The notes: generated from the letters alone by a model not told the origin. A DNA stretch of 64,000 nt from Candidatus Woesearchaeota archaeon (GCA_018653365.1 JABIAG010000003.1:158830-222829); one strand, 5' to 3'. Shown: positions 1-64,000, numbered from the stretch's first letter. A program made the numbers and translations.

Positions 1-277
1 CTGCGATTACATATGAGAATGGTCCAAACCATGCCATGTCAATATGTTCTGCTCTCATTGCTTCTATTGCGGCGGTGTAGTCTGAGGTTACTTGTATTTC
101 AACGGGCATATCTAGTTTTTGTGAAAGGTATTCTTGTATTGGTTCATAATTTCTTAGCATTTCATCTGCATCATCTGCAGGGATCAATCCCATTTTTAGA
201 ACGTTTTCTTCTTCTTTTTGACATCCCACTAATGCGATTAGTAAGATCAGACAAATAACTAATATTTCTTTTTTCAT
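1..277 (-). CDS. phnD: PhnD/PtxB-family phosphonate/phosphite ABC transporter substrate-binding lipoprotein (5' part; runs off window)
   Basis: Not in ORF track. Manual translation MKKEILVICLILLIALVGCQKEEENVLKMGLIPADDADEMLRNYEPIQEYLSQKLDMPVEIQVTSDYTAAIEAMRAEHIDMAWFGPFSYVIA has a lipobox-like LVGC and the DY..IEAMR...D.A.FGPFSYV.A signature. SD GAGGTGGGG upstream. Confidence 0.85.
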   Translation of the reverse strand, partial: MKKEILVICLILLIALVGCQKEEENVLKMGLIPADDADEMLRNYEPIQEYLSQKLDMPVEIQVTSDYTAAIEAMRAEHIDMAWFGPFSYVIA

Positions 278-301
278 TTTTCCCCACCTCAGTCTGTTGT
301 T

Positions 302-703
302 TTATTGTTTTTTTATTCTATTTTTTATAGCAGTACTTGATTGATTTTTATAGTATGGAAGCATGATGATTCGTCCATTTGGAAGGGCCTTTTTTAATTT
401 CTTAAGATAAGGATTCCCTATGTGGCTTGTACTTTCTATTGTGATGTCTGGTTGTATGGCTTTTAAGTTCTCAATTGGAGAATATTCGTTTTGGGGAACT
501 GCACAATCAACACATTTGAGTGCACTTATAAGCTTCACGCGTTCTCTAAATGACAATGCAGGTCTTGCTTTTTTCTCCATTACGGCTTCATCTGTTAGCA
601 CTCCAACAATTAACTTATCTCCAAGCGCTTTTGCATTCTCCAAGAACAGTAAATGTCCTTCGTGCAATATATCTCCACATACGTAAGCATATACTATCTT
701 CAT
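302..703 (-). CDS. HIGH-family cytidylyltransferase (TagD / PEP-mutase N-terminal CyTase-like)
   Basis: GDILHEGH (HxGH), LIVGVLTDEAV, ER...ISALKCVD, C-terminal SSTAIK motifs. Confidence 0.85.
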   Translation of the reverse strand: MKIVYAYVCGDILHEGHLLFLENAKALGDKLIVGVLTDEAVMEKKARPALSFRERVKLISALKCVDCAVPQNEYSPIENLKAIQPDITIESTSHIGNPYLKKLKKALPNGRIIMLPYYKNQSSTAIKNRIKKQ

Positions 704-855
704 TTTTTTCCCTCTCCCACCTCATAGACTTAAGTTGAGACACTATTTATAAAGCTTACACCAAAACATTTATATATGATTGATGATTACTCCTTATTGG
801 TGATAACCTGGATTATGCTACTAAACGCCAAGCAAGCAAAATATTAAGCACGCTT

Positions 856-1458
856 GTGGGTAATAATGATACGAATTTTAAAACTCCTTCAAGATTTATA
901 GAACATTCTAAGGAGGTTGCAGGTAATGTTGAAGCGGTTTATGATAGATTAGGATTGCCCGCTCAAGAGGGTTGGTTAGCTGGTCTATTTCACGATATTG
1001 GAAGATGTTTTGCTAAGGATCCCAAAGGACACACATTTCATGAAATTGGGAGTGGTAGAATTATTGAAAGAGATGGTGTTGAGTTAAAATTGTCTCCTGA
1101 CCAAGCAATTTGTGATAGACTTGCACAATCCGTTAGATCTCATTTTTTAGTTGCAGAACAGTTTAGGATGCCAGAGTATGCAGAGTGGTTGCCTGGGTTT
1201 AGGGATGTTAATCCTGCACTTTTAACTCCTACTTCTTGGCAAGAGTTTGCAGTAGTTTATGGGGATATGACTGCTAGTGGTAAAGACAGACCTTATACCT
1301 TCACAGAACGAATCAGCTCAATCAAAGATAAGGATGGGAAGGCTGGAAGTTCAAGGTTAGTTGTTGTTGAACAAGCAGAAGGACGTTTATATGGTGTTGA
1401 ACGTATGGTTTTAAAAGCTATGGAAACGAAAAACCTAACTGGGTTAAACACCCTTTAA
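856..1458 (+). CDS. HD-domain protein (true start probably further upstream)
   Basis: EHS..VA, AGLFHDIGR, HE..S, YGD pattern; frame is open back to 787. Confidence 0.7.
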   Translation: MGNNDTNFKTPSRFIEHSKEVAGNVEAVYDRLGLPAQEGWLAGLFHDIGRCFAKDPKGHTFHEIGSGRIIERDGVELKLSPDQAICDRLAQSVRSHFLVAEQFRMPEYAEWLPGFRDVNPALLTPTSWQEFAVVYGDMTASGKDRPYTFTERISSIKDKDGKAGSSRLVVVEQAEGRLYGVERMVLKAMETKNLTGLNTL

Positions 1459-2237
1459 AATTTTCTTAATGTTTTTTTTATTTCAGTTTCTAATCTTTTT
1501 AGAAATTCCATCTCTCTATCAACTCGCAGGTATTTTTTAACTTTTAAATCAGTGAATAAGCTTCTTATGGCATAGTCTATGACTTCATAATTTACATCTG
1601 GTTTAGCTAGTTTTCCCATTCTTATGATTAACGCTTTTATGAGTGATTCTGGGTTAAGTTTTTTTCCAAACTCTTTTTCATGTTGTAATCTTCGTTTAAT
1701 TATTAATGGAAAATCTTCAGGTTTGAATTTATAATTCCAAATATCATTGGATAACATTTTTGTTTTAAACTTAAATGCACTATCTTTTTCTGTTATCTGT
1801 TTTTTTAAATTAAAATAGTCTATATCATCCCACAGTTCCCATTGTCCTGAGCAGGAAGATGCATTAGGTACAAAGAATTGGATTGGATCAAAAAAGGTTT
1901 CTAAATAAATTTCAGTCATAACCGCCACCATAGCTTTTATTGGGTTTATTCCAATTGTTGATTCTTGACTTGATTTTAAGTTCCCAAATTCAGTGAAGAT
2001 TCTGTCTTTTTCTTTTTTTATTAGTTTATACTCTTCTGAATTTTTTTTCGCATTAGTTTTATTTGTTGTTAGAATTTCTATTGCACTATTTACGACATTT
2101 ATCTGTTTATGAAGCGTTTTTAGATTTTTAGATTCTGTGTTGGATGTGTGTACTAAAGCATAAATTGCATTGTTAGTGTTACATCCACAAGCTTCTAACA
2201 TTTTTTCTACAATCGGAATGGTAAAAATGGCTTTCAT
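1455..2237 (-). CDS. hypothetical protein
   Basis: 260-aa ORF, TATA-like TTTAAATA upstream, no recognised motif. Confidence 0.6.
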   Translation of the reverse strand: MKAIFTIPIVEKMLEACGCNTNNAIYALVHTSNTESKNLKTLHKQINVVNSAIEILTTNKTNAKKNSEEYKLIKKEKDRIFTEFGNLKSSQESTIGINPIKAMVAVMTEIYLETFFDPIQFFVPNASSCSGQWELWDDIDYFNLKKQITEKDSAFKFKTKMLSNDIWNYKFKPEDFPLIIKRRLQHEKEFGKKLNPESLIKALIIRMGKLAKPDVNYEVIDYAIRSLFTDLKVKKYLRVDREMEFLKRLETEIKKTLRKF

Positions 2238-2323
2238 AAACCTAATATTCTTTATCCATATTTAAACCTTCTTTTTTTGTGCTTTAGAAAACCTTTATAA
2301 ACATATTTCTCCAATTTTTGTTC

Positions 2324-3814
2324 ATGACCTATTTAAAAAAAGGTTTAAAAGGAGTATCCTTATTGTTCATAACTACAATACTTGCGACCCTAATTGGGTA
2401 CATAACTCGCGCAGTTCTTGCTAGGTCTTTACAACCAGAACAATTTGGTCTGTTTTATGCTGTCTTGAGTTTGATGACTTTCATATTGATTTTTACTAAT
2501 TTTGGGTTTGGTTCTTCTTTAACCAAGCATGTTTCAGAGTTTGTTTCAAAGAAAGATCGTAACGCAATGAAAACCGTTATTGTTTTTGTTTCTTCTATTA
2601 AGCTTGGTCTTGCAGTAATTGCTTCACTTATCCTGTTTTTTCTTTCTAAGTTCTTGGCGGCTAACTATTTTAAGAACCCTGTTGCCGAAGTCCTTCTTCT
2701 TTTTTTTGCAGTAATATTAATTATCTCCACGTTTAATAGCTTATTATTAAACATATTTAATGGCCTTCAGAAATACTTTTTAATGGGGGGAATACAACTA
2801 TTTGAAAAAATAATGTTTTTAGTTTTCGTTTTAGTTTTCGTTTATAGTGGATTTACTAAGAATGCATCTTTGGCAACTTTTGCTTATCTTGTCGCATTAG
2901 CCCTAACTGGATTGGTTTTTGTTTTTGTTATGCTTAGACAAACACGATTATCTAGACTAAAGTTTTCACCTTCAAAAAAGCTTTTCAAAAAACTTTCTTC
3001 TTTTGCTTCTGCATCATTTCTTACTTCTGTTAGTCGAGTTGTAATTGGGTACATAGATACGCTTATGTTAACTTTTTTTACAACTTTAGCCCAGGTTGGA
3101 GTGTATAATGTTGTTTATCCAACTGTTTTGATGTTGACGGTTGTTGGTAAAGCAGTCAATAATGTTATCTTTCCAATGTCTTCAGAACTCTGGGCCAAGG
3201 GACTGAAAGATAAGTTAAAAGCTGGAATGATGATGATCCAAAGGGTGATTCTGGTAGTATTAATTCCTCTTGCTCTGGTTCTTTTGATCTTCCCAAAATT
3301 GATTATTACGTTATTGTTTGGAGCACCTTACGCTTCGGGTTATTTTGCAATGCAGATTCTGGCTTTGGGTGTGATTTTTGCTTCTATGGGCACGGTATAC
3401 TACTCCGTTCTTAAGGGCATTGGTAAGCCTTTAGAAGTCACAAAAATTGTTGGAATTGGTGCGGTCTTTAACATAGTTATGAACTTGATTTTAATTCCTA
3501 TTTGGGGTATTGAGGGTGCAGCCCTAACTACCACTTTAAGTTATCTATTGATGCTTATCTTGGCATCTTTTAAGTTGAAGAAATTTGTAAGTGTTCCTTT
3601 AAACCCCTCAATGTGGTTGAGGTTGGTTATTGGGGCAGTTGTATTCGTTGTAGTTGTTTATTTCTTGAACTCTTTGTTGACCTTTAATGTTTATCTCGCT
3701 GCAGTACTTTCTTTAATTGTTGGAGCTCTAGCTTATTTGGTGGTTTGTAAGTATTTGAAATTGATAACCCTGAAAGAAATAAACTTTTTTATTAAACAAT
3801 TAACTCATAAATGA
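2324..3814 (+). CDS. Wzx/MOP-family polysaccharide flippase
   Basis: About 14 TM segments, L.PEQFGLF, YIDTLML..F....VGVY, LIPIWGIEGAA. Confidence 0.9.
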   Translation: MTYLKKGLKGVSLLFITTILATLIGYITRAVLARSLQPEQFGLFYAVLSLMTFILIFTNFGFGSSLTKHVSEFVSKKDRNAMKTVIVFVSSIKLGLAVIASLILFFLSKFLAANYFKNPVAEVLLLFFAVILIISTFNSLLLNIFNGLQKYFLMGGIQLFEKIMFLVFVLVFVYSGFTKNASLATFAYLVALALTGLVFVFVMLRQTRLSRLKFSPSKKLFKKLSSFASASFLTSVSRVVIGYIDTLMLTFFTTLAQVGVYNVVYPTVLMLTVVGKAVNNVIFPMSSELWAKGLKDKLKAGMMMIQRVILVVLIPLALVLLIFPKLIITLLFGAPYASGYFAMQILALGVIFASMGTVYYSVLKGIGKPLEVTKIVGIGAVFNIVMNLILIPIWGIEGAALTTTLSYLLMLILASFKLKKFVSVPLNPSMWLRLVIGAVVFVVVVYFLNSLLTFNVYLAAVLSLIVGALAYLVVCKYLKLITLKEINFFIKQLTHK

Positions 3815-4312
3815 TTACTTTATTACTTTTAATTCAACCTCAATCATGTCATGGATCTCATTGAATAAGTAATTAGCATATTTTCTTAAGAATTTTGGTA
3901 ACATTTTTCCATATCTTGTTGGACGTAACTCGTTCTTTATTAGTTCAAACTTGTTTTTCTTTTCATAACTATAACTATCATGTCCGCGTACTATTTGTTC
4001 TATTGCTCTTCTATTAAAGTGGTGTTTGTGGGTTATGTCATTAAAGCTTAGGATACTTTTACAGTAAGGTACTCGAATTTGGATTAGGCATCCATTTTTC
4101 GCTATCCTGTGTAATTCTTCAATAACTTTTTCTGGGTCTTCTAGGTGTTCAAGTACATTATCAACAAGTATTAACTCAAAAGAATCAGCTTTAAGTGGAT
4201 AGGGAAATTTGTTAAAGTCAAATGATTTGTCAACGCCTTTGTGTTTTTGTAGGTCTACATTAACAAAACCTTCTTTTATTTTTATTCCGCAACCAAAATT
4301 TAATTTTTTCAT
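3815..4312 (-). CDS. class I SAM-dependent methyltransferase (type 11)
   Basis: KLNFGCG, NVLEHL, ELHRI...G....IRVP. Confidence 0.85.
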   Translation of the reverse strand: MKKLNFGCGIKIKEGFVNVDLQKHKGVDKSFDFNKFPYPLKADSFELILVDNVLEHLEDPEKVIEELHRIAKNGCLIQIRVPYCKSILSFNDITHKHHFNRRAIEQIVRGHDSYSYEKKNKFELIKNELRPTRYGKMLPKFLRKYANYLFNEIHDMIEVELKVIK

Positions 4313-5850
4313 TTTATTATTTTCAAAACCCATCTGTTTATTTTATATTCAAGATCAAGGTATTTAAAAAACTTCGTGTGCCAACGTAATTTTTCTACTA
4401 TTGCTATAAAGAAGTCTCTTTTCCCTTTCTTCTTTAATATCTCAATTAAGGAAGGCACAACAAATTGTGAGTAGTACGCATTTACAAATAGTACAAAGTC
4501 TTTATTTTTTATCCAGTTATAGCTATATACGTCACCATACCCTACCACGTGGTCTATATCTTTTTCTTCTGAGATGCTCCATCCATCTAATTTATCCGGT
4601 TCTTTAAATCCCATTTTTTTGCACTCTTCATAAAGTGTTGAACCAGGATATGGTCTAAATACTTGTGGACCGTTGAATGTTGCATCGGGACAAAGTTTTT
4701 TTATTGTTTTAACCAGTTTTAGGGTGTTTTTCATATCTTCTTTAGTTTCTCCAGGTAAACCGATCATGAATGAATAGAATGCACTTATGTTATGTTTGTT
4801 TAGTATTTTTGCTGAATTTTCAGTGTCTTCAACAGTTATGTCTTTTTTTAGTAGTTCTAAAATCCTGTTTGATCCTGATTCTGCTCCAAGTTTTAGATAA
4901 ACGCATCCACTCTTTTTGATTAGTTTTAGTAGATTTTCGTTAAGATGGGTTTCTTTGAATTCGCTTGCACGTACTGTGGTGCTCCATTTTATGTTTAATT
5001 TTCTTTCTATAATTCCTTCACATATTTCTTTAGCTCTTTTTTTATCTAAAAAAAAGTTTTCATCACGAAATATTATGAAGTCCATATCAAATTTGTTTTT
5101 GGCGTCTTCGAGTTCTTGCAAAACTCGTTTTGGGCTTTTCATTCTCCATTTTTGCCATCTTGGCAGTATGTTGTTTATGCAGAAGGTACAACTATGTGGG
5201 CATCCTCTCGAAGAGTTTATGGAAATGGTCTTTACTTTTTCTCTTTCAGGGAAAAATCTTTTATATGGCGCTTCTAAATATAATCTCATGTCTAATAATT
5301 CCCAGTTAGGAAGTGGACTATTCTCAATATCAACAAATGAGCAAGGGGGATTTATTATTACCTGTCCCTCTTTTTTATATGCTATTCCTCTTATGTCTGT
5401 TATGCTCTCTTTTTTTTGTAATCTTTTGGTAAGTTCGGTAAGTGTTTCTTCACCTTCATAGAGCACAACATAATCAATTAGGGGGTGTTCACAGCATTGT
5501 TTTGGATAAAGCGTTGGATGAACCCCGCCCCACACTATTTTTATTTCAGGATTTATCTTTTTAATTAATTCTGTAAGTTTAAGTGAACTTTTTATGCAGT
5601 CTGTCATAACCGAAAACCCGACAACGATTGCGTCTTTAAGTTCTTCTTTTATCTTCTTTATGTAATCCTCTCCAATTTGATGGTAAGCAAACACATCAAT
5701 AAATTTTACATTAATGTTTTCTTTAGAAAGCTCGGTTGCAATACTAAATAATCCCATGGGAATGTGAAATCTTTCAATTCCAACTTTTTTGAGTGGGTTA
5801 GGGGGAGCGTCTTCGCCTGCAATGGGGTTAATCAATACTACTTCTGCCAT
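4309..5850 (-). CDS. B12-binding radical SAM protein
   Basis: PMGL..IA, VWGGVHPT, EGEET, SRGCPHSCTFC (CxxxCxxC), GAESGS, IGLPGET. Confidence 0.92.
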   Translation of the reverse strand: MAEVVLINPIAGEDAPPNPLKKVGIERFHIPMGLFSIATELSKENINVKFIDVFAYHQIGEDYIKKIKEELKDAIVVGFSVMTDCIKSSLKLTELIKKINPEIKIVWGGVHPTLYPKQCCEHPLIDYVVLYEGEETLTELTKRLQKKESITDIRGIAYKKEGQVIINPPCSFVDIENSPLPNWELLDMRLYLEAPYKRFFPEREKVKTISINSSRGCPHSCTFCINNILPRWQKWRMKSPKRVLQELEDAKNKFDMDFIIFRDENFFLDKKRAKEICEGIIERKLNIKWSTTVRASEFKETHLNENLLKLIKKSGCVYLKLGAESGSNRILELLKKDITVEDTENSAKILNKHNISAFYSFMIGLPGETKEDMKNTLKLVKTIKKLCPDATFNGPQVFRPYPGSTLYEECKKMGFKEPDKLDGWSISEEKDIDHVVGYGDVYSYNWIKNKDFVLFVNAYYSQFVVPSLIEILKKKGKRDFFIAIVEKLRWHTKFFKYLDLEYKINRWVLKIIK

Positions 5851-5851
5851 T

Positions 5852-6949
5852 TTATTGATCACCAAATGTTGATTTATAAAGATTTCTTAACTTGTCTGAT
5901 ACATTCTCAATATCAAACTTTTTCTGGTATTCTTTGTTAAATTTTTGCATCTCTTTCATTTTTTTAGGATTTTTAAAAAGATAAACTATCTTTTGGGCAA
6001 TTTCTTTAGGATTCACTGAGTTAAGAAGCAAACCGTTAATTCGATCTTTGATTAGTTCATCATTTCCATGCCAGGGCGTACAGATCACGGTGGGTCCTGC
6101 GGTAATCGCTTCTAAGATAACATTGGAACATCCCTCTGTATGTGTGGTTGCCAATACAAATATTTCTGATCGTTTCATTTCTTTTATTGCTTGTTTATGT
6201 GCTAATCTTCCTGTAAATTTAACAACGCTCTCTAATTTCAGTTCTTTAACGATCTCTCTAACGTGCTTATCTTCTCCCTCTCTTCCACTTCCCACTATAT
6301 TAAGCGTGGTATCTGGAAATTCTTTAAGAATAACTGGGAGCGCTTCAACTATTTTGTCAACATTTTTTGATTTTCTTATAGTTCCAACATAGATTAGCGA
6401 GTGCTTTTGTGGTTTGTAAGGTTCTATGAAATCATTTAATACAATTCCATTTGGGATCACGTCTGTATTTGTAAACTTAAATTGTCTTGCAACATATTTT
6501 TTCATATAATTAGAAAGGGCTATGAATTTTGAGCACTTTTTAAGAATTATTTTTTTGATTATTTTTATGCACTTGCCTCCAAGAAAGACATCTTCTCCTC
6601 TACCATATACTATGTAAGGAATGTTTAAGAATTTTTTAGCTAAGTATCCAATTCCACATAATTCAATTTCTAAAATGAAGTCAGGGTTTATTTTTTTTAT
6701 TTTTTTTAACAGTTTTGAAAAATATATTAGAGTGCCAATTGTTGAGTCAGTTCTATTAACTCGAATTATTTTCAATCCAGTAAAGTCATTTTGGTTTTTG
6801 AGTTTCTCTTGAGTGAAGTGTGCTTTTTTCCTTGTCAATAGGTAAACTTCATCGCCTGCAGCAAGCATTTTACCAACATATTTATTGATGTTGATTGTTA
6901 TGCTATCAGCATTTCCTGAGAAGTGATTAGCATGTATCACAATTTTCAT
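5852..6949 (-). CDS. glycosyltransferase family 4
   Basis: VIPNGI, YVGTIRKSK, EGCSNVILEA; ATG at 6949 overlaps the upstream stop (ATGA). Confidence 0.9.
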   Translation of the reverse strand: MKIVIHANHFSGNADSITININKYVGKMLAAGDEVYLLTRKKAHFTQEKLKNQNDFTGLKIIRVNRTDSTIGTLIYFSKLLKKIKKINPDFILEIELCGIGYLAKKFLNIPYIVYGRGEDVFLGGKCIKIIKKIILKKCSKFIALSNYMKKYVARQFKFTNTDVIPNGIVLNDFIEPYKPQKHSLIYVGTIRKSKNVDKIVEALPVILKEFPDTTLNIVGSGREGEDKHVREIVKELKLESVVKFTGRLAHKQAIKEMKRSEIFVLATTHTEGCSNVILEAITAGPTVICTPWHGNDELIKDRINGLLLNSVNPKEIAQKIVYLFKNPKKMKEMQKFNKEYQKKFDIENVSDKLRNLYKSTFGDQ

Positions 6950-7752
6950 TTTATTGCTATTACCTCTATATGGGATCTTCCACTGGGAATTAAGAATCCC
7001 ATCAAGAACCAAAGTTTTCTTGACAAATAATTCAGTAATTTGTGATTTTTTAGTATTTTTCCTAGTTTAAACTGGTACTCATAGTGCACTACACTTTTTA
7101 ATTGGTATATTTTTTCATCAAGGGAGATGTGCTTTTCCTTTTTTATTTTAAAGCCCTCTTTTTTGAATAGGGCAACAACTTCTTTTAACATAAATAATCT
7201 TGAGTGTCTGTCAAAATAAGGTCTGCCTTTTGAGGAGTATCTTAAGGTATAGAACTTATCAACATTTCCATAAACACTTTTATGAAACCAGGGGTATATT
7301 CGTTTTTGTAGTGCTATTGCGTTAGGTACAGTACAAATAACGCTTCCGCCAGGTTTTAGCACTCGAAACATTTCTTTGATACACTCTCTTGGATGAAATA
7401 GGAAATGTTCCATAATCTCTGTAAAAATTACGTGATCAAAGGTATTATCTTTAAAGGGGAATTTGTCTCTTTCAGCATCTAGTTCAACCCACGCAAAGCC
7501 ATACTTTTGCATTCTTTCAGGGTAAGCTTGTTTTAAGTTTATTCCAGTTATTTCACATCCAATTTTAAGTAAGGCTATATCGATGTGTGCTCGTCCCATT
7601 CCTACATCTAAAACCTTGCTATTTTTTTTTATATTTTCTAGAATGCGAACATATCCTGGATGGCGAAGATTAAAATATTTTTCTTTCTCATCTTTTGTTA
7701 ATTCAGGAGTTATTGAACTTAATAGCTTTTTAGCTTCTTTTTTATCTACCAT
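6946..7752 (-). CDS. class I SAM-dependent methyltransferase
   Basis: VLDVGMG, FPFKDNTFD, EIMEH, RVLKPGG...TVPN. Confidence 0.9.
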   Translation of the reverse strand: MVDKKEAKKLLSSITPELTKDEKEKYFNLRHPGYVRILENIKKNSKVLDVGMGRAHIDIALLKIGCEITGINLKQAYPERMQKYGFAWVELDAERDKFPFKDNTFDHVIFTEIMEHFLFHPRECIKEMFRVLKPGGSVICTVPNAIALQKRIYPWFHKSVYGNVDKFYTLRYSSKGRPYFDRHSRLFMLKEVVALFKKEGFKIKKEKHISLDEKIYQLKSVVHYEYQFKLGKILKNHKLLNYLSRKLWFLMGFLIPSGRSHIEVIAIK

Positions 7753-7830
7753 CTTATTCGAATACTTCAGACATTTTTAAATATTCTTGTTGTTTTGGTT
7801 TATTCAACTAGAACGGATTTTAAGATGGGA

Positions 7831-8589
7831 TTATTGATTGATTTTTTCTTCTATTTTTTTTAGTAGAAGATGGTTTTTGGTCATATAAGCTATAACCCTT
7901 AACGGTTCATAAACTGCGTAGAATAAAACAAATATGTCTAATCTATTAATTGTAAATGCAATAATTAAGATTACAAATACCCATTTTCTTGGAATGTTTA
8001 AAACCAGCATACCTAATTTGAACATGGAAAACTTTTTCTTTTTGTGTTCTGTTACTTTTTCTTTTTCATAATTTGCTTTAAATAATGCTGCCTTTTTTAA
8101 TGTTGAAGCCATCCCAGCCATCATTGTAAAGAATGCAGTAATTCCGCCTGCCAGAATATAAATTGGGTTTCCAGTGTTTATGAAAACTCCCACGCCTATT
8201 CCTAAATAGTGAAGTGTAAACTCAGAGTGGTGGTAGAGGAGTGCGAGATACATTGATTGTATTCTTGTTGAGGTTTTTCTACATCTTGCCACAACTCCAT
8301 CGGCATAATCTATGCATTCTGCCACAAATAGCAAGATTATTGCTGTTAACGAGTACCAAAAAGTTCCTGCTGAAAATAGTCCTGCAGATAAGAATAACAC
8401 TATTGTTCCAAGAACTGTTACTTGGTTTGCGGTAATTGGGGTGTATAGTAATAATTTGGCGATTACAACACCACAACATCTTAGAACAGTATGTTGTATT
8501 TTAGTGAAGTTTAATTTTGTATTTCCTTTATTAAGCTCTTCATTCCGGCTAAACCCTTTTTCTATTACTTCCTTAAAGCTAATGCGCAT
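7831..8589 (-). CDS. CDP-alcohol phosphotransferase family protein, degenerate motif
   Basis: TANQVT and DYADGVVAR; second half of motif reads SMYLALLYH instead of GxxxDxxxD. Confidence 0.8.
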   Translation of the reverse strand: MRISFKEVIEKGFSRNEELNKGNTKLNFTKIQHTVLRCCGVVIAKLLLYTPITANQVTVLGTIVLFLSAGLFSAGTFWYSLTAIILLFVAECIDYADGVVARCRKTSTRIQSMYLALLYHHSEFTLHYLGIGVGVFINTGNPIYILAGGITAFFTMMAGMASTLKKAALFKANYEKEKVTEHKKKKFSMFKLGMLVLNIPRKWVFVILIIAFTINRLDIFVLFYAVYEPLRVIAYMTKNHLLLKKIEEKINQ

Positions 8590-8626
8590 ATTTTTATCAA
8601 TTCAAATATGGTTTATAAATTTATCC

Positions 8627-9145
8627 CTAGTTAACCTTTTCTTTCAAGAAGTGCAGTAGTTTTTCTACGCCCTCTTCAACACTTTCTTTATCCGTTTCTA
8701 TTACCACATCTGGATTTTCTGGTTCATGATACGGGGTGGTAATTCCAACAAAGTTGTCCCATACGCCCTCTCTGAACTTTTTATAGTTTCCTTGTGGGTC
8801 TCTTTCTTCACATTCTTTGATAGGACATTTTACGTAAGCCCAGTATATTTTATTTCCTGTTTGGATTGCATAATCTTTTGATTCCTTTGTTGCTGCTATT
8901 GCACTTGCAATGTTGATTATTCCGTTTTTTGTTAGTAAGTGGCATACATTTGCAATGGTTTGTCTTATCTTATGACGTTCTTCATCGCTATATCCCAGTT
9001 CGGGCAGTACCTCTTTTCGTATTACGTCTGCATCAATGATAACTATCTTTTTCCCTTCCTCTCGTAGTCTTTCTGCAAGTTTGTCTGCGATTGTTGTTTT
9101 TCCTGATCCACTTAATCCTGTTAACCATAATGTAAATGCTTTCAT
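8627..9145 (-). CDS. cysC: adenylyl-sulfate kinase homolog
   Basis: WLTGLSGSGKTT P-loop, DADVIR, ERDPQGNYKK, NFVGITTPY.EPENPD. Confidence 0.85.
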   Translation of the reverse strand: MKAFTLWLTGLSGSGKTTIADKLAERLREEGKKIVIIDADVIRKEVLPELGYSDEERHKIRQTIANVCHLLTKNGIINIASAIAATKESKDYAIQTGNKIYWAYVKCPIKECEERDPQGNYKKFREGVWDNFVGITTPYHEPENPDVVIETDKESVEEGVEKLLHFLKEKVN

Positions 9146-9690
9146 TTTGTTCCCCCAATTTTGTTTATTTCTTCATAAAATTCTGACCAATTATTCACTC
9201 GATTAAAACCCTCTTTATCTGTGTTATAAGGCCATGAAAATAAAAACTTATGTTTTACGTTTAAATCCTCTAGTAATTTTGCTGTGTCATCAATGTACAC
9301 ATCACATTCCTCGCATTTCTCTTTTTTTGAGCGGTCTTGTCCAACTCCTTCAAATAGGATTTCTACACCCTGTTCTTTTAGCCAAGTTCTAGCAATGTTC
9401 AACTTGTTATTTATTCTTGCGGTTACAACGCTTACGTTATGTCCATCTGCAATTAATTTTTTTATTGTTTCTATTGCTTCAGGTATTGCTTCCATGAATT
9501 TGGCATATTTTTCACTACTGGCTACTGTTTCTTGTAGTTCTCTGTAGTGTTCTAGGCTAATGACTCCGTTTAGTTTTGTTGCGTCACAGTTTTCTAGAGG
9601 GAGTTGTTTTCCGTACAGGTCTTCACACACTCTACTTTTTAATTTAGCCGAGTTGTGTATTACTCCGTCAAAGTCCAGTCCTATTTTCAT
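9142..9690 (-). CDS. HAD-superfamily hydrolase (NT5C-type nucleotidase-like)
   Basis: IGLDFDGV, VVTAR, YIDD, PYN, RVNNWSE. Confidence 0.85.
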   Translation of the reverse strand: MKIGLDFDGVIHNSAKLKSRVCEDLYGKQLPLENCDATKLNGVISLEHYRELQETVASSEKYAKFMEAIPEAIETIKKLIADGHNVSVVTARINNKLNIARTWLKEQGVEILFEGVGQDRSKKEKCEECDVYIDDTAKLLEDLNVKHKFLFSWPYNTDKEGFNRVNNWSEFYEEINKIGGTK

Positions 9691-9692
9691 TT

Positions 9693-10826
9693 TTAGTTCA
9701 ATGCTTCTTTTGTTAGGCTTTTTGCTACTTCTTCTCGCATTTGTTCTTTTGGGGGAGTTTCTCCCTCGCTGATCATTTTTCTCATTAACGTGCCACTTAC
9801 CTCAAACTTATGTGCGTCGCCATGGGGACAGGTTTTTTCACTTACTATGTGGTCACATTTTTTACAGTAGTGTGGTCTCATTAATTTCACTATTGTTATT
9901 CCTAACTTTTTGATTTCATCAAATATTTTGTGAGCATCGTATGTTTCATAATACCCTCCAACTCCTGCGTGATCGCCTCCAACAATGAAGTGAGAACAAC
10001 CATGATTTTTTCGGATTATTGCGTGGAATACTGCCTCTCTTGGTCCAGCATATCTCATTTGGGTTGTTAGTGCAGCCAACATAACTCTGTCTGAGGGGTA
10101 GTAATGTTCTATTAACGCTTCATATCCTTTAATTATTGCTTCCGGGCTGTAGTCCCCTTGTTTTTTCCAACCTATTAGTGGATGAACTAAAAGTCCATCT
10201 ACAAGTTCTAGTGCAGTTTTTTGAAGGTATTCGTGTGCTCTGTGGGGCACGTTTCTTGTTTGAAACCCGACAATTGTGTTCCACCCTCTTTTTTTGAATT
10301 CTTCTCTTGTTTGTAGGGGGGTTAATTCATACATTTCAACAATGGGGTCTGGCATGTTGATTAGTTCTACTTTTCCTGCAATACATGTTGTTCCACCATC
10401 ATGAAACTTTTTCACACCTGGATGTTCCATCTCAGTTGTTCTGTATAATTCTTGTGCTGTTTCTTCAAAGTTAAATGAAAATTTTTCATCATAACTTAAA
10501 ATTCCAATAAGTTTTTGATTTTCATCATATAATGCAACTCTTTGTCCTTCCTCAAAGTCTGTAGTCTCGGGTACTTGTAGTACTACGGGCATTGTCCAGG
10601 CTAATCCACTCTTCAAGCATTTGTTTTCGACAATAGAGTCAAAATCTTCTTTCCCAACAAACCCTGTTAGTGGACTGAATGTTCCTGTTGCAATGTTTGC
10701 AATATCCAGTACTGTTTCTTTATTGACTGTTAGTTTAGGTAACGTTTTAGCTTCTTCAATTGCTTCTTCACGTTCGTCTCCTTCTAAAACTTGATTAATT
10801 AATGTTCCTCCATGGGGCTCAATCAT
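9693..10826 (-). CDS. sat: sulfate adenylyltransferase homolog (GRD loop reads GGD)
   Basis: PHGGTL, FSPLTGF, FQTRNVPHRAHE, MRYAGPREA..HA..RKN.GC.HFIVGGDHAGVG, CxxC...CPH. Confidence 0.92.
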   Translation of the reverse strand: MIEPHGGTLINQVLEGDEREEAIEEAKTLPKLTVNKETVLDIANIATGTFSPLTGFVGKEDFDSIVENKCLKSGLAWTMPVVLQVPETTDFEEGQRVALYDENQKLIGILSYDEKFSFNFEETAQELYRTTEMEHPGVKKFHDGGTTCIAGKVELINMPDPIVEMYELTPLQTREEFKKRGWNTIVGFQTRNVPHRAHEYLQKTALELVDGLLVHPLIGWKKQGDYSPEAIIKGYEALIEHYYPSDRVMLAALTTQMRYAGPREAVFHAIIRKNHGCSHFIVGGDHAGVGGYYETYDAHKIFDEIKKLGITIVKLMRPHYCKKCDHIVSEKTCPHGDAHKFEVSGTLMRKMISEGETPPKEQMREEVAKSLTKEALN

Positions 10827-12510
10827 TTTTGTTTTCCTCTGCAAAGAAGTTTAAAACTTCTTTGACGTTATGTACTTCAATAAGATTAGTCATTTTTCTA
10901 TGATTTGGAAATACTGCACCATTAATTAAGATAGTATCATCCAATGAAATTAATTCTTGTTTTAGACATAAGTTAATTGCCATGCTTTTTTGGTTTGTTG
11001 AAACACTATTGTCGAGCTTTTCTGTAATAAGTACGGGAAACACACCCCACAATAATTTGATTTGTCTTTGAACTTTTTTATCGTGTGTTATCGCAATTAT
11101 GGGTGCTTTTGGTTTGTATCTTGCAATCATTCTTGCACTATACCCGCCGGATGTAAGGGATATTATTTTATCAACATCTCCTTCATTTACAATTTGTTTT
11201 ATGGATCTTGTAATGCTATCCGTTAGGTTACGTATTTTAATGCCTTCTTCGATTCCGTTAAAGTCTGCTTCATCTTCAACTGTGCTGATTACTCTTGTTA
11301 GGACTCGTATAGTTTCTAAGGGGTATGCTCCAACTGCAGTTTCTGCTGAAAGCATTAGTGCACTTGCACCATCTAGTACGGCATTGGCAATATCTGAGAC
11401 TTCGGATTTCTTTGGAACCGAGTTTTCAATCATAGAATCTAGTAATTGAGTTGCGATAATGATTGGTTTCCCTTGATTATTGCATTCGTTAATTATCTTT
11501 TTTTGAACTTTGGGTATTGTTTCTGGACTTGTTTCGCCCCCCAAGTCTCCTCTATCAATCATGATTCCGTAAGATTCTTCAATTATTTCTTTATAATTAT
11601 CTACGCCTCGTTGAGTTTCAATTTTGGCAATTACTTTAAGGTTATCTTCACCGATTGCGTTATTTATTTTTGTGATATGTCCTCTATTGTTAGTAAATGA
11701 AACTCCAATAAAGTCAAGATCGTTTTTTATTGCAAAGTTGATAAATTCCAGGTCTTTTTTTGTTAGTTCTTCATATTCTAATTGTAAGTCTGGCATGTGA
11801 AATCCTTTTCTGCTTTTGATAACGCCATCATTTAAAACCTCACAAATAATCAATTTGTTTTTAATTTCTTTAACTTTAAATCCTAAGTTTCCATCGTCAA
11901 TCATTATTTTGTTTGTGGGTTTTAGAATTTTGTGTATGTTAGTATAATTTACGGGTAGGGCCTCTTTAAAATTATCTTTGAAGTCAATATCTATGAAGCT
12001 AATCTCTTCTCCTTTTTTGATTTCAAGGTCTTGGGGTAGGTCTCCAAGACGAATTTTGGATCCTGGCATGTCTATTAGTATTGGGACATCTTGGGATGCA
12101 GTTCGTATGAGTTTGATTGCTTTTTCATGATCTTCAAAATCGCCATGCGATCCATTTATTCTGGCTACGTTCATTCCCTCATTTAACATTTGTTTAATTA
12201 TAAGGGGGTCTGCACAAGCAGGTCCTATTGTTCCAATTATCTTTGTTTTTTTGAAGTTATTTTTATCATTTAATGTTTTTAATTCAGAAAACATTGCATC
12301 TTTTGATGGATGCATTTGATTTAATTTGTATACTATTGAATTACCAAGCTTTTTGGCAATTAAAACTTTTTGTGATTTTAACTCTTGCATTATCTTATGA
12401 GCACTTCCCACACTTATGTTTAAGAGTCTTGCAATTTGGTTTACATTGACTGCGTGTTCTTTATTCTTATCGAAAAATTCTAAAATTTTTTTTTGGTTTT
12501 TTGTGATCAT
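10819..12510 (-). CDS. pyruvate-kinase-like protein with N-terminal winged-helix domain
   Basis: N-terminal VNVNQIARLLNISVGSAHKIMQEL (HTH); PK motifs KTKIIGTIGPA, ARIN.SHG, IAKIET, MIDRGDL, ATQLLDSM, MLSAETAVG.YP. Confidence 0.88.
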   Translation of the reverse strand: MITKNQKKILEFFDKNKEHAVNVNQIARLLNISVGSAHKIMQELKSQKVLIAKKLGNSIVYKLNQMHPSKDAMFSELKTLNDKNNFKKTKIIGTIGPACADPLIIKQMLNEGMNVARINGSHGDFEDHEKAIKLIRTASQDVPILIDMPGSKIRLGDLPQDLEIKKGEEISFIDIDFKDNFKEALPVNYTNIHKILKPTNKIMIDDGNLGFKVKEIKNKLIICEVLNDGVIKSRKGFHMPDLQLEYEELTKKDLEFINFAIKNDLDFIGVSFTNNRGHITKINNAIGEDNLKVIAKIETQRGVDNYKEIIEESYGIMIDRGDLGGETSPETIPKVQKKIINECNNQGKPIIIATQLLDSMIENSVPKKSEVSDIANAVLDGASALMLSAETAVGAYPLETIRVLTRVISTVEDEADFNGIEEGIKIRNLTDSITRSIKQIVNEGDVDKIISLTSGGYSARMIARYKPKAPIIAITHDKKVQRQIKLLWGVFPVLITEKLDNSVSTNQKSMAINLCLKQELISLDDTILINGAVFPNHRKMTNLIEVHNVKEVLNFFAEENKND

Positions 12511-12528
12511 TTTCAAATTACCTCACAT

Positions 12529-12696
12529 AAATGAATGCTTTTATCTAAAAATGAATGCTTTATTTATAAAGATTTCCTTTAGATCAAACATTCTTTATTC
12601 ATTTTTAAGAAAACTCTTTATGGGGCGGTCCATTCTTTGCTTAAAATGAATCGGTTCTATCTTTGGGGGAGTTCTCTGTTTTAAGAAAAAATGAAT
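12529..12696. promoter_or_regulatory. divergent promoter region with five AAATGAAT boxes
   Basis: AAATGAATGCTTT at 12529 and 12549 (20-bp period), an inverted copy ~12597-12604, further copies ~12644 and ~12689; TATA-like TTTATAAA at 12563 and TTTAAATA at ~12704. Confidence 0.55.
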
Positions 12697-12733
12697 CAAT
12701 ACCTTTAAATAACACTTTCCTCTTTTTTTTGTT

Positions 12734-13465
12734 ATGAAAATCTCAAATGCAGAGTTCAAAGAAAAGTGTTGGAGAGATTTGGATAAGATGACCTTCAGAT
12801 CTAAACTATTGCGTGTTTTATCTTTGCCAATAACAAAAGTCTTACTTTATTTTCCTGTTACTCCAAATCAAGTCACTTTTTTTAATATTCTTCTTAACTT
12901 TTTACGGTTATGGCTTTTTGCTACTGGTAATGCAGTTAACATTTTAATTGGAGCACTATTGTTAATTTTCAGTGAAGTTCTTGATCGTGTTGATGGGGGA
13001 ATCGCAAGGTGTAAGAACATTAAGTCCATGAGGGGTAGTTTTTTTGATGATTCTTTTCATGATTTTTTATTTTTAACTACATTTATTGGTATTGGTATTG
13101 GGGTTTTTGTTAACACAGGTAATTTAATCTATCTTTATTCTGGTTTTATCGTGGGAATATTATTTGTTCTTGCTCAGAACTTGTTTGCTCATAGAAAGAA
13201 CATTTTATACAAGAAGTCTTCAGACCCAAAAAAGTATATTTATCGTAAGCTTTTTCCGAAACGTGGATTAATTGATCATATCAAACAAGTAATTTATTCT
13301 ATCTTTCTTTATTTAACTTATATTCTTGTTGTGATGGCCGTGTTGAACTTATGGTTTAATATATTGCATTATTATATATTATTTTATGCGGCGTATTCTA
13401 TCTTCTACTTTTGTGTTAATTTTTACTACTTATCTAGTTTTAAAGAAGATAAACGAGAAAACTAA
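12734..13465 (+). CDS. CDP-alcohol phosphotransferase family protein (His at last motif position)
   Basis: TPNQVT, DRVDGGIAR...GSFFDDSFH; shares GIG.GVF.NTGN.IY with 7831..8589. Confidence 0.85.
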   Translation: MKISNAEFKEKCWRDLDKMTFRSKLLRVLSLPITKVLLYFPVTPNQVTFFNILLNFLRLWLFATGNAVNILIGALLLIFSEVLDRVDGGIARCKNIKSMRGSFFDDSFHDFLFLTTFIGIGIGVFVNTGNLIYLYSGFIVGILFVLAQNLFAHRKNILYKKSSDPKKYIYRKLFPKRGLIDHIKQVIYSIFLYLTYILVVMAVLNLWFNILHYYILFYAAYSIFYFCVNFYYLSSFKEDKREN

Positions 13466-14226
13466 TCGTTCTTTTTTTCATAAAAGTTGGCTTCCGAATC
13501 TTTTTTTAGTGTTTTTATTTGTAATGCAAAGAAAACAATAAATAAGATTGCTAATAATGATATTCCGAGAATAAATGCCCAATGAATAAGTTTTAATCCA
13601 AAGAATACTGCCAGAATCGGCGCGATAAAGAAGATTATTGCATTTGTTTCTACATCAGTATATCCCAATCTAATTCTTCTTTTTGAGAGGAATACTTTTA
13701 CTTTTGAGATTAAAGACCTTTCATTTAGGGTTACTTTTTTCATTAGCACTTTATTACCATTAATTACGTACGAGCGTAAATACAATACATGGATCAGTAG
13801 TACAATGATTACATAAATTCCTGACAATGCAAGGGTTAGTAGGTTTCCGGTTGCAGAATAAACATAATACCCTAATGATAGAGATATTCCAATGATCATT
13901 AACAGGTCTACAAAAGCATCCGTGATTCTCCCAACGTTAGATTTCAGGTTTTTTAGTTGAGCAACTCTTCCATCTACAAGATCAAATATTAAAAATATTT
14001 GAGATAGTATTGCTCCAGTAATTAAATGCCCTGTTGCGAATGCAAGTGCGGATGTTAGCGCGAATAAAATAAAACTTAGAACTGTTATGTTTGTAGGGGT
14101 TAGTTTTGTGAAGTTTGCCATAAACCAAATCACTGGCTTGGCGAGGTGCTCAATAAGTAAGACATCCCAGATATCATTTTCTTTTTTAAGTCCTTTTTCA
14201 TTTATTTCTTTGAATGTGTATTTCAT
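13462..14226 (-). CDS. CDP-alcohol phosphotransferase family protein (near-canonical motif)
   Basis: TPTNIT, DLVDGRVAQ...GRITDAFVD. Confidence 0.85.
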   Translation of the reverse strand: MKYTFKEINEKGLKKENDIWDVLLIEHLAKPVIWFMANFTKLTPTNITVLSFILFALTSALAFATGHLITGAILSQIFLIFDLVDGRVAQLKNLKSNVGRITDAFVDLLMIIGISLSLGYYVYSATGNLLTLALSGIYVIIVLLIHVLYLRSYVINGNKVLMKKVTLNERSLISKVKVFLSKRRIRLGYTDVETNAIIFFIAPILAVFFGLKLIHWAFILGISLLAILFIVFFALQIKTLKKDSEANFYEKKND

Positions 14227-14243
14227 TTTTTTAATCACAACTT

Positions 14244-15401
14244 TTATTTTTTATAAACTTTTGCTATCTCTTTAAGAAAAATTTCCACTAATTTGGCATT
14301 GTTGAACTTAGTATTTATTCTGCTCGTATTTTTGGCTAGTTGTTCTTGGAATTTGTTATCTTGCATTTTTTCTATTGCGTTATTAAATGCTTTTGCTGTT
14401 GGTTCAACCACTAGTCCATTTTTGTTATTTTCAACTATTTCTTTTAATCCCCCTTGGTTTGAGACTATTGCTGGCGTTCCAACCATTAGTGATTCTACTG
14501 CGATCATCCCTAGGGGTTCTTCCCAGATTGAAGGCACTAGTAAAGCAGTTGCATTTTTCATTGCACCTAATGTTTTTTCATGCGTTAAATAACCTAAGAA
14601 CGTAATATTTGAAGGGAATCTTTTTTTAGTTTTTTCATCCACCCATCCTGCAACTGTAAATCGTGTGTTAGGTAGTCTTTTAGCTACTTCTATCAATATT
14701 TCTGCACCTTTGTATGTATTTAACTTACCAACAAATAAGAATGAATTTTTAGCTTTAGAGACAACTTCAGGGGTTGCATCAACTCGATATTCTGGAAAAA
14801 TGTTGTAAATGTTATGTGTGGGTATGTTTGGGATGTAAGGTTTAAGTTTCTTTAGTGTATGTTCACTGTTAAAGAAAGCGCTTTTGCTTTTACGTAAGCT
14901 TTTGAGTGCTTGTTTTGTTCGCCAGGTTAAGTATATTGCAATAATTGGAGATAGTATTCTTATAATGCCTTTATTTTCATAAGAGATACTTTTTAAGATG
15001 TTTACATAATTACTTTTTTCATAACTTCTTTTTGTTTTAAGGTCAAATCTGGTTCCTTTATAGCATATTGGCCAGTAATCATGTATTATTGTTACAAAAG
15101 GAGTTCTAATTTTTTTACATGCGAGTGCAGATTTGAGGTATGTTGCAACAACTAATCTAATGTTATGTTCTTTAACTAGTTTTTCTATCTCTTTTCTAAG
15201 TGATAAATATGCAAATTCTTTTGGTAGCTTAGTACACGTAGTGTGAATTTTGAATTCATTAAACTCTTTTTCTTCTGCACAGGGTTTTAATATGTGTATT
15301 GAGTGACCTTTTTTCTTTAGTTCTTTTGCTAAGTTATACGTTGCCCATCCGGCACCTCCTGCATGTGGGGGAAAAGAATCAGTTACAAACAATATGTTCA
15401 T
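14244..15401 (-). CDS. glycosyltransferase family 4
   Basis: FPPHAGGA, FVGKL...KG, PSIWEEPLGM..VES. Confidence 0.9.
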   Translation of the reverse strand: MNILFVTDSFPPHAGGAGWATYNLAKELKKKGHSIHILKPCAEEKEFNEFKIHTTCTKLPKEFAYLSLRKEIEKLVKEHNIRLVVATYLKSALACKKIRTPFVTIIHDYWPICYKGTRFDLKTKRSYEKSNYVNILKSISYENKGIIRILSPIIAIYLTWRTKQALKSLRKSKSAFFNSEHTLKKLKPYIPNIPTHNIYNIFPEYRVDATPEVVSKAKNSFLFVGKLNTYKGAEILIEVAKRLPNTRFTVAGWVDEKTKKRFPSNITFLGYLTHEKTLGAMKNATALLVPSIWEEPLGMIAVESLMVGTPAIVSNQGGLKEIVENNKNGLVVEPTAKAFNNAIEKMQDNKFQEQLAKNTSRINTKFNNAKLVEIFLKEIAKVYKK

Positions 15402-16450
15402 TTGTATGCCTCTGAGTATTTTTTTGCTACAACAGTCCAAGAATAATTTTTTATTATGTATTCTCTGCATTTTTTTCTTAATCCTTCTGCTTTTTTTTGC
15501 ATTTCTTTTAATGCGTTTACTAATTCAGCTAAGCTTCCTGGTTTAACCTTTATTCCCACTGTGTTGTCTATTACATCTCTCATTCCACCAATGTTGCTTC
15601 CGATAACAGGGGTTCCACAACTTAATGCTTCTAGTGTAACAAATCCAAATGGTTCTTTTAGTGAAGGAATAACTAGGACGTCTGCTTCAGAATAGTAATT
15701 GGGTAATTCAGATTGTGGTTTTTTGCCTAAGAATTCACAGTTAATCTTCGAGTCATTAGCCAGTTTCTTTAATTGCATTTCTTTATCACCACTCCCAATG
15801 ATCTTAAGGCAGTAATCATAATTTAATTTAGAACAAGCAGTAATTAGTTTGTTAATACCTTTTTCTTTTGATAACCGTCCAACATATAGAATTCGTAACT
15901 TTTCTGACTTTGTATGTTTCTTTGGTGAAAATAGTTCCGTATCAACACCATTACTGATAACTTTGATCTCTCTTTTTATTCCAAGCTTCTCTAGTTCGTT
16001 CTTTGCTTGGGTTGTTAGGGTTGTTACAGTTTTAGCATTTCTTAAGAGCTTTTTCCCATATAGGTGATATGCTATTTTGATTATTGTCGGTATCTTCTCT
16101 ATCCTTTGGGTTAATACTAAATTTTTGAGTTTTCTTAATTGCCATCCCATTGGCATAAACCATTCTTGTAAATGTATTGCATCAAAGTTTTCTTTTTCAA
16201 TCTTTTTTTTCAATCCCCTTAATTTTAACATGCCTTTTCTTTTTATGCCGCAACTATTTAGTCTAATCACTCTTACGTTTTTTAATTTACTTCCTTCAGT
16301 TATCTTTCTTACTTTTCCATATCGTGGTACAGAAAATTTACTAACATAAATTGTGATTTCATGACCTAATTTCGTTAAATTATCTGCTAGGTAATACTCA
16401 TTTCCTTTTTCTCTTTCATCATAAAATGCAGTTATTAGTGCAATCTTCAT
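15398..16450 (-). CDS. glycosyltransferase family 4
   Basis: NGVDTELF, YVGRLSKEKG, PSLKEPFG.V.LEA. Confidence 0.92.
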   Translation of the reverse strand: MKIALITAFYDEREKGNEYYLADNLTKLGHEITIYVSKFSVPRYGKVRKITEGSKLKNVRVIRLNSCGIKRKGMLKLRGLKKKIEKENFDAIHLQEWFMPMGWQLRKLKNLVLTQRIEKIPTIIKIAYHLYGKKLLRNAKTVTTLTTQAKNELEKLGIKREIKVISNGVDTELFSPKKHTKSEKLRILYVGRLSKEKGINKLITACSKLNYDYCLKIIGSGDKEMQLKKLANDSKINCEFLGKKPQSELPNYYSEADVLVIPSLKEPFGFVTLEALSCGTPVIGSNIGGMRDVIDNTVGIKVKPGSLAELVNALKEMQKKAEGLRKKCREYIIKNYSWTVVAKKYSEAYK

Positions 16451-17175
16451 TTTTTCTCCATTATAACATACCAACCATTAACCATTCTGTGTGGCAGTAC
16501 ATTAGCTATTTTTTGATCAACCTTTTCCAGCAGTCTTCTTAGAGGTGTATGGAAGAATAGTTGGTTTATTGGAAACGTTCCTAATATGAAGCAATGGTTT
16601 TTTATCTTTCTTATTTTTAGTCCTGCCTTATTTGCTAATTTTTTTAGTTGTTTTATTCTGAACTTTTGTATGTGTGGGTTATCATAATTTGCTGTGAACA
16701 TACCTTCGTTTGTTTTTGTTTTACTTTTTAGTTTTGTTGTTTTTCTTGTTCGAGTTATTAATCTTCCAATAATTTCGCTTGATCCATATCCATTTGGGAC
16801 TGTGATGATTGCCCACTTTTTTGTAACTCTTGAAATTTCTTTTAACATACTTTCAGGATTTTGTAAATGTTCTAGTACTTGAATGTTTAACACCACATCA
16901 TATTTTTCTTTTTCTTCTTTTATGTCTTTTACTTCAAAACTTACATTGGGTAGTTTGTTTCTTTTTTTTGCAATTTCGATTGATGCTTTATCTACGTCTA
17001 TGCCTCTTATTTTTTTAGCAACTAGTCCTGTTGGAATTGTAATTGATCCCGTTCCACAACCAACATCTAAAATGCTGGCATTATTAATCTTTTTTATGAA
17101 ATCAGTTACGAACTTTAACCTATTTATTCCTCCTACATCGTCTTGTACATTGGTATGTTTTAGAAAAGCGTTCAT
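16447..17175 (-). CDS. class I SAM-dependent methyltransferase
   Basis: ILDVGCGTG, VLEHL..P, ITVPN. Confidence 0.9.
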   Translation of the reverse strand: MNAFLKHTNVQDDVGGINRLKFVTDFIKKINNASILDVGCGTGSITIPTGLVAKKIRGIDVDKASIEIAKKRNKLPNVSFEVKDIKEEKEKYDVVLNIQVLEHLQNPESMLKEISRVTKKWAIITVPNGYGSSEIIGRLITRTRKTTKLKSKTKTNEGMFTANYDNPHIQKFRIKQLKKLANKAGLKIRKIKNHCFILGTFPINQLFFHTPLRRLLEKVDQKIANVLPHRMVNGWYVIMEKK

Positions 17176-18281
17176 TTTACCTCTTTTAATACTTCTTCTA
17201 CCTTTATTTTTTTCATACACTTTCGTTTTAGTTTTTGATTGCAGTGATCGTAAAGTCCACAAGGGCTACATTCTTCATGTTTGCTGATTACTGTGCAATT
17301 TTTGTATGCTTTCCATCTTTTAATGTTTGTGGGTCCCATCAATTCTATTGTTTTTGCTCCAACGATTGAAGCTAGATGCATTCCTCCGGAATCGCATCCA
17401 ATTACATACTTTGCTTTTGTCATTAAAGCTCCAACTTCATTTAGATCTTTTCCAAGAAATTCAAGGGGTTTTGTTCGTGCATATTTCATTACACTTAATA
17501 CATTTTTATCTCCTTTTGCTCCTGATAGAATTACTTGATATTTCAAGTTTAGTTTATCAACAAGTTCGATCCATTTTTCTAATTCCCATTCTTTTGTCGG
17601 ATACCCTGCTGAAGGTAAAATAACAATGATTTCTTTTTCAACTTTTTCTAGTACTACTTCAAGTTTCTTATATTCTTCTTTTCCTATTTCAAGTTTATAT
17701 TTTGCATCGGTTCCACCAATTGCTTTGGCTAGTTCCAAGTTGTTTTCTACTTCGTGTTTATCAAGAAACTTAATTGGGTGGGTTAATAGATACTCTCCCC
17801 CAGTTATTCCATATCCTGCTCGTAATGGTGCTTTGCTTTTATAAACTAGTAAGAGTATGTTTCTCAGGTCCCCCCTTAAATCTATTGCCAAATCATATTG
17901 TGATTTTTTTAATTTTTTAATTAATTTAAAGTATGTTTTGATGTCATTCCAATCAAGTTTGAATCCATATCTTATCCAAGGAACATCATATTCGATTAAA
18001 TTGTCATAATCATAGTTATATTTCCATACTTCTTTGAATTTTGAATTGATTACTACATCAATTTGAGCTTTTGGGTATGCTTTTCTTATTGATTCTATTG
18101 CTGGAAAGCTGATTAATGTGTCTCCCAGATAGCCAAAGTCCACAATTAATATCTTTTTAATTTCACTAAGAGAAATGCTTCTCTTGTTTTCAAACAGTTT
18201 GCAAGCGGGGTGGATTGTTTTTAGTATTCCATCAACTATCGCAACGGCTTTTCCTCTTTTCTTATTTATTATCTTATTCAT
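17172..18281 (-). CDS. glycosyltransferase family 9 (heptosyltransferase-like)
   Basis: GYLGDTL...PAI..IR..YP.A.ID, HEVE, KEW....W, DSG.MHLA..VG..T..L.GPT. Confidence 0.88.
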   Translation of the reverse strand: MNKIINKKRGKAVAIVDGILKTIHPACKLFENKRSISLSEIKKILIVDFGYLGDTLISFPAIESIRKAYPKAQIDVVINSKFKEVWKYNYDYDNLIEYDVPWIRYGFKLDWNDIKTYFKLIKKLKKSQYDLAIDLRGDLRNILLLVYKSKAPLRAGYGITGGEYLLTHPIKFLDKHEVENNLELAKAIGGTDAKYKLEIGKEEYKKLEVVLEKVEKEIIVILPSAGYPTKEWELEKWIELVDKLNLKYQVILSGAKGDKNVLSVMKYARTKPLEFLGKDLNEVGALMTKAKYVIGCDSGGMHLASIVGAKTIELMGPTNIKRWKAYKNCTVISKHEECSPCGLYDHCNQKLKRKCMKKIKVEEVLKEVK

Positions 18282-19410
18282 TTAGTAACTCTCGGTAAAC
18301 TTTTTCATATTCTTCAATTATATCTTTCCATAAAAATGTTTTTGTGCCAAACTCAGTTAGTTTTCCCTGATAGACGTCAACAACCCCTTTAGTTATTGCA
18401 TTAGCGTTTCCCGGTTCGACTAGTTTGCCCTTGCCGTTTATTACTTCCGGTAGTGATCCCGCATTTGTTGCTACAACTGCTTTTCCTAAACTGCACGCTT
18501 CTACGCAAGTATATCCAAAGCCTTCTGCTAGTGAGGGTATAACAACACAATCTGCCATCATTACCTGGCTTGGTAGTTCTTCATACTTTGCAGGTTCTAA
18601 TATTATGATGTTTTCTTTAAGTTTGAGTTTTTCAATCATATTCATTAGTTTGTCATACTGTTTTGTATACGCTTTAGCTTTACTTAATCTTAGTACTAAT
18701 TTAACATTTTTTATTTCTTTTTTTATTTCTGGAAGCGCATTGATCAAATACTCAAAGCCTTTAGATGTACCGGGTCTTCCTGATGCGAAAAGAACATAAT
18801 TTGTCTCAATATTCAACTTTTTTCTCCAAAGACTTTTGTCATACTTTTTTGGGTCCCATGGAGCGTAATCCATACCATTGTGTATTGTCATAACTTTTTC
18901 TTTTGGGATATTTTTAACATTAAGTAGGTCTTTTTTTGTTGCGTTAGAAACACATATGTATTTGTCAAACTTTTGTTTGTATATTCCCTTTTCGAGCGTA
19001 TTATGGATCCAGATGGAAACTCCGCGTTTTTCAGTAACTAGATTCCATTTCCCTATCCATACTTCATGTACTGTTAAAATAACTTTCTTACCTGCTTTTT
19101 TGGCTCCAATTGAAGCGGGTCGACTTGCTGTGAATGTTGTAGTGTGTACTAAATCATAATTTTTGGCTTCTTGTGCAACTTTTCTTGTTGCTAGGAAGCT
19201 AAATAAGTATCTTGTCAGAATTTTTGGTACGTTTACACGTTCAATTTCAACTCCATTAAGGGTTTCTTTTTTTTGGGTTCCTGAAATTCTAGAAGTGATT
19301 ACTTTAACGTTATGTCCTCTTTTAACTAAACCTTCGCATAGGTTCTTGAATACAATTTCTACTCCTCCTATGTGGGGAAGGTAGTATTCCAATACAAACA
19401 GTATTTTCAT
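18274..19410 (-). CDS. glycosyltransferase family 4
   Basis: EYYLPHIGGVE, SKGFEYL, PSLAEGFG...VEA. Confidence 0.92.
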   Translation of the reverse strand: MKILFVLEYYLPHIGGVEIVFKNLCEGLVKRGHNVKVITSRISGTQKKETLNGVEIERVNVPKILTRYLFSFLATRKVAQEAKNYDLVHTTTFTASRPASIGAKKAGKKVILTVHEVWIGKWNLVTEKRGVSIWIHNTLEKGIYKQKFDKYICVSNATKKDLLNVKNIPKEKVMTIHNGMDYAPWDPKKYDKSLWRKKLNIETNYVLFASGRPGTSKGFEYLINALPEIKKEIKNVKLVLRLSKAKAYTKQYDKLMNMIEKLKLKENIIILEPAKYEELPSQVMMADCVVIPSLAEGFGYTCVEACSLGKAVVATNAGSLPEVINGKGKLVEPGNANAITKGVVDVYQGKLTEFGTKTFLWKDIIEEYEKVYRELLNE

Positions 19411-19787
19411 TTTCTTTCTTCATCTTCAGTTTTCTTAGACAAGTTATCAGTTTCAATAACTTCACAATTTTTTAATGCTATTTTTCTTACTATTTCTTCT
19501 ACTTTTTTGTTATTTTTCTTTACTAGTCTGTAATTTTGAAATCCCAGTAGTATTAAGAATAAAAATCCAATTATAGTTAGGAAATCAAGGGTTCGTACAA
19601 TTGAGAGCGTTCGTGTTATTTTATCTAGAATGTTGGGAAATATAATTAAAAAGATAAACACTAGCCAGAATATTGTCCACAGAACAAATTCGCCGCTTCT
19701 AAATTCTTTCTTTTTGAAGTTAACAAAACTAAGATAAAGTAATACTGCTCCAAATAAAACTCCAATAATCTGTATTCCCACTAACAT
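19407..19787 (-). CDS. DUF2304-like membrane protein
   Basis: 3 TM segments, ending ..EEIVRKIAL; typical partner of the adjacent GT2. Confidence 0.7.
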   Translation of the reverse strand: MLVGIQIIGVLFGAVLLYLSFVNFKKKEFRSGEFVLWTIFWLVFIFLIIFPNILDKITRTLSIVRTLDFLTIIGFLFLILLGFQNYRLVKKNNKKVEEIVRKIALKNCEVIETDNLSKKTEDEERK

Positions 19788-19800
19788 TTTTTTCCCTCCT

Positions 19801-20466
19801 TCATAGGTTAAATAACTTCCACTTTATTAAGTTTAGTACTATTTTTATGCCATCAACTGTTGTTGTGCCTTTGTATTTATCCCCATATATTGTTGTTATG
19901 GGAATTTCGCAGTAGTTGATATTATTTCTTCCTGCTCTTGCAATCATCTCTGATTCCATTGAATAATCATTAGCTTGCCATCGAATCTTTTTATATGTTT
20001 CTGATGTGAATGCTCTAAACCCTGATTGTGTGTCTCGTAAGTTTATTCTATAAAGGAGTTTGGTAATCTTGTCTATTGCAAAATTTCCTGCTCTGAATAT
20101 GAAGGGCATATTTTTTGAGGGAATTCTATAGCCAAATACTAAGTCTTTTTCTTTTAGTTTTGTAATAAAATTTGGAATCAGTTTTGGTTCATGTTGTCCG
20201 TCTGCATCCATTACAATGATGTGTTTTGCTCCTCGACTTATTGCATAATCACATCCGGTTTTTAATGCTGCACCTTTACCTAAATTTGTTATGTGTCTTA
20301 ATACTGTAACTTTTTCAGTTTTTGCTATTTTAGAAGTTGAGTCTTTGCTGCCATCATCAACGAGGATTATATTTTTTACATAAGTCTTAACATCTTTTAG
20401 TACTTTTCCGATGTGTTTCTCTTCGTTGTGTGCTGGAATGACAACGAAGGTTTCATTCGGTTCCAT
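19801..20466 (-). CDS. GT2 polyprenol-phosphate glycosyltransferase (DPM1-like)
   Basis: VVIPAHNEE, VDDGS.D, N.GKG.A, MDADGQH, DTQSGFRA. Confidence 0.92.
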   Translation of the reverse strand: MEPNETFVVIPAHNEEKHIGKVLKDVKTYVKNIILVDDGSKDSTSKIAKTEKVTVLRHITNLGKGAALKTGCDYAISRGAKHIIVMDADGQHEPKLIPNFITKLKEKDLVFGYRIPSKNMPFIFRAGNFAIDKITKLLYRINLRDTQSGFRAFTSETYKKIRWQANDYSMESEMIARAGRNNINYCEIPITTIYGDKYKGTTTVDGIKIVLNLIKWKLFNL

Positions 20467-23305
20467 TGCCCTCTTTACTTGCCTCTTCTTTTAATCGTGT
20501 TTGAACTTGACATTGCCAATCTACTTTGTAAACATATATTTTGCCCCCAGTTATTTGGGTTTGTTCATCAAATTTCTCAAAACAGTTTAATCCATTTCCA
20601 TTATTGAAAAACATTCTTGTGAACATGCTGCTAGATAATAATGGATCAGTAGCCATGGCTTGATACTCTTCACCTTTTTTTATTACGGTTATGCCTACGC
20701 TAATTCCTGAGTTATTGTATTCTTTTTGTGTAATGATTCCCTCCTCAAAGTAAGCAAACTTTTTTGGTGTTAGTTTGTCTTGAGTGGTTGTTTGAGCATA
20801 GATTTCTTTGCTAGTTGTGTTTAAAATGAATGGAATCTTTTGATTGCCCACTCCTTGAATACATTGATATATGGTAGGTTCTATTTCACTGCATGTTTTT
20901 AATCCTGATGCGTATCCAGGCCATCTTGATATCCATTGATTTGGGTCTTGGGTTGTTATATCATCATAGTATTTCATTGATTGTTCTTCACTTAGTTCGA
21001 ATTGAGTTTGTAAAATAGTTAGGCTTTCAGATTCTGTTTTTCCTTTTAGCTCTCGTACCATTGATGCTTTTTCAAAGTCCCAGCTCCCAAAGTGGCCCCA
21101 CACTCCTGCTTTTCCAACCATGTCTTCTGAGGCTATAACGAATGCTTCGGGGGGCGCACAGTGTGTAAGGGTTAAGATTTCTTCAACTTCATTTTCAGAA
21201 AATTCATTTGATTCAAGTAAGTTCTTTGCACCAGTTTCATCTTGTAAGATTATGTTTTTAATAAGTAAAATGGAGTTGAAATCATTTTTTAATTTATCAT
21301 TTATTTTATCATAAGCCCCGTTACCGCCACAATCCAGCATTCTTATTATTGCAAATGCTTCTTTTTCATCAGATGTTAAGAGTAATTTTCCTACCCAATG
21401 CGCTTTTGGCGAGTTTTGAGATGCACCATCAAAGTTGGTTCCTCGGTCTGCTGCGTATTTAAACCAGTGTCCAAAGTCCCACCAGGAGGTAATAATTGCG
21501 TTTTCTTCTGAGCTTTCTTTTATGTTTGTTAATGAAGTCCACCATGCATCATTCATTGAGGGAATTTCGTTAACTGCTTGATTCCATCCTGCTTTTGCAG
21601 GTGCAACTAATAATCCAATTGCTAGTAATATGAATATTATGTTTATTAGCCCTTTGCTTATGTCTAGTTGAGCGGGCAGTGTCTTTTTTGCATAATTGTA
21701 AATGATGCCTATAAATGCGCCTATCGCAATACTAAATGCCGGAACTAATAATAATGTAAATCTTAATCCTTTTGTTGAACCATAAATTGCGCCAACAAAC
21801 CATAATGTTAAAAATATTGCATATTTTAGATCCCGTTTTCCATTCTCTTTTTTAACAACAGTTAAGATGATTCCAACAACAGCAATAAAGAATAAGAATC
21901 CACCCCCTATTGCACCAATTGTTGATTCAACGGATGCAGGGTTTAGTTCTGCTACGGTGGTTAACACATTAGGCCAGATTGTTCCCAGGGCAACTTCTTT
22001 TATTTGAATGATGCTCAGTGGGAAGTTTAAGAATGCATAGAAAAATTGTTGTATTCCTCTAACAAATCCACTTTTAAAAAGTATGGCAACACTTAACATT
22101 GCAGCGAAGAAGAATGGAACTGCTGATATTATGAGGTCTTTTAGTGTTGTTTTTGTCTCTTTTTTTGTTTTTGAATTCATAATTAGTTTTATGATTCCAT
22201 AGATTATTATTGTTGCAATTATAAAGTCAAATATGTACCACCATCCTGACCAGAATCTTGAATATAGTCCAACCAAAAGTCCAGAACCTATACCTAACCA
22301 TAATTTGGTTTTAGTTTTCTTTGCTTCAAATGCACCTATAAACAGCCAGGCAATCATTAGTGGAAAAAACACGTTATATGGGTCTGTATCAGCAAATCCT
22401 GCTACTGTTCTTGTCATAAATGCAGTATGTACTGCTAGCAAAGATGCTCCCGCTGTTGCCCCTAAGTTTCCTGCGACTTTTTTTATTAAGAAAAAGCAGG
22501 GAATTATGGCAAGGGTCGCTATTATTAATGGCACGTAAAAAATAGCCTTCATAATATCTTTATTTCCAAAGGCTCGTGAAATTTTGAAAGTTATATAATT
22601 TACATAATTGTGATAATTGTTATCTGGTGCTTTTTTGCTTGGGGCGTTCTTTTTTGTTTCATATGATATTCCGTTTTCTTTTACATCTCCAAGATGTCCA
22701 TTTTCATCAAGATTTCTTGCATATCTTGCATAATAATATGGGTCGATCGCAATTAAGTATGTTTGTCCATTATCATTTTGTAATCTTGATTTGTATGCCT
22801 TCCTGTATCCTTCAATTGCTTCATTATAAGGAAGTTGCTCTAACTGGCCATTTCCTGGAGCAAAGACCTTGTCTTGAAGTTTAAGTTTTTTATATTCTTC
22901 TTCTATGAGTCTTTGTTTGTTTTCTTGTGGTAAACTTGGAAACTGTGCGTTTATTGATTGAGAGATAACATTCATGTTAAAGTTGTCAATGCTGTTTTCT
23001 GCCCATTGTTCGGTTATAGGCAAATAGGCAGGTTGTATTCTAAAAAATATGCTAAGAAATATGGGAATTAATATTAATAGAATAATTCCATATTTTTTTG
23101 TAAACTTTTTGGTTTCTTTATACCCTTTTTTGATTGTTTCTTTTACGTCTTTTAAATCTAGTTCATCTTCGGTGGATTCTTTACTTTCTTTTTTATCTTT
23201 TGAAAAGAAGTTTTTGAATCCTGCTTTTATTTTTGAGAAGTCTATATTTACTTCTTCGTCTTCTATTTTTTCTTCTTGAGATTTGGATTTTTCGTTTTCT
23301 TCCAT
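20453..23305 (-). CDS. aglB: oligosaccharyltransferase AglB/STT3
   Basis: AIDPYYY, RT.AGFADTD, TVAE, RF, SWWDFGH. Confidence 0.95.
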   Translation of the reverse strand: MEENEKSKSQEEKIEDEEVNIDFSKIKAGFKNFFSKDKKESKESTEDELDLKDVKETIKKGYKETKKFTKKYGIILLILIPIFLSIFFRIQPAYLPITEQWAENSIDNFNMNVISQSINAQFPSLPQENKQRLIEEEYKKLKLQDKVFAPGNGQLEQLPYNEAIEGYRKAYKSRLQNDNGQTYLIAIDPYYYARYARNLDENGHLGDVKENGISYETKKNAPSKKAPDNNYHNYVNYITFKISRAFGNKDIMKAIFYVPLIIATLAIIPCFFLIKKVAGNLGATAGASLLAVHTAFMTRTVAGFADTDPYNVFFPLMIAWLFIGAFEAKKTKTKLWLGIGSGLLVGLYSRFWSGWWYIFDFIIATIIIYGIIKLIMNSKTKKETKTTLKDLIISAVPFFFAAMLSVAILFKSGFVRGIQQFFYAFLNFPLSIIQIKEVALGTIWPNVLTTVAELNPASVESTIGAIGGGFLFFIAVVGIILTVVKKENGKRDLKYAIFLTLWFVGAIYGSTKGLRFTLLLVPAFSIAIGAFIGIIYNYAKKTLPAQLDISKGLINIIFILLAIGLLVAPAKAGWNQAVNEIPSMNDAWWTSLTNIKESSEENAIITSWWDFGHWFKYAADRGTNFDGASQNSPKAHWVGKLLLTSDEKEAFAIIRMLDCGGNGAYDKINDKLKNDFNSILLIKNIILQDETGAKNLLESNEFSENEVEEILTLTHCAPPEAFVIASEDMVGKAGVWGHFGSWDFEKASMVRELKGKTESESLTILQTQFELSEEQSMKYYDDITTQDPNQWISRWPGYASGLKTCSEIEPTIYQCIQGVGNQKIPFILNTTSKEIYAQTTTQDKLTPKKFAYFEEGIITQKEYNNSGISVGITVIKKGEEYQAMATDPLLSSSMFTRMFFNNGNGLNCFEKFDEQTQITGGKIYVYKVDWQCQVQTRLKEEASKEGNGTE

Positions 23306-23336
23306 TTTTTGTTTAGTGATATTCAAGAACTGGAAA

Positions 23337-24347
23337 CTATTTATAAATTTTTGGGGCGTATGTGATTAGTGTTGGATTACGTAATAAGAGCTTGATTGCA
23401 ATCTTTTTTAGGTTATCTCGATCTATTTCTTCAAGTATTTTTTTGTTTTTTTCTTTTCTAAATAATTTAAATAGTTTTTTAATTTCTTCATCGTTTAAAT
23501 GGTCTAATACTTTTCTTGCTATTAATTGTGTTTTCAATTCTTTTCTTACCTTTCTTAGTTTTCTTTTGTATTTTTTTCTTTTAATTAAACAGTTTGCTAG
23601 AACTTTTGCTGCTTTCAATCCAGGTATGATTCCGCCGCCGGTTGTTGCTTTTACCATTCCTGCTGCATCCCCTACTATGTATAGGTTATTTTTGCAGAGT
23701 TTGTTTTTTGGGTTATATTTTGGAATTAGTCCTGCTTGTAATGAATTTTGTTTTCCTTTTGTAAACTTTTTGAATGTTTGTTTAGCGTTTTCTTTTTCAT
23801 CCATGATTCCAACGCGGCAGGTCCCATTTCCTTCAGGGATTGTCCATCCAAATTTGCCGTAATCAAGCGAGGCCTTAATTTGAGAGTCCGGGAGTTTTAT
23901 TTTAGTTTGTATTCCCATCCAAGATGTTGTTTTGTTTCCTATGGCTTTTGATACTATTGAGTTGGGCCCATCCGCACCTATGATTATTCCTTTTAGTTCA
24001 GCTAAATCATTAATTCTTTTTCCCAGAGAAAATTTAACCCCTCTTTCTTTTGCTTTATTATAAAAAAACGTATCAAATTTGGTGCGGTCTATTATTATGT
24101 CTGGATTTCTTAGTTTTATTTTGAGCTTTTGATCTTTATAACTTATTTCAAAGTTTTTTATTTTGTTTAGAATAACTTCTGGTGGAATTTGGATCACACT
24201 ATTAATACTATTAGTTATTATTCCTGCGCATTGTACTGGTTTTCCAATTTCTGAATGTTCTTCATAAACTTCCACTTCGAATTTATCTGCAAGTAGGTAT
24301 GCAAGATAACATCCAACTGGTCCAGCGCCGATTATATTGATTTTCAT
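23337..24347 (-). CDS. geranylgeranyl reductase family FAD oxidoreductase
   Basis: IIGAGPVG, PVQCAG, GADG..S, W.IP, VGDAAG.VK..TGGGI. Confidence 0.85.
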   Translation of the reverse strand: MKINIIGAGPVGCYLAYLLADKFEVEVYEEHSEIGKPVQCAGIITNSINSVIQIPPEVILNKIKNFEISYKDQKLKIKLRNPDIIIDRTKFDTFFYNKAKERGVKFSLGKRINDLAELKGIIIGADGPNSIVSKAIGNKTTSWMGIQTKIKLPDSQIKASLDYGKFGWTIPEGNGTCRVGIMDEKENAKQTFKKFTKGKQNSLQAGLIPKYNPKNKLCKNNLYIVGDAAGMVKATTGGGIIPGLKAAKVLANCLIKRKKYKRKLRKVRKELKTQLIARKVLDHLNDEEIKKLFKLFRKEKNKKILEEIDRDNLKKIAIKLLLRNPTLITYAPKIYK

Positions 24348-24469
24348 TCTTGTTTTAACTTCCTCAATTATTTAACTTTGACCTACTACTATATAATAGT
24401 AAACTATCAATAATCTTTATAAGCTTTACTCCATTTCCAAATAAAATAGTTGTTGGAGGGATATTAAAA

Positions 24470-25312
24470 ATGGTAGGTCGAATAGGAAGTTTTTATAATG
24501 GTCATAGAAAAGTATGTAATTTAACAGGGGGAGTTTTACTTTCTTTAGGGATTCTTGGAACTGGTGCTTTTGGTGTTAGAAAATATGCTGAGGGTAAAGC
24601 AGATGCTGCTCGAACAGAAGAACGACAGGCTGCTGCAGAAAGAGAGGCACAATTAAGAGCTCAAATGGCTGCTCAACAAAGAGCTGCTGGAAGAAGAACT
24701 AATTTTAGAGCATTCATAGGTTCAAATAGGTATGATGAAGGTATGCGTGGTCGTGACAAATTAAAAGCAGGTGCTAGTGGACGTTTTAAACATACTGATG
24801 AACAAGGAAATCAAACACCTTATCAAAACGGTTGGATTGCAAGAGGAATCGGACTTGTTGATGGTGGTGTTCGTGGAGCCTTTGCTGGTTTAAAGAATTA
24901 TACTTCGAGAGTTCCTGTGTTAAATTATGGTACTAAAATCGTTAATGGAACTGCAAATGGGATTATGAATTTTTCTGTTGGGGCTGTAGCTGACGTGCTT
25001 GAAGCAACCGATAAAGGTTTGGCTAAATTGTTCGGTTATGATGCTATGAAACCTATAGATCCTGCTGATCCTCGTGCTAAAAAACCTGCAGTTAATACTG
25101 GTGACCCAGAAAGTGCTGCAGCAATTGCTGCTCAAGGCTTTGGTGGTGGCTTACGACTTGGTTGGTTAGCTTGGATGGTGGATTGTCACAGAGACCATAA
25201 AGATGATCACAATAACAACAATAACAATAATGGAAATAATGGTAATAATAACTCTACTTCAGAACCGGATCTTGATGGGATTCTAGAAGGGGGAAACGAA
25301 TTCACAAATTAG
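24470..25312 (+). CDS. hypothetical membrane-anchored protein with Asn-rich tail
   Basis: SD GGAGGG, N-terminal TM, Ala/Gln/Arg helix, poly-Asn near the C-terminus. Confidence 0.65.
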   Translation: MVGRIGSFYNGHRKVCNLTGGVLLSLGILGTGAFGVRKYAEGKADAARTEERQAAAEREAQLRAQMAAQQRAAGRRTNFRAFIGSNRYDEGMRGRDKLKAGASGRFKHTDEQGNQTPYQNGWIARGIGLVDGGVRGAFAGLKNYTSRVPVLNYGTKIVNGTANGIMNFSVGAVADVLEATDKGLAKLFGYDAMKPIDPADPRAKKPAVNTGDPESAAAIAAQGFGGGLRLGWLAWMVDCHRDHKDDHNNNNNNNGNNGNNNSTSEPDLDGILEGGNEFTN

Positions 25313-25326
25313 GTGGGGGAAACAAA

Positions 25327-27324
25327 ATGAAAAAATTATTACTTTCAATTTTAATGTTGGTGCTTGTTTCTAGTTTTGTTTCTGCTTATGCGGATATTAC
25401 GTTTAATTTTGATCAGTCTGATGTTGGGGCAGTAGTATATGATTGTCTTGATGCTAGTTGTTCTAGTGTAACTGAATTTTCTGGAGCTTATGATCAAGTA
25501 ACAGATAATGGTGAGATCAGAGTTTTATTTCCATCAACTCTAAAACACGAAGGTTATGCATTATATTTTTATTCTGAAGACTTTGTACCAAAAGCTTACA
25601 AATCTACTTTTAATACAGGGGGAGATACCAACGCTCACACTTCTGAAATGGACATTCCTGCTTTTATTCAACTTGAAGACTGTCAAGCAGTTGTTGATAA
25701 ACCCGTTATATTAAATGCTGTTTACGAAAATGAACCTTTACAGATTAATACGAGAGCGAGTTTAGCTGCAACAACCTCTTCTGCTTTTAAGAGCGTTAAT
25801 AATGGGGTTGATTATGTTCCTGAACAACTTAGAGGAGAATTTTATTCATCTGATATTCAAGTTACTTTAGAAGTATTTTCTGAATCGAATGAGTTAGTTA
25901 AAAAAGAGGTTAGAAACTTAAATCTTTATTTGGATGAACAAAGAGAACTTAATTTTGAGTGGACTCCAATAACTGAAGGAGACTACTTTGTTAGAATTAC
26001 CTCAAAAGTAACTGATTCCCAATGTTCTTCTGATGTGGAAGCGTATGCTCGTAAGGATTTTTCAGTTTTACCTGGAAGACCTACTGACGAATATTATACT
26101 TTAATTAATGGTCTTGATGTTGATAATTCCTTTCCAAAAGAAAATTCTGAATTGACGTTCACATTTTCAAAGATAAGTAATTACGCAGATTCTGCACACA
26201 GACTTTTTACAGTACCGACTATTATGAACTACTGGGTTTATGATGCAGATCAAAATTTAATTTATACTGAACAAACAACTTTGCCGGCTAACGCTAATGT
26301 GTTTGATGCTGAAAGTTATTCATTCTCTTGGACTCCGGTTGTAAGCGGGGATTACACTATTGTTGTGGATGCAAGTGCCCAGGAAACAAAAGGGGATAGG
26401 CCAAACCTTGTTGAACGAATTGTTTTAGGTTTTTATGTTGGCGAAGAACCTGTTTATGACATTAATTTTCAAATCAGAGATAGTGATACTGGTCAAACTA
26501 TTCCTGGAGTAGTAATTAGAATGAATGGTTTGATGGGGATTACTGATGTTACTGGCACACTATCTTTTGCAGGGCTTTCTGCAGGTAATTATAATTATCT
26601 TGCAAAACACCCAGATTATGAAGATTTTTCTGGAAGTGTAGTTCTTGTTGATATTGGTAAAGATGTTTTCTTTTTCATGGATCATTTATCTGATCCTGAA
26701 GACCCTACTGATCCAACTGATCCAATTTCACAAATTACCTTTTCAAATTCACCACCTACAACTGCTTATGTGAGAGAACCTTATGAGTTTAATCTTAACG
26801 CAGTTAGTGATTTGGGTAATAATGTAATTTTTCAAGTAATAAAAGGACCAAGTAATTTTGAAATCAGTTCAACTGGTCAAATAACCTGGCTTCCACTTCC
26901 TCAACAGATTGGGGAAAATGAGATCCGAATTTTAGCAGCTGATGGTTCAGGTGTTTCTGAACTTGTTTGGAACGTTAATGTTTTAGCTCAAATGCCAGGT
27001 ACAAGAACCTCAACTGAAAGACTTAATGTTCTGGCAATTAGATTTCCTCTTGGTGATCAAACTAAGGCGGGCAGAACCATTGCAACATCAGTAGTTCTGG
27101 ATAGTAATGTGGATCTTGATGATTGTGTGCTTACAGTTTCAATTCCTGAATTAAGCGTTTTCAATAGAGTACATTTTGACCTAGATAAAAACGATGTAAG
27201 TTCAAAAACAGTTTATTTAGACATTCCTACTTATGCAAAAGCAGACACATATTTGGTTAGAATTAGTGTCGGGAATGAAGATGTTAAGAGGATAAAGCAC
27301 ATGCCTTTAACAATTATAAACTAA
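25327..27324 (+). CDS. secreted multi-Ig-fold surface protein
   Basis: Signal peptide, beta-rich acidic domains, DPEDPTDPTDP linker, cadherin/He_PIG-like F...PPT.A....Y...GQITW.P. Confidence 0.7.
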   Translation: MKKLLLSILMLVLVSSFVSAYADITFNFDQSDVGAVVYDCLDASCSSVTEFSGAYDQVTDNGEIRVLFPSTLKHEGYALYFYSEDFVPKAYKSTFNTGGDTNAHTSEMDIPAFIQLEDCQAVVDKPVILNAVYENEPLQINTRASLAATTSSAFKSVNNGVDYVPEQLRGEFYSSDIQVTLEVFSESNELVKKEVRNLNLYLDEQRELNFEWTPITEGDYFVRITSKVTDSQCSSDVEAYARKDFSVLPGRPTDEYYTLINGLDVDNSFPKENSELTFTFSKISNYADSAHRLFTVPTIMNYWVYDADQNLIYTEQTTLPANANVFDAESYSFSWTPVVSGDYTIVVDASAQETKGDRPNLVERIVLGFYVGEEPVYDINFQIRDSDTGQTIPGVVIRMNGLMGITDVTGTLSFAGLSAGNYNYLAKHPDYEDFSGSVVLVDIGKDVFFFMDHLSDPEDPTDPTDPISQITFSNSPPTTAYVREPYEFNLNAVSDLGNNVIFQVIKGPSNFEISSTGQITWLPLPQQIGENEIRILAADGSGVSELVWNVNVLAQMPGTRTSTERLNVLAIRFPLGDQTKAGRTIATSVVLDSNVDLDDCVLTVSIPELSVFNRVHFDLDKNDVSSKTVYLDIPTYAKADTYLVRISVGNEDVKRIKHMPLTIIN

Positions 27325-27429
27325 TGAGTGGTTAAAGGGTTTAACTACTTGTATATACTAAACAACAGAAAGCTTTAAAAAAGTGCATTAATTACATTTA
27401 CAAATAATATGTATTTGGGGGTATAACAA

Positions 27430-28689
27430 ATGAAAGGAGTAATGAAATTAGCAGTATTTGTCGTTTGCTTAATATCACTTCTTATGGTGAGTGGCTTGGC
27501 AAGTGCTCTGCCAGATGTCGATTATGTCAAAATTAATGGTGACGAATTCGAAACTGGCGACACATTAGTTGTTGAAAAAGGTGAAGAAATTGAAGTTAAG
27601 GTCAAACTTCAAGCAGACCAAGATTATACAAATCTTAGGGTCGAAGCCGAAGTTTTAGGCTATGAATATAATGATCATGAAGATGATCTGGAAGATGAAA
27701 CCCATACTTTTGATATGGATGCTGGCGATACAGTATACAAGTCTCTGGAATTAAGTATTCCTGCAAGAGCAGACAAAGATTATTATGATCTAAGAGTCTC
27801 TATTGGTGGACGAACTGGCGCAGCTGTAGAAAAACTTTACAGATTAAATTTAAAGGGCAATAGACATTCTCTTGAAATTAAAAGAGTTATGTTACACCCA
27901 GCTAATTCTGTTGAAGCAGGAAGTTATCTTTTAGTTAACGCTAAAATAATTAACAGAGGAGAAAAAGACGAAGAAGATGTAAGAGTTACTGCAAGCATTC
28001 CTGAATTGGATCTTGAAGATTCTTACTACATAGATGAACTTGAAGAAGATGAATCTAAAACTTCTGAGGAACTTTTCCTAAGAATTCCAGCTTGTACAGA
28101 ACCAGGTGTTTATGAAGTTGTTTTTGAAGCAGAGTATGATGAAGAATACGAATCTGTAACAGAAACTACTGACATCGAAGTTGTTGAAAGCGAACTTTGT
28201 GGTGCAGACGCTGAGGATGGCGAATCACAATCAACTATCTCTGTTGGTACACAAACTCAACAAATAGTTCGTGGTAAAGGTGCAACTTATTCCATGACAA
28301 TCACAAATGATGGAAGATCCGACAAAACATACACTGTTGGTGTTTCTGGAGTTGATGATTGGGGAATTGTTAGAGTTGATCCTTCAACAACCGTTCTAGT
28401 TAAATCTGGACAAACCAAATCTGTTTTCGCTTTTGTAACCGCAGATAAAAAAGCTGACGTTGGTCAAAAATCATTCGTTATGACTGTTTCAACAGGCGAT
28501 GATTCACAACCTATTCAGCTTTATGCTAACCTTGTTAAAGGTGAAAGCGGAGCAAGAAAATGGGCAGAAGTTGTTCTGATAGCTCTTGTTATCTTGTTAA
28601 TTGTACTAGGCTTAGTTATTGGCTTTAGTAGAATGAGAAGAAGAGAAGAGATGGAAGACGAAGAACTAACTGGACAAACATATTATTAA
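27430..28689 (+). CDS. S-layer-associated / CARDB-like surface protein with C-terminal anchor
   Basis: Signal peptide, acidic beta repeats (N.GEKDEEDV.V), C-terminal TM plus acidic tail ending TYY. Confidence 0.65.
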   Translation: MKGVMKLAVFVVCLISLLMVSGLASALPDVDYVKINGDEFETGDTLVVEKGEEIEVKVKLQADQDYTNLRVEAEVLGYEYNDHEDDLEDETHTFDMDAGDTVYKSLELSIPARADKDYYDLRVSIGGRTGAAVEKLYRLNLKGNRHSLEIKRVMLHPANSVEAGSYLLVNAKIINRGEKDEEDVRVTASIPELDLEDSYYIDELEEDESKTSEELFLRIPACTEPGVYEVVFEAEYDEEYESVTETTDIEVVESELCGADAEDGESQSTISVGTQTQQIVRGKGATYSMTITNDGRSDKTYTVGVSGVDDWGIVRVDPSTTVLVKSGQTKSVFAFVTADKKADVGQKSFVMTVSTGDDSQPIQLYANLVKGESGARKWAEVVLIALVILLIVLGLVIGFSRMRRREEMEDEELTGQTYY

Positions 28690-28754
28690 TTTTTTTCTTT
28701 TTTTGTTATACCCTTTTTTTTTAATTTAATAAAATCATGAGTGGGGACTAAGCA

Positions 28755-30479
28755 ATGAAAAAACTATTATTTTTTTTGGCACTTCTATTAATCATTCCTG
28801 TTGTATCTGCAGCATCTTGTCCTTGTACTCCAATTGAATACGAGTTTAAAATTACTAATACCTATCCCTCTCCTGAAACCTTCTCTTTTGAATCAACAGT
28901 GCAGAATGGCCAGGTTGTTTTTTCTCCAAGTCAGATCACTTTGGCATCAGGTAAAAGCAAAACTATTCATGCATCTTTGCTAACGCCTTGTTCTGTTCAT
29001 GGTAATTATACATTTAATTTTAAAGTAAATGCTGAACAGGCAGAAAAAACTAAAATCTTGCCAGCAAAAGCAGAAATTTTGTCTTGTTATGACTTTTCCA
29101 TTAGTGCTAAACAGATTGGAAACGTTTTAGAGTCTCAAACTGTTGCTTATGAAACCTGTGTTGATGAGGAATATCAAATTCCCTTAAGAATTTCTAATAA
29201 TGCTGAGTTTACAAATAAGTTTGATCTTGAAATTGAGGGCAAATATGCCTCTTTAGAGCATGATACTTTATTATTAGGTTCAGACACTGGCGCACTGGTT
29301 AACATCTCGTTTAACCCTGGAAAAGTGGGTAATTATTCACTATTTTTTGAGGCAGAGTCCCAATTGGGGGATGTTGAGAAAAAGATAAGGTTGCCAGTGA
29401 CGGTTAAAGATTGTTATAGTCTTAAAATTACAGCTCCATCTAAGTTCTGGGTGGGGGAAGAAGACATTCCCATTTTATTAGAAAATCAGGGTTCTGAGGA
29501 GGTTAATGCGTTATTGAGTGTTGATTCAGAACTTGTTTCTTTGGACAAAACCGCGCTAGTTATTGAAAATTCAGAGGTTGTTAATTTAGTTATTGAATCT
29601 TCTGAACATGTTGGTGTGGAGAAGGTTAATCTCAAGATTTCTTTGGATAATGGAGAAGTACTATCTAAAGATATGAAACTGGTTTTTGGTAATCCTTGGG
29701 TTTATTCTTATCTTTGGTATTTTGTTGGAGCACTCATTATAATCATTTTAATTGTCTTATTTATTGTTTTATCTTCCTTTGGTAAAACTCAAAAAATTGT
29801 TGAAAGCATTAAAAGAAAAGCAGGGATTAAACAAACAAAACAAACTGTTTCAAATCAAACTAAAATTGCTAAAACTCCAAAAGCTCCTAAACCCGAAAAT
29901 AAGTCATATAAATGCATTATTTCATTAATTGTTTTAATCATTATTCTTGCGTTAATATTCTCTCTTCCAATTCCGACTGTTGCGCCAAATCTTGCTGATG
30001 AAAATGTTACATTTGGAAGCTTACCTGAGTTAAAATGGAATAATAACAGGTTGTTAAGAGTGGATCTTTCAGACATTAACGCCTCAAATACCAAACTATT
30101 GACTAATGATAAGGTGTTTGTTCGGTCTTTAGGAAAGGTTGCTTATCTTGCTGCTAATAGTAATTGGACAGGTTCTGATTTTATTGACCTAGTTAAAGAC
30201 AATAGTACTGAAAATGTTTTATTTGATTTAGATTCTGAAAATCTTAAGGGATTCTTCCCACATGGTGTTAATGTTTACAAGACTCTTGGAATTTACGTTT
30301 ATGATTCTGTTCGAACGCCTATTGGGTTGAGTATTCTTATTTTGGTAGTGCTTCTAATCGCTATTCTCTTAGTTATCTTTTTACCCTCTAAGGATGTGGG
30401 AAAAGATGAATCTAAGGGAAAGGGGAAGTCTAAGATAAAAAAGGCAGATCATAGACTTACTAGAATTGTTGTTAAATGA
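28755..30479 (+). CDS. secreted/membrane protein with Ig-like domains
   Basis: Signal peptide, Cys-paired beta domains, three TM segments. Confidence 0.6.
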   Translation: MKKLLFFLALLLIIPVVSAASCPCTPIEYEFKITNTYPSPETFSFESTVQNGQVVFSPSQITLASGKSKTIHASLLTPCSVHGNYTFNFKVNAEQAEKTKILPAKAEILSCYDFSISAKQIGNVLESQTVAYETCVDEEYQIPLRISNNAEFTNKFDLEIEGKYASLEHDTLLLGSDTGALVNISFNPGKVGNYSLFFEAESQLGDVEKKIRLPVTVKDCYSLKITAPSKFWVGEEDIPILLENQGSEEVNALLSVDSELVSLDKTALVIENSEVVNLVIESSEHVGVEKVNLKISLDNGEVLSKDMKLVFGNPWVYSYLWYFVGALIIIILIVLFIVLSSFGKTQKIVESIKRKAGIKQTKQTVSNQTKIAKTPKAPKPENKSYKCIISLIVLIIILALIFSLPIPTVAPNLADENVTFGSLPELKWNNNRLLRVDLSDINASNTKLLTNDKVFVRSLGKVAYLAANSNWTGSDFIDLVKDNSTENVLFDLDSENLKGFFPHGVNVYKTLGIYVYDSVRTPIGLSILILVVLLIAILLVIFLPSKDVGKDESKGKGKSKIKKADHRLTRIVVK

Positions 30480-30519
30480 TATTATTATCTTTAAAAATCA
30501 CTTTTTGTTCTTTCTTGGC

Positions 30520-39761: not shown

Positions 39762-41149
39762 ACTTTCTTAACTCGAACTCCTTTGTCAGAATCTTCTAGA
39801 ACATATCCTTTGTCTTTTATTTCATCTCTTAGTCTATCTGCTTCTTCCCAGTTCTTATTCTTTCTTGCTTCCTCTCTTTTATTAGCAAGTTCAGTTATTT
39901 CTTTTGGTACTTCTTCATTGGTATGTTCCATTATTCCTAGTACTGAATCAATCTTGTCCATGAACTCCTTGATTTCAGTAGCGTTTTCAACCCCGATTTC
40001 AATCTTATTAATCTCTGTCATAAAATTAAAGATTGATGCTAACCCTCCAGAAATGTTTAAATCATTATCCATTGCTTTCTCAAAGTTTTCTTTTGCTTCA
40101 GAGATTAACTCCGTAACGGTTTTATTATACTCTTTACTTTCAATCTCATCTAATTTATCTAAGAAGTCGTGAAATTTTCTTAGAGTGGAGGGTATGTTTT
40201 TTAGTTGGTCTTCTCTGAAGTCCATTTTTTGTCTGTAGTGAGTTGACATTAGTTCATATCTGATTGAGAGAGGGTCATACCCTTTTTTTATTAGGTCTTG
40301 TAATGTGTAAAAATTTCCTAATGATTTGCTCATCTTTTCACCATTAACAATTAGGTGTTCGTTATGCATCCAGTAGTTAGCTAATTTTTTACCTTTTGCT
40401 GCTTCAGATTGTGCTATTTCATTTGTGTGGTGGGGAAAGATTAGATCTACCCCTCCGGTGTGTATATCAAATGGTTGTCCTAAGTACTTCACAGACATTA
40501 CTGAGCATTCTATGTGCCAGCCTGGTCTGCCCTTTCCAATTTCTGTTTCCCAGTATACCTCGCCGTCTTCTTTGTCATATGCTTTCCAAAGTGCAAAGTC
40601 TCTTGCATCTTCTTTGCCATATTCGTCTTTGTTGGACAATCTGCCATCTGCATTTTGTTTTAGGTCATCTGTTTGTAGGCATGCTAGCTTTCCATAATTG
40701 GTAAATTTTGAGATCTTATAATAAATATCCCCATTTTCTGTTTTGTATGCATACCCTTTTTCTAATAGTTTTTTTACTAACTCGACCATTCCCTCTATGT
40801 GTTCGGTCGCTCTAGGTAGTATGCCTGGAATTTCAATGTTTAATTTGGTTAGGTCTGATAAGAATGCTTCGGTGTAAAATTCAGTAAATTCTTTTAGGGA
40901 CTTTCCCTCTTTTTGAGAGTCTCTTATTGTTTTATCATCAACATCAGTTATATTCATTACCTGTTTAAGTTTAAACCCTTTATACTTTAGATATCGTCGT
41001 AGTATGTCGTTGAATATGTATGCTCTTAGGTTTCCAATGTGAACATAGTTGTAAACGGTTGGACCACAACTATAGAGGCTAACCTCATCTTTCTTAATGG
41101 GTTTGAATTCTTCTATCTTTCTTGTTAGTGTATTGTAAAACTTTAGCAT
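39758..41149 (-). CDS. cysS: cysteine--tRNA ligase
   Basis: CGPTVY..HIGN, GRPGWHIECS, DIHTGGVDL.FPHH.NE, KMSKS. Confidence 0.97.
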   Translation of the reverse strand: MLKFYNTLTRKIEEFKPIKKDEVSLYSCGPTVYNYVHIGNLRAYIFNDILRRYLKYKGFKLKQVMNITDVDDKTIRDSQKEGKSLKEFTEFYTEAFLSDLTKLNIEIPGILPRATEHIEGMVELVKKLLEKGYAYKTENGDIYYKISKFTNYGKLACLQTDDLKQNADGRLSNKDEYGKEDARDFALWKAYDKEDGEVYWETEIGKGRPGWHIECSVMSVKYLGQPFDIHTGGVDLIFPHHTNEIAQSEAAKGKKLANYWMHNEHLIVNGEKMSKSLGNFYTLQDLIKKGYDPLSIRYELMSTHYRQKMDFREDQLKNIPSTLRKFHDFLDKLDEIESKEYNKTVTELISEAKENFEKAMDNDLNISGGLASIFNFMTEINKIEIGVENATEIKEFMDKIDSVLGIMEHTNEEVPKEITELANKREEARKNKNWEEADRLRDEIKDKGYVLEDSDKGVRVKKV

Positions 41150-41172
41150 AGAACTTAATTATCTGTTTGAAT

Positions 41173-42402
41173 TTATATAGTTTTCCTAATCGTTAACTGG
41201 GTGTTAAATAATTCTAGAGCTAACTCTTTCAATTTTGGTGCTTTATCTGAGTCGTCAGTTAACCTTTCTCTCTTTTCTTTTGATTCTTGTATTAATTGTA
41301 TTTCTTTTTGCACATGATTGATTTTATCTTCCTCTCCAGCGATTTTTAAATTCAAAGAATCATCCACGTTAAGTGCATTTATTTTTTCTTGTAATAGTCG
41401 ATTTTTTTCAAGTCTTATGTTCAAGTAACCCTCTTTTGTGTTCTTAAGAAGGTCTAATGTGTTTTTTTCTTGTTTTTCGCTCAAGCCAACCTCTTTTTTC
41501 CCAATACTTCGCTCCAGTCCAGTTAATATTTCGGTAATCTTAAGTTCGGTATCATTAAAAAATGTTGTAACTGGATCTTCTATGTATTCAGCAATTAGCT
41601 TGTATTCCATACTTACTTTTTGATATTTTCTTAGTGCTCTACCTAATTTTGAAAAGAATAAACTTACTTCTTCTTTGTTGGATTTTAGTTGGGTTTGCAA
41701 TTGAGTTTTTTCTTCTTTTAATTTGATGTTTTGCTTATATTCTAGACTTTCTTTGATTGTTTTGATCGTTTGTTCTTTTTCTTTTTTTTCTTTTTCTAAT
41801 TCATTGATCTCTTTGTCTTTTTGTGTTAAGTCTTGTTCTTGTTGTTTTTTTTCTTCTTCCTTTTTTTGTATTGTGGTTATGATTTTTATTACGTCTTCAA
41901 TTTTATCTAGCTTTTTTCTTTCTATTTTTTTCTTAAACTTTCTTGCTTGTAAATTGATCTCCCCAATTGATTTGTAGACCTCTTGTACTTGATTAAAGAA
42001 TAGGTGTGTTGTTGCTTGATAACTCTTTGTTGTTTTTTGTGCGAGTTCATCTAGTGTTTTGTTTAATTCTGTGTTAAAATTTATCGTTACTCTTATGGTT
42101 TGTTCTTCTGGAAAGCTTAAATTGTTTATGAATCTCCCAACCTCTGTAACAAAGCTGTTTTTTTGTCCTACAACCATGCTTCTTACTCTGTCTTCAACCT
42201 TATCTTTTTCACTTACCTGAGCTGTTCGTAATACCTCATTTTTTTCTGTTAGAACCTCTTTCTGTGTTTTTAGGTTTTCAAAATAAGCATTTATCTCTTT
42301 ACTGAAGTCAATTTGGGCTAGTTCTTCATCTAACCAGTTGTGTAATTCACTAATTTCAAGGCTTTTAGCCTTGGATTCTTCTTTTTTAAATAGCTTAAAC
42401 AT
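41173..42402 (-). CDS. coiled-coil hypothetical protein
   Basis: E/K/Q-rich heptad segments. Confidence 0.65.
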   Translation of the reverse strand: MFKLFKKEESKAKSLEISELHNWLDEELAQIDFSKEINAYFENLKTQKEVLTEKNEVLRTAQVSEKDKVEDRVRSMVVGQKNSFVTEVGRFINNLSFPEEQTIRVTINFNTELNKTLDELAQKTTKSYQATTHLFFNQVQEVYKSIGEINLQARKFKKKIERKKLDKIEDVIKIITTIQKKEEEKKQQEQDLTQKDKEINELEKEKKEKEQTIKTIKESLEYKQNIKLKEEKTQLQTQLKSNKEEVSLFFSKLGRALRKYQKVSMEYKLIAEYIEDPVTTFFNDTELKITEILTGLERSIGKKEVGLSEKQEKNTLDLLKNTKEGYLNIRLEKNRLLQEKINALNVDDSLNLKIAGEEDKINHVQKEIQLIQESKEKRERLTDDSDKAPKLKELALELFNTQLTIRKTI

Positions 42403-42455
42403 TTTATTGGAGAATGAATGTTATTCTATAAATCTTTGCTATTTACGTAAGAAGC

Positions 42456-43199
42456 CTATTTGTGTATAACGTAAAACATTTCGTTTTCAGTGTCTATTAT
42501 GTTATATTCATAACATAATCGGGTTAGCATTAGTTCAACCCATCGTCTTTTTGGGACTCTCATAGGCAGTCCAGATAGTGTTTTGGTTGCAAAGCTTATC
42601 ACTACCCAATTAGAGGGTGTGCTCTTGATTAATTCTTCACTTATTTTGTGGCTTTTGACTAATTCAACACTTTCTAGTAATTTAAATAAGAAATAAACAT
42701 CTGCTTTTGGTAATTTAAGTTCTAAAACGTCTTCACAGTACGCCTCTCCCTTTATTTTATTGTCAGAAAAGAACTTGTTAACTTTATCGACGCATTCTTT
42801 GTTAATTTCATATGCAATATATTCTGGTTTACATCCTAATTTATCGTACATTAGGGGATTTAGTCCTGCTCCTAGGTCAACTATTTTTTTAGGAAATCCA
42901 GTTATGTTGAAAATGCTTAGGTAAACGTCATAATCTCGGTCTTGAGTTGAGATGTGTTCTTTTGTTTTTTTGGCAAATGCTCCAATTCCTTTGTACAATG
43001 TTTTTTTGATGTTTTTAACTAGAGCATCTCGTTCTTTTTTCTTATCAAGTTTATCAATGATTGCAGGAGTATTTCGTAGGTATTTGATGACCTCTTTTTT
43101 TACTTTTTCTTCATTAATTTCTTTGTATTTTCCACTTCGAACTTGTGAAACTAAGTTATCTAGAATCTCTTTTTTCAACTCTTTTTTGTAGATTTTCAT
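42456..43199 (-). CDS. 16S rRNA m7G methyltransferase of the ArmA/Rmt/Sgm (FmrO) family
   Basis: HISTQDR (cf. H.STRER), DLGAGLNPL (cf. D.ACGLNP), LFKLLE..E, VVISFATKTLSG (cf. VSFPT.SL.G), terminal NE..Y. Confidence 0.75.
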   Translation of the reverse strand: MKIYKKELKKEILDNLVSQVRSGKYKEINEEKVKKEVIKYLRNTPAIIDKLDKKKERDALVKNIKKTLYKGIGAFAKKTKEHISTQDRDYDVYLSIFNITGFPKKIVDLGAGLNPLMYDKLGCKPEYIAYEINKECVDKVNKFFSDNKIKGEAYCEDVLELKLPKADVYFLFKLLESVELVKSHKISEELIKSTPSNWVVISFATKTLSGLPMRVPKRRWVELMLTRLCYEYNIIDTENEMFYVIHK

Positions 43200-43201
43200 T
43201 T

Positions 43202-43873
43202 CTACTTCTTTTTCACAACAATCATTACATGATCTTTTTCAAAAGGTTCTAAACTTCTAAAGTCAACGATTGTTAGTTCTTTTTCTAACTTCTCTCTAAC
43301 CTCTCTAAATACCTGTTTGGGTTTGGCGCCCATGTCTATGCTTCTTGCTTTTACAGATAGCATTCCAAATCCGCCCTTTCTTAGGTATTTTCGAACATTT
43401 TTAAGAAATATTTCTGCTTGGTTCCGTTGAGCTACGTCTTGAAAAATAACACTTACTTTTTCTGGAACTAATGATTCATAAGTTTCTGGGTGGAATGCAT
43501 CTCCCATTATTGGGGCTATGTTTTTTCTTTTTTCGCATAAAAACATTAATTCTATTAGGGGTCTGAATGCCGGGTCAATTCCGAATACCATGCCTCCTTT
43601 TCCAATTATGTCTGAAATATGAGATGCGGTAGTTCCTGATGCAATCCCTAAGTATAGTACTGTTTGATCTGGTCTGATGAATGCATCTCTTACTCCTTGC
43701 ATTATGTACGCGCCAAGTTTACTTCTGTTGGGATTCCACTCTCTATATTCAACTCCTTTATCTTTCTCTAGTTTTTCATCATATACTTTCTTTCCAGGAA
43801 CCAAGTTCTTTGTGAATATTCTTGGTCTTCGTCCAGGTAGTTCATATACTCCGAATAGTTTTGTAGGCTTCAT
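43202..43873 (-). CDS. flpA: fibrillarin-like rRNA/tRNA 2'-O-methyltransferase
   Basis: EYREWNPNRSKLGA, VLYLG.ASGTT.SH, QDVAQ.NQ, KARSID. Confidence 0.95.
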   Translation of the reverse strand: MKPTKLFGVYELPGRRPRIFTKNLVPGKKVYDEKLEKDKGVEYREWNPNRSKLGAYIMQGVRDAFIRPDQTVLYLGIASGTTASHISDIIGKGGMVFGIDPAFRPLIELMFLCEKRKNIAPIMGDAFHPETYESLVPEKVSVIFQDVAQRNQAEIFLKNVRKYLRKGGFGMLSVKARSIDMGAKPKQVFREVREKLEKELTIVDFRSLEPFEKDHVMIVVKKK

Positions 43874-44274
43874 CGTTTATTTTTTATTCTCCAGCAGTTT
43901 TCATCTATAAAATCATGATTTGTTGTGTTGACGTTTTCTATGAATTCAGGGGTTACTTTACACCGGTATTTTTCCATCACTTCGTACCAGGTCCATTGTT
44001 CTTTTTCATATTCGTCAAAAAAGTTTACATTCATTATGCACTTCTTGCCTCTTTGTCTTATTTCCCAGAGCGCTCTTGTTGAGGATTGGATGGGTTGGTA
44101 TGTTTCTGTACAGGTTTGTAATGCTGCCGCTTGGGTTATGTTTAGTGTAGGAAATTCAGGTACCTGGTCGTACCACAGTACTAATTCATCCACTAAGTAA
44201 TACAGGTAACCTAGTCCAAATAGTATTGCAAGTACTAGTACGCCCCATAGTATGATTTTATTTGCTCGTTTCAT
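43870..44274 (-). CDS. hypothetical membrane-anchored protein
   Basis: N-terminal TM, four Cys, overlapping start/stop with neighbours. Confidence 0.6.
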   Translation of the reverse strand: MKRANKIILWGVLVLAILFGLGYLYYLVDELVLWYDQVPEFPTLNITQAAALQTCTETYQPIQSSTRALWEIRQRGKKCIMNVNFFDEYEKEQWTWYEVMEKYRCKVTPEFIENVNTTNHDFIDENCWRIKNKR

Positions 44275-44794
44275 TGTTATAACTTATCCCGTAATGTTTT
44301 AGTACTTCGCCGCCACTCCAGTTTAGTACTTTTTCTTTTTCTATTCCTAATTTTTTTGCATATTCAAAAATTGTTTCTTCATCAGGTGCTTCAATTTCAA
44401 GGTATGTTGGAATTCCTTCTGAAGGTTCATCAATTTCAAATCGGGTGTCAGTAAGCTTGTAGCTTGTTCTTTTTTTCTTACCTGCTCTTCTTACTCTAAG
44501 TCCGATCTCTTCAAATATTTTGTTAACAATGTCAAAGTCTTTAACTTCGGTTTCAATTTCTTCTTCAATTTTTACTTTATCTTTACTTAGGCTTTTCTTA
44601 AACGTGAGAATATTTTTCTCTCCTTTTTTTCGTAGTCTTAAAAGCGTGTGGCTTTTTTTAATGCTATCGTCATTAAAATCATAAAGGTTTGAAACTAGTT
44701 CTCCTTCAAATACTTTTTCTGCCCCAAGTTCTAGTAATTTAGCAATCATTTCTTCTTTATTGATTTCTAGGATTTTGCCTTCTACCTCTTTCAC
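44258..44794 (-). CDS. CYTH domain protein (class IV adenylate cyclase-like)
   Basis: EVEGK, LRLR, LTFK, EIET, K.R..Y, YLEIE. Confidence 0.88.
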   Translation of the reverse strand: MKEVEGKILEINKEEMIAKLLELGAEKVFEGELVSNLYDFNDDSIKKSHTLLRLRKKGEKNILTFKKSLSKDKVKIEEEIETEVKDFDIVNKIFEEIGLRVRRAGKKKRTSYKLTDTRFEIDEPSEGIPTYLEIEAPDEETIFEYAKKLGIEKEKVLNWSGGEVLKHYGISYNNETSK

Positions 44795-45351
44795 TCTAAC
44801 CTCACAAACAATTTTTTTAATAATTGATAATTTTCTTCAAGTTCTTGTTTGCAAATATCTAAGGATAAAACTTTATATTTTTCTTCAATCTTATTTTTGA
44901 TAAGTGTTGTTGCTTCTTCAAAATTCATTCTTTTTTTAGTCAGGTTGCAAATAGTTGCTATCACATTTTTTGGAATTAAGAACTTATAACAATCAGCATT
45001 AGCACAAATCTCCGCCTCTTTACACTCATATTCTTGTCCATGATGTGCTTCTACACAATTAATTATTTTTTTCTTTTTATCTTCTTCTAAGGTAATGTCT
45101 TTTAACCATTTTTTTACTGCTTCTACGCTCATTCCAAGATGTTCTTGCGTTTTTCCTTCTTTTACGGCTTGTCCAAGTTTTATGTCCATTAAGATCGTTC
45201 CGATTAATACTATGTCTTTGTCAACGCCTGATTTTTCTGCTAGTTCTTGTCCTTTTTCATTTGATGTTTTGAACAATAATAAAGAGGGAGAGCCATATTT
45301 TTCGATCTCTTCTAAAGCCCATTTTTTTGCGTTTTCTATTATATCTTTCAT
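44791..45351 (-). CDS. HD-fold protein with degenerate HD motif
   Basis: LMDIK, CVEAHHG, EAEICANADC. Confidence 0.7.
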   Translation of the reverse strand: MKDIIENAKKWALEEIEKYGSPSLLLFKTSNEKGQELAEKSGVDKDIVLIGTILMDIKLGQAVKEGKTQEHLGMSVEAVKKWLKDITLEEDKKKKIINCVEAHHGQEYECKEAEICANADCYKFLIPKNVIATICNLTKKRMNFEEATTLIKNKIEEKYKVLSLDICKQELEENYQLLKKLFVRLE

Positions 45352-46058
45352 TTAAGCATCCTCTTTAATTTATCTCCAACAAATTCACCTTTAAAATAAT
45401 CTACTTTTGCTGCTATTGATATCTTGTCTGCTAGTCTGCCTGCTGCTTTTGCTTTTTGTTTAGAACTTGCAACGTATTCATGACCTAATAATACTCCATA
45501 TTTTGGTGGGCGTGCTCCAAATTTGATATGTCTAAATAATGCTTTTTCTGCCCCTAAGATTTGTATGGTAGATGAAGGAAATTCTATTAGTTTTTTCATC
45601 CCTCCTGCTAATTCAATCAGTTTTCCGCCAATCAGACCACCGGCTAGGGTGGTTAGGTTTGGATAATGTTTTTGCATTAGTTCGTTTAGTTTTTGAGTTT
45701 GTTTTTCTCTTAATTGTATGATTTTTTCACATTCTTGACGTAATAGTTCAAGACTTTCAAGGTCTTTTTTTGAGAACTCTTTTCCCATGCTTTCTTTTAT
45801 GTCGAATTGTTGCATTAGGTTTTTTCTTTCTTTTCTAATTATGTCAACAAAGTCTTCTTGTTTTATTATTAGATTTGAAACTTCAGGCAGGGTTAGTTCA
45901 TACCAGTCTCTTAATCTTTTTATTAGCATATTTAGTATCCTGTCAAGGTCTTCGATATGGGCAACTAGTTGTATTATGAAGACATCTTCTTTGATTGCTT
46001 CACGAATTTTTCCTCTAGTAAACGCAATACTTTTCTTTCTTAATTCTTGTAGGTTCAT
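45348..46058 (-). CDS. nop5: C/D box RNP subunit Nop5, N-terminally shortened
   Basis: RLRDWY...PE, PNL..LAG, PSSTIQILGAEKALFRH....PPKYG, AAKVD. Confidence 0.9.
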   Translation of the reverse strand: MNLQELRKKSIAFTRGKIREAIKEDVFIIQLVAHIEDLDRILNMLIKRLRDWYELTLPEVSNLIIKQEDFVDIIRKERKNLMQQFDIKESMGKEFSKKDLESLELLRQECEKIIQLREKQTQKLNELMQKHYPNLTTLAGGLIGGKLIELAGGMKKLIEFPSSTIQILGAEKALFRHIKFGARPPKYGVLLGHEYVASSKQKAKAAGRLADKISIAAKVDYFKGEFVGDKLKRMLK

Positions 46059-46140
46059 TGTCTATATGGGGATGGCTTGCCTTCTTAAATATTTCCCCTA
46101 AAATAGAAAAGTTAATAAAATCTTTCACGTATTTGTGAGT

Positions 46141-46416
46141 ATGGCTCTTTCAGAAGAAGAACTTAAGAGTTTTTCAGTAAAACACCGTAAAAAGATTGTT
46201 CATCACGCAGTGGGCGAAGGAATAGTGGCTGTTTTGCCTTTAGCTGCACTAGCAATTGGGTTTTCGGTTATTTTAACTAGGTCAAATTCTCAAGAACTGC
46301 TATCTCCTCAAAGATTCGGTGTTGTTAGTTTTTTACTTCCTATAGTGGTAGTTGCATATGTGGTTTTCTTATTTTTTATTATTAAAGATATTAAATCTAA
46401 AGTAAAACAGAAATAA
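46141..46416 (+). CDS. small 2-TM hypothetical protein
   Basis: ORF with two hydrophobic segments and an upstream TATA-like element. Confidence 0.5.
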   Translation: MALSEEELKSFSVKHRKKIVHHAVGEGIVAVLPLAALAIGFSVILTRSNSQELLSPQRFGVVSFLLPIVVVAYVVFLFFIIKDIKSKVKQK

Positions 46417-46806
46417 TTAACTTCCTAGTCCGATTAGGCTAACTCCAACAATTATTAAGAGTACTCCAATCCATTTCATTGTTGTTACTTTTTCTTTTAA
46501 CATCCATTTAGATAAAATTGCTACCCAGACGTAAGCTAGAGCAACAAACGGGTATAATACTGATAACTCTCCCCCTTTCAGTGCGGGAATGAATAGTAAA
46601 GTGCTTAGTGCGTAGAATATTATTCCCCAGATTAACTCTTTATTTCTTAGTATGTCTAAAATGTTTTTTATTATCTTACTAATGGAGATTTCTTTTATTT
46701 TTATTATGTAAAATCTGTCTGAACCTTTTTTTAAAAGGATTGGTCCTATAGCCCCGACGAGGGTTGCTCCAATTACTAATCCAATTGCCCAGAGTTCGGT
46801 GGTCAT
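46417..46806 (-). CDS. EamA/SMR-type small transporter (ArnE/F-like)
   Basis: ALK.GELSVLYP....YVW......LKE......G..LI..GV. Confidence 0.8.
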   Translation of the reverse strand: MTTELWAIGLVIGATLVGAIGPILLKKGSDRFYIIKIKEISISKIIKNILDILRNKELIWGIIFYALSTLLFIPALKGGELSVLYPFVALAYVWVAILSKWMLKEKVTTMKWIGVLLIIVGVSLIGLGS

Positions 46807-47174
46807 TATTCAACCACCGCTTGTTCAGTTTTACTCCCAAATCCTACAAATGAAACGCCTGCTACAATAACAGCAACTCCCAATATTTTCAGGTAGTTTA
46901 ATTCTTCGTTAAAGAATAGGTTGGACATTAATACAACCCAGATGTATCCTGTTGCTATGATAGGGTAAAGTGTTGATAGATCGTCTTTTTGTAATGCTAA
47001 TAGCAGGATTGCTGCACCTATTGCGTAAATTACTAGCCCCCCAATTACAAAGTAGTTTAAGAATATTCCGCTGAAACTAAAATTAAGATGGGGAATGCCG
47101 AATTTGTAAAGTACTTGGGCTATAGAAACGAGTATTGTAACAATTATTATCATAAACAATGCTTTAGTATTCAT
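46806..47174 (-). CDS. EamA/SMR-type small transporter (paired paralog)
   Basis: AQ.LYK.G, AL...DLS.LYP..A..YIW. Confidence 0.8.
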   Translation of the reverse strand: MNTKALFMIIIVTILVSIAQVLYKFGIPHLNFSFSGIFLNYFVIGGLVIYAIGAAILLLALQKDDLSTLYPIIATGYIWVVLMSNLFFNEELNYLKILGVAVIVAGVSFVGFGSKTEQAVVE

Positions 47175-47183
47175 AAACCCTCT

Positions 47184-48869
47184 TTATTTTTTTAGCCAGT
47201 TTTCTAGCATTACACCATATGCTGGTCTTGTAATAAATACACCTATTGAAACGCCAATTATTGTTGTGATTGCGAAACCTCTTAGTATTCCTGCTCCTGC
47301 TCGCATTAGTGGAAGCATTGCTACAACTGTGGTGAAGTAAGCCGCCATTATGATAAAGAATGCATTTTTCATTTTGGCTTGCCAGTTTGAGTGATGTTGT
47401 GTTTCTTTACGTAGTAGTTCGTCTGCAATTACTATTTGGTGATCTACGCCGGTTCCTACTACAATTATGATCCCTGCGATTGCTGCAAGGTCGAGGTTGG
47501 TACCAAATGCTGCTGCTATACCTAATAATAGTACAACCTCGCTTATGTTTGTTATGATCATTGGTAATGCAATTTTTATTGATCTGTATCGAATTAAGAC
47601 AATTCCTGCAACTACAATTATTGCTAGTAGACCAGTCAATACTGCCGTTTTTAGAAATTCTTTTCCAAGTATTGGACTAAGATTGTCTGCTTTTACAATT
47701 TTTAGTTTAACAGGTAAACTACCTGTTTTTAGTATAGTTTGTAATCTTTTCATGTTTGCTAGTGTAACACCCACTGCTTCATCTCGAGAACTGCCTATGC
47801 CCCCTCCGGTTATTTGAATTGTTGTTTCCGCTCTTCCTTTTAGTCCTGCTCCCACGTTTAATGAGTCAACTAATTGATCATCTAAGTAAAATTCTATTTT
47901 TTCACTTAATATTTCGCTTCCACTTTCACTTGTGATTACGTCTAAATCTTTTGTTACACTTGCTTGTTTTTCTGCTGCTTCAGATGATAAGTCTACTGTA
48001 AAGAAGAATTGGCAACTGTGTTGGCCGTCTGAAGTCTGTCCACATCCCTGACTTGGATTAATTCCTGAGCAATCTGAACTTCTACAAACGTATGCGATAT
48101 CTTCTCCTCCACTAAATACTGTTGTTCCATTTATTTTTGCTTCAAATTTTCCTTGGGTTCCAATTAAGGATTCTATCTCTTTTTTTTGTAAGCCTGCAAT
48201 TTCTATTAGTATGAATTGATTGCCTGATAGATCTGATGACTTTTTGATTTTAACATCGCTTAGTCCAAACGCATTTAGTCTTTGATCTAGGTTTTCAACA
48301 ACTTGGTCTATAATGTCTTCTTCAACTTTTTCTTCAGGGGTTAAAAGTACTCTCACTCCTCCCTGTAGGTCTAATCCTTTTCTTATGTTGTTTTGAGGTG
48401 CTTCATATACAGTGATTCCAATATCCGCAGTACCCACAATTATTTCGCGAGTTTCATTAATTTCAATGGTTTTTTCAACGGTTTCATTTCCAATTGTTTC
48501 ATTAATCGTTTTTGTGATGGTGTTGCCAGTATATTCCATTTCTATTTCTGGCAAGGTTTTTATTGTGTAAGAATTCTTTTCTGTTCGTAATCTGATTGTT
48601 CGATTTATTTCTAATTCACTAATGGCATCATAATAGTCGGAAACTGTTTTTATAGCATTTCCATTTACACTGGTAATTACTTCATGACTTAATGGTTGAG
48701 AATTTTTCGCAGGGCTCTCAAGTCCTGCTACGTATGCTGCAGAATCTTTTTCTACAAATCTTATTGCAACTCCTTCTTTATTTGTTGGATGTATTGCCGC
48801 TACTGCTAATAGTAAGCAAAAGATTAAGATAATAATTTTCAGGTTTGTGAAAATTTTTGGGATTTTCAT
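47184..48869 (-). CDS. secD: protein translocase subunit SecD
   Basis: GLDLQGG, RLNAFGL.D, G.FEAKI, GSLPV, GTGVD.QIVI.DE. Confidence 0.93.
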   Translation of the reverse strand: MKIPKIFTNLKIIILIFCLLLAVAAIHPTNKEGVAIRFVEKDSAAYVAGLESPAKNSQPLSHEVITSVNGNAIKTVSDYYDAISELEINRTIRLRTEKNSYTIKTLPEIEMEYTGNTITKTINETIGNETVEKTIEINETREIIVGTADIGITVYEAPQNNIRKGLDLQGGVRVLLTPEEKVEEDIIDQVVENLDQRLNAFGLSDVKIKKSSDLSGNQFILIEIAGLQKKEIESLIGTQGKFEAKINGTTVFSGGEDIAYVCRSSDCSGINPSQGCGQTSDGQHSCQFFFTVDLSSEAAEKQASVTKDLDVITSESGSEILSEKIEFYLDDQLVDSLNVGAGLKGRAETTIQITGGGIGSSRDEAVGVTLANMKRLQTILKTGSLPVKLKIVKADNLSPILGKEFLKTAVLTGLLAIIVVAGIVLIRYRSIKIALPMIITNISEVVLLLGIAAAFGTNLDLAAIAGIIIVVGTGVDHQIVIADELLRKETQHHSNWQAKMKNAFFIIMAAYFTTVVAMLPLMRAGAGILRGFAITTIIGVSIGVFITRPAYGVMLENWLKK

Positions 48870-48962
48870 AAAATGTCCTCCATTTTATGAAGCCTAAAAA
48901 TCTCTGATTTTTGTTGCACACAAAAGTTTTTAACTTTTGGGGCACAAAAACTTTGTTTTTGT
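48865..48962. repeat. cluster of four short inverted repeats between secF and secD
   Basis: TTCATAAAATG/CATTTTATGAA (48865-48891), AAAAATC-TCT-GATTTTT (48896-48912), CAAAAGTT-TTT-AACTTTTG (48921-48939), ACAAAAAC-TTT-GTTTTTGT (48944-48962). Confidence 0.75.
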
Positions 48963-48966
48963 TGTT

Positions 48967-49848
48967 TCATTGATGTTTTCTCCTATTAACATATATTTTT
49001 AGTATGCCTGCATTTTGGACCCAGGTATTCATCATGTCTACAATCAGTCCAATAAGTACGATTGTCATGATTTGTGTTATTACTGGGCTTTGTGAGAAAA
49101 TTATTGCGATTATTATTGCGGTTATTGTTGTTAGGGTCATCATAAATCCTGTTTTCATTGCAGATTTTATTCTTTCATCTACACTGCCCTCTTTTCGTTT
49201 AAGCACTTTTGTGGAAAGTAGGATGTTAGTGTCAACTGCGTATCCAATTAACATTAGAAATGCTGCTACACCTGCAGTACTTAATTTTATGCCCATCACG
49301 TTTACTACTGCCATTGTTATGATTATGTCAGATACTGCTGCTAGAACAATTGATGAACTTGGTACTATGCTTCTAAAATAAATAAATACAACTATGCCCA
49401 TAAATATGAACGCAAAAATTACTGCTCTAACAGTTTCTTTGAAAAAACTACTTCCTAGCGCACTTCCAATAGTTTCTATTGTTATTTGATCTTCTTCTAT
49501 GTTGAATTTGTTTTTTATTTGTTCTTTTATGTTATTTACATCTAGTTCTTCTGTTGAGTCGAGCTCTATAATTAGTCCGATCTGTCGCCCTGCGCCAGAA
49601 AGTGTTCTCACGTTTAACTCTCCATCATAATCTAATGAATTCTGAACTTCTATTGCATCGGTCCCGACACTGATTATCGAAATGCTGGTTCCTCCCTTTA
49701 GGGAAATTCCTTTGTTGACAAAGCTCCCTGTTGTCGAATAGTTCACAAATAAGAATATTATTGATATTGCTAGTATTATAAAGGGTATTGCTAAGATTAA
49801 TTTGCTTTTATCTTTGCGTCTATGCCCCCCTTCTGCATGTTCTTCCAT
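48967..49848 (-). CDS. secF: protein translocase subunit SecF
   Basis: GISLKGGT, IG..LG..F, AAFLMLIGY.VDTNILL. Confidence 0.93.
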   Translation of the reverse strand: MEEHAEGGHRRKDKSKLILAIPFIILAISIIFLFVNYSTTGSFVNKGISLKGGTSISIISVGTDAIEVQNSLDYDGELNVRTLSGAGRQIGLIIELDSTEELDVNNIKEQIKNKFNIEEDQITIETIGSALGSSFFKETVRAVIFAFIFMGIVVFIYFRSIVPSSSIVLAAVSDIIITMAVVNVMGIKLSTAGVAAFLMLIGYAVDTNILLSTKVLKRKEGSVDERIKSAMKTGFMMTLTTITAIIIAIIFSQSPVITQIMTIVLIGLIVDMMNTWVQNAGILKIYVNRRKHQ

Positions 49849-49922
49849 CTTCTTTAGAATCTTGGATTTATTAATAAATGTTTCGTCAAAACATTTATAT
49901 ATGTTATTTATAAAGAGACCGT

Positions 49923-50534
49923 ATGAGTAAATTGCGAGCTTTTCGAAAAAAACTTACTTTGAGCATTATTGTCTTTGTAATTATCTACACATTTTATTTG
50001 AGGTGGGAGTGGTTGATCGAGAATGTATCTTTTCTTAATTCATTATACTCTTTTGTTTTTGATCATTTTATTGAAAAAACTTTGATGGGAATGTTTCTTT
50101 CTAGTATGATTGGGGGCATTTTTATCATTTTTCTTCCTATTGAATTCCAATTTGCTTATTATTTCTCTTCTCAGCATCCTCTGATTCTAGTTATTGCTGT
50201 TTTGTTAGTTGGGAACGTTATTGGATTGTCTATTGATTATTTGATTGGTAGATTGTTTGGTGAACGGCTTGCAAGAAAGCTTTTGAAAAAGAAGTATGAC
50301 AAGTTCCTGAATAGAATGCAGGGTAAGCTTGGTTCTTTTTTGATCTTCTTTGGTAACATTATCGTATTTCCAATAGAGCTATTTTCTGTTGCGGTTGGTG
50401 CTGCTAAGTATCCTTATAAGAAATTTTTAATTTATACTGTTCTGGGCAAGATCATTAAATTTGCACTAATGGCATATTTGATGATAGAGTTCGGATTGAG
50501 TCTAAATTTGGCATTTTTATTGAGTTGGATTTAA
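49923..50534 (+). CDS. VTT/DedA-family membrane protein
   Basis: LP.E, GN..G..IDY.IGR, P.E......G....PY.KF.....GK..K. Confidence 0.75.
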   Translation: MSKLRAFRKKLTLSIIVFVIIYTFYLRWEWLIENVSFLNSLYSFVFDHFIEKTLMGMFLSSMIGGIFIIFLPIEFQFAYYFSSQHPLILVIAVLLVGNVIGLSIDYLIGRLFGERLARKLLKKKYDKFLNRMQGKLGSFLIFFGNIIVFPIELFSVAVGAAKYPYKKFLIYTVLGKIIKFALMAYLMIEFGLSLNLAFLLSWI

Positions 50535-50536
50535 TC

Positions 50537-51379
50537 TCAAATTAATCCTGATAAGCCGATTATTTGTGTGTATAATCCTGAATTTATAAGAACATATTGT
50601 TCAATAAATACCGCAATTACTAAGGTTACTATTGCTATAACAAGGATGGTTATGGCGTTTCGTATTAGTACAATCTTTTTGTTAGCTTTTTTTTCTGATA
50701 TTACACTTCGCGACACTACCCCTCCAGATATTGCTGAAAAGATATATGATAGTCCCTCTAATAATGTGTGGGGTAGCACTATTACTAGTATTATTCCGAA
50801 TATTATGAACGGGTTAAGTGCACCGGCTAATGCAGACGTCTTTGCTAGGTTTCCAAAGATCGTTCCCCAGACTGACGCATTCCAGACTAGTAAGAAGATC
50901 CCTCCATCTCCGATAAAGAATGCCATGATAAATGCTAATCCTAAAACAACTAAGTTATGCATGAAGAGTGCTCCAAATAGTCCTGAGTTGAATGTTCCTG
51001 CTCCTCCAACGGATGAGTATAGTACGCCTATTTGGCTCTGGAATAAGGCATTTGTTGCCAAAGAAGGTAACATCACGCTAAATAAGCTAAAGCCAATCAT
51101 AACACCCAAGAAAATGAGTAAATAAATCATTACAAGTTTGGTATGTCTTCGTAATTTGTGGTGTTTTGTTTTGCTTAATAATCCAATCTCACTTCCGACT
51201 AAACCTTTTATTGTGGGATATAGGAGTATTGCTGTGATTGCTACTGTTACTATTGCGGGGTCTTTTTTGAATAGTATTGCTGCAATTCCAATTCCTATTA
51301 TTGAGTAGACCAATCCAAGAAAGAAAGCAATATATGGTTTTTTCTTTACTAATTCGATATTGTAAAGGCGTTCTAGCAT
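50537..51379 (-). CDS. SpoIIM-like membrane protein
   Basis: F.HNL.V, WNASVWG, LPH..LE...Y....I.GG, A.FIE. Confidence 0.8.
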   Translation of the reverse strand: MLERLYNIELVKKKPYIAFFLGLVYSIIGIGIAAILFKKDPAIVTVAITAILLYPTIKGLVGSEIGLLSKTKHHKLRRHTKLVMIYLLIFLGVMIGFSLFSVMLPSLATNALFQSQIGVLYSSVGGAGTFNSGLFGALFMHNLVVLGLAFIMAFFIGDGGIFLLVWNASVWGTIFGNLAKTSALAGALNPFIIFGIILVIVLPHTLLEGLSYIFSAISGGVVSRSVISEKKANKKIVLIRNAITILVIAIVTLVIAVFIEQYVLINSGLYTQIIGLSGLI

Positions 51380-51430
51380 GCTTAATTATAATCCATTAAG
51401 TTTATATACTTTACCTTTTTCCATGCTTAT

Positions 51431-51601
51431 ATGAGTCAAAGATTTTATAGTAAAAGAATGCTTTTGGGGCAAAAGTCCAGGGGAGATAGAGTTAGACCTA
51501 AAACTTTCAAAACCGAAGCAGACGCAAAAAAGTATGTTGCTGATAAAAAACTTACTGCAAAGGTTGAACTTAGGGGCAAGAAGTTTGCTGTAGTTCAATA
51601 A
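51431..51601 (+). CDS. small basic protein (56 aa), not in ORF track
   Basis: MSQRFYSKRMLLGQKSRGDRVRPKTFKTEADAKKYVADKKLTAKVELRGKKFAVVQ; TATA TTTATATA ~30 nt upstream; T-ending codons like other + genes. Confidence 0.65.
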   Translation: MSQRFYSKRMLLGQKSRGDRVRPKTFKTEADAKKYVADKKLTAKVELRGKKFAVVQ

Positions 51602-51663
51602 TTTATTACAGCTTTGCTGTGATGACCAAAAACTTAATAGCAAATTTAAGTTTTTGATTCTCG

Positions 51664-52785
51664 ATGTTCAAATTAGTTAAAAAGAATGGAAAGGCACGTT
51701 TGGGTCAGCTTATTACAAAGTCTGGTACAGTTGAAACTCCTTTTTTTATGCCTGTTGCAACTAAACTTTCTGTTAAACAGTTTTCTACTCTTGATCTGAA
51801 AGAGATTGGGAATACTGCAATAATTTCTAATGCTTTTGTTCTTTATCTCCGGCCTGGCGATAAGATGATTAAAAAGTTGGGTGGGATAAAGAAGATGATA
51901 AATTATTCAGGAATTAACTTTACCGATTCTGGTGGATTTCAAATGTATAGTAAGGCATTTCTAATTAGCACATCTGATGAAGGGGTACTTTTTAAAAGTC
52001 CTTTTGATGGTACTCGACATTTTGTTACTCCTGAAAAAGATATGGAGATTCAGTTGAATATAAATTCAGATGTTGCAATGTGTCTGGATGTCATGCCTAA
52101 CTTCCATGACGTAAAAAAAGATGAGATTGAGGAAGCTGTTAGAAAAACTACTTTGTGGGCTAAACGTTGTAAACAACATCATGATAAACTTCAGTCAAAA
52201 CTAAAACCAAACAATAAACAATTACTTTTTGGAATTTCTCAGGGGGGGATTCATCCAGATTTGAGAAAGAAATCCATAACTCAACTCACAAAACTAGATT
52301 TTGATGGTTATTCTGTTGGTGGTTTGGGTATGGGTGAACCTAAGAAGGATCAGGCTAAAATGGTAACATTACAAAGAAAAGTAATGCCTGAAGACAAACC
52401 ACTTTATTTAATGGGTATTGGCAGTCCGGTTGAGATCATAGAGGCAGTTAGTCGAGGTGCAGATATTTTTGATTCACGTTTTCCAACTCAGAATGCGCGT
52501 AGAGGAACTATTTTTACTTCTGAAGGCTTACTTCGATTAAAAAGAAAGGCACATGAACTAGATCAACTTCCCTTGGATCCAAATTGTGATTGTCTTATTT
52601 GTAAAACTTATACGCGAGCCTATTTAAGATATTTAATTATGCAGAAGGAGGGTAATGGTTACCGTTTAGTAACTTATCATAATCTTTACTATCTGATGCG
52701 TTTAATGGAACGTATAAGGCAATCAGTTAAGGATAAAACCTTCTCTAAATTAAAAAAAGAAATTCTTAAAACATACAAAGAATAA
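51664..52785 (+). CDS. tgt: tRNA-guanine transglycosylase, bacterial-type length
   Basis: ETP.FMPVAT, TDSGGFQ, GI.QGG, YLMG.G, D.FD...PT..AR.G, CDCLIC...HN zinc site; no PUA extension. Confidence 0.92.
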   Translation: MFKLVKKNGKARLGQLITKSGTVETPFFMPVATKLSVKQFSTLDLKEIGNTAIISNAFVLYLRPGDKMIKKLGGIKKMINYSGINFTDSGGFQMYSKAFLISTSDEGVLFKSPFDGTRHFVTPEKDMEIQLNINSDVAMCLDVMPNFHDVKKDEIEEAVRKTTLWAKRCKQHHDKLQSKLKPNNKQLLFGISQGGIHPDLRKKSITQLTKLDFDGYSVGGLGMGEPKKDQAKMVTLQRKVMPEDKPLYLMGIGSPVEIIEAVSRGADIFDSRFPTQNARRGTIFTSEGLLRLKRKAHELDQLPLDPNCDCLICKTYTRAYLRYLIMQKEGNGYRLVTYHNLYYLMRLMERIRQSVKDKTFSKLKKEILKTYKE

Positions 52786-52824
52786 AACACATAATTTATA
52801 TACTACTCTTCTAATTAAAATAAT

Positions 52825-54195
52825 ATGAAACTAAAGTTTTTTGGTGCTGCAGGTATTGTTACAGGTAGCTGTCACATGCTTAAGTTCAACAATAAAAAAA
52901 TTCTAGTGGACTGTGGGATGTTTCAGGGAAGAAAGCAAACCTCTATGTTAAATTATGAACCGTTTAAGTTTGATCCAAAAGAGATTGATGCGGTTTTCTT
53001 AACTCATGCTCATATTGATCATTCAGGTTTAATACCAAAACTCTACAAGCACGGTTATAGAAATAAGATTTACTGTACTGCTGCAACTAAAGACCTTTGT
53101 AGAATTATGTTGGAAGACTCTGCAGGCATTCAAGAATTTGAAAACAAGTGGGATAATAAGAGACTCAAAAAACAAGGAAAACCTCTTAGACAGCCGTTAT
53201 ATTCTGTTGCTGATGCTAAGAAGTGTATGAAACTTTTCAAAGGAATTCAATATAACGAACTAATAAAAGTGTTTGATGATTTAGAGGTTGTTTTTCGTGA
53301 TGCTGGCCATATCATGGGCAGTGCAATTGTAGAAGCGTTTGTTCTAGAAGACAAACCAAAAAAGATTATTTTTTCTGGTGATTTGGGTCAGTGGAATGCT
53401 CCAATTATTGATGATCCAACCTGTCTAAAAACTGCTGATTTTGTTGTGTGTGAATCTACTTATGGTGGAAGAACTCATGAACCTATGAAGAAGCGTGACC
53501 AGATCTTAATTGATTTAATTAAAACAACCTACAAGAATGGTGGAAAGCTTCTAATCCCCAGTTTTGCTATTGAGAGAACTCAGGAACTAATCTACACTCT
53601 TAACCGGATTGCAGAAAAAAATCTTATTCCTAAAATTCCCATTTTTGTTGATTCACCTTTAGCAATTAAGGCAACTAAAATTTTTCAACAACACACTGAA
53701 AATTATGATGATGAAGCCGTTAATCTGTTAGCAGAAGGAGATAACCCTTTTGAATTTCCCAATCTTACTTACACTCTTAAAACTGAAGAGTCTAAGGCTC
53801 TTAATGAGATGGCAGAGCCTGCTGTGATCATTGCCTCTTCTGGTATGTGTACTGGTGGTAGAATTAAACATCATTTAAAGAATCACATGGGCAAACCTAA
53901 TACTACTATTTTCTTTATTGGTTTTCAAGCGCAAGGAACTCTTGGTAGAAGAATTCGTGATGGTACTAAGTTCGTTAAAATTTATGGTAAGTCTTACAAG
54001 ATTAATGCTAAGATTGTTGATGTGGAAGGATTCTCTTCTCACGCAGATCAACCCCAATTAATGAAATGGCTTAATTGTTTTCAGACAAAACCAAAATTAT
54101 TCATTGTACATGGGGAACCTGATGAGCAAGCAGCCCTAAAAAAAGCCTACAAGTCAGGCCATATTGCTAAGTTATGGGAAGAAGTCGAGCTTTAA
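52825..54195 (+). CDS. MBL-fold beta-CASP ribonuclease
   Basis: VTGSCH, LTHAHIDHSG, AGHIMGS, FSGDLG, ESTYG, SSHAD, VHGE. Confidence 0.92.
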   Translation: MKLKFFGAAGIVTGSCHMLKFNNKKILVDCGMFQGRKQTSMLNYEPFKFDPKEIDAVFLTHAHIDHSGLIPKLYKHGYRNKIYCTAATKDLCRIMLEDSAGIQEFENKWDNKRLKKQGKPLRQPLYSVADAKKCMKLFKGIQYNELIKVFDDLEVVFRDAGHIMGSAIVEAFVLEDKPKKIIFSGDLGQWNAPIIDDPTCLKTADFVVCESTYGGRTHEPMKKRDQILIDLIKTTYKNGGKLLIPSFAIERTQELIYTLNRIAEKNLIPKIPIFVDSPLAIKATKIFQQHTENYDDEAVNLLAEGDNPFEFPNLTYTLKTEESKALNEMAEPAVIIASSGMCTGGRIKHHLKNHMGKPNTTIFFIGFQAQGTLGRRIRDGTKFVKIYGKSYKINAKIVDVEGFSSHADQPQLMKWLNCFQTKPKLFIVHGEPDEQAALKKAYKSGHIAKLWEEVEL

Positions 54196-54235
54196 TATCC
54201 AAACCTTTTTTAATGAAATTCTTTTTTTCTTATTT

Positions 54236-55201
54236 ATGATCGAAACAGAAGTAATCATCATCGGCGGAGGCCCTGCAGGTTCTAGTTGTGCGTGGAAGTT
54301 AGTTGAAAAGGGCATTGATTGTATTATCTTAGATAAATCCATTTTCCCCCGTCCTAAACTTTGTGCGGGTTGGATCACTTCTAAGGTCGTTAAACTGCTT
54401 AAGATCGAAGATTATCCTGGTTTGGATAAGTTGAATCACTTTATTGTTAATGTGTGGAAATTAAAGATGAAGTTTAAAACCGATCAGTTTTCAATTCGTC
54501 GTTTTAAGTTTGATGAGTTTCTTTTAAAACGCTCTAAAGCCAAATTGGTACAACACTCTGTTTTGGAAATAAAAAAAGAGAATGGTTTTTTCTTAGTTGA
54601 CAATAAGTTTAAGTGTAAGTATTTAGTTGGTGCTGGAGGAACAAATTGTCCGGTATACGCGGCTTTCTTTAAAGAGAGTAATCCGCGTGATCAGAATTAT
54701 TCTGTTGTTGCGCTTGAACAAGAATTAAAATACGAAGAACGCGATGATAAGTGCCATATTTGGTTTTTTCAAAATAAGCTTCCGGGTTATTCTTGGTATG
54801 TTCCTAAACAAAACGGTTTTGTTAATTTAGGTATTGGAGGAAAGTCTCGAGTCCTAAAAAAGAAAGGGGCATCTATTACTGATTGTTGGGATGGTTTCAT
54901 TTCTAATCTTAAAGAAAAAGGACTGATTAAAAATTTAGAACTAAATCCCCAAGGTTATGTTTATTATTTAAGAAATGAAGTTAAAACGTGCCAAATTGAT
55001 AACTGTTTTATCGTTGGTGATGCAGTGGGTCTTGCTACCCAAGATTTGGGGGAAGGTATTGGTCCTGCTATTGAGTCGGGTTTGCTTGTTGCAGATTCAA
55101 TAATTAATCACGTTCCGTATTCTATTGATTCAATTTCAGAACTAAGTATTAATAATTGGTTCTTTATATTTTTACGTTACTTTTCTAGACTTTTTCGTTA
55201 A
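54236..55201 (+). CDS. geranylgeranyl-reductase-like FAD oxidoreductase
   Basis: IIGGGPAGS, FPR.KLCAG, GYSWYVPK, VGDA.GLA..DLGEGIGPA. Confidence 0.82.
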   Translation: MIETEVIIIGGGPAGSSCAWKLVEKGIDCIILDKSIFPRPKLCAGWITSKVVKLLKIEDYPGLDKLNHFIVNVWKLKMKFKTDQFSIRRFKFDEFLLKRSKAKLVQHSVLEIKKENGFFLVDNKFKCKYLVGAGGTNCPVYAAFFKESNPRDQNYSVVALEQELKYEERDDKCHIWFFQNKLPGYSWYVPKQNGFVNLGIGGKSRVLKKKGASITDCWDGFISNLKEKGLIKNLELNPQGYVYYLRNEVKTCQIDNCFIVGDAVGLATQDLGEGIGPAIESGLLVADSIINHVPYSIDSISELSINNWFFIFLRYFSRLFR

Positions 55202-55204
55202 GAA

Positions 55205-56320
55205 TTATCTTTCAGATTCGTATCCACCTAGGATCCCCTCTTTTGATAGTACTATCTGCCATAATTCAAGTCGTCTTGTTCTGAAGTTTCCTGCGCAAGC
55301 AAGAAGGTAATATCTCCACATTCTATAAAACCTTTCACCGTATTCTTCTTTATGTTTGTGCCAGTTTTCTTCAAAGCGTTCCCACCAGGCGTAAGTAGTT
55401 TTACTATAATCTGCACCAAAATTATGCCAGTCTTCCATGATTAATTTGTTATTAAATGCAGGTGCTAGTTCTTTTAATGAGGGGATGTAGCCTTCTGGAA
55501 AGATGTATTTTTTTATCCATTGGTCTCCTCCAGTTTCGAACTTAACATCTCTTCCTATTGTATGAAGTAAGAATAATCCTCTTTTTTTAAGGCATTTTCT
55601 TGCGAGTTCAATAAATTTTCCATAATTTTTTGGTCCAACATGTTCACACATTCCTATTGATGCTATCTTGTCATATTGGCCTTTTGCGTCTCTGTAATCT
55701 GATTGAATTATTTCTACAGGGAGTCCTTTGCAGATTTCTCTTGCATATTTTACTTGTTCTGCTGAGATGTTGTAGGATGTTACGTGGACACCGTAATTTT
55801 CTGAAGCATATTTTGCAAATCCTCCCCAACCTCCTCCAAGTTCAAGTACTCTTTCTCCTTTCTTTAACTTAAGTTTTCTGCAAATGAGGTCGAGTTTATT
55901 TTTTTGGGCTTCTTCTAAATTGTCAGTATTCTTGTAATAAGCACAGGTGTATTGCATTCTTTTGTCGAGCATATCTTTATAGAAATCATTTCCTAAATCA
56001 TAATGTACTTCTGCTACTTTTTTTGATCTTTTTTTTGTTTGGGCATTAAGAAGCATAGACTTGAGTACTGGGAAAATTAGTGACACTGGTTTTACTTTTC
56101 GATCCAATCTTGCGGTGAGTAGTTTTTCAAAGAATACATCTAACTTTTCACAGTCCCACCAGCCATCCATATAAGCTTCACCAAGCCCAATTGAACCTTT
56201 GGCCAATGCTCGTGCATAAAGTTTCTGATTGTGAACAGTTATGTCGCCATCTCTATCACCATTTATTCTTATGTCGGCTAATTTTAAGAGATTTGTTAAT
56301 ATTTTTTTTGCATCAGACAT
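55205..56320 (-). CDS. cfa: cyclopropane-fatty-acyl-phospholipid synthase
   Basis: GLGEAYMDGWW, HYDLGND, MQYTCAY, LE.AQ..KLDLIC.KL, S.GM.EHVG.KNY, WI.KYIFP.G, RMWRYYL.ACAG.FR.R..LWQ. Confidence 0.92.
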   Translation of the reverse strand: MSDAKKILTNLLKLADIRINGDRDGDITVHNQKLYARALAKGSIGLGEAYMDGWWDCEKLDVFFEKLLTARLDRKVKPVSLIFPVLKSMLLNAQTKKRSKKVAEVHYDLGNDFYKDMLDKRMQYTCAYYKNTDNLEEAQKNKLDLICRKLKLKKGERVLELGGGWGGFAKYASENYGVHVTSYNISAEQVKYAREICKGLPVEIIQSDYRDAKGQYDKIASIGMCEHVGPKNYGKFIELARKCLKKRGLFLLHTIGRDVKFETGGDQWIKKYIFPEGYIPSLKELAPAFNNKLIMEDWHNFGADYSKTTYAWWERFEENWHKHKEEYGERFYRMWRYYLLACAGNFRTRRLELWQIVLSKEGILGGYESER

Positions 56321-56363
56321 TTTAATTAATGAATTATTCGGTCTATTTAAAAAATTTATGATA

Positions 56364-57539
56364 TTAGAATAGTCCTTTTAGCCAGGGAAAGATCAAACTA
56401 AACAATAATAACAATAAGATTATCATTGAGATAAATATCCATCTCTTGTTCGCTTTGGTCTTATTTTTGTATAATTTTTCTGATGCCGTTTTCACCATTC
56501 TTCCGCCATCGATTGGTCCAATAGGAAGTAAGTTAGCTAGTCCAATAAAAAAGCTTAATAGTCCGATCCATTTTAGTAATCCTCTTACCCAGGCATACAC
56601 ACCATATCCAATTTTATTGACGCCTTCTTTGACTTTTAGCTCATTTTTAATATTGCTTATCCCAATAAATGCTTTTTTTGTATCTGGACTCTCAGTTGTT
56701 ATTAATGTATATTCTTGCTCTTCATCCCCTAATGTGATTGCATCTCCAACCTTCACAAAGTTCATGTTATCTATGAATTGCTGTACTGTGTTTACTTGTT
56801 CACCGTTCATTTTACTTACAACTATGCCTTCAGGTAACACTGCGGAAGGATATCCCTCGAGTTTATCAAACGTGAATCCGTTTGGTTCTGTTAATGCATT
56901 ATCAGTTGGTGCAAATACAAACATGAATAGTAAAAGGATGATTAATGCGGTTAGTATGTTAGCAAAGGGTCCTGCGGCAAATATTGAGTATTGAACAACA
57001 TCCGTTTGTTTATTCATCTCTTTTTCTTCAGGTTCTACAAATGCTAGTGGGATTAGTGGAACAATGATTGCAAAGAAGCCAAGTCCTGAGTTTTTAATTT
57101 TTACACCGTGTGCTTTTGCCACAATTCCATGAGCAAATTCGTGTATTACTACTAAAACAAACAATGCAATAATCCAGTACCAGAATGGTAGAAATCCAAT
57201 TCCTGGAATTGTTGTTTGTGGTAAGACTAATGCAACTCCTGCTTGTGTTGCTGGTTTGATTAACGCAACTACCGCTGCTTGTATTATGCTCACTACAATA
57301 ACGACCATGCCTATGAATCCAATTCCAATTCCTATATAACCTAGTAATTTGATTAGTTCTTTATATTTTTTAGAAATCTTGTTAATGAACTTAAGTCCAA
57401 AGTTTGTTCGATACAGTCCTGCGTATAATACTGGAAAGAGCATTTTTTGCAGTTCTAACTTTTTTCTATGTCTGACAATGATTATACTTAGAACTATAAC
57501 AAAAATTATCAAAGATATCCATTGAAAGTCTAATATCAT
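56364..57539 (-). CDS. site-2 protease (M50)
   Basis: HEFAH, AFVEP, AGP.AN, NLLPIGPIDGG. Confidence 0.92.
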   Translation of the reverse strand: MILDFQWISLIIFVIVLSIIIVRHRKKLELQKMLFPVLYAGLYRTNFGLKFINKISKKYKELIKLLGYIGIGIGFIGMVVIVVSIIQAAVVALIKPATQAGVALVLPQTTIPGIGFLPFWYWIIALFVLVVIHEFAHGIVAKAHGVKIKNSGLGFFAIIVPLIPLAFVEPEEKEMNKQTDVVQYSIFAAGPFANILTALIILLLFMFVFAPTDNALTEPNGFTFDKLEGYPSAVLPEGIVVSKMNGEQVNTVQQFIDNMNFVKVGDAITLGDEEQEYTLITTESPDTKKAFIGISNIKNELKVKEGVNKIGYGVYAWVRGLLKWIGLLSFFIGLANLLPIGPIDGGRMVKTASEKLYKNKTKANKRWIFISMIILLLLLFSLIFPWLKGLF

Positions 57540-57567
57540 ATTTTTTTAACTAAATTAGAAGTATAAA

Positions 57568-57661
57568 AATGTTTACTTTTTGTTAAATTAAAACTGTGGG
57601 CTCGACCAAAGGGAGACCCACTTCGCTTCGCATTGGCGAAAGAATGCAATGTTTACTTTTT
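57568..57661. mobile_element. 66-bp structured insert flanked by a 14-bp direct repeat (MITE/REP-like)
   Basis: AATGTTTACTTTTT at 57568 and 57648; internal hairpin GTGGG-CTC-GACCAAAGG-GAG-A-CCCAC. Confidence 0.45.
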
Positions 57662-57814
57662 CCTTGGAGAACGTAATTTTTTGGCATTACACTTTCTGCA
57701 TTTGATTTTTTCAGCTACTACTTTCATCGGATCTGCTTTTATTGTGCTTCCACACTTTTTGCATACATACCTTCTTGAGTAGTTTCTTGCAACTGCTTCT
57801 TCGAATTTTGCCAT
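57653..57814 (-). CDS. rpl40e: 50S ribosomal protein L40e (not in ORF track)
   Basis: MAKFEEAVARNYSRRYVCKKCGSTIKADPMKVVAEKIKCRKCNAKKLRSPRKK; two CxxC. Confidence 0.88.
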   Translation of the reverse strand: MAKFEEAVARNYSRRYVCKKCGSTIKADPMKVVAEKIKCRKCNAKKLRSPRKK

Positions 57815-57815
57815 T

Positions 57816-58211
57816 TTATTCTTTTACCTGTTTCATTACTTTATTGTCCATTATTGTCCAATAAATTATGTTTGCTCCAGATACTGCACTTTCTTTTAGT
57901 TCTTCTGGAATGTCTAAGTCGAATGTTTCGTATGTTTCAGAGTCCATTACGTTTGCTTTGTCTCCGTTTATTGATAATATTTGTGCTCCTTTCTTTCCTA
58001 CGATTGGAACATCAATGTGATCATGTCCTGGTGCTACTACAACTCTTTTTTTGCCGTCTATTAGGCCTGAACCTGTTAATCGAACTTTTGCGTGTCCGTG
58101 TTTTCCAGGTCTTGAAATTTCAACGCTAAATACTTTACACGCTGCGCCTTCAATAACAACATAATTTCCTTTTTGAAGAGTTCCTATCCCCACTGGTTTT
58201 GTTTCTCCCAT
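57816..58211 (-). CDS. eif5a: translation factor aIF5A
   Basis: SRPGKHGHAK hypusine loop, MDSETYETF. Confidence 0.95.
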   Translation of the reverse strand: MGETKPVGIGTLQKGNYVVIEGAACKVFSVEISRPGKHGHAKVRLTGSGLIDGKKRVVVAPGHDHIDVPIVGKKGAQILSINGDKANVMDSETYETFDLDIPEELKESAVSGANIIYWTIMDNKVMKQVKE

Positions 58212-58214
58212 AAC

Positions 58215-58886
58215 TTAAAGGGGAAAGAAATTCTTTATAAAGTTTTTCTTTACTTTTTTCTTTCTAACGAGCTGTTTTATCTTTGCTTCTATCTCTTGCC
58301 AGTTCTCAAATTGTTTTTCTAATGCTTTAAATTGAGTTGTGTGATAGCGTAATTGTCCATTTTTTGATTGAAACGACTCTTTTTTATGTAATAATTCGTG
58401 ATACATCACATAATCTAATATGTTAAGGTCGTCTTTTAATATTGTGCTTATTGTGATGGTGTCATTATGGTAGTTGTATGCTCCCAATTGACGTATTGAT
58501 GCCTGTCCAAACCTTAAATTTGGAAGATCCATTAATTCATTAAAGTATTTAATGTTTACACGGTCAAAGCTTTCTTTTAACATTGGATCTGTTTTGGTAA
58601 TCGGGGTGTATTTGGAGAGGTTTCTAACAAAGCTTTCATAAAGTTCTGTGTATAACGTGCTTTTCTTTTGTTTAAACATTCGCATTAGCAAGTGTTGTAT
58701 TAGTCCAATCTTGATTTCTTCACCAATATCTTTCCATTTTTTGCTTAGACCTATTTCAATGAAGTTTCCCTGTCTACGAATGTTAGCGTTAAAATCACTA
58801 AACTTTCCTGAATATTTTATTTTAGAAATATAATTAAATTCTTTTTCTGGATACAATGCAGTGAATGCTTTCTTAATAAGACTCAT
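58215..58886 (-). CDS. SprT/YgjP-like zinc metallopeptidase domain protein
   Basis: YVMYHELLH...H...F. Confidence 0.75.
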   Translation of the reverse strand: MSLIKKAFTALYPEKEFNYISKIKYSGKFSDFNANIRRQGNFIEIGLSKKWKDIGEEIKIGLIQHLLMRMFKQKKSTLYTELYESFVRNLSKYTPITKTDPMLKESFDRVNIKYFNELMDLPNLRFGQASIRQLGAYNYHNDTITISTILKDDLNILDYVMYHELLHKKESFQSKNGQLRYHTTQFKALEKQFENWQEIEAKIKQLVRKKKVKKNFIKNFFPL

Positions 58887-59140
58887 TGAATAGAAACTTT
58901 GCCTGATAAGCTTTGTCCGGGCATGCCGGTTTCAAATAGTACTCTTACTGCACCTTTGTTACCATGAACCGCGGTAATTTTACCATTTAGTTTTTTTCCA
59001 GAAGGACTTTTCCATACTACTTTCTTACCTACTAACTCTTTAGCTTTTTCTTTATCGGTTATACCCTCAGCTACAACGATCATTTGATTTGTTGTTTGAG
59101 TGTGTCTTCCGCTTCTAAAGTTAGATATTGTTCCTTCCAT
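58883..59140 (-). CDS. rpl35ae: 50S ribosomal protein L35Ae
   Basis: NFRSGRHTQ..NQ, GK.V.W.SP.GK...GKI...HGNKGAVR..F..G.PGQ. Confidence 0.93.
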   Translation of the reverse strand: MEGTISNFRSGRHTQTTNQMIVVAEGITDKEKAKELVGKKVVWKSPSGKKLNGKITAVHGNKGAVRVLFETGMPGQSLSGKVSIQ

Positions 59141-59193
59141 ACTAAGTAAGTAAAAACAAACCCTTTAAAAAGATTCTGTTTTTCTCTATATAT

Positions 59194-60225
59194 ATGATCA
59201 GTTTAGCACAAATTAGGAAAGAATTAGATTCTTGTAAGAAACCATTATTCTTTTTCCATGATGACGCCGATGGTCTGTCATCTTTTTTATTATTATATCG
59301 TTATGTGGGTGAGGGTAAGGGAGTTCCTATCAAATATGGTCCTGGCATTGACGAAACTTTTTTGAGAAGGATAGAGGAATTTTCTCCAGACAAAGTGTTC
59401 ATTACAGATATGGCAATCGTTTCTCAGGAGTTTATTCAACAAGTTAAAGTTCCAATTATCTGGATTGATCACCATCCTGTTTCTGAGGATTTAGACTATA
59501 ATGGAACTAAATATTATAATCCGCGAGTTAAGAATCCTGATAAAAACATTCCTGCAACTAAGATTTGTTATGATATTGTTAAACAGGATTTGTGGGTTGG
59601 GGCAGTTGGAACTATTGGTGACTGGGTTTTCATTCCAAGTTTTATGAAAAAAGTAAGTAACGAATTTCCACAGTTTCTTTCCAAAAAGATCAAGACACCC
59701 GAGGATGCATTATTTAATTCCAAGTTTGGTTTGTTAGCAAGAATTTTTTCTAATGTTCTTAAAGGCAGAATTAGTGAGGTAAACAAGTGTATTAATGTGT
59801 TGACTAGAATTAAAGATCCTGAAGAAATTCTTAATCAGACCTCTTCTCAGGGAAATTTTATTTACAAACGTTACAAACATGTTAACCAGCCATATGCTGA
59901 ACTTTTGGAACGTGCAAAAAAACATGCTTCTGAAGATCCCTTCCTTATATTTTCTTATAAGGCGGATGAATCGTTTACAGGCGAACTTTCTAATGAACTT
60001 CTTTATCTTTATCCTGATAAGGTAACTATTGTTGCTAGAAAAAAATCTGGTGAAATGAGGTGTTCTTTACGTTCCCCCAAAAACATTAGTGTTAAAGATA
60101 TATTAGAAAAGTCTTTAGTTGGAATTGAGGGTAAAGGGGGTGGGCATCCCCAGGCTTGTGGTTGTTCTGTTAGGGAAGAATGTTGGGAAACTTTTATTGA
60201 GAATATGAGAAGAGAACTAGAATAG
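59194..60225 (+). CDS. DHH/DHHA1 phosphoesterase
   Basis: HDDADG, D, IDHH, SLRS, GGGHPQACG. Confidence 0.9.
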   Translation: MISLAQIRKELDSCKKPLFFFHDDADGLSSFLLLYRYVGEGKGVPIKYGPGIDETFLRRIEEFSPDKVFITDMAIVSQEFIQQVKVPIIWIDHHPVSEDLDYNGTKYYNPRVKNPDKNIPATKICYDIVKQDLWVGAVGTIGDWVFIPSFMKKVSNEFPQFLSKKIKTPEDALFNSKFGLLARIFSNVLKGRISEVNKCINVLTRIKDPEEILNQTSSQGNFIYKRYKHVNQPYAELLERAKKHASEDPFLIFSYKADESFTGELSNELLYLYPDKVTIVARKKSGEMRCSLRSPKNISVKDILEKSLVGIEGKGGGHPQACGCSVREECWETFIENMRRELE

Positions 60226-60600
60226 TGCGGTTTTTATACTTGCAATTGCTCTTTTAGGTGCGGGTTCTGGCACTGGTAAATAAGGGGCGCACATGTTGCA
60301 TAAGATTTCTATTGTTTGTGCTTGATCCTGTCGTGAAACCCCTCTGGCTTCATAAACTGGCTGATCGATTAAAAAGTTGTTATTTGTGGGAGAAAAACAA
60401 ACTCGTACTCGTAAATCAGGATCGGATACTCCTCGAATTATTAGAACTTCTCGCCCATGAGTGGGTTTTCTATACGTGAGATTTACTTGACCTACCCTAG
60501 TTGTTTCTCTTGTTCCATCAACTCGCTGTCCGGGTAGAATTGGAACCTCTGTTCCACTGGCACTAAGAACATCATACAATGTTCTTAAATTTGTTTGCAT
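60217..60600 (-). CDS. hypothetical protein
   Basis: 127-aa ORF, TATA-like TTTTATAT upstream. Confidence 0.45.
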   Translation of the reverse strand: MQTNLRTLYDVLSASGTEVPILPGQRVDGTRETTRVGQVNLTYRKPTHGREVLIIRGVSDPDLRVRVCFSPTNNNFLIDQPVYEARGVSRQDQAQTIEILCNMCAPYLPVPEPAPKRAIASIKTALF

Positions 60601-60685
60601 TAACTAACAAGTTAGTCAAGTCAACCATATAAAAGTTGTGTTTTTAAGTTAAATTTATAAATACTTTACATTCTCTTATTCTCAT

Positions 60686-60757
60686 GCGCCGGTAGTCTAA
60701 TGGCTAGGATAGAGGCCTTCCAAGCCTTTGATCAGGGTTCGAATCCCTGCCGGCGCA
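60686..60757 (+). tRNA. tRNA-Gly(TCC), CCA not encoded
   Basis: GCGCCGG/CCGGCGC acceptor stem, GAGGC-CTTCCAA-GCCTT anticodon arm, GGTTCGAATCC; TATA TTTATAAA upstream. Confidence 0.95.
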
Positions 60758-60792
60758 TATTTTATATGCTCTACTGCGTTAAAAATACAAAA

Positions 60793-60942
60793 ATGAATTT
60801 TCAAGACATATTAGGAGCGGGTTTGGTTGTAGTGGGAATTGCCCTTTTGAATAGCAATAAACTTATTGGAATGCTATTTATTGGATTTGGATTAGGTTAT
60901 AATGTACGGCCTTTAATACAAAAAGCTTTTATTAAAAAATAA
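60793..60942 (+). CDS. small 2-TM protein (49 aa)
   Basis: MNFQDILGAGLVVVGIALL...; the track ORF 60700..60942 is over-extended into the tRNA. Confidence 0.5.
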   Translation: MNFQDILGAGLVVVGIALLNSNKLIGMLFIGFGLGYNVRPLIQKAFIKK

Positions 60943-61079
60943 TTAGACGCAGGTGATTGTAGGCTGGCTGCCAGGCACATCCATTTCTTTAACGCTAACG
61001 TATTTAAATATTTCTTAAGTTATTAAACACAACATTTAAAATGCTGATCTCGCTTACTTATTTTGTGGAGGGAATTAAA

Positions 61080-61181
61080 ATGACATCTGAAAAGTTAACC
61101 TGTGATGATATGTGTTTTTTAAAAAAGAAGAAAGGGAAGAAGTTAGATGACGAAATTCATGATAACGAGTGTAAATGTTAA
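61080..61181 (+). CDS. 33-aa Cys/Lys-rich peptide heading the rubrerythrin operon (not in ORF track)
   Basis: SD GGAGGG, MTSEKLTCDDMCFLKKKKGKKLDDEIHDNECKC; stop abuts the rubrerythrin SD GGAGG. Confidence 0.55.
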   Translation: MTSEKLTCDDMCFLKKKKGKKLDDEIHDNECKC

Positions 61182-61191
61182 GGAGGATATT

Positions 61192-61743
61192 ATGAAAACT
61201 GAAGAAAACTTAAAAAAAGCATTTGCTGGCGAAAGTCAAGCAAGAAACAAATACGATTATTTTGCTAAAGTTGCAAGAAAAGAAGGGTATCATTACATTG
61301 CTAAAATTTTTGATGAAACCGCGATTAACGAACAACAACACGCAAAAGACGAATTTAAATTACTAAAAGGAATTAGCAATACTAAAGATAATCTTAAAGC
61401 AGCCATTGAAGGAGAGCATTACGAAACCTCTGAGATGTATCCTCAAATGCAAAAAGATGCAGAAGAAGAGGGTAATGAAGAAGCTGCTAAACTTTTTAAA
61501 GAAGTTGCTGAAGTTGAAGCAGAACATGAAGCGCGTTATAAGAAAATTCTTGAAATGTTAGAAGGCAACACCCTCTACAAACGAGACAAACCTATTCGAT
61601 GGAAGTGTGGTAAATGCGGGTATGTTCATACTGGTACTGAACCTCCTGAAGAGTGTCCGTCATGTAAACATGAAAAAGGATATTTTGAACCTGAATGTAT
61701 GTGTTTTGAAGCTGATTGTGAGAGGTGTGATGATGGCTGTTAA
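61192..61743 (+). CDS. rbr: rubrerythrin with extra Cys-rich C-terminal tail
   Basis: AFAGESQA, E..HA, EHYE...MYP, E..HE, WKCGKCGY...CPSC rubredoxin domain. Confidence 0.93.
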   Translation: MKTEENLKKAFAGESQARNKYDYFAKVARKEGYHYIAKIFDETAINEQQHAKDEFKLLKGISNTKDNLKAAIEGEHYETSEMYPQMQKDAEEEGNEEAAKLFKEVAEVEAEHEARYKKILEMLEGNTLYKRDKPIRWKCGKCGYVHTGTEPPEECPSCKHEKGYFEPECMCFEADCERCDDGC

Positions 61744-62113
61744 AAATGAACTGTATAAGTGTGAAATTTGTGGGAATGTAGTTTCTATTGTTGAAGCTGG
61801 ACCTGGAGAATTAGTTTGTTGCGGACAAGAGATGAATATTCTTACTGCTAAAACCGAAGACGAAGGAAAAGAAAAACACGTTCCTGTTTTAAGTGTTGAA
61901 GGGGATAAAGTTGTTGTTAATGTAGGTAGTATACCTCACCCAATGGATGAAACTCATTTTATTGAACTAGTTCAATTATTTGATGGGGATGAATTAGTTG
62001 GAGAAAAAAAGATTTTTCCAGGGGAACAACCTCGAATTGAATTTGCTGCAAACGTTTCAAATGAATTTAAAGTAAGGGCGTTATGCAATGTTCATGGTTT
62101 ATGGACCTCATAA
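61733..62113 (+). CDS. dfx: desulfoferrodoxin / superoxide reductase
   Basis: YKCEICGN...CCG, EKHVP, HPM...HFI, CNVHGLW; SD GAGGTG before ATG 61733. Confidence 0.93.
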   Translation: MAVKNELYKCEICGNVVSIVEAGPGELVCCGQEMNILTAKTEDEGKEKHVPVLSVEGDKVVVNVGSIPHPMDETHFIELVQLFDGDELVGEKKIFPGEQPRIEFAANVSNEFKVRALCNVHGLWTS

Positions 62114-62709
62114 ACGAGATTAATCACCTTCCTAAAGACGTAACTGCTCTAGTTAATACTAGGTTAAAAGAGTTTACTAATTTAGGAAATGCAACTAATC
62201 TTGAATGGTTTTCAGAACTTTGTTTTTGTATTCTTACGGCTAATTCAAAAGCGGCAACTGCATTAAAGATTCAAGAAGAACTCAATACTTGTTTTCATTC
62301 TGCATCTGAAACCAAGATTAAATCTTGCATCATTAAACACAAACATCGTTTTCATAACAACAAAACAAAGTACATACTTGAGGCAAGAAAGTACAAAAAC
62401 ATTAGGGATATTATCACAAAGCAGGAAAAACCTCGAGAATGGTTGGTTAACAACATTAAAGGTTTAGGTTACAAAGAATCATCTCATTTTTTAAGAAATG
62501 TTGGTTACACTAACTACTCCATTCTTGATCGACATATTATTAATCTGATGAAAGAACATAACTTGATTGAAACTGAAATAACTCTAAACAAGACCGTTTA
62601 TTTACAAATAGAAAAAATATTTATCAAATTAGCAAACAAACTTAATGTAACTCCTGCTAAACTTGATTTATTAATGTGGTTCCTAAAAACAGGAAAAGTA
62701 CTAAAATGA
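62101..62709 (+). CDS. ogg: 8-oxoguanine DNA glycosylase/AP lyase (Ogg2-type)
   Basis: ELCFCILTAN, RFHN.K, IKGLGYKESSHFLRNVG, ILDRHI, W...TGKVLK. Confidence 0.92.
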   Translation: MDLINEINHLPKDVTALVNTRLKEFTNLGNATNLEWFSELCFCILTANSKAATALKIQEELNTCFHSASETKIKSCIIKHKHRFHNNKTKYILEARKYKNIRDIITKQEKPREWLVNNIKGLGYKESSHFLRNVGYTNYSILDRHIINLMKEHNLIETEITLNKTVYLQIEKIFIKLANKLNVTPAKLDLLMWFLKTGKVLK

Positions 62710-63416
62710 TTCAGCATATTAAATTTACAAGTAATAAAAACACGCTTGTAGGAATTTTAGAAAAAAATAATTCTGGTTCCACCATCACAATTCTAGTTCC
62801 GGGGTATAACCAAACAAAAACTCATTTCAGATTTCTTACAAAAAAATTAAGAAAAAATAGTTTAAACTTTTTTACTTTTGATCTTTCAGGGGTTGGTGAA
62901 TCTGATGGGGAGTTTATTAAACAAAACATTTCTTCTTGGTCTAATGATTTAATTTCATCTATTGATTTTGTAAAAAAGAAAGGGTTCGAGATTGTTAACT
63001 TAATAGGTTATAGTATGGGTGGGGCGATTTGTTTAAATGCTTCTTTAAAGAGAAAGATTAGCAAAATGGTTTTAAAAGCCCCTGTTTCTAATCTTGCTAA
63101 AATTATCGAAATGTTTTATCATAATAAAATGGATTTATTTCAAAAAAATAAAAAAATTCATTACTTTAATTTTTATGGTAAAAAAGTATTTCTTTATTAT
63201 CAATTATATTTAGATTCTAAGAAGAATAATCTTCTATTCCCTTATTCAATTTCAACTCCAACTTTATTAATTCAGGGCAGTAAAGATACGTTTGTTCCTG
63301 CTTCGCATACAAGACAATTAGCTAAGTTAATTCCTAATTCAAAGTTAATTCTTTTCAAGAATAAAGGGCATGTACTTTTCAATACTAACGAATTAGTAAT
63401 TGACTGGTTAACGTAA
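62706..63416 (+). CDS. alpha/beta hydrolase
   Basis: FD.SG.GESDG, GYSMGG, QG.KD..VP, GH. Confidence 0.85.
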   Translation: MIQHIKFTSNKNTLVGILEKNNSGSTITILVPGYNQTKTHFRFLTKKLRKNSLNFFTFDLSGVGESDGEFIKQNISSWSNDLISSIDFVKKKGFEIVNLIGYSMGGAICLNASLKRKISKMVLKAPVSNLAKIIEMFYHNKMDLFQKNKKIHYFNFYGKKVFLYYQLYLDSKKNNLLFPYSISTPTLLIQGSKDTFVPASHTRQLAKLIPNSKLILFKNKGHVLFNTNELVIDWLT

Positions 63417-63448
63417 TATTTATATAGTCGCTTTCTAATTTTTATGTT

Positions 63449-64000
63449 ATGAAACTGTTAACCTTGTTTGTTTTATTTATTTTGCTTTTATCTTGTGGTG
63501 TTTTTGGTGCTTCTTCTAGTAAAAGTAAGATGGGTGTTGTTTTTGTTGATGTTGATGAGGTTGATTTGGGGGATGACGTTCAAGTTTTTTTAACTCCTAA
63601 CGGGGGAGGTTTTTATCGTAATGTTTATCTTTGTAAAGAAGGGGGTTCAGGTTACCGTCAGCCTTGTGGTGTTGGGAATCAGTATACGGGGGTTTATTCG
63701 GCTGCTTCGAAGTATTGGCGTGTTTTTAAGCCTACTGAGTTTTTTTTTAATGTTCCTCAACAGTTAGTTGAGGGGGAGTATTTTTTTGCGGTTTATGATT
63801 ATTCTTCTCGTTCTTATGTTAATTCTAAGTCATTTGATGTTAATGCTCTTAGTTTTCCTACAACGGTTTCTTGTTCTAGATCAAAATCTTTTTTTCATCG
63901 GGGTGCTTGCCAGCCTTCTTATTGTTCTATAAATGGGATGGAGCCTGATTCTTTTCGGAATTGTTATCATCGTTCTTATAGTTGGGGGGGGGGGGCTTGG
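63449..64000 (+). CDS. secreted hypothetical protein (partial; runs off window)
   Basis: Open from ATG 63449: MKLLTLFVLFILLLSCGVFGASSSKSKMGVVFVD..., signal peptide, no stop before the window end. Confidence 0.7.
   Translation, partial: MKLLTLFVLFILLLSCGVFGASSSKSKMGVVFVDVDEVDLGDDVQVFLTPNGGGFYRNVYLCKEGGSGYRQPCGVGNQYTGVYSAASKYWRVFKPTEFFFNVPQQLVEGEYFFAVYDYSSRSYVNSKSFDVNALSFPTTVSCSRSKSFFHRGACQPSYCSINGMEPDSFRNCYHRSYSWGGGAW

What the first reader, a model, noticed from the sequence alone, without database searches (positions are those of the whole stretch)
7831..14226. PK-like kinase + Sat + HAD + CysC flanked by CDP-alcohol phosphotransferases: possible undescribed glycan-decoration pathway
Seen: four tightly coupled genes sit inside the glycosylation island between CDP-alcohol phosphotransferase paralogs, near three SAM methyltransferases. 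No sulfotransferase or APS/PAPS reductase is recognisable in the window. The enzymes deviate at conserved sites: PK MIDRGDL (canonical MVARGDL, next to the pyruvate pocket) and DMPGSKIR; Sat VGGDHAG (canonical GRD loop); CysC SAIAAT and ERHKI (canonical FISP and DRxEN around the phosphosulfate). Known: Campylobacter O-methyl phosphoramidate synthesis uses the same logic (PEP-synthetase-like kinase, nucleotidyltransferase, hydrolase, CysC-like 3'-kinase, transferase, methyltransferases), and pyruvate kinases have side activities phosphorylating small nucleophiles such as hydroxylamine and fluoride. Inference: the PK homolog makes an unusual phospho-species (phosphoramidate or thiophosphate-like), Sat adenylylates it, CysC 3'-phosphorylates it, and the CDP-AP proteins transfer it to N-glycan or lipid. 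The conservative alternative is PAPS synthesis with ATP regeneration feeding a new sulfotransferase class.
Basis: partly seen in the sequence, partly recalled or inferred. Interest (0 to 1): 0.82.

Follow-up and report, generated by a model that had tools for sequence, protein, structure and literature searches.

The report
Pyruvate-kinase-backed PAPS operon in archaeal glycan island

Summary
The genes and all five quoted motifs are real. Sat and CysC score above NCBI's equivalog cut-offs for sulfate adenylyltransferase and APS kinase. The pyruvate kinase (PK) keeps every catalytic residue. It belongs to a distinct 'xDRGDL' PK clade, separate from the canonical glycolytic PKs of the same archaeal order.

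PKs of this clade sit next to Sat, or are fused to it, in every locus of the winged-helix-PK type examined. More than 100 PK-Sat and PK-Sat-CysC fusion clusters occur in DPANN archaea and CPR bacteria, one of them in an operon with a canonical sulfotransferase.

The slot beside CysC holds three unrelated phosphatase families (HAD here, CysQ-like, PHP), which fits PAP recycling. The genome has one canonical sulfotransferase on another contig. A congener lacks PK, Sat and that sulfotransferase.

Best reading: PAPS synthesis for glycan sulfation, with PEP-driven ATP regeneration and ADP removal. The phosphoramidate or thiophosphate idea is not supported.

The CDP-alcohol-phosphotransferase-like genes, some with His for the fourth Asp, neighbour the operon consistently in this lineage. 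However, 26 of the 31 genomes that carry the subfamily have no Sat, so they are probably a separate decoration step.

This scan has noted the PK-Sat fusion at least eight times on other DNA. I found no paper on it.

The parts
10819..12516 (-). Winged-helix (about residues 1-85) plus full-length pyruvate kinase of the 'xDRGDL / DxPGxKIR' type. It is the only PK in the genome.
   Evidence: PF00224 310.9 bits, PF02887 90.6 bits, TIGR01064 458.5 bits, weak HTH_11/HTH_24 hits. Sole PK hit in G000. Catalytic residues are invariant in alignment A1 and align with S. aureus and Geobacillus PK. It falls in a D-type clade (support 0.976) and a wHTH subclade (0.998), apart from the canonical DPANN PKs.
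9693..10844 (-). ATP sulfurylase (Sat), PUA_2 plus ATP-sulfurylase domains, with GGD in place of the GRD loop. It overlaps the end of the PK gene.
   Evidence: TIGR00339 383.1 bits, NF003166 493.9 bits. The best solved relative is M. thermolithotrophicus ATPS 8a8d at 375.5 bits. GGD is shared only with L003 and L010. It is the only Sat in the genome.
9142..9690 (-). HAD phosphatase of the NT5C (5'(3')-nucleotidase) family; candidate PAP 3'-phosphatase.
   Evidence: PF06941 60.1 bits. The DFDGV motif is in the translation. It is fused to CysC in L003. The same slot holds Inositol_P/CysQ-like in L004 and PHP in L007 and L027.
8627..9145 (-). APS kinase (CysC) with genome-specific substitutions: DAD for DGD and IAAT for ISP(Y/T).
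   Evidence: TIGR00455 165.2 bits against a cut-off of 138.7. PDB relatives are 7yq0, 5cb6, 2yvu and 8a8h. The deviations are unique to this genome among six module CysCs.
7831..8589 (-). CDP-alcohol-phosphotransferase-like membrane protein A. It keeps DxxDGxxAR but lacks G2, D3 and D4 (S, A and H instead).
   Evidence: Pfam 20.6 bits, below the cut-off. Motif alignment. An ortholog (34% identity, E 1e-45) is kept in the Sat-less congener G193.
12734..13465 (+). CDP-alcohol-phosphotransferase-like protein B, divergent from the PK gene; the fourth Asp is replaced by His.
   Evidence: Pfam 44.3 bits. DRVDGGIAR..G..D...H. His is invariant with L003 and both L010 copies. The same His type occurs in at least 7 Sat-less genomes.
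13462..14238 (-). CDP-alcohol phosphotransferase C with the complete four-Asp signature (AR changed to AQ).
   Evidence: Pfam 42.0 bits; motif.
12517..12733 (.). Divergent intergenic region with clustered repeats. AAATGAATGCTTT occurs twice, 20 bp apart, and 4 of the window's 6 AAAATGAAT copies lie here. It is a candidate operator for the winged helix of the PK.
   Evidence: Four copies fall within 150 bp, where about 0.01 is expected from the window-wide rate.

Best explanation
The four overlapping genes are a PAPS-supply operon for sulfating the cell's surface glycan.
1. Sat makes APS from ATP and sulfate.
2. CysC phosphorylates APS to PAPS and releases ADP.
3. The dedicated D-type pyruvate kinase uses PEP to turn that ADP back into ATP. 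This keeps ATP high and stops ADP from trapping APS kinase in its dead-end APS-ADP complex.
4. The HAD (NT5C-type) phosphatase most likely clears the by-product PAP to AMP.
5. The sulfate is most likely passed on by the canonical sulfotransferase encoded on contig C1.

The N-terminal winged helix of the PK probably binds the repeated boxes in its own promoter region. The three CDP-alcohol-phosphotransferase-like proteins are a separate decoration step in the same N-glycosylation island; I cannot say what they transfer.

Shown here: gene identities, conserved linkage and fusions, the clade structure, and the phyletic patterns. Inferred: every enzymatic activity, the PAP-phosphatase role, which protein consumes PAPS, and the regulatory role of the winged helix.
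For: Identity: the family scores are listed under the observation check.

Linkage in relatives: PK, then Sat, then CysC, in that order, appear in all loci of wHTH-PK relatives examined (L003, L004/5/6, L007, L008 and L010; L010's contig ends inside Sat, so its CysC is unseen). L003 and L009 carry PK-Sat fusions, and L003 also a HAD-CysC fusion.

Order-level sample: of 201 genomes, 10 have Sat and 6 of those have PK adjacent or fused. Two of these are PK-barrel-Sat-CysC triple fusions.

Breadth: all 120 listed relatives of the triple fusion carry PK plus Sat domains, and most also carry APS kinase. They come from DPANN and CPR bacteria.

Ordinary PAPS: L024 has PK-Sat, CysC and Sulfotransfer_1 (95.3 bits) in one operon. 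CysQ-like, PHP or HAD phosphatases occupy the neighbouring slot.

The PK is special, not housekeeping. Eleven canonical PKs of the same order, including the family mate G108, have M(V/I)ARGDL and a DTKGPEIR-type motif with Glu. The window's PK lies in a separate D-type clade. Three of five stand-alone D-type PKs sampled are next to Sat.

Phyletic pattern: the congener G193 (96% complete) has no PK, no Sat and no homolog of the sulfotransferase P0125.

No assimilatory use: the only PAPS_reduct-family hit is a TtuA/NcsA-like tRNA thiolase.

PEP source: enolase is present in the genome.
Against: - No activity was measured.
- In L011, L025 and L033 no CysC was seen near PK and Sat. In those loci no pathway step visibly makes ADP, so ATP regeneration alone may not explain the PK-Sat core.
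- The conserved Ala-to-Asp change beside the Mg-binding Asp, in all Sat-linked PKs, is unexplained.
- This genome's CysC has lost the SP of the ISP motif and has DAD for DGD, and its Sat has GGD for GRD. Activity or specificity could therefore differ.
- The PK is also the genome's only PK and enolase is present, so it may double as the glycolytic enzyme.
- The sulfotransferase P0125 is a modest Pfam match (39.8 bits) and is not linked to the operon.
- G339, a relative with the same operon, has no PF00685, PF13469 or PF03567 hit, so a non-canonical sulfate acceptor enzyme exists at least there.
Confidence: 0.6

Rival explanations
1. The D-type PK is not a simple ATP regenerator. It does something specific for sulfate activation: for example, it couples PEP cleavage energetically to APS formation (a counterpart of the CysN GTPase), or it acts on a substrate other than pyruvate/PEP.
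For: In the fusions the PK is always joined to Sat rather than to CysC, and CysC is optional. In several loci (L011, L025, L033) no CysC was seen near PK and Sat. Ala-to-Asp beside the Mg-binding Asp is conserved in 112 of 120 fused PK domains and in the whole wHTH clade. The fused barrels have lost the regulatory C domain and carry DTEGSQ(I/V)R.
Against: All residues known to catalyse the PEP/ADP reaction are kept. D-type PKs also occur with no Sat nearby (L012, P0051). No chemistry of this kind is known for the PK fold.
Confidence: 0.15
2. The PK is simply the organism's glycolytic pyruvate kinase and sits beside sat by historical accident, with no functional tie.
For: It is the only PK in the genome. 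Enolase is present. All catalytic residues and the C domain are kept.
Against: Adjacency or fusion with Sat recurs across DPANN, CPR, Omnitrophica and other bacteria. The genes overlap here. Canonical PKs of the same order belong to another clade. The congener G193 lacks both PK and Sat.
Confidence: 0.07
3. The His-variant CDP-alcohol-phosphotransferase-like membrane proteins are the sulfotransferases. They would use PAPS or APS as a nucleotide-anhydride donor in place of a CDP-alcohol, with His as the catalytic base.
For: A CDP-AP-like gene lies within about 5 kb of PK-Sat-CysC in the window and in L003, L004, L007, L008, L009 and L010. The subfamily is found in 5 of 10 Sat-bearing genomes against 26 of 191 without Sat (odds ratio 6.3, Fisher p 0.009, not corrected for relatedness). 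G339 has the operon but no hit to three sulfotransferase families. The two reactions are formally alike (inference).
Against: 26 of 31 genomes with the subfamily have no Sat, and at least 7 of these carry the His type. The Sat-less congener G193 keeps an ortholog of protein A. The residue at the fourth-Asp position varies (H, G, N, D, S) among the operon-linked copies. None was found in the fetched stretches of L021-L027, though L023 is only 3 kb and G013, G032, G094 and G200 carry the subfamily elsewhere in the genome. L047 and L048 have relatives with no Sat within 10 kb. Nucleotidyltransferase genes that could supply ordinary donors lie in most of these islands.
Confidence: 0.05
4. One reading: a MeOPN-like route in which the PK makes a phosphoramidate- or thiophosphate-like species, which Sat adenylylates, CysC 3'-phosphorylates and the CDP-AP proteins transfer.
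For: Deviant residues at substrate-side positions in PK, Sat and CysC are real. Methyltransferases are nearby.
Against: In brief: the sulfate-enzyme equivalog scores; the Sat and CysC deviations are not shared across the module; the PK motifs are clade-wide and also occur without Sat; a canonical sulfotransferase sits in a sister operon; and the MeOPN enzyme families other than the CysC-like kinase are absent from the locus.
Confidence: 0.03

Closest known systems
Bifunctional PAPS synthases (Sat-CysC on one chain: Aquifex aeolicus 2gks, human PAPSS1 1x6v) and the separate ATPS and APSK of Methanothermococcus thermolithotrophicus (8a8d, 8a8h)
   Same: The same two enzyme families and the same expected product. 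The window's Sat is closest to 8a8d (375.5 bits) and shares its QTRNVPH form. CysC matches 7yq0, 5cb6, 2yvu and 8a8h.
   Different: No described PAPS synthase has a pyruvate kinase partner. Here a dedicated D-type PK, a winged helix and a HAD phosphatase belong to the operon. There is no PAPS or APS reductase, so the use is sulfation rather than assimilation.
PK-Sat and PK-Sat-CysC fusion proteins of DPANN archaea and CPR bacteria (no paper on them found; annotated in databases as 'sulfate adenylyltransferase' or 'pyruvate kinase')
   Same: The same three activities in the same order. Asp replaces Ala in the xARGDL motif. They sit in a glycan-locus context.
   Different: In the window the genes are separate but overlapping. 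The PK keeps its C-terminal domain, has Lys in DxPGxKIR where the barrel fusions have Gln in DTEGSQ(I/V)R, and carries an N-terminal winged helix. In the tree the barrel fusions form their own clade.
In-vitro PAPS generation with PK/PEP ATP regeneration (PMC9885120)
   Same: The same logic: PK removes ADP and restores ATP so that APS kinase is not trapped, and the PAPS yield rises.
   Different: That is an engineered enzyme mix using commercial PK. Here the coupling appears to be encoded naturally.
Campylobacter jejuni O-methyl phosphoramidate pathway (Cj1415-Cj1418; recalled from memory)
   Same: It uses a CysC-like 3'-kinase acting on a nucleotide-activated small group, and it has methyltransferases in a glycan locus.
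   Different: Its kinase is a PEP-synthase/PPDK-type glutamine kinase, its nucleotidyltransferase is a cytidylyltransferase, and it needs a glutaminase-type hydrolase. None of these families is present here. Sat and CysC here are sulfate-enzyme equivalogs.
CDP-alcohol phosphotransferases (PF01066; for example archaetidylinositol-phosphate synthase, IPCT-DIPPS)
   Same: B and C pass the Pfam cut-off. D1xxD2GxxAR is kept in all three proteins, with AQ in C.
   Different: A and B lack the fourth Asp (His instead), and A also lacks G2 and D3. NCBIfam equivalog scores are far below the cut-offs (30-55 bits against 170-180). They lie in a glycan island of a genome with no other CDP-AP.

Membership tests
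Pyruvate kinase (PF00224/PF02887, TIGR01064) | Barrel and C-terminal domains score above the curated cut-offs | tested here: met
   310.9 and 90.6 bits; TIGR01064 458.5 against 306.4
Pyruvate kinase (PF00224/PF02887, TIGR01064) | Catalytic and ligand residues (Arg, Asn and Ser of RxNxSH, Asp of DxxG, Lys and Glu of KIE, Asp of RGD, Thr of ATQ, Ser and Glu of SxE) | tested here: met
   R119, N121, D149, R156, K298, E300, D324, T356, S390 and E392 are invariant in A1 and align with 3t05 and 2e28
Pyruvate kinase (PF00224/PF02887, TIGR01064) | Canonical MVARGDL and DTKGPEIR motifs | tested here: not met
   MIDRGDL and DMPGSKIR. This is a clade-wide trait of D-type PKs. Lys at the Glu117 position is the known K+-independent type (recalled from memory).
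Pyruvate kinase (PF00224/PF02887, TIGR01064) | PEP + ADP to pyruvate + ATP activity | not testable with these tools
   Needs an enzyme assay
ATP sulfurylase / Sat (TIGR00339, NF003166) | Score above the equivalog cut-off, and the QTRN..HRAH motif | tested here: met
   383.1 against 322.95 and 493.9 against 387. FQTRNVPHRAHE matches 8a8d.
ATP sulfurylase / Sat (TIGR00339, NF003166) | Arg of the GRD loop | tested here: not met
   GGD in the window, L003 and L010; GRD in the five other module Sats and in 8a8d and 1v47
APS kinase / CysC (TIGR00455) | Score above the cut-off, P-loop, lid region | tested here: met
   165.2 against 138.7. GLSGSGKTT is present, and the sequence aligns end to end with 7yq0 and 5cb6.
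APS kinase / CysC (TIGR00455) | DGD and (F/I)SP(Y/F) substrate-side motifs | tested here: not met
   DAD and IAAT; the five other module CysCs have DGD and I/A-SP
PAP phosphatase role for the HAD/NT5C protein | HAD catalytic DxD motif, a family with 3'-nucleotidase members, and the same gene slot as known PAP-phosphatase families | tested here: inconclusive
   DFDGV. NT5C 60.1 bits. Inositol_P and PHP genes occupy the slot in L004, L007 and L027. No activity data exist, and a pyrophosphatase role is not excluded.
CDP-alcohol phosphotransferase (PF01066) | Signature D1xxD2G1xxAR...G2xxxD3xxxD4 | tested here: not met
   C is complete but has AQ. In B, D4 is His. In A, G2 is Ser, D3 is Ala and D4 is His.
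Campylobacter MeOPN-type phosphoramidate pathway | PPDK/PEP-synthase-type glutamine kinase, cytidylyltransferase, glutaminase-type hydrolase and CysC-like kinase together | tested here: not met
   Only a CysC-type kinase is present. The other three genes are PK, Sat and HAD.
PK-linked sulfate-activation module (undescribed; fused or split) | D-type PK directly upstream of Sat, usually with CysC, in a glycan locus | tested here: met
   Gene order and overlaps; clade membership; the same order in L003-L010 and in the fusions

The most novel reading that the evidence does not exclude
The Asp-type pyruvate kinases that accompany Sat are not plain ATP regenerators. They would be a PEP-driven coupling partner that pushes the unfavourable sulfate-activation step forward, a functional counterpart of the CysN GTPase, or they would act on a different substrate. 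In this lineage the winged-helix form would also be a trigger enzyme that represses its own operon. This would be a new way of energising sulfate activation in the smallest cells.
Probability: 0.12. Interest if true: 0.85.

Novelty: new variant of a known kind. Interest (0 to 1): 0.55.

Why it matters
PAPS synthesis is textbook chemistry, but none of my four literature searches found a description of a dedicated pyruvate kinase partner. That partner is split here and fused in more than 100 protein clusters of DPANN archaea and CPR bacteria.

It bears on how the metabolism of ultra-small symbionts is read. Recent genome surveys count K00873 'pyruvate kinase' as a glycolytic ATP source. One of them puzzles over its patchy presence in genomes that cannot make PEP by glycolysis (bioRxiv 10.64898/2026.05.13.725050; PMC12361377). 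Part of these PKs may instead belong to a surface-glycan sulfation module.

It also offers a natural design for PEP-driven PAPS production, which biocatalysis currently assembles by hand (PMC9885120). Finally, it predicts that DPANN and CPR cell surfaces carry sulfated glycans.

Tried and rejected
- Complex prediction on Sat plus PK (residues 88-565) gave 'no answer' (score 0.00). It is evidence neither way.
- The search for related loci failed with the 11-member CDP-AP alignment because no stretch was conserved enough. With four sequences it gave only two loci.
- The PAPS_reduct hit on C1 turned out to be a TtuA/NcsA-like tRNA thiolase.
- The Sulfotransfer_2 search rang in no control genome, so its negative result is weak.
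- Four literature searches found no description of a natural PK-PAPS-synthase link.
- The idea that DMPGSKIR marks altered chemistry is set aside. Lys at that position defines the known K+-independent PKs (recalled from memory), and the motif is clade-wide.
- The idea that the CysC and Sat deviations define the pathway is set aside, because they are not shared across the module.
- PDB sequence search for the HAD gave only a marginal hit, 2obb.
- The tallies each include one unpublished genome (G132, G354).

Full report
**What is there.** The window comes from a 1.09-Mb, three-contig, 33% G+C genome that is about 95% complete. Its relatives bear names such as Woesearchaeota and Nanoarchaeota. 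On the minus strand lie a 565-residue pyruvate kinase (10819-12516), Sat (9693-10844), a HAD phosphatase (9142-9690) and CysC (8627-9145). The overlaps are 4 to 26 nt. CDP-AP-like protein A follows at 7831-8589. Divergent from the PK are CDP-AP-like B (12734-13465, +) and CDP-AP C (13462-14238, -).

Around them are GT4, GT2 and GT9 glycosyltransferases, a flippase, methyltransferases, a B12 radical-SAM enzyme and the oligosaccharyltransferase AglB/STT3 (20453-23326). This is therefore an N-glycosylation island.

**Are Sat and CysC ordinary?** Both exceed NCBI's equivalog cut-offs: TIGR00339 383.1 against 322.95, and TIGR00455 165.2 against 138.7.
- Sat is closest to the characterised ATP sulfurylase of Methanothermococcus thermolithotrophicus (8a8d, 375.5 bits). 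That enzyme also reads QTRNVPH, so only the GRD-to-GGD change is unusual.
- Among eight Sats from related modules, GGD occurs only in the window, L003 and L010.
- CysC's 'ERHKI' region is variable even among solved archaeal APS kinases.
- Its DAD (for DGD) and IAAT (for ISP) are unique to this genome among six module CysCs.

The deviations are real but are not a shared signature of the pathway.

**The pyruvate kinase.** All residues that carry out the PEP/ADP reaction are kept. MIDRGDL and D(I/L/M)PGxKIR are conserved through a clade of about 560-residue proteins with an N-terminal winged helix. The same Asp is found in 58 of the 120 closest PKs and in 112 of 120 fused PK domains. Lys at the position of Glu117 is the known hallmark of K+-independent PKs (recalled from memory).

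Eleven canonical PKs from the same archaeal order, including the family mate G108, have M(V/I)ARGDL and a DTKGPEIR-type motif with Glu. In a FastTree of 160 PK domains:
- the full-length Asp-type PKs form one clade (58 tips, support 0.976), which holds the winged-helix subclade (0.998);
- the barrel-only fused PKs form another clade (1.0);
- all canonical PKs, including the DPANN ones, lie apart.

The tree is midpoint-rooted. Whether the two Asp-type groups share one origin is open.

**Conserved linkage.** Every locus of a winged-helix-PK relative examined has PK, then Sat, then CysC: L003, L004/5/6, L007, L008 and L010 (L010's contig ends inside Sat, so its CysC is unseen). L003 fuses PK to Sat and HAD to CysC. 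L009 also fuses PK to Sat.

In an even sample of 201 genomes of the order, PK is patchy (73 genomes) and Sat is rare (10). Of those 10:
- six have PK adjacent or fused, including two PK-barrel-Sat-CysC triple fusions of 913-914 residues and two PK-barrel-Sat fusions of 750 residues;
- two are too fragmented to tell;
- two have Sat and CysC without PK nearby.

A database search with the triple fusion listed 120 clusters. All carry PK plus Sat domains and most also carry APS kinase. They come from DPANN and from CPR bacteria such as Paceibacterota, Parcubacteria, Yanofskybacteria and Sungbacteria. Three of five stand-alone Asp-type PKs sampled also sit next to Sat, one of them in an Omnitrophica bacterium. 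This scan had already reported the fusion at least eight times on other DNA. Four literature searches found no paper describing it.

**Why PAPS and not an exotic species.**
- In L024 the operon runs PK-Sat, CysC, Sulfotransfer_1 (95.3 bits).
- The gene beside CysC is a HAD/NT5C phosphatase here and in L003, a CysQ-like Inositol_P protein in L004, and a PHP protein in L007 and L027. This is the pattern expected if the common need is to remove the 3'-phosphorylated by-product PAP.
- L027 adds a TauE-type anion transporter.
- The window's genome encodes one canonical sulfotransferase (Sulfotransfer_3 39.8 bits, Sulfotransfer_1 29.9 bits) on contig C1.
- It has no PAPS reductase. The only family hit is a tRNA thiolase.
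- The congener G193 lacks PK, Sat and any homolog of that sulfotransferase.

The Campylobacter phosphoramidate pathway shares only the CysC-like step.

**How it probably works.** Sat makes APS. CysC makes PAPS and ADP. The PK converts ADP and PEP to ATP. The HAD clears PAP. [quoted passage not shown] Enolase is present to supply PEP.

Two things keep this from being settled. In several loci (L011, L025, L033) no CysC was seen near PK and Sat. The conserved Ala-to-Asp change is also unexplained. A more specific role of the PK in sulfate activation therefore remains possible.

**The CDP-AP-like proteins.** Protein C has the full four-Asp signature. B has His for the fourth Asp. A keeps only DxxDGxxAR. 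They are the only members of the family in the genome.

A copy lies within about 5 kb of the operon in all seven loci of this type. The subfamily is enriched in Sat-bearing genomes: 5 of 10 against 26 of 191, odds ratio 6.3, p 0.009, not corrected for relatedness.

Against a PAPS-dependent role:
- 26 of the 31 carrier genomes have no Sat, and at least seven of those carry the His type;
- the Sat-less congener keeps an ortholog of A;
- the residue at the fourth-Asp position varies among operon-linked copies;
- two further relatives have no Sat within 10 kb.

I therefore read them as a separate decoration step that shares the island, not as PAPS users. One caution remains. G339, which has the same operon, shows no hit to three sulfotransferase families. 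G013 and G059 also show none, and there alkaline-phosphatase-superfamily genes flank the PK-Sat genes. Non-canonical sulfate-transfer enzymes may therefore exist in this group.

**Regulation.** The 217-bp region between the PK and protein B holds AAATGAATGCTTT twice, 20 bp apart, and four of the window's six AAAATGAAT copies. The winged helix has relatives at the head of about 200-residue proteins in 183 of 401 genomes of the phylum. Autoregulation by the PK is plausible but untested.

**Verdict.** The lead interpretation is not supported. The conservative alternative is supported and sharpened: this is a split, winged-helix-bearing member of a widespread PK-linked PAPS-synthesis module on which I found no paper.

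Noticed in passing
window:12517-12733: There are clustered operator-like repeats between the wHTH-PK gene and the divergent CDP-AP-like gene. AAATGAATGCTTT occurs twice, 20 bp apart, and four of the window's six AAAATGAAT copies lie here.
   Followed up: partly
window:4309-5865 (-): A B12-binding radical-SAM enzyme in the glycan island has its closest named relatives among BchE, HpnJ and PhpK-type P-methyltransferases. All are far below their cut-offs. Together with the phosphonate-transporter genes that other notes report just left of the window, it hints at a methylated phosphonate or phosphate decoration.
   Followed up: no
window:302-703 (-) and 17172-18281 (-): A 133-residue RfaE-domain-II/TagD-like nucleotidyltransferase and a GT9 heptosyltransferase-family enzyme lie in an archaeal N-glycan island. 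This suggests an ADP-heptose-type or CDP-glycerol-type donor.
   Followed up: no
G000:C1, about 221286-222176 (L020:9287-10177): The genome's only canonical sulfotransferase-family gene is preceded by a second RfaE-II-like nucleotidyltransferase (157.8 bits to TIGR02199, below the cut-off). It has no homolog in the Sat-less congener G193.
   Followed up: partly
L021:11844-15154, L025:11047-12855, L011:9413-10582: Alkaline-phosphatase-superfamily genes (Phosphodiest or Sulfatase) sit directly beside PK-Sat(-CysC). For L021 and L025 the host genomes (G013, G059) show no canonical sulfotransferase hit. These genes are candidate alternative sulfate-handling enzymes.
   Followed up: partly
G032:C2:31990-36579: Two CDP-AP-like genes lie within 4 kb of a canonical Sulfotransfer_1 gene, about 65 kb from the PK-Sat-CysC triple fusion of the same contig.
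   Followed up: no
window:10819-12516, residues 1-90: The winged-helix domain of the PK belongs to a large DPANN family. It matches the N-termini of about 195-260-residue proteins in 183 of 401 genomes of the phylum, but heads a PK-length ORF in only one other sampled genome (G339).
   Followed up: partly
L008:16438-19125: A UDP-glucose/GDP-mannose dehydrogenase of 895 residues is interrupted by an intein (weak or faint Intein_splicing and LAGLIDADG_3 hits) in a related glycan locus.
   Followed up: no
window:32858-32970 (-): A tRNA match is 113 nt long (39.7 bits), so the gene probably contains an intron.
   Followed up: no
P0217 and P0130: There are longer architectures in the fusion family: a 1019-residue protein with an NTP_transferase/IspD-like domain joined to PK-Sat, and a 1341-residue PK-Sat-CysC form.
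   Followed up: no
G000:C2:67987-68796: The enolase match (398.7 bits) is reported with one TGA inside the open frame. I did not check whether this is a gene boundary, a sequencing error or something else.
   Followed up: no
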